Below are positions 1 to 64,000 of a DNA stretch of 64,000 nucleotides, one piece after another; the first letter of the stretch is position 1, and every line of letters begins with the position of its first letter. Both the position numbers and the translations under genes were made by a program. The stretch lies in the NCBI RefSeq assembly GCF_000002075.1, contig NW_004797313.1:443628-507627 (forward strand). The letters run 5' to 3'. Below the pieces are notes generated by a model. The model made no database searches and was not told where the DNA came from. It saw only the letters and a program-made list of their open reading frames with translations. The DNA is from Aplysia californica (Eukaryota).

Positions 1-28900: not shown

Positions 28901-31900
28901 GGTAGAATCCCTCAAACTAATAATACAGCCAGGCTTCATGAAATAATCTCCCTGTTAAACAAGGTGTGCATTAAGATAAATTTCACACTGCATGTGTATT
29001 ATAAATATATATGTCATGTGGTGTGTTTTTATGAATGTGAGCATGCATGTGTCTGTGAATATGCGCATATATTTGTGTGTGTATTACTAGGGGAAGATTA
29101 TAACATACTATACTGGTAAAAGTAAAGCCTAACTGGCATAGTTTGTTGTAAAGTGTGCATCGATCAAGATCATGGGAATGCCAACAAATTGAGACAGTAT
29201 GTACATAAATTCAGACTGCAGTAGAACTAGGGGTGGGCATCAATTGCCACAGCCATATTTGAAAAAAATAATTTTCCACAATATTTATCTCAACAGAGGG
29301 AATATATCGCAGTGCAAACATGTTTAATGCAATTGCAAAAGATGCACTATTATTGTACTTTATACAGTTTAACTGATTCTAAATAAAAAGGCACAATTAA
29401 CTCTAAGATATATCTGTAGAAACTAAAGCTCAATATATCCAATGCTTTGGGAACAGTGAGAAAGAATTTCTTTCGCTTTACACCGTCATAATAAAAGCGT
29501 GCATTCAATATAAACTATAAGTAGGAGCCTTTATCGCATCGGGGGTGAGACATAAATGACATCTTGACTCATGTCATTATACTGGGTTATAGCTCAGCCG
29601 ACATGAGAACAGAATCTAAAAGACTGTTAATAAACAGTCCTGTCAAGTACATAAGTTCTTGAAAGCTAAACATATCTGTCAGTGATTATTGTTTTAACAA
29701 TCCTTGAAAGAAAACTTCAATTACAAATACTATGAGAAAAGCACTCATGTGAATGGTGAATGTAAAATGCGAACTTTACCTGGAAATCAGCATCTTTAGC
29801 CGCTGATTTTCTCTTTTCCTCAAGGCCCCTGAAGAGCTCCTCACCCACGAGAGGAACAATACCTTTGTTGCCAGGGCTACCAATGATACTGTAAGACTTT
29901 CCACTTCCAGTTTGTCCATAGGCAAACAAAGAGCAGTTGTAACCTTTCCATGCATTTTCCAAAACTCCTCGCCCCAAGTCATCAAACACCTTTTTCTGTA
30001 ACAGACATGTGACGAGACTATTAGCTTGCTAGCTCACTCTCTATAACACAAACAAAACACATAAAATGAAAAGTCACCTAAAGACTCACTGGGAGAAAGC
30101 AACAGAACAGAAACTGAAATAGATAAATTCCAGTAGCCTCAAGATGTCAAAAAGTTCTCCCAATTAATTGATTCCAAAATCAATTCAACAATTTGAACTT
30201 TTTAAAAAATAGGCTTAAACTCAACAAATGCATAGGCTAATGTTTTCTTGGTTTTTGTTTGTTTTTTTACAAAATGAACAAATCCCACTATCAAGTTGTC
30301 AAGTTTATATAACACTTCCATCCTACTGACTCCTAAAACACTGTTGGAAAAGCATTTTCTTCAATACCAGAGCTTCGAAAAGTATATCAGAAAGATAGAA
30401 GAATCGGAGCATTAAATTTTTTAATAATTCCCAAAATGATCCCTTTAAGAGCTTTGAAGTGCAACAACATAGATTTTTCAACAGTCATTGTCTTTGCATT
30501 CCTGACTTCAGTACAGTATATAGTGGGTGTCTCTTTTTTTTAAAGTTCAAGATAAGGAGATAATCGAATACAATACTTAAAAAGGAATTTTAAAGGAACC
30601 TGTTCACTGGAACATACAGGTAATATAGATGATTTTTAAAAAACCAAAAACGCAAGGGTGGCAAGCATTATTCCTTTCCATTCACATTTACAGTTACCTT
30701 TAAACACTAAACAGAGTTCAGTCTTTTTATCAACAGGGGGAATTTTGAATACTCTATCCAAAAAAAATCATACTTGAAGGTGCACATTGTTAGGCAAGTA
30801 TACAGCAATAAACTCCCTACGCTCATTAAAAGCATGTGAACTAAAAAAACAAGTGGAATGTTTTTGATGGTGTACAGGCACCATTTTTTATCGAATTCAA
30901 GTAGGCTACTCATTTAAGTGTTTAAGTTTGGTATTATTTGGGGGGGATAATAATACAATAAACACAAAATTTTCCAAAATCATTGATATTTGTTTTGTAA
31001 AATTGCTTACTTTGGCAAACTTCCTATCAAATAGAATGGTAAATTTGGTAAATTCGTAAAAGAAAAAGTTTGATTCAGTAAAGATTTCAATTTGTCCTGT
31101 TTGACATGGACAGAGGATAAAGAGGTACCCGTATTTCTGACATACTTAGCTTTAAAGAGTGGTTTGTATACTAAACTTTTAAAAACAATCTAAGCCATGA
31201 GAAATATAAATTATTCACAACAATGAAATGAAATCCATGCTTGGCTTACCTGGTCAGCATATTTACTGCTTGCGGGTTCATTATAACCATCAGCTCTCTC
31301 TTTGAACCCATCATGAGACCAGTAAGAGTAATCAAAGGCAAATTTTCTTGGTTCCGCTTTCATATTTTCTGGATCCTTGATTATGGTCTGGTTCCCAGAC
31401 ATCTCAATGATGAGCTTAGCATTGCGATTGATTTCCCTGGAGTTCTTGTATGGTTAAAGAAACTCTTTCGAAAAAATATTGCTTGAAAAAAAAAAATGTT
31501 GCCCAGGACACAAAGCAGCACAAACATTTCAATAATATAACTTCTCAAAAGGAAGGGCACATAACAAATCTCATAAGAAACAAAAAGAGAGAGAGAGAGG
31601 TCTCAAATGTGAACTGAAAATAAAGTCATTCCGTAATCTACAATTGCTTCATTTGATTACCTCTAAAAATGTTTGTCTCAAGGAATTGACAATTCTTAAG
31701 AAACACATGTCCAAATCGTCTTTCCAATAAATGACAATTCTAGATCATTGTAAGCATATCGCAGTCCTAATTTTGGTCAACACAATATAGAAATCTACAG
31801 TGGATCACCTTCAATTCCAACAACTAAACCCCGTCATTCAGTTCTTTTAATTCTAGTTATTATATCAGTTCAACTGATGTAATGCTAATGGAAATCAAAA

Positions 31901-32545
31901 TGTTCCTTTTCTTAAAAAAATACTGATGCTTCCAAGTTGCAGGTTTTAAAATACTATCAGCATTTTCTCTGCTGTGCAGCCATGTAATCATGCAACCATG
32001 GTTCCCACACTTGTGAGTCCTCCATCTGTTTTTATCAGCTGTGTTTTGTCGTTGTGTAGAGTATTTCCGATGTCTGGAGAGGCAGGTATGTAGGTACTAC
32101 GCAAGTCGCTTAGTGCAAGGCAGGTAAAGAAGTGATGTGATACTGTTTCATCCTGGCAGTCACACGACGAGCAGTCGGGTGGGGTATCCTTGAAGATCCT
32201 TTAGGTAGGAATTCAGTGGGATGTGCTGTGTTAGCAGGCGAAAGCAGTTTGTACATTACGGTGATCACATACTTCATTTAACTATTTCTCTTCCTATCTG
32301 CATTCACATTTGGACCATGTCTTTGTCCTTCTCCTATGATCAGCAGAGCTGAAAGTGTTAGATGAGTGATTAGTAAAAAAAAAAAAAAAAAAAAAGAAAC
32401 AATTAGCCAATTAGCTGTCAATAGACATCACAAATATTACACATCAAAACACTGGTTTGCTGCCCCATATCAAGTATCTTGGTCTTTCTGCTTAGATATT
32501 GTATCCCTCTCAGCCCGGGCAGGCCCAGACAAGCAGGGTCAGAAG

Positions 32546-32580
<35 letters not shown>

Positions 32581-33150
32581 GGCGCTGTGGCTTCATAAAC
32601 GGTCAGCGATGCCGACAGCACGCAGGAACTCAACACTTGCCCGGGGGTCCTTAAAAAGTGCTGAAAGTGGGTTACTGAAATGTCCCAGCAGACGGGTTCT
32701 AGCACGATAGCTGGCGCTGTCAGAAGCCCTATATCAGTTCATTACATTAACGTAAGTTATCATAAAGATATTGAGGATAATATTATCCATACATTGTTCA
32801 ACTTTTACACATCCTAAGTACAAAAAATCTCTATTGATAAAACAGGACTGAGATCTAGTTCAATGAATTTCTTTCTGTAGAAAAGCAAGTTTGAATTTGG
32901 CTGGCATAAACGAACTTGAAACTTCAAAACCAACCTAATGTTATTTCCTACTCCCGTGAAATTAATACACATGCTTCTCACAATATGCTTAGCCCCCTTT
33001 AAAAAAGCCATAATAGTTCTGGTAACACAAATAAACACAAAAACTATCATATGTATTTAATTTGTTTTTAAGAAAGTAAATTCAATTTGTTCAAGAATGT
33101 AAGGATACAAAAGGGCGAACCCTAACTGCCACTTTAACTGTTTCAGTCAT
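10859..33150 (-). CDS. KIF28: Kinesin-3 family motor, KIF28/KLP-6-like, 25 coding exons, about 960 aa (gene span)
   Basis: Exons join in consistent phase at GT-AG sites. Motor motifs [20 protein letters not shown] (P-loop), NMNATSSRAH (switch I), DLAGSER (switch II), [29 protein letters not shown] are followed by coiled coil, FHA region ([15 protein letters not shown]), [17 protein letters not shown] tail segments and CVLQ*. The end of exon 10 lies in gap 22623-23055. The KIF28 subfamily call is from recalled domain and sequence features. Confidence 0.88.
12477..12533 (-). CDS. KIF28: KIF28 exon 24 ([19 protein letters not shown])
   Basis: 57 nt, GTAAGT donor, phase 0/0. Confidence 0.75.
13012..13056 (-). 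CDS. KIF28: KIF28 exon 23 ([15 protein letters not shown])
   Basis: 45 nt; TTGCAG acceptor, GTGAG donor, phase 0/0. Confidence 0.7.
13394..13546 (-). CDS. KIF28: KIF28 exon 22 (LIEYL...IEVWGIQK)
   Basis: 153 nt, phase 0/0. Confidence 0.87.
14011..14133 (-). CDS. KIF28: KIF28 exon 21 (TYCNYKFY...GTINPDY)
   Basis: 123 nt, phase 0/0. Confidence 0.87.
14755..14942 (+). mobile_element. About 185-bp headless short retroposon (family X)
   Basis: Starts GGGTGGTTGGTGGGTGCTCTGGTG; tail CATATGACCTTAT..GTTGCAAGCACCGTAA; degenerate TSD TCTCTC(T/C)TA(G/A)A. Confidence 0.75.
15156..15224 (-). CDS. KIF28: KIF28 exon 20 ([23 protein letters not shown])
   Basis: 69 nt, phase 0/0. Confidence 0.85.
15604..15689 (-). 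CDS. KIF28: KIF28 exon 19 ([10 protein letters not shown]...DDPKEL)
   Basis: 86 nt, phase 1/0. Confidence 0.87.
16127..16262 (-). CDS. KIF28: KIF28 exon 18 (EKDPFWEP...)
   Basis: 136 nt, phase 0/1. Confidence 0.9.
17101..17238 (-). CDS. KIF28: KIF28 exon 17 ([13 protein letters not shown])
   Basis: 138 nt, phase 0/0. Confidence 0.9.
17518..17666 (-). CDS. KIF28: KIF28 exon 16 ([22 protein letters not shown])
   Basis: 149 nt, phase 1/0. Confidence 0.9.
18083..18246 (-). CDS. KIF28: KIF28 exon 15 ([11 protein letters not shown]...AQEEIA)
   Basis: 164 nt, phase 2/1. Confidence 0.9.
18899..19257 (+). mobile_element. Decayed copy of the same CORE-SINE family
   Basis: CACTTTACACAAAT...GGAATGGGTA...CAGGGATATG and an (ATT)n tail match the 6611-6957 element. 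Confidence 0.7.
19432..19560 (-). CDS. KIF28: KIF28 exon 14 (FHA; ILKDHA...VNG...LHHNDR)
   Basis: 129 nt, phase 2/2. Confidence 0.9.
20240..20303 (-). CDS. KIF28: KIF28 exon 13 (FHA; GTAKIGN...LMNGLS)
   Basis: 64 nt, phase 1/2. Confidence 0.88.
20843..20957 (-). CDS. KIF28: KIF28 exon 12 ([13 protein letters not shown])
   Basis: 115 nt, phase 0/1. Confidence 0.9.
21004..21185 (-). mobile_element. About 182-bp headless short retroposon (family X)
   Basis: Same 5' and 3' ends; 9-bp TSD ATAATGTCC (20995-21003, 21186-21194). Confidence 0.8.
21818..22260. mobile_element. Non-autonomous DNA transposon (MITE) with degenerate TIRs
   Basis: TGTTATGACGCAGTGGAATCAGGTGCTCATCAA is an inverted match to TTGACAAGCGTCTGATTTCACCACGCTGCCTTACA; internal GGTATCATTTGAAAG motif. 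Confidence 0.55.
22303..22418 (-). CDS. KIF28: KIF28 exon 11 ([12 protein letters not shown]...KSWEEKL)
   Basis: 116 nt, phase 1/0; coiled coil with the SWEEKL motif typical of kinesin-3. Confidence 0.88.
23056..23221 (-). CDS. KIF28: KIF28 exon 10, 3' end in assembly gap (ADRAKAIK...[10 protein letters not shown])
   Basis: Neck and neck coil; runs into the N gap. Confidence 0.88.
23798..24132 (+). mobile_element. 5'-truncated LINE 3' end (CCHC zinc knuckle, I/Nimb-like) with (AAC)n tail
   Basis: Open frame [26 protein letters not shown] to stop; perfect 14-bp TSD AGAAAATGATGGAA (23784-23797, 24133-24146). Confidence 0.88.
24184..24244 (-). CDS. KIF28: KIF28 exon 9 ([20 protein letters not shown])
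   Basis: 61 nt, phase 0/1. Confidence 0.92.
24749..24819 (-). CDS. KIF28: KIF28 exon 8 ([24 protein letters not shown])
   Basis: 71 nt, phase 1/0. Confidence 0.92.
25231..25364 (-). CDS. KIF28: KIF28 exon 7 (ERADSTG...INKSLSTLG)
   Basis: 134 nt, phase 2/1. Confidence 0.92.
25923..26030 (-). CDS. KIF28: KIF28 exon 6 (RAHTIV...IVDLAGS)
   Basis: 108 nt, phase 2/2. Confidence 0.92.
26470..27180 (-). mobile_element. RTE-clade LINE 3' fragment, frameshifted
   Basis: [20 protein letters not shown] and [27 protein letters not shown] are RTE-type post-RT motifs. Confidence 0.85.
27749..27860 (-). CDS. KIF28: KIF28 exon 5 ([14 protein letters not shown])
   Basis: 112 nt, phase 1/2. Confidence 0.9.
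28583..28697 (-). CDS. KIF28: KIF28 exon 4 ([17 protein letters not shown])
   Basis: 115 nt, phase 0/1. Confidence 0.9.
29780..29995 (-). CDS. KIF28: KIF28 exon 3 (P-loop GQTGSGKS)
   Basis: 216 nt, AG..GT; within ORF 29717-29989. Confidence 0.93.
31250..31444 (-). CDS. KIF28: KIF28 exon 2 ([10 protein letters not shown]...[10 protein letters not shown]...YADQ)
   Basis: 195 nt, phase 0/0, AG..GTAAG. Confidence 0.9.
31445..33108 (-). other. U12-type (minor spliceosome) GT-AG intron of KIF28
   Basis: 5' site GTATCCTTAC (33108-33099); branch-like TTTCTTTAAC (31462-31453) just upstream of the AG; no polypyrimidine tract; splicing gives VRPF|NSRE. Confidence 0.85.
31965..32345 (-). mobile_element. 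Decayed LINE 3' fragment related to the 23798 element
   Basis: Minus-strand translation with a frameshift: [14 protein letters not shown] / [23 protein letters not shown]. Confidence 0.7.
33109..33150 (-). CDS. KIF28: KIF28 coding exon 1 ([14 protein letters not shown])
   Basis: ATG at 33150; donor GTATCCTT (U12-type). Confidence 0.9.
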
Positions 33151-34139
33151 TTTGGCAATTGAAGCAGGAATCACACAATATCAACAACTGTCAGTTCTGA
33201 AATGAAATAAAAAACCAGAGTGAGTTTCTGAAGTTGATGAATATAAAAGCACAAAAGCAGATTTGAATAACAATCATATAAGAAGGATGATAATATTTTA
33301 AGCAAAAACATTTACATTTGTCATTCGATCCATTTGGTAGTCTATCAATAGTAAAAAGTTTAAAAGAACTTGAATAGGCCTACTACCGTAAAAATTGAAG
33401 GTTTGTGAAGCTTAAAAAATCTATGAAAAACTTTTATTTCTGTCCGACAGCTTTTGAATTTGTCACAGTGTGTTGAAAATCTTACAGTACACTACAAAAT
33501 AACCAGTGGCAAAATAGGTTTTCAATATTCATTTATGCTTTTTCGTGTGTTTATGAAGAAATGCGTAGGAAATCACTCTAAGTTATTGTCTAGGATTTTG
33601 TAGGCACAATATTTTACATCTGAACCACTATATTGTCGAAAATATATTGCAAATGATCAAAATTTTCATAGCATTCGTGACCCTCATAAGGTTCCCAATA
33701 AGTGATTATTGTCATAATGGATGTGCATGACTTGTATCACATCTATAGATCTTTAGTCTAAATGGTAGCTGGAGAAATATTGACAGGTTCATTGAATGCT
33801 TTTGTGTGGGGGTTTTTCAATTTTTTTTCACCAAAACTTCCTCACTATCAACGCCTCACTTGAAGTTGGAGTGTTTGAGTCTCAGATCTGAAGACAGGGA
33901 TTGTTTCCACAGGTCTGTTTAGATTTTATTAATTACTGAAGCTAAATGAGGAGTTTGCATGGTAAATTTGATTCATAATAAAATAGTGCACTTTTACAGA
34001 AAAGATCCGAACAACTTAACATTAAAATGTGCGCACTTCAAATTCAAGTCAAAATGATTTTCCAAAATCCATTGAACTCCACTGGAAAAAACAAATGGCA
34101 CCATAACACCACTGCCTCAGGAAGAGATCCCGCATTACC

Positions 34140-34560
34140 ATCAAATACAATATTCATAGGTCAACACACTCGCGTCTCTTGATTGGCCGTCAGTGATTGA
34201 ACAGACAGATGCTGAGATGAGCTGATCGTGGGGTATGTTCTACCTTGCAAAAAATTGATTAAAGGACAATGGCGGTGTATCTGCAATGATCTGCACAAAT
34301 TAATCAAACAGACCTCAGCACGCAAAAATGACATCAGAGTGAAAATTTGCACTGACGTCATATGCTGTTGGAAATAGGTGGTGCCAGTATTTCGAAATAG
34401 CCTAGGCCTAGAGCTTTACAGCTTATTCCGTGGGGAGGTTTCGTTTACACACTATCGATTCTTCCTTGACAACTTCCGTAAATAAAAGAGAGACAACTCG
34501 CAGCAACAGCGATTTCCGGCGTGAATTATGCCAAGTAGAGATAACCAGGGTTTTTTTCCG
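34140..34560. promoter_or_regulatory. Putative bidirectional promoter between KIF28 and the TEX12-like gene
   Basis: Locally CpG-richer. ATTGG/CCAAT box at about 34182, TGACGTCA (CRE) at 34353-34360, ETS-like ACTTCCG and TTTCCGG at about 34472 and 34513. A KIF28 5'UTR acceptor (TTTCAG, minus, about 33197) implies an upstream non-coding exon, with a candidate donor at about 34138. Confidence 0.45.
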
Positions 34561-35504
34561 AACGTACAAAAAAGTTATTTTGAATTATTCCCCCTGATGC
34601 AAAACAACGATAGCCAGCAGACGCCGTCGATGATCGACAGAAGAAACCAAAACCTTTGACTTTGCTGTCTATACCAGTAGAATTTGGGAGAAAAATATTA
34701 TGGTAATGTTTGTATTAATATTAGATCTAGTACAAAAATGTACTAGTTTTTTTTTATCCCAAATATTGAAGGGGCAAGAGACAGACCGCTCTTTTTTTTC
34801 CACCAATAGGCGCAAATTTTTCAGTGGATGCCACCCCTACATGATGCCGTACTGATACGATACATGTACAATTCATCACAACCTCGTCCTATTATTTACT
34901 GGCGTACATATGGGTATATGTATATCTACGTGTAGTACGTAGCAGGTAGCATCTAGTCTATAATCGTACTAAAAGATCTAGTTTTCTTCCCAGCACCTTA
35001 TATCCTGCCATCAGTAGATCTACTAAGGGTTCCTGCCATGTAAAAAAAGGCCCTAACACCAACACTCAACAATGTGCACCCTGTCTTAACGTAGACCCGT
35101 GTGAGTGTGATAAGTAGATATATAGATCTAGATATTGAAGTCAACTGAAAACAAAAACCAAATTCAACAGTGAACACTTAAAATTACGTTTTGTCTTATA
35201 ATATAATGCTTGCATCAACCTTTGCTCATGGAAGCACGGTACACTGAAAGAGTACAGAGGTTGCGTGTACCACCAAGTCAGAAAAATGCATACCTCTAAT
35301 GTACTGCTGTACATATATGTGCGCGCTGAGGCTATTCTCAGGGCTTGTAGTTGTACCATAGCTTGAAAAGTGCTGATAAGATATATATTATACCATTTTC
35401 AAGAAGTTAAGTGCATAATTTGAAAAAAGGCACAAGAATACTTTTACTGTCTTCCAAATCATTAGGTTAGTACATCTTGGAAGCAGAGATTTTTTTCTTT
35501 TATA

Positions 35505-35860
35505 GTGGAGGGTTTTACGGCGCTCGCAACTGCATTAGGTCATATGAGCGCCAAGGGGTGAGTGTCAACAGAGAAGTCTTTACAGGGAATCAGACTTATT
35601 CTACTCACCTCTCTAGCTTCAACAGCACAAGGTCTGCTTCGACTATCAAGGCACCCCGGAAATAGCAGGTCACAAGAGAGTGACAAACATACAAAAGAAG
35701 TAAGGGAAAAATGACAAAAGTAAGGATTAGGAAAGAAAAAGCAGCAGTTCCCTGTTGTAGATCAGTTATGAGCGTGACATGAATCAACCCATTTATAATT
35801 CTACTGTGCTTGAATGAGAAATGTCCCACCTTTGGGAATGGCCTACCCCGGGGGGCGCAG
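35505..35860 (-). mobile_element. Longer relative of family X sharing the same 3' tail
   Basis: GTTTTACGGCGCTCGCAACTGCATTAGGTCATATGAGCGC tail plus a CACAAGAGAGTGACAAACAT...AAAAGAAG segment. Confidence 0.6.
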
Positions 35861-36991
35861 CAGAGATTGTAGAGTTCAAGTTCAACAGTCCCGAAGAATT
35901 TTGTTTAACTTTTTATTGTTGTTTTTTAATTCCTGTGTGTAGTAGTAGTAGGNNNNNNNNNNNNNNNNNNNNNNNNNNNNNNNNNNNNNNNNNNNNNNNN
36001 NNNNNNNNNNNNNNNNNNNNNNNNNNNNNNNNNNNNNNNNNNNNNNNNNNNNNNNNNNNNNNNNNNNNNNNNNNNNNNNNNNNNNNNNNNNNNNNNNNNN
36101 NNNNNNNNNNNNNNNNNNNNNNNNNNNNNNNNNGGGTACAGTGATGAATTTTTCAATCCACGAACATGACCATGAATTCTTTCTCAACAGAGATCAATCA
36201 AGTTTCATTCATTCATTCATTTATATTACATATATCTGAAGCAACTTGCCCAAAAAAAACTCTTGTGATACCTTTAGTCATCAAAATACTATTTATAAAT
36301 TTAGAAGATTAATTTCTCTACTGGGTTTGCCGTAGGATAAGGAAGTGACGAACTAACATGCAATTAGAACCTGCGCTTGCACACAGTACATGACATATCC
36401 AATGAGATCAAGTCAAGCAATCGAAGAGTCTTGAAAGATCTCCAAACAACCCGAGTGTAAGAATGCCCCTAGAGGATTCAAACCACTGCCATTCGCACCA
36501 AAATCCAGCTATACCACCATCTAAACTAACAAGGAGTGCCCACATGATGTGCCTGTCCCCATTCCATGAAATGAAATTTTCAAATATGCTTTGACTTACG
36601 ATTTTTAAAAGTACAGTCGACTCCGCTGGTGTTGGAACTCGCTTGAGTTGCATCTTCTGTAAAGCTGATCTTTTTCTCAGGTACCAGCACCTCTTCTTCT
36701 TTGCAGGTCTCAATGGTTTAGTTGAACTTCAGATCAGTCTATCTTTTTTTCACTCCCCCGACAACATCAACTCATTCGTAGTCGCCTGTGACACTAAGCC
36801 ACTAAGCTGTTCATATCAAAGAAATCAATCAATATTGAGAAGGGGTGCAGTAATGAACTAGATCTAGCAGCCACTTTTTCATCCCCTTTTTTAAAGCATA
36901 CAGTCCATGCTGAGGTAAAATATCTAGGTAAAACAACAGCAGATAGACACAATCAACTTAGAACTCTATTGTTCTTTCATTTCAGGCCCGA

Positions 36992-37534
36992 ATGGAAACC
37001 GCTAAGTATTGCGACTTTGTGGACAGTACCGGTGTCCTGGCTGAAGCCTGGGAGCCACATTCAACAGCTAAGAAGCAAAGACTAGACAGCACAACAAAAC
37101 AGTTAGACATCTCCCTATCCAACCAGGAAGACAAAATACATGATCCTCATGATCTCGAAAGAGGCAATGTATGTATCAGCAGCAACAGATCAACAGAACT
37201 CATTGATCCCTATTGTGAAGCAGTAGAGCAAACACCAAACCAGTACAATTATAACGAAAGTGACCCAGCTCCTGCTAACATGAATGAGGGCACCAGTGCC
37301 TGCATGAGAAACTTTTCAGAATTACTGCGTGAACTGGGACAGGAATCAAGAATGGTGATACTTCAATACTCTCAGACATTTGGAGACAGTGAGGACTATG
37401 AACAGCAAGCTTCTCAAGCACTGTCTGACCTCGATGCACATGCAAAAATTTTGGACCAGATGTTACAGTGTCAAAAAGATAGCCTTTGCGGTCACCTGAA
37501 CTCTATATCAGAGGCACTGAGAAGAGAATTGTAA
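36992..37534 (+). CDS. TEX12: TEX12-like synaptonemal-complex central-element protein (180 aa; possibly extended by M-A-R if the ATG at 34700-34702 splices to 36986)
   Basis: Longest gap-free ORF in the window, with a TTTCATTTCAG acceptor at 36985 and AATAAA overlapping the stop. The C-terminal 71 aa (FSELLRELGQESRMVILQY...LNSISEALRR) align without gaps to human TEX12 as recalled (LEKDLNDVSKEINLMLSTY...FTVIANTLHR). Confidence 0.65.
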   Translation: METAKYCDFVDSTGVLAEAWEPHSTAKKQRLDSTTKQLDISLSNQEDKIHDPHDLERGNVCISSNRSTELIDPYCEAVEQTPNQYNYNESDPAPANMNEGTSACMRNFSELLRELGQESRMVILQYSQTFGDSEDYEQQASQALSDLDAHAKILDQMLQCQKDSLCGHLNSISEALRREL

Positions 37535-37808
37535 TAAAAGGACCACAGTGAAAGATGGCCAGAGTTGTAGATTTAGATAATTTGAGTTATTTGTTTCAAG
37601 GACTAAGTTTCATAAATTTTTATTAAACCAGTTCTTCCCCAGTAATGCCTACTTTACACTCCCTGCTTTTACAAGTTACCAACATTGAAACATATTATAA
37701 TGCATACTGATGTTCCATGGGCACATACTACTCAACTGAGAAAAGGTTTCAGTTACAGGCGAGGGATATTTTCTGCTTATAGAATCTACAAAAATTAACA
37801 ATTTGATA

Positions 37809-37994
37809 CAGTGTAGCCTCTCTATAACGATATCGGCGGGACTAGAAAAAAAATTCGTTTTAGAGATTTGTCGTTATAGAGAGGCAACCAAAAATATTAC
37901 TAATGATATATAAGGGAAAAATCAGGACCTGAGCACCATGTCGCTATACAGAGGATGTCGTTATATCGCAGATCGTTATAGAGGGGCTGCACTG
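37809..37994. mobile_element. Tc1/mariner (pogo/Tigger-like) MITE
   Basis: TA|CAGTGTAGCCTCTCTATAACGAT...ATCGTTATAGAGGGGCTGCACTG|TA. Confidence 0.88.
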
Positions 37995-39915
37995 TACATC
38001 ATAATGTAACAAGAAAATGCCATTTACTTCAGTTCATTGTTTTGTATGTGTTACAAAAATCTCAGACCAAAATGATATGTATCCAAATAAAGTGAAGAAA
38101 AGGAGGCAGGGTTCACAAACATTCTGATTTTCTAGAATTTCAATCTGAAAAATTATATTGTGTAAAAGAAAAGGCAATTCTTTTACCTCTTCAAGAAAAT
38201 AAGACGCAGGCTCAGAAAATTTTAAGAAACTTATATGGTGTAGTACTCATACAGATGAAAGTAGAAGAGAAACATTTATCAACATTTTTTTAAACAATGT
38301 ATTTTAATGGCCGTTTCATTTCATTTTATCATATCACTCTCAATGGCAGTAAAACAAGAATTTTTCTCACCTTCCAAACTTGCAGTCAAAAAGTCAAATC
38401 TATCACTGATCACATGCAACAATCACACGAACTCCAAATATTTCAACAAGCTTTCAATTCTTCATTTCACTCTTTCATTTCATGCCACACTTAGTATAAG
38501 AAATAGCATCACATTCCTCCCGTTTTCATTTCTTTTAATTTCATATCATTTTGAAGGCTGTGAGTGTTGAAACAGCTCTTCACACCAGTTTGATAAGCCC
38601 AATCTCTTTTAAAAAAGACAGGAACAAATTCATAGGATTTTGGATGCGGCAGCATAACAGTACATTTGTTTGCAGCTGTCATTATGCTCTTTGTATCTAT
38701 AGCATGAATTCAAAGATCATTGTTTAAGAGCTGTATGCCAGGTTCATCTCTTGTATCACAATTTCATGAACCTATAAAAATACTGAAACCCCTAAAATTA
38801 ACATACTAGATCGACCCACATCTGGTCAACAAAAATTTCAAATTAACATTTCTACCTTTATTTTGTAATTATGATTAGATCTACAGACTTAAGAAAGATG
38901 TTGCTTCATAAAATTCAGAGTGAGACTTACTTGAAACAGAATTTCAACTGAGAGTAAAACAATTAAAGAACAAATCAACACAATTTATGTGCTTAACTCC
39001 CGAACATAGATCTACACTGGGAATTCAAGTCTACCTGATGCTGCATCGGTTTGTCCCTTCAAAAAAAATTTTTTAAATCCTAAAGTACAGCATTCCCACT
39101 TATGTCATCAACAATGTTTTACAAAAGTGACTAAAGTGAAAGCTGAAAAAAAAAATCCCTCCTCAAATACAGGGAACACATGAAGCTATTCCCTGGTTAC
39201 TTAAATAAAATCAGCCAAAAGCGGTACGGTTCACTCCCTGCATTTCGGCCTACAAATGTACAGCAGATCGCAATTATAGGCATTGAGCATATATCAAATG
39301 CCTTGAAAATCAAAAATTCTTTGTGTTGTCTTTGTGCATAATCTAATTCAAAGGTCAAAGATGAAAAAAACATGCACTTGAAACATTGCAATCTTCTTGA
39401 CTTCTTGCCTAGACAGTAATTTTGCTCAGAATAAAAAGAGGTAGAAACACATGATCCATGTTTGATCACATTGTCCTAAATATTTATCCACTCTTCAACA
39501 CGAGACCATAATAGGACTTCTGCAAATAAAAACAGTCAAACACAGTTGCATCATCAAAAAAAGCCATTCACACAAAAGTGTACATCCACCCATAACTTTA
39601 TAATTTTATAAATACAAATCTCGCCCTTTGTTTTATCACAAAAACGGTTCTGTGACAAACATACTCGATGCATCAAGAGTACCATGACAACATAGGGTCA
39701 AAATGAATACTTCAAGATTATTACCTATGTTGGGATATAGGCCATCCGACTTCATGAGACAAACAAAAAAGGGCCAATTTATAAATGACACTGCATTTGA
39801 AGAGAAGTATATTTTCACACTTCTGGAGATCTCTGTGGAACTCCATATTTCTGAGGTCCAATTCGGAGTAAACTGGCACCTGTTTTCGACTCAAAACAAT
39901 TTTGAAAATGTGTAA

Positions 39916-40035
39916 CTATAACCACTGTTCTGAAGAACTGGCTGATATATCCAGGAGTTTCCAAGCAGCTGTCGGATCAAGTTCCTCCTGGTCCCGACAT
40001 AAGGCCCACACATACATGATGCGCAATATCTTGTC
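39916..40035 (-). CDS. TIMM44: TIMM44 last exon (DKILRIMYVWALCRD...EQWL*)
   Basis: 120 nt, TAG stop. Confidence 0.93.
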   Translation of the reverse strand, partial: DKILRIMYVWALCRDQEELDPTAAWKLLDISASSSEQWL

Positions 40036-43000
40036 CTGAAACATACAAAAACATGCAACAGATTATGTTTATTGTAGCTTTTTATGTCGGATATGAATGG
40101 AACATCTTGCATTACCATTACATTCTGAATTTGCACCATGCATCAAAGGGACTGCATACTCTTGTTAACCCTGTCTTTGCCTTATAATGTACCTGATAGT
40201 CATGAAAATGCGCAATTTTAGCCAACTTGTGACTATTTCAGACCCCGGAGTTCGGTCATGTCAATTTTCTAACACCTCCCATTCCTCATTTCTCCCCAAT
40301 CTTACTCATAATTTCAAATAAATTGCAAATCTAAGCCAAAAAAGGAATATATTTGCCTTTTTAAAGTCATTGTAGTGTGTACATTTTGCGAGAGCGTGCG
40401 GCCGCCCTCAAGCCTAGATCTGTGTTTATCAATCGCTTGCAAGCCCAACAGTAAAGTAATACTAGCAAATTTTGTACCATTGTGCACGTCTTTTATTCCT
40501 AAATACGAATCCACTCAGTGCTTGAGGATAAAACTCCGTACAGAATAACTAGAGCCAGGTTATTAGCGTGACATACATGTAATGTCATTTAGGCAACCTG
40601 GAGCAGCAAATTTTGTCAACTTCCGTGATGTCCATGGTACCCTACAAAGCTAAAAATTACTCATTTTCATGACGCACCAGGTACGTCGTATGCAACAATC
40701 ATGACATATGTACCTTTTACACAGTTTTAATAAATTATCAGAGAACAAGAACCAAATTAAAAGTACGGTAAATGAGACAATTGGAGACACGGTGTAAAGT
40801 TGGGTGGCACAGTATAGTGAAACTCGATATTACAAAGCCATCAGACACAACCTTCAAGATTCCTGAATATCAGAGCTCATTATAAAATAAGGTGTGACTA
40901 ATTCTGATTAATCACACAAGATCGCTGCGTGTCTCTGATAGGTCAATCATAGTGTACAGTGTATGATACACAATAAATGTATAATGATCTACTGTGCAGG
41001 ATAAACAACAGCCCCATGGAATAGAGTACATAAGGTTCGTTGTGGGAGAAAAATGCACAAAGCCACTCATTAGAGGGGGCTGTTCATTCTACAAGTGGCT
41101 TTGTTGAGTCTAAGTTTGCTAGTGCGTTCCTTGAATACAAGGTATTTTATTGATTACCGTATAATAAATCATGATCGCCCACGCCAGTCGGTAAGGCACC
41201 AGATGATGATGATAATAATAAATTTTAGAAAAATGGGGGAATCTTGCACGGCGCACCGGCAGTGGAATTTTAGTCGTCGTGGGGGGTTCCCCGCAGGGCG
41301 CCTTATCACGTCGGGGTCACGGAGGTCAGCTCCCTGTCGCCGCTCTGTCTTGGCCGACTAAATTTTTGGTACTTTTCAACTGATAGGTCTACATTCCTCT
41401 TTCCGTAGGTACCGCAGGCGGGCCGTTTTCAAGGCAGACAGCCACTGCTTAAGCCAGATTTGGACAACTTCACCCAACTATTAGCTGGTTTTAATTTTTG
41501 TAAACACTAATAAAAATGATACCACTGTTTTCTGTGTCTTTCCTTCTTAATGGTGAATGAGAAACTGATACTTATGATTGCATATTTAGTTTTTAATTGA
41601 CTAAAGTTTAACACGGGAAAACTCAACCGTCTCGCAATTTTGCGCGCTTAGATTTGGGGGGTGCTTGTTTTAAATTTCGATTTCTCAGACGTGAATCATC
41701 GAATTTTCTTGCGGTTTGAAACATAAAAATCTGGGATTTCGGGAGAATTTCCGGGGAATGTGTTTATGTTTTTATTCCGAGAGGAAAGCGTGAGTTGTAC
41801 GATGTAAAGACGAACAAAGCATTTTAAAATATGAAATTCGACACAAATCGGGCTATCCGTGCCAGGATCATATTCCTAAACATCTGTACTATCAAGTTTA
41901 GGTGTTTAGAAAAGCCAACTACGTTCAACGAAGTAGAAATATTACTTTTTCTGAAGTGGGGTAACAACCACTTTCGGGAGATCGTCATTCTGCCATTGCG
42001 GCTGTTCCATCGCCCACTGCCACCCCCTCTGACTTGACCCAACCAGCAGACGATTATATGATGGTTCAGTGAAAGAAACATTCGATAGATCTGTTCATGG
42101 CGTCAATTTATGTAGGTATTATCATAATTTTCTTTTAGGATACTTATGAATATCGTGTTTTAAAAAATAAGACTAATAGGCCACCACTTGACGTGTTGTT
42201 GGATTGTTATTGTTTGGTGGGAATCACGCCGACCTACATTTCCACCACCTCATAGTGAATTAATTGCGATCTATACAAATGTATCGCTTCATGGTGGTAT
42301 TTTTGCTGTCTTTTCAACTAAGAACACCTTATTTATTCTAAATGCATCGAAATCCAAGCATTTCTGGTCGACAAAGTGAAAGAATAAAGCCATGAATGGT
42401 TGAACTGGGAGTTCTATTTATAGTAACATGTCATCACACACTAAACACTCGGAAGGGGTTACCGGGTGTTATAGTGTTACTGATGGAAATGTTCGTAGAT
42501 CTATTGTTTTTGCATTTAATTTGATAAAACAAAAAGGCTAGATCTACGTTCTTGATTGGTGGATATTCAATTATTGAATTAACCAGTCTTTCTTTTTTAT
42601 TTATTCTTAGTTAGTTAGACTTAGATGTCACCTGATAATTGGAGAAATGCCCCCCCCCCCCCCCTTCTTCCATCCACTTACTGGACGCATAAATTGTATT
42701 TCCCCAGCCACTGGTTTCTTTCTCAGCTAAATTAGGATAAATAAATCTAGAACTAGATCTATATTATACAAGATGAACCCCGGTAGATAGTATATTGATT
42801 TACTTCAAATTTTTAAACCCCCTGAGCAGAAATCTTCATTTAATTTTCTCAACCAATATTGATTACTTTTTTCACATTATTGTCCATTTCTGAAATGTTT
42901 GGAAGGGTTTTACTTTCTATAAACTTATTCACCTTACAGAGCATGAAAAGAGCTTTAATTTGATATATAATGCAGCCTTGTAGCACAATTTGTTGATTTT

Positions 43001-46000
43001 ATATGAATTTTTTTCCAGTCGGCAGACGTTATGATTTTCACTCAATAATGGCAGGTTTTTGGGCTTTAGGGCCCTGTTATTGAGTGTTGTGAGAGGTTTT
43101 AGTAAACAATTTTCATTTGGCCTCATAGAGCTTGCATTGAGCTTTAATTTGATGTATGATTTAGCCCTGTAGCTTAATTTTTGAACTTGTTGTGATACTT
43201 TTTGCCCGAGGATGTACCGATGTACCAGAGTTCCCCTAATTTTTTTCCAAGGGGCATTTTTTGCCCCGAAGCCCACTTCAGAGGAGCCCAGAAAAGTTAC
43301 TTATCGTCAGAGAGGTCTGAAAAAAATTCAGCTAAGTCTATGCATATATTTGTAATGATTGTGTGCTTTTCACTAATGGGGAGGCAGTTTTGACTAATTT
43401 GGAAGAGGTTGAAATAATGGCCTATTTTGACATTTTTTTTCAATTTTTGAAGGCCTATATCTTGGAAACCAGTCATTCTAACATGCTTTGATTTAGAGAT
43501 ATCAATATTTGTGTTGACATCTCTGGGAAAAACAAAGTTTTCATTAATTTGACCATGCACTTTGTATTTTACAACACCTCAAACATGGGTGACAGTCGCA
43601 GTTGAAAAGGTTTCGTTCAAAAATAAAACTTTGAAATACCATATCTCGATTGTTTATTGATGGATTTTGATAATTCTTTTTTTTAATGTTCTTGTTTTAT
43701 TAAGTAGATTTGAACACCTAAGGTTTAAACATCAATATTGTTCAAAAACAATTTCGCTTGTGGTACCTACTTTCAGTTGTACACTGTGACATAATCATTC
43801 AACTCCCCTTAAAATTAGCAGGAGCTAGAGTCACATTCCCGGCCACAGCTGTAACAAGAACAAGAACAATGACAAAGTACTCAAATTATAATATGGTACT
43901 CACAGGATCCCCTTCCACCACACTACCCTTTGCATCTCGGACAACCAGTATCTGCTGTGCATTAAAACTGATGACTAAGACTGGGCCTTGCTCCATAATT
44001 TTGCCAGCAACTACCTGTTGAAATAAAAGGAAAAGAAAATAATCATACTTCACACTATGGTTATTCACAAAAGTCATTACGTTTGTTGTTACACATGAAT
44101 TTTCATACTTTGTGTGCCCTAACCAACTTAGCTTTTCACTTTATGGGCCCAGGTGCACGCCTGAGACTGTGCAACCTTTACTCCATCTGCACATTCAACG
44201 CATACCTCATAAATTTATGTTGACCAAAGGGAACTTAGTTCCTTGAATTCTGTAAGCTCAGGAGACCATGAGCAAAACACATGAGAGTGCTCTTTGAACA
44301 TTGTTGATTAATAAAAACGTAATATATTGAAAAATTTGACAGGGTAAGAAGAAAAAGAGGAACTGAAATAGGTTTAAGACGCGAGTCGGATTTTCTCCTT
44401 CAACACTTTTGAAATTTATTTAAAAACCAACTGACATAACAATACGAAATGACAAAAGCTAAACAGAAACTTTCGACGTTAAGTTTCTGGTTTCTGCAAA
44501 GGAGACTAACTACTCCCATAGGTGACTACAGAGAGCTAGGAATATTTTACCGAGAAAATGAACAAAATAACAAAATAATGTTACACAGAGACCAAACTGT
44601 CTCTCCATACTCACGTCAACTTGTGTAATATCTAAAACCTTGGAATCAAAAACATAGCCAGCCTTCTTTGCTTGTTCTATGGGATGGGCTAGAGTATTGT
44701 AAGGCTGAAACAAAACAAAAAGAAACTAATGAGTACAACAAGGACAAACAGAGAATCAGGGGCCCAACAAACATCACGTGTGAACATATGTATAGAGTCA
44801 TCCACACTACCCATCATAGTCAGACTTGAGGAAATCCTTTCAATTAACCTTGCTCGATATTTTAATTCATAACTTTTCAACAAGATTTATTTTTCAAGCA
44901 CAAAGTCTGGATTATGACCCCCTGAACGCAAAAACGGACACTAAAAAAGCTCACTTGTGCTGTTGAGACATACTTCAAGTAACATGTACCAGGAACTGAA
45001 GTACAATTGCAAAACTTTATAAAAAAACTTACAGCATTTCAAAAACAAAGACTATTAAGAAAAAAATAAGCCCATGGGGGCTCTCCTGACCTAGAGGTTA
45101 AGGTGTTGGCCTCTCATTCAAAGGTCCCGGGTTCGAATCCGGGTAGCGACCGAAAAATTTTCTTCTCTAAAATTGTCTCCTTTCACCTCCTTTCCTGCTC
45201 TCTAGCAATGTTCTGTTGTCTGCTTTCATTTCCACTTTCTGCCCCCACCCCTTCACCTCCTTTGCCCCCTCCTCTGGGATCCTGACTCTTTCTGCAGCCA
45301 TTCTACTGCTACTCCTTGGCTCCTCCTTACTGCTGTCTTTCTGCCACACCCCTGATCTTCTGGTAGGAAAGATCTACACCTAGCCTTCTCGGACAAGGGC
45401 GAAAAATCTCGGAGAGCCCGTGTGCAAGTTGCACACGTTAAAGATCCCTTGGTGGTCTAAAATCAATAAGAGTAGGCTTCGGCCGCCACCCGGGCAAAAT
45501 TCAAAATTTCCTACCAACTGAAAATATTAGGTGTGTCCCGCGCGCTCATATGACCTTATGCAGTTGCGAGCGCCGTAAAACACTTTACAAAAACAAAACT
45601 ATGAGCCCATGATTAAAATTACAATACAAATATAAAATCAGCAAATGCATAAGCTTCTCTGCCACACATTTTCATTTATGACTATGTCCTAGATCAGTAA
45701 CCGATGTGCAACAACGGAGGCAGGATCTAAGTGGCTGCCCCAATCATATGCCTCACCTTCTTTTTCAGTGGGAGCAGGGAATGTTTTAGCATTAATTTTA
45801 GTAAAAGTTTTACAGCATTTGCAACACAAGTAAGTCATTTATGTGCTGAAGATTAGAAGTTTTACTAGAAAATAACATACAACTTGAACAGAAGAAGGAA
45901 AGATAAGGACAATAGCTATTGGACAGGAAAGAACAACAGAAAATGTGAGAGTGACCACTTCAAGAATATGACTGGCCATTACTGAAAAGCTCATTGTTCT

Positions 46001-49000
46001 CGTAAGTCAGTGGGAACTGCTCTATTCACCCATTGTGATGCTACAAAAGATCATGAGGTAAAAAACTATGAAAGTGCTGTAAAAACAGTAACCATTCTAT
46101 AGCCTAAAATCTATGGATGAGCGATAAACTTTAAAAGATCAATCTTCCCTTTCTAAAATCACACATGAAAGAGTGATATCTCTTTGTCACTGTATATCTA
46201 GCATTCCTCATTTATTTTTGTTTTGTTTTACCCATGCATGTCTTTTACAAATGCTAAAAAAAACCATGAAGTTATAAAAAAAACATCACTAATGATGTTG
46301 GTGGCTCCCTCCCTTTCAATGGAAAAAAAAATAGGTATTCTAGTTTTTAGTTTTAGTAAGAGTTTTACGGCACTTGCAACACAATAAGGTCATATAAGTG
46401 CCTAAGATTAGAGGTGTTACAAGAGAGTAACAAACATAAAAAAGAAGGAGGGGAGATAAAGATAATAGATGTTTGATAGGAAAGAAGAAGCAAACCACAC
46501 CAGAGCACCTGTCAACCACCCACAAATAGGTATTCAATTGTCCAGGATGATGAAGGATAAATAACAGAAAAAAATACTCACAGCTTCAAAGCACCAGTCC
46601 TTTAGAACATCCAGATCACCTCTGATCATTGCCTGTTCAAGATAAAGAAAAAAGCTCTTCACATAATAGATTAATTACTTTAGTACAACAGAGAAAAAAA
46701 TAAACCCTGCTAATCTGCTGAGGTAACTATTCTCTGATCTGACTGACAAATAAGAGCCATATCCTCTTCAAACCATTAAAATATCTCCTCAACCATACAG
46801 TGGAATCATGTTATAACGAGAGGGAGGGGACCGGTGCGAAATGTCCGTTATAGCAGGATTCTCGTGATAAGGGATCCAGTAATAAATTCAAGATAAATAG
46901 TAAAATAGGCCTAATCTATGAGTTATGTGTTCTGTTTATTCCTTTTTGTATTTTCCCTGATGATGATTTTGTTCAACATGATCTCTAGGTCTTACTTGAT
47001 CAAAAATCGAATCAGGTTTCTTTCTTTAGCACAAGCAATGTTGACAGTTCGGCGTTGGTGATCAAAAAGAAGGGGCTCTGGCTCTAGGCTAACTCGCCCG
47101 CTGTGTCATCCCCCACCCCACCACACCCCCTAGTGTGTTGCGTCTGCTTGCGCACGTCACACATTCACTCCATCTATCAAAGCATTGTGACCGCTCAATC
47201 CCGCACCAATGAAGTGAGAGGCATGGTAGGCTAGGCCTAGATAATCTAGACTGGGCTGGCTTATCACGCGATGCGTTCTGTTTGTCTGCGCATGCCACAC
47301 CCTCCCCACTCATTCGCTCCGACCTTCATTGTTGGTTCGCGTGGGCTCCCCCATTCTTTGTTTCGCTGGATCACTAAGAAGTTTCTCAACTGGCGAGGTT
47401 TTATATTATGTTTAATAGGTCTGTGCGCTGTGCACAGCAGCAGCAATATTCCGTTATAACCGACTCGCGTGACTGTCTGATTGCACAATAGCAGTATTTT
47501 ATTTACAAAACTAAAGAAGGGAAAAAACGGCATTTTAGAATAGTGTCTTTATAAAAGATTTATTGTTATTTCAGGACTCATTATAAGTGGACTCCACTGT
47601 ATGAGATTAAGATAACCATTTCAAACTGTATCTGATAATATTCAAAAACTCTTTATGAGCACGAGAAACAACAGACACATATTTCACAATAGGATAATCA
47701 ACAAAAAAACTCAATTAAACTAGAACTGCAGAGTATTTTTAAAGATAAAACAAAGCTTGTTTAATGCATGATATTACTGAATTTACTTTAGTCTATTTAC
47801 CTCAAGAACGTTGGGGATGATTTCTCTCTCACATAGTCTCAAAAATTTCTCTCGGTCAAAATTGGGATCAATTTTGCAAATTTCTGTCAAGACTTCAGAC
47901 ATTTCTGTTTTTGAGAACATGCCACCTGTATGGATGAAAAAGAAAAGTATGGTACCAGAGGAAATCAGTAACATTACAATGAAGTAACAGATGTAACACT
48001 ACTTCATCATCCTGTGCTACATGCACACAATTTCATTCACTGAAGTCTCAGACTTGCAGAAACCCAATATGCCAGTTAATTTTTTTTAAATGAAAGCAAA
48101 CAGATTTGACAACTATACATATAAACATGAAATCCTAAGGGAAATCCTGAGCAAATTAAAATGCAGTCCAAGTGCTACAGAGAGTCGCTTGCTTATCTTG
48201 CAGATCCTTTCCTTTTGATTCTGCAACCAGTATTTTCCAGCTGCAAATTCAAGGAAGCTCCAGCACAAGAACTGAAGTATCAAAACAAAAGTTTCTGGCA
48301 ATGTACAATCTTTCCACAGCTATTTGAATAAATAAACCAAGAGCAATTTTACCTTTAACTGACAAAATCTAATTGCAGACTTCATTGATAAACAGCAAAA
48401 CTACATGGTATGAGGGGAAAAAATATAGATTCATACATACAAATGAATAGCCCATAATAAACAGACTCGTTAAAATATAGCTGCACCGTACCATGCTCCG
48501 ACCTGACTTTTACTCAAACTCCCAGAGCTAAAAACAGACTAAGCTACAAGATGTTCACTAAAATAAAATTATGCATATATGTAAATGGAAAAAGAGCCAG
48601 CAGCTATCATCGTAATGCAATTCTCTCGCAACTTTGTAATTCCTGTTTTGAGATACACTATAGATTATCTATACAGTCCGTGCCGGCTTTAAGCACGCTG
48701 GCATAAAGCATGTTTTGGACTCAAGCACGTTAAACGGATCTTACCGAAATTTTGCTGTATAAATTACACGCCTTTAAGCATGGTAACTTCGGCTTCAGGC
48801 ACGCTTCATTTACAAGACAGTCAACACTTTCTTGATGACCCATCGAAGTTCGAACACAGTCTACACCACAGCAGTGAGTGTGTTAAGAGAAACACAAAGA
48901 ACGCAAGTGATGGAGACACACGCGTGCAGAATGCACATAGGATCTAGCCTAGGGCAAAGCTACACACAGATGAAAAATACAAAGAGAGTCATGGAGACGA

Positions 49001-52000
49001 GAAATGGAGGCTGGCTGCAATTTTACCTTTGACCCTCGCTATCCATTAATCCTGATTGTGTATCACGTGTGAGGTGGGATGAAGGCGGTGGTATGTATGT
49101 GGCACAGCGGCCAGTACTAACGCACAGGCAGAGTGTAGGCCTAGTGTGCTGTATCGTGACTGGTCGTCTCAATTAAGTTTTTTTTATTTCCCATTCAACC
49201 AAAAAACAAAAACAAACAGGCAAACAAAAACTACCATGGCGGGTAAAAATAACAGTGCACACTTTTGAGAGACCGCTATAGGCCTAATTACAAATGAAGG
49301 GAAATAGCACAGGTAATTTTCTACATGAAAATCTCTGGATTATGTCTACTTCGAACTCAAGCACGCTTCGGCATTAAGCACGCTTAAGCTTTCTCCCGGT
49401 GACCGTGCTTAAAGCCGGCATGGACTGTACCATGAGGCAAATGACTTTAAAATATAAATTAATATAACACATTCTATACTATCAACAATACAAAAGAATT
49501 AAGATTACCAAACACTTGGCCAACTTTATCCGTGAAAAACCGGGTAGCTCTTATCATTACATTGTCACTCTCATCAAACTTCACTTTGAGGTCAAACAGT
49601 TCTGAAAGAGACATAAAAATGTAACAGTTTACAGAATGTTTCAAGTACTCAAAATGTTGGGGATGATTTCTCTCTCACATAATAATCAAGAGATTGTCCG
49701 AGAGTAGAGTCATTTCCATACAATTTCTTATATAAAATAATAGGCTATGCCAAGTTACAATATGCACAAACATTTCATGTTACAGAAATTTTTACCAAGT
49801 TGAAAAGTGATATTCTGACTGTAAATAAAGAGTTGTGTCAAATAACTTAGCAAGTTATTTTATTTTCTTGAAGCATTACAATTACAAGAAAATGTTGGAA
49901 AAGTTCAAAATTAGACAAAAAGTTTTTTTAAAAACCCTTCCCAAAAAACAATACAACACGACAAAAGACTGTAAAGACATTTAAAAGTTTTACTCATGAA
50001 GATAGAAAAAGAAAATAACTTACTATTTACATATTGGTTGTTGTCTTTGAAGTTCTGCCAGCTCTGATAAAACTTTGAATCTTTGTGAAGAACCATGCCG
50101 GTTGACTCTCTGATGGACAAGAATTGTACGAAATGAGTGAGCAAACCTCAATTCCAAAAAACAAAACAAAAGTACATCCATAGAAAACTGTGACATTGTC
50201 CAAGTTTCATTTCAGGAACTGTAGTCACGCTCTGATCAAAACATCATGGCCAAACAAGTCAGCCCCACAATGTTGCTAAAACACTTTGTCTCCTGCAACT
50301 TTTCTCTCTGCCAGAACATTTAATTCTGATCATTTAAACCACGTCCATAACACCAAACTCCCTCCCGAGCTGTTAGCAAGTTCATGCTGCAATCCAAGTT
50401 TAGCAAGATCGAGGCTGAAAAGCTAGAACAAACCAGATCTATTATATTGTCTATCCTATCGACTCAAGATCTACAACATAAATATACATTGTTACAGAGA
50501 AATGCCTTTTGGGACCATTCTTACTGAAGGCCTAACAGTGCTGAAAAAGGCAATGGAATGTATCACCCACTTCAAAAACAACCATAAAAAACCATACTCA
50601 CTCATCTGCCTCCACTGCTCTCCCATCTTTCGGCCTTGCAGATGTATCAGATCTTTTTCTCAATTTTTCTGCATAAAGAACGTGTTTTGACATTTGAAAA
50701 ATATGATTGTTTGTTTTCTTTAAGAAAAAAAAACATGTAAATAGTAAGTTCCAAACTTTTCTTTCTCTCAAGCAAACTAGATGCTGTACAACATAAACAT
50801 TAAACACACCTCACCAAATATTATTATGAAGAAATTTCGATGGTACATCATTTATAAAATGTTAACACTGATATGCAACAAAAATGAAAAAGGGGGATCC
50901 CACGGGGAAAGTCGAAGGGAAAATCTCACAACAGACACTCACATACATTCTTTGAAATAACTTTTACTAAAATAAAAACTGTCCAAAAATAAAAGAGTAA
51001 CAAACAAAAGTAAACACAAAAGTTTACAGACTCACTTATTGTTCCAGTGCAATTTGAATTAACAAAAACATATTATTAACAGGAAAATCCACCCTTAAAT
51101 TCTGTGAGTAAATCTATAACATGCATATGCTAGTGAGGTGTCTAATTGTCTGATCAGAGTTCTGAAGTGCCATGTTATTGACAAGTTAACTGTGGGTCAA
51201 ACACAATCAGTATGACGTGCCTTTTAATGATAGTTGTTAATGATGTGTTGTATAACTTTTGAATAACAAAATTTTTATGAGATACCGGAATACAAACCCA
51301 GTTAACGACTAAAGGACCCCTAGAGAGTAAAAAAAAATGTTAATTAACAGAGAGACAAAAATCAGCAGATTTGTCTCTAAAACTATTTTTTCTCACCTGG
51401 AGCCTTGTAATGCCTTGCCCTTGAGAGAGTGACCTCATCAAACTCCTCCTTAGCTGCCTTCACACCCTGAAACACAATACCAATACAAAAGAATATTCTT
51501 TTTTAAACTTCTTCAAGTAAGTACAATAAACATTCAGTCCAAAAGAGGCTACATTAGACATGTCCTGAAAAGCATTGCAGATTCATCCTGCTCCACTCAG
51601 CATAATCCCTTTCAGACAGAAAATCAAGATGAATTTTGAAGGGTTTGATACTGTGGTACTGACAAGGAGACACTGGACATGCTCAACCGCTCTTCACTTC
51701 TCATGCCCAGCCCAAAAATCGCTCCGTCAAAATAGTTGACTTTGACAGCATAATATCCGTCTACAAATGACAATGGTGCGTGCTGCCATAGTCAAATAAC
51801 ATGGCATTCATAAACATTTCTGTACCATTTTGGCTCGTTACCAAGGACACAGGATGTTTTAATGTCAGTTTTGATACTACTTCATCTTACAATTACAGGG
51901 AATAAAAAGAAGAGTAATTTTACAGACATAATATGTATGCTCCCAAAAATTGATATCTGAGCCCAAAACTAGTTTAGAAAGACCCGCCTGCCCCCTTAAT

Positions 52001-55000
52001 GGGACACAAAGGCAGGGGATAACAGGGAAAAAATGATTACCTTACTGATCTGGTTAAATGCATCACTTTCAGCAATTGCTTGGCTTGACTTTGTGATAGT
52101 TTCTGCAGCTTTTGAGGCTGCTGAGCTGGTCATGTCAATGCCTTTCTTGACAAATTCCTTTTTCTGGGCTTCTTCAACTGTCTGAAATGAACAAAACACA
52201 CCATCATTTAACACTTGTAATAAACATCTAGAAAAAAAGGCAAGCACAAGCATTATAATTTCTGCCCTATTTTTTACCATCGTGGATATTTCAGGAACAG
52301 GATCCATGAGCGCTCACCATCAACAGGGGAGTGAGGTGTTGTTAGATAAATGCACTGAATTCTCATTTGGTTGAAATCAAATAATCTGTTCCTTTTGCTT
52401 CAAGTTGAAAGGAACCCCACTCCTGGGTTGTTTTATAACATCCCTGCCCGGAAATAAAGTCTGGTGTACAGCACATGAAGACAGAACTCTATAAGAGCAA
52501 AATTTTAAAGCTTTGTTTCTAAACAGTCAAACCAATGTTAACAGCCATGAAATCTCACATCTTATCTCTCAAAGTCTATTTATGAGATTTGTAAGTTACT
52601 ATTTCAGCAACAATAAATAAGAAAAAATACTGGGATGGCAGGACGGTTTTAAAATGGGTGGAGCAGATCAAGTTTTCAGGATAGCACATTTCAGAAAGCA
52701 TCGTAACCAACTAAAGCTTAGAATGTCCTTTTGTTTACTTTCTGCTTGATTAACTGCGACATTTTACAACTGCAAATGTATTTAAGACAATGTTATATAT
52801 CACATCACCTGTCAGGTGTCCAAAATCCATGACATTTTGTATGATTTTTTTCCCAATTACGGGAACAGCCAGATATTTATGAATTAGATCAAGATGTTGA
52901 GTCATAACTAAATCCCTCGGCATTTCAACATGTAAACAGACTTTTTTAAATGTAAAAACGCCAAGACCTTAGAGAACACAGAAAGAGAATAATAATGAAT
53001 TATGCACATAAATATCAGTTAAGCATAACTAAATTCCTGTTTCAAATATCCGTAACTAAATCCCTGTTTCAAAAAAAAAAAGAAGAAAAATGAGAAAATG
53101 TAAAGAGTATTATAAACGTTCAAAAGAGGAATTGCACATAAAGTCATCTATGATGATATGCCTTCAAAACTGAATGATGGCCTTTAGCTCACCTCTGAGA
53201 CCTTTCCTTTGATGTCATCAAGGGTCTTTTTGATGGCTGTAGAACTTTTCAGAGTCTCTTCCTCTATACTTTCCTTGAGGGAAAAAGCAAAACAAAGATA
53301 CCATAGACTATTCAGACATAATGGAACGCCCATTGTTAAATCATTAAAACAATTCCATTTTTACCTCCCTGTTTATGAGCTAATACAATCATGTCTCACT
53401 CAAGTCATTTCAATAAGATATGTGAAACAGAATGAACACAACTGTAGAGACCTTTCATTTTTCTTAATTAAACAATAATGACAAAAGTACCATAAGCGGC
53501 TGCTACTTCTCACAAAATTGTCAATAAGCAAAATAACAATCAAAACTTTGATTCAATTAAGCTGACATTCTGCTATTCAACCACTTAAAACCTCTAAGAT
53601 GTCAAAATTATTCTCAAGTCAAGGAACCTATAAATAATAATTTATGTCACTTTACTTGTAGGCAACCATGATGCTACCTCAGAATTACAAAAGTTCTATC
53701 TGCGCAGAACCTAGTTTTAAGAAATTTGACGTCAAAGATTTTGAGTTTCACATCATGTCAAGCTTTTACGCATACGATTCTTAAAATATCTTGATAATGA
53801 CTCTTACGATTTTGATAGAACAGGTAGACCATTTGGTTTCTCACCTCATGGTTCAGTAACTCAAAACGACCAAAAATGTCAGATAGAACTTTGTTATTCT
53901 GAGGTAGCGATAAGAGGTTCAATAAAGTTGGCAGTGTGCACAAACCCAACACGACTTTAATAAATAAATAAAAATAATCATATGACTGCAAAAATATCAA
54001 TATCAGTATGGGACGGCCAACACCTAGTAAAAACACTAAAAACAAAGTTATCTACAGCTTAAAACATAATCACATTTTGATTCACTATTTGTTTACAGTC
54101 AAAACAAAAAATTTACACACCACAAAACAAACATGCTTCACTTACAAATTTTTTCCTTGCTTGTTTTAAAGCATCAGATTCTTCCAGTTTCTGTGTTTCC
54201 TCTTTGAATTTTTCTATACTCTCCTGATATCAAACAAAAAAAAAGAAGATGTTAAAGACAGAGTACGCAGTAAAAAAGGTACGTTTCAATGATATTCAGT
54301 GTTTTACACCCACATGCACACATTTAGGAGACATGCTTCTGACCCTGCCTGTCAGAGCCAACCCGGGCTGAGAGTGATACAACAACCCAGGAGAGAGACC
54401 GAGATACTCATGAAAATTTTCTCCTCATTCGGGAATCGATCTCGGGTCTCTTGCAAACGACGGCAAAGTAGCACAGATGGCGGCTAGACTTCACTTCAGA
54501 AAAAGGTAATGACTATCTAACACTAAGTTCAAATATATTTTTAAAAGTCAGAGACCCAAACCTGAAGACAAGCCCTCATAATTCACACTCTTGCTCATTA
54601 ACATACATACATGCATACCGGCAGACTCATACATATATATATACTGTATCTAGATATATATCAATACAGTCAGATGAATTGAGAGCTGAACAATACAAAG
54701 AACATAGAAATAGAAAAAAATCCCTCCTTGGCTTGTAAATAATGAACATTTAATTTCGAACATTTATTAAGAAAAGAGGTATAGACTGTTGTAAAAGGCA
54801 GCCACAATGAAAAAAGCTGTCAACACCACCAAAACAACGATTTATTTCTGTTTAAAAGATTGGAAAAAATAAATTGACAATACCTTCATTTCCTTGCTCT
54901 TTTTCATGTCCTGTCTGATGTTATCAATGACTGTCTGGAAGAAGTTCTTGTTTGACATATGACGTTGCTGAAAAACAAACGACAAGCATTCATGAGAATA

Positions 55001-58000
55001 AATAATCAAGAAAATTTAATGTCTCAACACCGTACCTTCATCCTTCAACGCCACCATAAGTTTCCTTTCTTAAAACAAAAGCTCAAACGAAATGTTAGAG
55101 GAAGCAGAAACATTTTTAAATGTTCTTACCAAACCTACATGGACAAACACTGGACATAAATCAAAGCTTAGAACACATTTAAAAATAACATCTGCCACAA
55201 TACAGAATCATGAACATTGGCTGTGCAACTCTAATAAAAGGTAAAAAGTTACCGTAAAAACTCAATACTTTACATGGTAAGAGCTATTGAAGCATTGTAT
55301 GAAAAACAATATCCCTCCTTCAACCTCCACATAGATTGACAAATTGTGCCTTAATAATTACGAGTACAGTTAATCCCTACTTTAAAAGTAATTAACAGTT
55401 GAGTTTGAGCATAAAGACTTGATTTCATTAACATGTTTTGTAGAATATGTTATAACCTCTATAAAAACCTCATTAAATTTTGTAGAAGTCACACAAACAA
55501 ACAACAAGTAAAAGATGTTGGTAGCAAAACAAGACAAGTCAATTTCGGACATAATCCAAGCCTCTGAATCTGAGCAAATAAAGTTACATGCCTGTACATT
55601 CTTTGGGAAATCAGTTTAAGAACAAAAAAACAAAAAAAAACTCCCACAAATTCAGGCCTACTTTAACTAGTGTTGCAAGAGTTCAATAACTTAAAAAAAA
55701 AAACCTCGCTTGAATCTTAATTCTATTCCTAAAAAAGTGTCCTAAAATGCAAACAACAACTGTAAACTATGTCATGTGAAATGAAAACTCCCCATAATCT
55801 AAGTTCACTTATTGAAAAACAGATGATGAGTTTTAAACTAATGAAAGGGAAAGAAAATTAGATTAACCAGAAAAGGAGTTAAGATTGCAAATGACGAAAC
55901 CTTTCTTTTTGATAACAAAAAAGAAAACATATCAGTGACATAAAAGACTTACCTGACATATCCTGAAATCAAGCTGTCCATTGTTCACCCCAATTTGCTG
56001 TTGAACACAGACTTTCCTAACTGTAGGTCCTGCTTCTGTGATGATTGACCGCTGGCCAAACAATTGACAGGGGAGGGAAACCTAATTCATGTAAAAAAGA
56101 GGGACTTAAATTTTGACCAAAAAGAGATAAGATACAATTGGACAGAAGTGGAGACTTCAGCAGATGAAAGAAGTAGATGGTGAGCTTTTGTTGGTGCCCT
56201 ATCAGAGTGTGAGAAAGGCTGATGATGATGATGATGAACACACCCCTTCCTGTCATCAGTTTATTCTTTCATTACACTGCTTGTATCAAGAAGTCTTCAA
56301 AAATGTTTTCTGCCAAAAACTAGTTAGCTGAGTTCACAGGCTAGAACAACCATTAATCCTGCTAAAATAAGACAATAAAATTCAAAAGAACTGTGAATCA
56401 TAATGGCAGCTGGTTAATTTCTCGTAACAAGTTTGGCCACATGAAAAAGTGTCATTGGTACGGTGAGCTGTGACGTAGGCCATAAGTAATAAGTGAAAGT
56501 GCATTTGAAAAATGTGTGCGAGAACCGGGAAGTGCTGTGAAGAAAAGTTTTTTAAACCAGATCTAGCCTAAATAAATTGTTATGGAAAAATATGACTAAG
56601 TTTAAAAGCCAAATATATAAAGCTGCAGCGAGCACCTAGCACACCTCTTTGATTGGCCCAAATATAGATGACGTATTTCTGCCATCTATTTTTGTCATCT
56701 TCCAAGGCTTCCCTCACCAGCTGACAAGATCTCACCACCGTGGCGGGCCCGCTTTGCCACTAAGCGTGCAATGGGCTTCGTCACTACATCTCTAAGGTNN
56801 NNNNNNNNNNNNNNNNNNNNNNNNNNNNNNNNNNNNNNNNNNNNNNNNNNNNNNNNNNNNNNNNNNNNNNNNNNNNNNNNNNNNNNNNNNNNNNNNNNTT
56901 TTTTTTTTTTTTGTAAAGTGTTTTACGGCGCTCGCAACTGCATAGGTCATATGAGCGCGCGGGACACACCTAATATTTTCAGTTGGTAGGAAATTTTGAA
57001 TTTTGCCCGGGTGGCGGCCGAAGCCTACTCTTATCGATTTTAGACCACCAAGGGATCTTTAACGTGCGCAACTTGCACACGGGCCCTCCGAGATTTTTCG
57101 CCCTTGTCCGAGAAGGCTAGGTGTAGATCTTTCCCACCAGAAGATCAGGGGTGTGGCAGAAAGACAGCAGTAAAGAGGAGCCAAGGAGTAGCAGTAGAAA
57201 GGCTGCAGAAAGAGTCAAGAGCCCAGAGGAGGGGCAAAGGGGGTGCGGGGGTGGGGGCAGAAAGTGGAATTGAAAGCAGACGACAGAACATTGCTAGAGA
57301 GCAGGAAAGGAGGTGAAAGGAGACAATTTTAGAGAAGAAAATATTTCGGTCGCTACCCGGATTCGAACCCGGGACCTTTGAATGAGAGGCCAACACCTTA
57401 ACCTCTAGGCCACGAGAGCCCCCATCCCTACTTTAAAAGTAATTAACAGTTGAGTTTGAGCATAAAGACTTGATTTCATTAACATGTTTTGTAGAATATG
57501 TTATAACCTCTATAAAAACCTCATTAAATTTTGTAGAAGTCACACAAACAAACAACAAGTAAAAGATGTTGGTAGCAAAACAAGACAAGTCAATTTCGGA
57601 CATAATCCAAGCCTCTGAATCTGAGCAAATAAAGTTACATGCCTGTACATTCTTTGGGAAATCAGTTTAAGAACCTAAAAAAAATTTATTTTATTTATTT
57701 TTTTTTAAAACCTCCAACAAATTCAGGCCTACTTTAACTTGTGTTGCAAGAGTTCAATAACTTTAAAAAAAAACCTCGCTTGAATCTTAATTCTATTCCT
57801 AAAAAAGTGTCCTAAAATGCAAACAACAACTGTAAACTATGTCGTGTGAAATGAAAACTCCCCATAATCTAAGTTCACTTATTGAAAAACAGATGATGAG
57901 TTTTAAACTAATGAAAGGGAAAGAAAATTAGATTAACCAGAAAAGGAGTTAAGATTGCAAATGACTAAACCTTTCTTTTTGATAACAAAAAAGAAAACAT

Positions 58001-60032
58001 ATCAGTGACATAAAAGACTTACCTGACATATCCTGAAATCAAGCTGTCCATTGTTCACCCCAATTTGCTGTTGAACACAGACTTTCCTAACTGTAGGTCC
58101 TGCTTCTGTGATGATTGACCGCTGGCCAAACAATTGACAGGGGAGGGAAACCTAATTCATGTAAAAAAGAGGGACTTAAATTTTGACCAAAAAGAGATAA
58201 GAAACAATTGGACAGAAGTGGAGACTTCAGCAGATGAAAGAAGTAGATGGTGAGCTCTTGTTGGTGCCCTATCAGAGTGTGAGAAAGGCTGATGATGATG
58301 ATGATGAACACACCCCTTCCTGTCATCAGTTTATTCTTTCATTACACTGCTTGTATCAAGAAGTCTTCAAAAATGTTTTCTGCCAAAAACTAGTTAGCTG
58401 AGTTCACAGGCTAGAACAACCATTAATCCTGCTAAAATAAGACAATAAAATTCAAAAGAACTGTGAATCATAATGGCAGCCTAGGCTCACAGCTGGTTAA
58501 TTTCTCGTAACAAGTTTGGCCACATGAATGACGTAGGCCATAAGTAATAAGTGAAAGTGCATTTGAAAAATGTGTGCGAGAACCGGGAAGTGCTGTGAAC
58601 CGGGAAGTGCTGTGAAGAAAAGTTTTTTAAACCAGATCTAGCCTAAATAAATTGCTAAGTTTAAAAGCCAAATATATAAAGCTGCAGCGAGCACCTAGCA
58701 CACCTCTTTGATTGGCCCAAATATAGATGACGTATTTCTGCCATCTATTTTTGTCATCTTCCAAGGCTTCCCTCACCAGCTGACAAGATCTCACCACCGT
58801 GGCGGGCCCGCTTTGCCACTAAGCGTGCAATGGGCTTCGTCACTACATCTCTAAGGTATCNNNNNNNNNNNNNNNNNNNNNNNNNNNNNNNNNNNNNNNN
58901 NNNNNNNNNNNNNNNNNNNNNNNNNNNNNNNNNNNNNNNNNNNNNNNNNNNNNNNNNNNNNNNNNNNNNNNNNNNNNNNNNNNNNNNNNNNNNNNNNNNN
59001 NNNNNNNNNNNNNNNNNNNNNNNNNNNNNNNNNNNNNNNNNNNNNNNNNNNNNNNNNNNNNNNNNNNNNNNNNNNNNNNNNNNNNNNNNNNNNNNNNNNN
59101 NNNNNNNNNNAAATTTATGGTACGAGAATTGCTGAGATTGTTTATAAAAGATTTATATATAACACAAATTAATTTTTTTTTTAAACAAAAAAACACAGTG
59201 AGATCTTGTCAACAGTTTTACTGACAAGTCGTGGCAAGGGAAACCCAAGAGTCTTGAGGGAAACCCCTGAAGACGACAAAAATAGACGACGTAAGTATGT
59301 CATCTATATTTGGGCCAATCACAGAGGTGTGCAAGGTGCTCGCTGCAGCTTCGTCCAGTGTAAGACAAATTTATACAAACTGCTATGCAAAGAAGAAGCC
59401 TGATATGGCCCATGGGACTCGTGGGTGACATTGGTTTACCTAGAAGATAAATCTCATAGTCAGACTACAGAAGTCTAGTATAGTATAGGTATAGGCCTAG
59501 ATCTTGATCTAGATTCTTATATATAATAATAGTCATAGTCACAGTTTCCTACAGTGTAGTGTGTAGGGTAGGCGTAGGCCTGCAGTAGTCAGTGTCAGTA
59601 GACAGTAGTGAGTAGTGACAAGCCTACCCTACAACAGGATTCAGTGCAACACCACTAGAAAAAAAATGTCTGGTTTACCGCAGTCTATTATAATTCAAGG
59701 TCATTTTGGCTGGAACAATTTGGAAAGCTTCACTCCCATATATTGAAGGGGCACCTTTGAACCTTAACTTAGGCTGTTTCATCATTTTGACCCAGCTGAT
59801 ACTTGTGCGAAAGTGAAAGAGAAAGTGGGTTTGTCCTTGACTGACACACATGCACCAACACAACTACTGAGACAATACAAAGTTGGAAAAACGAATTGAA
59901 AAAAAGCATCATATGCTGTGAGAAATGCTTTTCATGTGGAAGTACTATATAAACACCAGTTTTAAAGCAAATTACCTTGGATTGTTGACAAGTTCTGCCC
60001 ACCATGCCGGTGAGCCGACTGATGGAAGCCAT
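39916..60032 (-). CDS. TIMM44: Mitochondrial import inner membrane translocase subunit TIM44, 15 exons, 460 aa (gene span)
   Basis: Phase-consistent GT-AG exons total 1383 nt (one copy of exon 2). Motifs: N-terminal presequence-like segment, KEMKESIEKF, LHKDSKFYQSWQNFKDNN, FSKTEMSEVLTEICKIDPNFD, IIPNVLEA, GKIMEQGPVLVISFNAQQI, VWALCRDQEELDPTAAWKLLDIS. Confidence 0.95.
40165..40700. mobile_element. Possible MITE (piggyBac-like left end TTAACCC)
   Basis: GTACCTGATAGTCATGAAAATG is an inverted match to CATTTTCATGACGCACCAGGTAC; right terminus degenerate. Confidence 0.45.
41405..43770. mobile_element. About 2.4-kb non-autonomous DNA transposon in the last TIMM44 intron
   Basis: Termini GTAGGTACCGCAGGCG / CGCTTGTGGTACCTAC (14/16 inverted match); CpG-richer than flanks; no transposase ORF. 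Confidence 0.5.
43904..44014 (-). CDS. TIMM44: TIMM44 exon 14 (VVAGKIMEQGPVLVI...VEGDP)
   Basis: 111 nt. Confidence 0.93.
44615..44704 (-). CDS. TIMM44: TIMM44 exon 13 (PYNTLAHPI...SKVLDITQVD)
   Basis: 90 nt. Confidence 0.92.
45076..45600 (+). mobile_element. Full-length tRNA-derived SINE with Deu/Nin-like central domain
   Basis: A and B boxes (GGTTCGAATCC); TCGGACAAG..TTAAAGATCCC..TAAGAGTAGG..GGCAAAATTC resembles the Deu/Nin domain as recalled; TSD AT(A/G)AGCCCAT. Confidence 0.85.
45790..45960 (-). mobile_element. Decayed family X copy
   Basis: TTTTAGTAAAAGTTTTACAGCATTTGCAACACAAG...AAGATTAGA matches 46341-46523. Confidence 0.6.
46341..46523 (-). mobile_element. About 183-bp headless short retroposon (family X)
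   Basis: Same ends; 12-bp TSD AAATAGGTATTC (46329-46340, 46524-46535). Confidence 0.82.
46582..46632 (-). CDS. TIMM44: TIMM44 exon 12 (AMIRGDLDVLKDWCFEA)
   Basis: 51 nt. Confidence 0.92.
46798..47599. mobile_element. Tigger/pogo-like MITE
   Basis: TA|CAGTGGAATCATGTTATAACGAG...CTCATTATAAGTGGACTCCACTG|TA. Confidence 0.78.
47801..47925 (-). CDS. TIMM44: TIMM44 exon 11 (GMFSKTEMSEVL...IIPNVLE)
   Basis: 125 nt, phase 1/0. Confidence 0.93.
48674..49427. mobile_element. Tigger/pogo-like MITE with internal AAGCACG repeats
   Basis: TA|CAGTCCGTGCCGGCTTTAAGCACG...CGTGCTTAAAGCCGGCATGGACTG|TA (23/24 TIR). Confidence 0.9.
49509..49601 (-). CDS. TIMM44: TIMM44 exon 10 (KLFDLKVKFDESDN...TDKVG)
   Basis: 93 nt, phase 1/1. 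Confidence 0.92.
50024..50109 (-). CDS. TIMM44: TIMM44 exon 9 (GMVLHKDSKFYQSWQNFKDNN)
   Basis: 86 nt, phase 2/1. Confidence 0.93.
50602..50668 (-). CDS. TIMM44: TIMM44 exon 8 (EKLRKRSD...VEADE)
   Basis: 67 nt, phase 1/2. Confidence 0.9.
51397..51466 (-). CDS. TIMM44: TIMM44 exon 7 (GVKAAKEEFD...YKAP)
   Basis: 70 nt, phase 0/1. Confidence 0.9.
52041..52181 (-). CDS. TIMM44: TIMM44 exon 6 (TVEEAQKKEF...QISK)
   Basis: 141 nt. Confidence 0.9.
53193..53273 (-). CDS. TIMM44: TIMM44 exon 5 (ESIEEETLK...KVSE)
   Basis: 81 nt. Confidence 0.9.
54146..54223 (-). CDS. TIMM44: TIMM44 exon 4 (ESIEKFKEE...ARKKF)
   Basis: 78 nt. Confidence 0.9.
54330..54487 (-). mobile_element. Third SINE family (degenerate tRNA head); related fragment at 32462-32550 (+)
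   Basis: B-box-like GATCGATTCCC; CTCTCAGCCCGGG...CAGGGTCAGAAGC shared with about 32505-32546. Confidence 0.55.
54884..54967 (-). CDS. TIMM44: TIMM44 exon 3 (QRHMSNKNFFQTVIDNIRQ...KEMK)
   Basis: 84 nt. Confidence 0.9.
55953..56081 (-). CDS. TIMM44: TIMM44 exon 2, copy A
   Basis: 129 nt, phase 0/0, inside the duplicated block. Confidence 0.6.
56899..57423 (-). mobile_element. Second, near-identical copy of the Deu/Nin-like SINE
   Basis: Reverse complement of 45076-45600 with few substitutions; A-rich tail runs into the gap. Confidence 0.88.
58023..58151 (-). CDS. TIMM44: TIMM44 exon 2, copy B (VSLPCQLFGQR...DFRICQ)
   Basis: 129 nt, phase 0/0, GTAAGT donor; appears identical to 55953-56081. 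Confidence 0.6.
58679..59351. mobile_element. MITE with long TIRs spanning gap 58861-59110 (left arm also at 56619 in the duplicated block)
   Basis: AAGCTGCAGCGAGCACCTAGCACACCTCT..GATTGGCCCAAATATAGATGAC is inverted at about 59297-59351. Confidence 0.75.
59976..60032 (-). CDS. TIMM44: TIMM44 exon 1 (MASISRLTGMVGRTCQQSK)
   Basis: AACATGG Kozak context, GTAATT donor, presequence-like composition with no acidic residues. Confidence 0.7.
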
Positions 60033-61483
60033 GTTGTTGTAGTTTTAATTCAGGATGCCAGAGAAGACCAGACAAAACTGCCATCGACATAATAGATCTA
60101 ATTTTTTAAAATATAAATTAAATGGACTGAAATTAGAAAAAATACGTCAATAGTTTAAATTCAGAGGGTTATTACCATTGTAACCGAGACCGTTGGATTT
60201 TTCTAGACATACAACGAAAACAATTGAAAGTGGTCTGAAGTTATTAAATTTTGTAGACGAAAGAACAAACTATGGTCACAGCATGACCACTTTGCCACTT
60301 TCTCCTAAGTACCCACATGGGTAAGGTGTGGCTGTACTTTAGTTGCACTAGAAAATAATAAGCATTTTTTAAACTGAATATTTTGATCTAGACTACCAGG
60401 GCCCTGGGTTTCTCCTTCCATAAATTAAATGTACGATCTCTGAGATCGTTTAACATTATGAAGCAACAGTTTTATTATCCGCCAAATATAGTGAGAATAA
60501 ATACTATCTTGGCATAACAGGAGCAATCACCTCAGAGGTCAGAGGACACTTCGTATCTAAATGGAGTCACAGTTTACCTTTGCGTAATGCGGAAAATTCT
60601 ATTATACACTTAGGAGGCCAACAGAACGATAAGCGCCTGAGTCTAGACGGTCAGAGAACGTATAGGCCTGAGGCCTGAGTGTCATCCCAAAATGGTTGAA
60701 GATTTGGAACAGAAGCAATGACAACAGCATAACAATTACTATATATAACATACATGTATTATAACCTCGTCATCAATGTTGAAAAGACGAAAATAGAGTA
60801 AGGATTTGATCCTTTGAAAGTTTTCAAGCAGTTTAAGTTTAATGAATAAAATAATAATTGGTACAATAAATAATATAGCAGTTAAAACGACTCGATGTTT
60901 CACCTCGCAACATGACATCTTATCGTCATTATATCATCATGCTATATACATTTATGTAGCCTCTCATAATTATGTGCGTTGTGGCGTGCATGCATACAAG
61001 CGTACATGACGTACGTGCGCGCGAGTTCTTACGTGCATGCTTGCGTGTGTGCGTGCGTGAGCAAGCAATTAAATGCGGGTACCCTTTCATAGCTCGTGCT
61101 CCTGAAAGAAAAAAAAACACCTGCCTCACTCCCAAATTAACCCGATACAGTATCCCCCCCCTCCCGTAAATTCCATTTCCCCTGCCTCGCCTCTATCGCG
61201 GCCAACACCACACCTTCCTTTAACGTATAACCTCTAATAAGCCTAGATCAATTTAAGGCGCTAAACTATATATTTACCACTCGGCCTAGATCTTATAACA
61301 TTACCCCAATCACCATCCTGTGAAAGCCCTATAAAGACAGACAACATAGATCTAAATGTATTTTGATAGTAAAACGGCTCTAATTTGCCATCCAGCTTCC
61401 TCTGGGTCATAATCATCATTATCACTATCATCACGCACACACGTACACACAACTCAAAACATAATGTGTTGTGTTGTATGCAC

Positions 61484-61522
61484 GTGCGTGTGTGTGTGTG
61501 TGTGTCAGTGTGTGTGTGAGTG
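61484..61522. repeat. (TG)n microsatellite
   Basis: Direct inspection. Confidence 0.85.
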
Positions 61523-62130
61523 TTATAGCGGCATATGTTTGCTAATATAGCCCTCCTATATTATCTGTGACCCTGGATCTGCATTTAACTGCCCCATTCA
61601 GCAGGCTGATTGATTGAGTAGCCTACCTCAATATTGTGGCCCAACTTAGTTTTAAAGGGAACATCNNNNNNNNNNNNNNNNNNNNNNNNNNNNNNNNNNN
61701 NNNNNNNNNNNNNNNNNNNNNNNNNNNNNNNNNNNNNNNNNNNNNNNNNNNNNNNNNNNNNNNNNNNNNNNNNNNNNNNNNNNNNNNNNNNNNTGAACTT
61801 TTTCACGGTGGCAGTCTATGCGCAAGAGGAAGTACATAATGTGATGCCTGAGGAATTGAAACTAAAACATGGCGGCCAGTTGAGGGCACCTTTGGCTGCG
61901 NNNNNNNNNNNNNNNNNNNNNNNNNNNNNNNNNNNNNNNNNNNNNNNNNNNNNNNNNNNNNNNNNNNNNNNNNNNNNNNNNNNNNNNNNNNNNNNNNNNN
62001 NNNNNNNNNNNNNNNNNNNNNNNNNNNNNNNNNNNNNNNNNNNNNNNNNNNNNNNNNNNNNNNNNNNNNNNNNNNNNNNNNNNNNNNNNNNNNNNNNNNN
62101 NNNNNNNNNNNNNNNNNNNNNNNNNNNNNN

Positions 62131-63434
62131 ACAAACCATTCCCTTCTGAGGTCCCAACCGAAGGTAGCCACACTGTTGTTGTTATTGCAGTTTTTGTTGG
62201 TTTGTTTTTGGTTAGCTTTTTCTTATTTTGTTGCTGAACTTGTGCAAAGGTGGCAATAAAAAAACGAAATGTGTCAGACTAGGAAGACCGAGTAGGCCAA
62301 CCAGTTTATCGGGTTAAAACAAACACTTGGGTCGCTACCACTCGAAGAACGAGCGACGCTTCCGTCGCAAGTTCATGTTGACGTCCGTTGTTACTTTGTT
62401 ACAAACTGGGTAAACAGTGACCACTCATTTCACTTACGATTTGTTTATGAGTTGTGGGCGTGGCTTATAGGTTATGAGGGGTCACACGCTTACTTCACTA
62501 ACAGCTGAAAATGTATTGTTACCTATAAATATTTGTCAACGGTGGGAGGGGCCTACGCAACATGATAGATTGGAGTTGGGGGGACTACCTACGGCAGGTA
62601 ATTATGACGACTCTTCCACAACGTCAGGGGCCAATACATAATTTATGACAAAACGTCGGGCGATGACAGAGGTGACCGTCTAAGACAGGTATTATCGTTT
62701 GGTGTGATCGGGGTTGTGTGACAAAATATTATGGTGGCCGCGGCCGCGTGGACAGGTGACTGTTTTACACAGTAAAACTTTACAGAAAAAAAACGCAAGG
62801 GTGGAAATAAAGGCTTCCTCAGCCTAGGTGGAAATGGAAAGTGGCCTGTTGTACAACAGGACGGTCGGACCTGCCATGACGGCCACCTGTATTATACGGC
62901 CGTCATAAACCAATCATCTGTCGTTGTTGTTAGATAGTCTCTCCAAGCGATCATGTTGCGTAGGCCCCTCCCACTGTTGACCAATAAAGTTAACAATACA
63001 TTTTCAGCTGCTGGTGAGATAAGCGTGTGTTCACCCATAGCTCACAAGCCTGGCCCACAACTCCTCCACAAATTAAGTGAGAGGAGTGATAACTGTTTAC
63101 CCCTCTGAAACAAAGTAACAATGGTTGTCAGTACAGAAACGTCGCTCGTTCTCTGAGCGGAAGCGACCCACGTGTTCGTTTTAACATTGCAGTCGGTCTT
63201 CCTCGTCTGACATATTTCGTTTTATTGTCACCCTTGCACAAAATGAGCAACAAAATAATTTTTAAAAAGCTAACCAAACAACAACAACAACAATGCGACT
63301 ACCTTCGGTTGGGATCTCAGAAGGAAATAGTTTTCTTTCTTCATTTTGATCAATCCTGCCTAAGACGGATACCTGTCTTATACGGCCATTTATTTCTCCT
63401 TGACAATGGGTGACCGTCTTACACAGGTTCGACT
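62131..63434. mobile_element. Two diverged Tigger-like MITE copies in inverted orientation (about 62131-62763 and 62862-63434)
   Basis: Block-by-block reverse-complement similarity, e.g. GGGAGGGGCCTACGCAACATGAT vs ATCATGTTGCGTAGGCCCCTCCC; terminus CAGTCGAACCTG (minus) at 63434. Confidence 0.75.
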
Positions 63435-63599
63435 GTGTGTATATACATGTATAATATATATAAATATATATATACATTTTTTTTTTAAATTATAGTTTTT
63501 TATATTAAAATTTATTTTTTAAAATATAGATATCTAGATCTAGATCTAAATTTTTTTTCAAAATTATTTTTTTTATTTCTTAAAAAAGTTGTAGATCTA

Positions 63600-64000
63600 A
63601 GTGTTTTACGGTGCTCGTAACTGCATAAGGTCATATGAGTGCGCGGGACACATTAAACATTTTCAGTAGCCTAGGTAGGAATCTTAAAATTTGAATTTGC
63701 CTCGGGTGGCGGCCGAAGCTTACTTTTATCGATCTTAGAACACCAAGGGATCTTTATCGTGCGCAACTTGCACTTGGTACCTCCGCGATTTGTTGCCCTT
63801 GTCTGAGAAGGCTAGATTTAGGTGTAGATCTTACCTACTAGAAGATCAGGGGTGTGGCTGAAAGACAGCAGTAAGAAGAACCAAGGAGTAGTAGTAGTAG
63901 TAGAAAGGTTGCAGAAAGAGTCGGGAGCTCAGAGGAGGGGGCGAAGGAGATAAGGGAGTGGGGGCAGAAAAAGGAGATGAAAGCAGACAACATAACATTG
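63600..64000 (-). mobile_element. Third, more diverged copy of the same SINE, cut by the window edge
   Basis: GTGTTTTACGGTGCTCGTAACTGCATAAGGTCATATGAG...AGAAGATCAGGGGTGTGGC. Confidence 0.85.

What the first reader, a model, noticed from the sequence alone, without database searches (positions are those of the whole stretch)
36986..37538. Divergent invertebrate TEX12-like gene with a long N-terminal extension in a single coding exon
Seen: 180-aa ORF with an acidic, probably disordered N-terminal 100 aa containing KKQRL and a helical C-terminus. Against human TEX12 as recalled, the last 71 residues align ungapped with identities at L5, E11, Y19, L40, A44, L51, L58, I65, L69 and R71, plus conservative matches between. 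Known: TEX12-SYCE2 forms the synaptonemal-complex central element, and SC proteins evolve fast and are often missed in invertebrate annotation. The near-intronless layout suggests intron loss or retroposition (inference).
Basis: partly seen in the sequence, partly recalled or inferred. Interest (0 to 1): 0.7.

Follow-up and report, generated by a model that had tools for sequence, protein, structure and literature searches.

The report
Intron-stripped gastropod TEX12 meiosis gene
This is a real, spliced, unnamed gastropod gene related to the human chromosome-pairing protein TEX12 and likely its counterpart; it lacks the coding introns that other molluscs keep, likely because an RNA copy overwrote or replaced the old gene.

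Summary
The ORF is real and transcribed, and the TEX12 call holds, but only through a profile. The protein itself misses Pfam TEX12. A profile of 40 invertebrate homologues, built without any TEX12 seed, hits human TEX12 at E=1.6e-8, with the next non-TEX12 hit at 0.23. The ESM Atlas also returns TEX12. The four Ctip heptad residues are kept; the three FFV fibre residues are not. (1) It is not one coding exon: the likely start ATG ends an upstream exon (34700-34702), giving 183 aa. (2) The long N-terminus is usual among these homologues (median about 100 aa). Intron loss is supported. Two core introns seen in other molluscs are absent here and apparently in Elysia. The same clade sits on a long branch and lacks an N-terminal FxxPxTP motif (0 of 16 against 15 of 24). 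Retrogene versus in-place loss is unresolved. SYCE2 binding and gonad expression were not tested. Invertebrate TEX12 is already known, so this is a useful annotation with a modest evolutionary twist.

The parts
34613..34702 (+). Exon 1: 5' UTR ending in the likely start codon ATG (34700-34702); it also holds a 9-codon out-of-frame uORF from 34630
   Evidence: Contig X5 covers 34613-34701 and joins to exon 2; the joint is also in X7; translation. The 5' limit is the end of one contig, not a mapped start.
34703..36985 (+). Phase-0 GT..AG intron (2283 bases) directly after the ATG; holds repeats
   Evidence: Joint 34701/36985, GT..AG with cut +1, in X5 and X7; ends printed
36986..37534 (+). Coding part of exon 2: codons 2-183 and the stop; second in-frame ATG at 36992 (start of the 180-aa form used for numbering)
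   Evidence: covered by contigs of X5, X7 and X4, X6, X10
36992..37312 (+). Predicted disordered N-terminal region, residues 1-107, with basic cluster KKQR; lacks the FxxPxTP motif of other molluscs
   Evidence: pLDDT about 50 and no secondary structure; motif counts
37313..37531 (+). TEX12 helical core, residues 108-180 (human 53-123 plus two residues); Ctip heptad L165, L169, I172, L176
   Evidence: Profile hit to 6hk9_A, E=1.6e-8; helix 108-179; column counts
37535..37897 (+). 3' UTR as far as contigs reach; AATAAA at 37533, ATTAAA at 37622
   Evidence: Contigs X7 and X6 end at 37897; signals; cleavage site not mapped
34250..35000 (.). CpG-rich stretch around exon 1, likely a promoter region shared with the head-to-head kinesin gene
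   Evidence: CpG o/e 1.01-1.02 in the two 500-base windows here, against 0.21-0.78 in the other 20 windows of 33000-38750; kinesin ATG at 33150 on the minus strand; sharing is inferred

Best explanation
The gene encodes a protein homologous to human TEX12, likely the single TEX12 orthologue of this heterobranch gastropod, and predicted to pair with SYCE2 and build the central element of the synaptonemal complex. Shown: the gene is spliced and transcribed; its last 70 residues align without gaps to the human TEX12 core through a profile; the four Ctip heptad residues are kept. Inferred from human and Nematostella work: the core helix would form a 2:2 coiled-coil with SYCE2, and the Ctip heptad would clamp these into 4:4 units and end-to-end fibres along the midline of paired chromosomes in meiotic prophase; the N-terminal 100 residues would be a flexible tail not needed for SYCE2 binding. 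Gene history, inferred: an ancestor of heterobranchs lost the internal coding introns, most likely through a reverse-transcribed copy of the mRNA, either by gene conversion in place or as a retrocopy that replaced its parent (about even odds). The protein diverged fast and lost an N-terminal FxxPxTP motif on the same branch.
For: Profile of 40 homologues hits human TEX12 chains 6hk9_A (E=1.6e-8) and 6hk8_A (4.7e-5); the best of the other 12 hits is 0.23. 10 of 30 second-round homologues have PF15219 hits at E 1e-4 to 0.047, all ending at model position 84-85, and no other family recurs. Atlas: first hit 0.95 with 224 of 256 features shared, to a cluster with 24% TEX12, and 8 of the 10 best family-bearing hits agree (similar for the Elysia homologue). 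A core profile of those 10 proteins scores the window core at 65.9 bits against a maximum of 10.1 among 494 scored of 500 shuffles (partly circular, since they were found from this protein). LFIL-equivalent columns are hydrophobic in 40, 40, 40 and 39 of 40 rows. One match only in the genome, with its own core and with an abalone homologue. SYCP3-family exons are present in the genome. Introns: L002 has four predicted introns between five exons plus an acceptor before the first, two of them at window E114 (phase 1) and G131 (phase 2). Read-through ORFs of Pomacea and oyster break at E114 and one oyster-type fragment at G131. An Elysia crispata ORF on a 614-kb contig runs unbroken over residues 5-181 of the annotated protein. 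Core tree: 16 rows including this one on a branch of about 1 change per site, support 98/99.
Against: No direct PF15219 hit for this protein, for 0 of 10 closest homologues, or in the genome scan. None of the 10 weak hits reaches the 27-bit cut-off. 7 of the 10 close homologues hit UPF0242 instead (best E 2.6e-4). The 10-sequence profile found nothing in PDB, Foldseek found nothing, and the Atlas structure search listed no TEX12. The FFV residues needed for human fibre assembly are M157, S164, S171 here, and the R78 hinge residue is S133. Expression is not shown to be gonadal: contigs from several studies carry the transcript, tissues are not given, and two poly(A) runs have only traces (mean depth 0.28 and 0.94 in one bin, 0 in the other, no junction read). 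SYCE2 was not located. Intron evidence rests on one unnamed contig and on naive ORF fragments, not on annotated gene models.
Confidence: 0.8

Rival explanations
1. True TEX12 descendant whose main job is outside the synaptonemal complex, for example a SYCE2-free homodimer at centrosomes, while its fibre role is reduced.
For: Human TEX12 also forms SYCE2-independent dimers and goes to centrosomes (PMC9452514 passages; PMC8654964 listing). FFV and hinge residues are not kept. The clade is on a long branch. The transcript is in contigs of at least five studies.
Against: FFV columns are poorly kept across all 40 invertebrate rows (5, 24 and 15 of 40 hydrophobic), so their loss is not special to this gene. 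It is the only copy found. Nematostella TEX12 binds SYCE2 in yeast two-hybrid (PMC13693662 passage).
Confidence: 0.1
2. An unrelated short coiled-coil protein that resembles TEX12 by heptad pattern alone.
For: 13% identity to the human core; no direct Pfam, PDB or Foldseek hit; UPF0242 hits in 7 of 10 close homologues.
Against: Human TEX12 is separated from all other PDB coiled-coils by seven orders of magnitude. The match is ungapped and ends at the C-terminus in both proteins. The Atlas and the weak Pfam hits agree.
Confidence: 0.05
3. A decaying processed pseudogene of a multi-exon TEX12 lying elsewhere in the genome.
For: It lacks ancestral introns; low read depth in two runs.
Against: The frame is open and spliced transcripts exist. 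No second locus was found. Close homologues with intact cores exist in Elysia, Plakobranchus and Candidula. Two of three variants seen in the coding region are synonymous.
Confidence: 0.03

Closest known systems
Human TEX12 (PDB 6HK9, 6HK8, 6R17; Pfam PF15219; PMC7612376, Results section read; PMC3411106 and PMC9452514, passages read)
   Same: Unstructured N-terminus plus a C-terminal helical core of about 70 residues in the same ungapped register; Ctip heptad L110/F114/I117/L121 matches L165/L169/I172/L176.
   Different: 183 against 123 residues; 9 of 69 core identities; FFV (F102/F109/V116) reads M/S/S; hinge R78 reads S; below the Pfam cut-off.
Cnidarian TEX12 (Hydra, Fraune et al. 2013, not held and not read; Nematostella, PMC13693662, passages and supplement legends read)
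   Same: Invertebrate TEX12 in a vertebrate-type synaptonemal complex; Nematostella TEX12 binds SYCE2 in yeast two-hybrid.
   Different: A Pocillopora coral homologue found here has an intron in the N-terminal region.
Unnamed TEX12-family proteins of other molluscs (Littorina, Babylonia, Pomacea, Haliotis, Patella, oysters, Argopecten)
   Same: Long disordered N-terminus with a basic cluster, same core; databases call them uncharacterized or misname them.
   Different: They carry a basic cluster followed by GFxxPxTP, and those that could be checked have core introns; the heterobranch clade lacks both.

Membership tests
TEX12 | Sequence homology of the C-terminal core to human TEX12 49-123 | tested here: met
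   Profile A3 hits 6hk9_A at E=1.6e-8, ungapped over 69 positions; next non-TEX12 hit 0.23; Atlas agrees
TEX12 | Score above the Pfam PF15219 gathering cut-off (a database threshold, not a biological feature) | tested here: not met
   No hit for the protein or its 10 closest homologues; 10 of 30 farther homologues hit below the cut-off, best 22.9 of 27 bits
TEX12 | Unstructured N-terminus and helical C-terminal core | tested here: met
   Predicted only: helix 108-179, N-terminus pLDDT about 50
TEX12 | Ctip heptad (L110, F114, I117, L121) needed for 4:4 assembly | tested here: met
   L165, L169, I172, L176; hydrophobic in 39-40 of 40 rows
TEX12 | Surface FFV residues needed for human fibre assembly (human mechanism; not family-wide) | tested here: not met
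   M157, S164, S171; hydrophobic in only 5, 24 and 15 of 40 invertebrate rows. Lowers the claim that it bundles fibres as the human protein does.
TEX12 | Binds SYCE2 | not tested
   No SYCE2 query sequence or family accession came from any call, so the partner was not located
TEX12 | Meiosis-specific expression and central-element localisation | not testable with these tools
   Run tissues are coded or absent
Retrogene | Lacks the introns of the ancestral gene | tested here: met
   Introns at E114 and G131 in other molluscs, absent here; one intron remains after the ATG
Retrogene | Intron-bearing parent copy elsewhere in the genome | tested here: not met
   One match only with two queries; the search scores few candidates, exon by exon
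Retrogene | Sits at a new locus compared with intron-bearing orthologues | not testable with these tools
   No other animal genome is searchable; L002 is 4.3 kb and shows no neighbour
Retrogene | Poly(A) remnant or target-site duplication | tested here: inconclusive
   Only one 8-base A run at 37846 within 870 bases after the stop; such marks would be erased in an old event

The most novel reading that the evidence does not exclude
In the ancestor of heterobranch gastropods a retrocopy of TEX12 landed beside a kinesin promoter, replaced the multi-exon parent gene, evolved fast and shed an N-terminal basic-GFxxPxTP motif. Other molluscs keep that motif as a PP4 phosphatase docking site beside a CDK-type site. 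A core synaptonemal-complex gene would then have been swapped for a retrogene and have lost a phospho-regulatory input in the lineage of hermaphroditic slugs and snails.
Probability: 0.25. Interest if true: 0.55.

Novelty: new member of a known kind. Interest (0 to 1): 0.33.

Why it matters
It names a gene that the databases leave unnamed or misname across molluscs (oyster 'HEAT repeat-containing protein 1 homolog', Elysia 'BAG domain-containing protein') and that Pfam misses, giving a meiosis marker for gastropods and bivalves. The 40-sequence family shows which TEX12 features are old (the Ctip heptad) and which are not (FFV, hinge). This bears on whether the human fibre-bundling mechanism is general. 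The lineage-wide intron loss and the lost FxxPxTP motif are small, testable leads. It does not change the known picture that TEX12 is pan-metazoan.

Tried and rejected
Direct Pfam, PDB and Foldseek searches of the protein gave nothing useful; a single long helix is a poor fold query, so VIA-align was not run. The PF15219 scan of the genome found 0 of 3 candidates. The 10-sequence profile found nothing in PDB. No complex was predicted: no SYCE2 sequence was at hand, and PMC9452514 (passage) reports that AlphaFold2-multimer misses the native TEX12 dimer. The second read lay at 88% likeness was swamped by repeats and its joint table was cut, so the kinesin 5' exon is not mapped. Fraune et al. 2013 is not held; it is cited through PMC4132317 and PMC13693662. 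The Nematostella supplement alignments are pictures and could bear on which molluscs were already listed. Literature searches: tex12+mollusc gave 1 paper, tex12+syce2+gastropod 0, one search gave 7 with none holding 'lophotrochozoa' among the 6 listed, intron loss+heterobranch gave 4 on other genes. One search was badly posed and none of its 40 listed papers held tex12. One search (tex12+PP4) listed 9 papers, seen as listings only. Human TEX12 exon boundaries were not found. Earlier findings of the scan: none relevant. Rejected: 'single coding exon', 'unusually long extension', pseudogene.

Full report
Observation. The ORF is at 36992-37534 on the plus strand, 180 codons, behind an AG acceptor at 36984-36985. 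Residue numbers below follow this 180-aa form. The nearest named homologues are heterobranch gastropods (Elysia, Plakobranchus, Candidula; 54-63% identity over the core), so the window is likely from that group.

Gene structure. Contigs of two runs from two studies (X5, X7; 2 of 4 runs laid) join 34702 to 36986 over a 2283-base GT..AG intron. Three more runs (X4, X6, X10; 3 of 4 laid) have contigs that begin on the window at 36985 with 97-115 further letters before it. The tool marks these runs as RNA by guess, but a spliced joint is what RNA gives. Exon 1 ends in ATG, in frame, and the spliced product equals the 183-aa database protein P0002. So the gene likely has two coding exons, the first giving only the start codon; which ATG is used is inferred from context. 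Two poly(A) raw-read runs show only traces and no junction read. Tissues are not given, so gonad specificity is untested.

Is it TEX12? Directly, no tool says so. Pfam gives no PF15219 hit for the protein, for its 10 closest homologues (where 7 of 10 hit UPF0242 weakly) or in the genome. PDB and Foldseek searches are blank. Indirectly the case is strong. The 10-sequence profile found 37 proteins, 30 of them new. Ten of the 30 have weak PF15219 hits in one register, none over the cut-off, and no other family recurs. The profile of all 40, with no vertebrate or named TEX12 seed, hits human TEX12 at 1.6e-8 and 4.7e-5; the next hit is 0.23. The Atlas returns TEX12 clusters first for this protein (0.95) and for an Elysia homologue (0.94); its structure search does not. 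Named members of the family include Littorina, Haliotis, Patella, oysters, a scallop, Limulus and Pocillopora, the spread expected of a pan-metazoan gene. Only one locus matches in the genome, and SYCP3-family exons are present.

Anatomy against the human mechanism. The chain is the F102A F109E V116A mutant (PMC9452514, passage), which fixes the numbering: window = human + 55. Nine of 69 positions are identical, read by hand. In human SYCE2-TEX12, L110, F114, I117 and L121 clamp 2:2 units into 4:4 units, and F102, F109 and V116 drive higher-order fibres (PMC7612376, Results read). The first set is kept here (L165, L169, I172, L176; hydrophobic in 40, 40, 40, 39 of 40 rows). The second is not (M157, S164, S171; 5, 24, 15 of 40). 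The model is one helix from 108 to 179 with a low-confidence tail. The human tail is unstructured and dispensable for SYCE2 binding (PMC3411106, passages). I infer SYCE2 pairing and end-to-end assembly as in human, with lateral bundling by other residues. No step of this was tested here.

The extension. Among the 40 aligned proteins the region before the core has a median of 101.5 residues; 33 have 80 or more and 17 have 108 or more (some entries may be partial). The tail is long against human (48 residues) but ordinary among these homologues. Many carry a basic cluster followed by GFxxPxTP (alignment). The pattern F..P.[TS]P is in 15 of 24 rows on one side of the core tree and 0 of 16 on the side that holds this protein. 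FxxP is a PP4 docking motif (PMC9278955, passage); reading TP as a CDK-type site is recalled knowledge. That role is a guess from the pattern.

Intron loss. One metagenome contig (L002; 1 of 46 pattern matches confirmed) holds a homologue, likely molluscan, in five predicted exons, with another acceptor before the first. Two introns fall in the core, in the codons matching E114 (phase 1) and G131 (phase 2). Naive ORFs in the Pomacea and oyster clusters run into intron-like sequence at E114, an oyster-type fragment begins at G131, and coral fragments break in the tail. An Elysia crispata ORF on a 614-kb contig runs unbroken over residues 5-181 of the annotated protein and lacks its first residues, which would fit the same ATG-then-intron layout. 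So the internal introns were likely lost once in a heterobranch ancestor. That clade sits on a branch of about 1 change per site, support 98/99, from only 76 columns and midpoint rooting; 7 of its 16 rows were not among the nine closest sequences, and several rows are unnamed. Loss of several adjacent introns with the first one kept fits recombination with a cDNA (established knowledge, recalled). A retrocopy that replaced its parent fits too: the gene lies head-to-head with a kinesin (ATG at 33150, minus strand) across a CpG-rich stretch, and tail-to-tail with TIMM44. No parent was found. Only synteny can decide.

What is known. TEX12 and SYCE2 were reported as conserved in Metazoa by Fraune et al. 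2013 (not read; cited in PMC4132317, passages). Nematostella TEX12 binds SYCE2 (PMC13693662, passages). My searches found no paper on gastropod TEX12, its intron loss or the motif, but the library lacks Fraune 2013, which may already list mollusc sequences.

Verdict. A real, likely functional TEX12 orthologue: a new member of a known kind. Interest 0.33. The most novel reading, retrogene replacement with loss of a phosphatase docking motif, has probability about 0.25.

Noticed in passing
window about 23100-33150, minus strand: Multi-exon kinesin gene, head-to-head with the TEX12-like gene; motor motifs at 33138, 31342, 29917, 28676, 25309, 24775. Subfamily not tested; its 5' UTR exon was not mapped.
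   Followed up: partly
window 39919-40035, minus strand, 3' UTR down to about 37940-38310: Last coding exon of TIMM44 (PDB 2cw9_A, E=1.2e-15); its 3' end nearly meets that of the TEX12-like gene.
   Followed up: partly
P0020, P0024, P0028, P0033, P0045 and others; L002 1433-1480: Conserved basic cluster plus GFxxPxTPDIP motif in the tail of non-heterobranch mollusc TEX12 proteins; candidate PP4 docking site. In L002 and Pomacea an intron separates the basic cluster from the motif.
   Followed up: partly
Database names of P0045 and P0004: The oyster member is named 'HEAT repeat-containing protein 1 homolog' and the Elysia marginata member 'BAG domain-containing protein'; both look like misnamed TEX12.
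   Followed up: no
Atlas rows: A 110-aa cluster of 100 members, mostly land plants, has 26% Pfam TEX12 and scores 0.90-0.91; possibly a plant central-element protein related to TEX12.
   Followed up: no
window 35500-35770 and about 44800-47500: High-copy repeats with very deep RNA coverage and A-rich loose ends, SINE-like; one lies in the intron of the TEX12-like gene.
   Followed up: no
G000:C496:311917-313460: Three exons matching Cor1/SYCP3 (PF04803), two over the cut-off.
   Followed up: no
P0016 and P0052: Two Batillaria attramentaria entries (156 and 148 aa) match the family, one holding the core and one the N-terminal motif; possibly one gene split in annotation.
   Followed up: no
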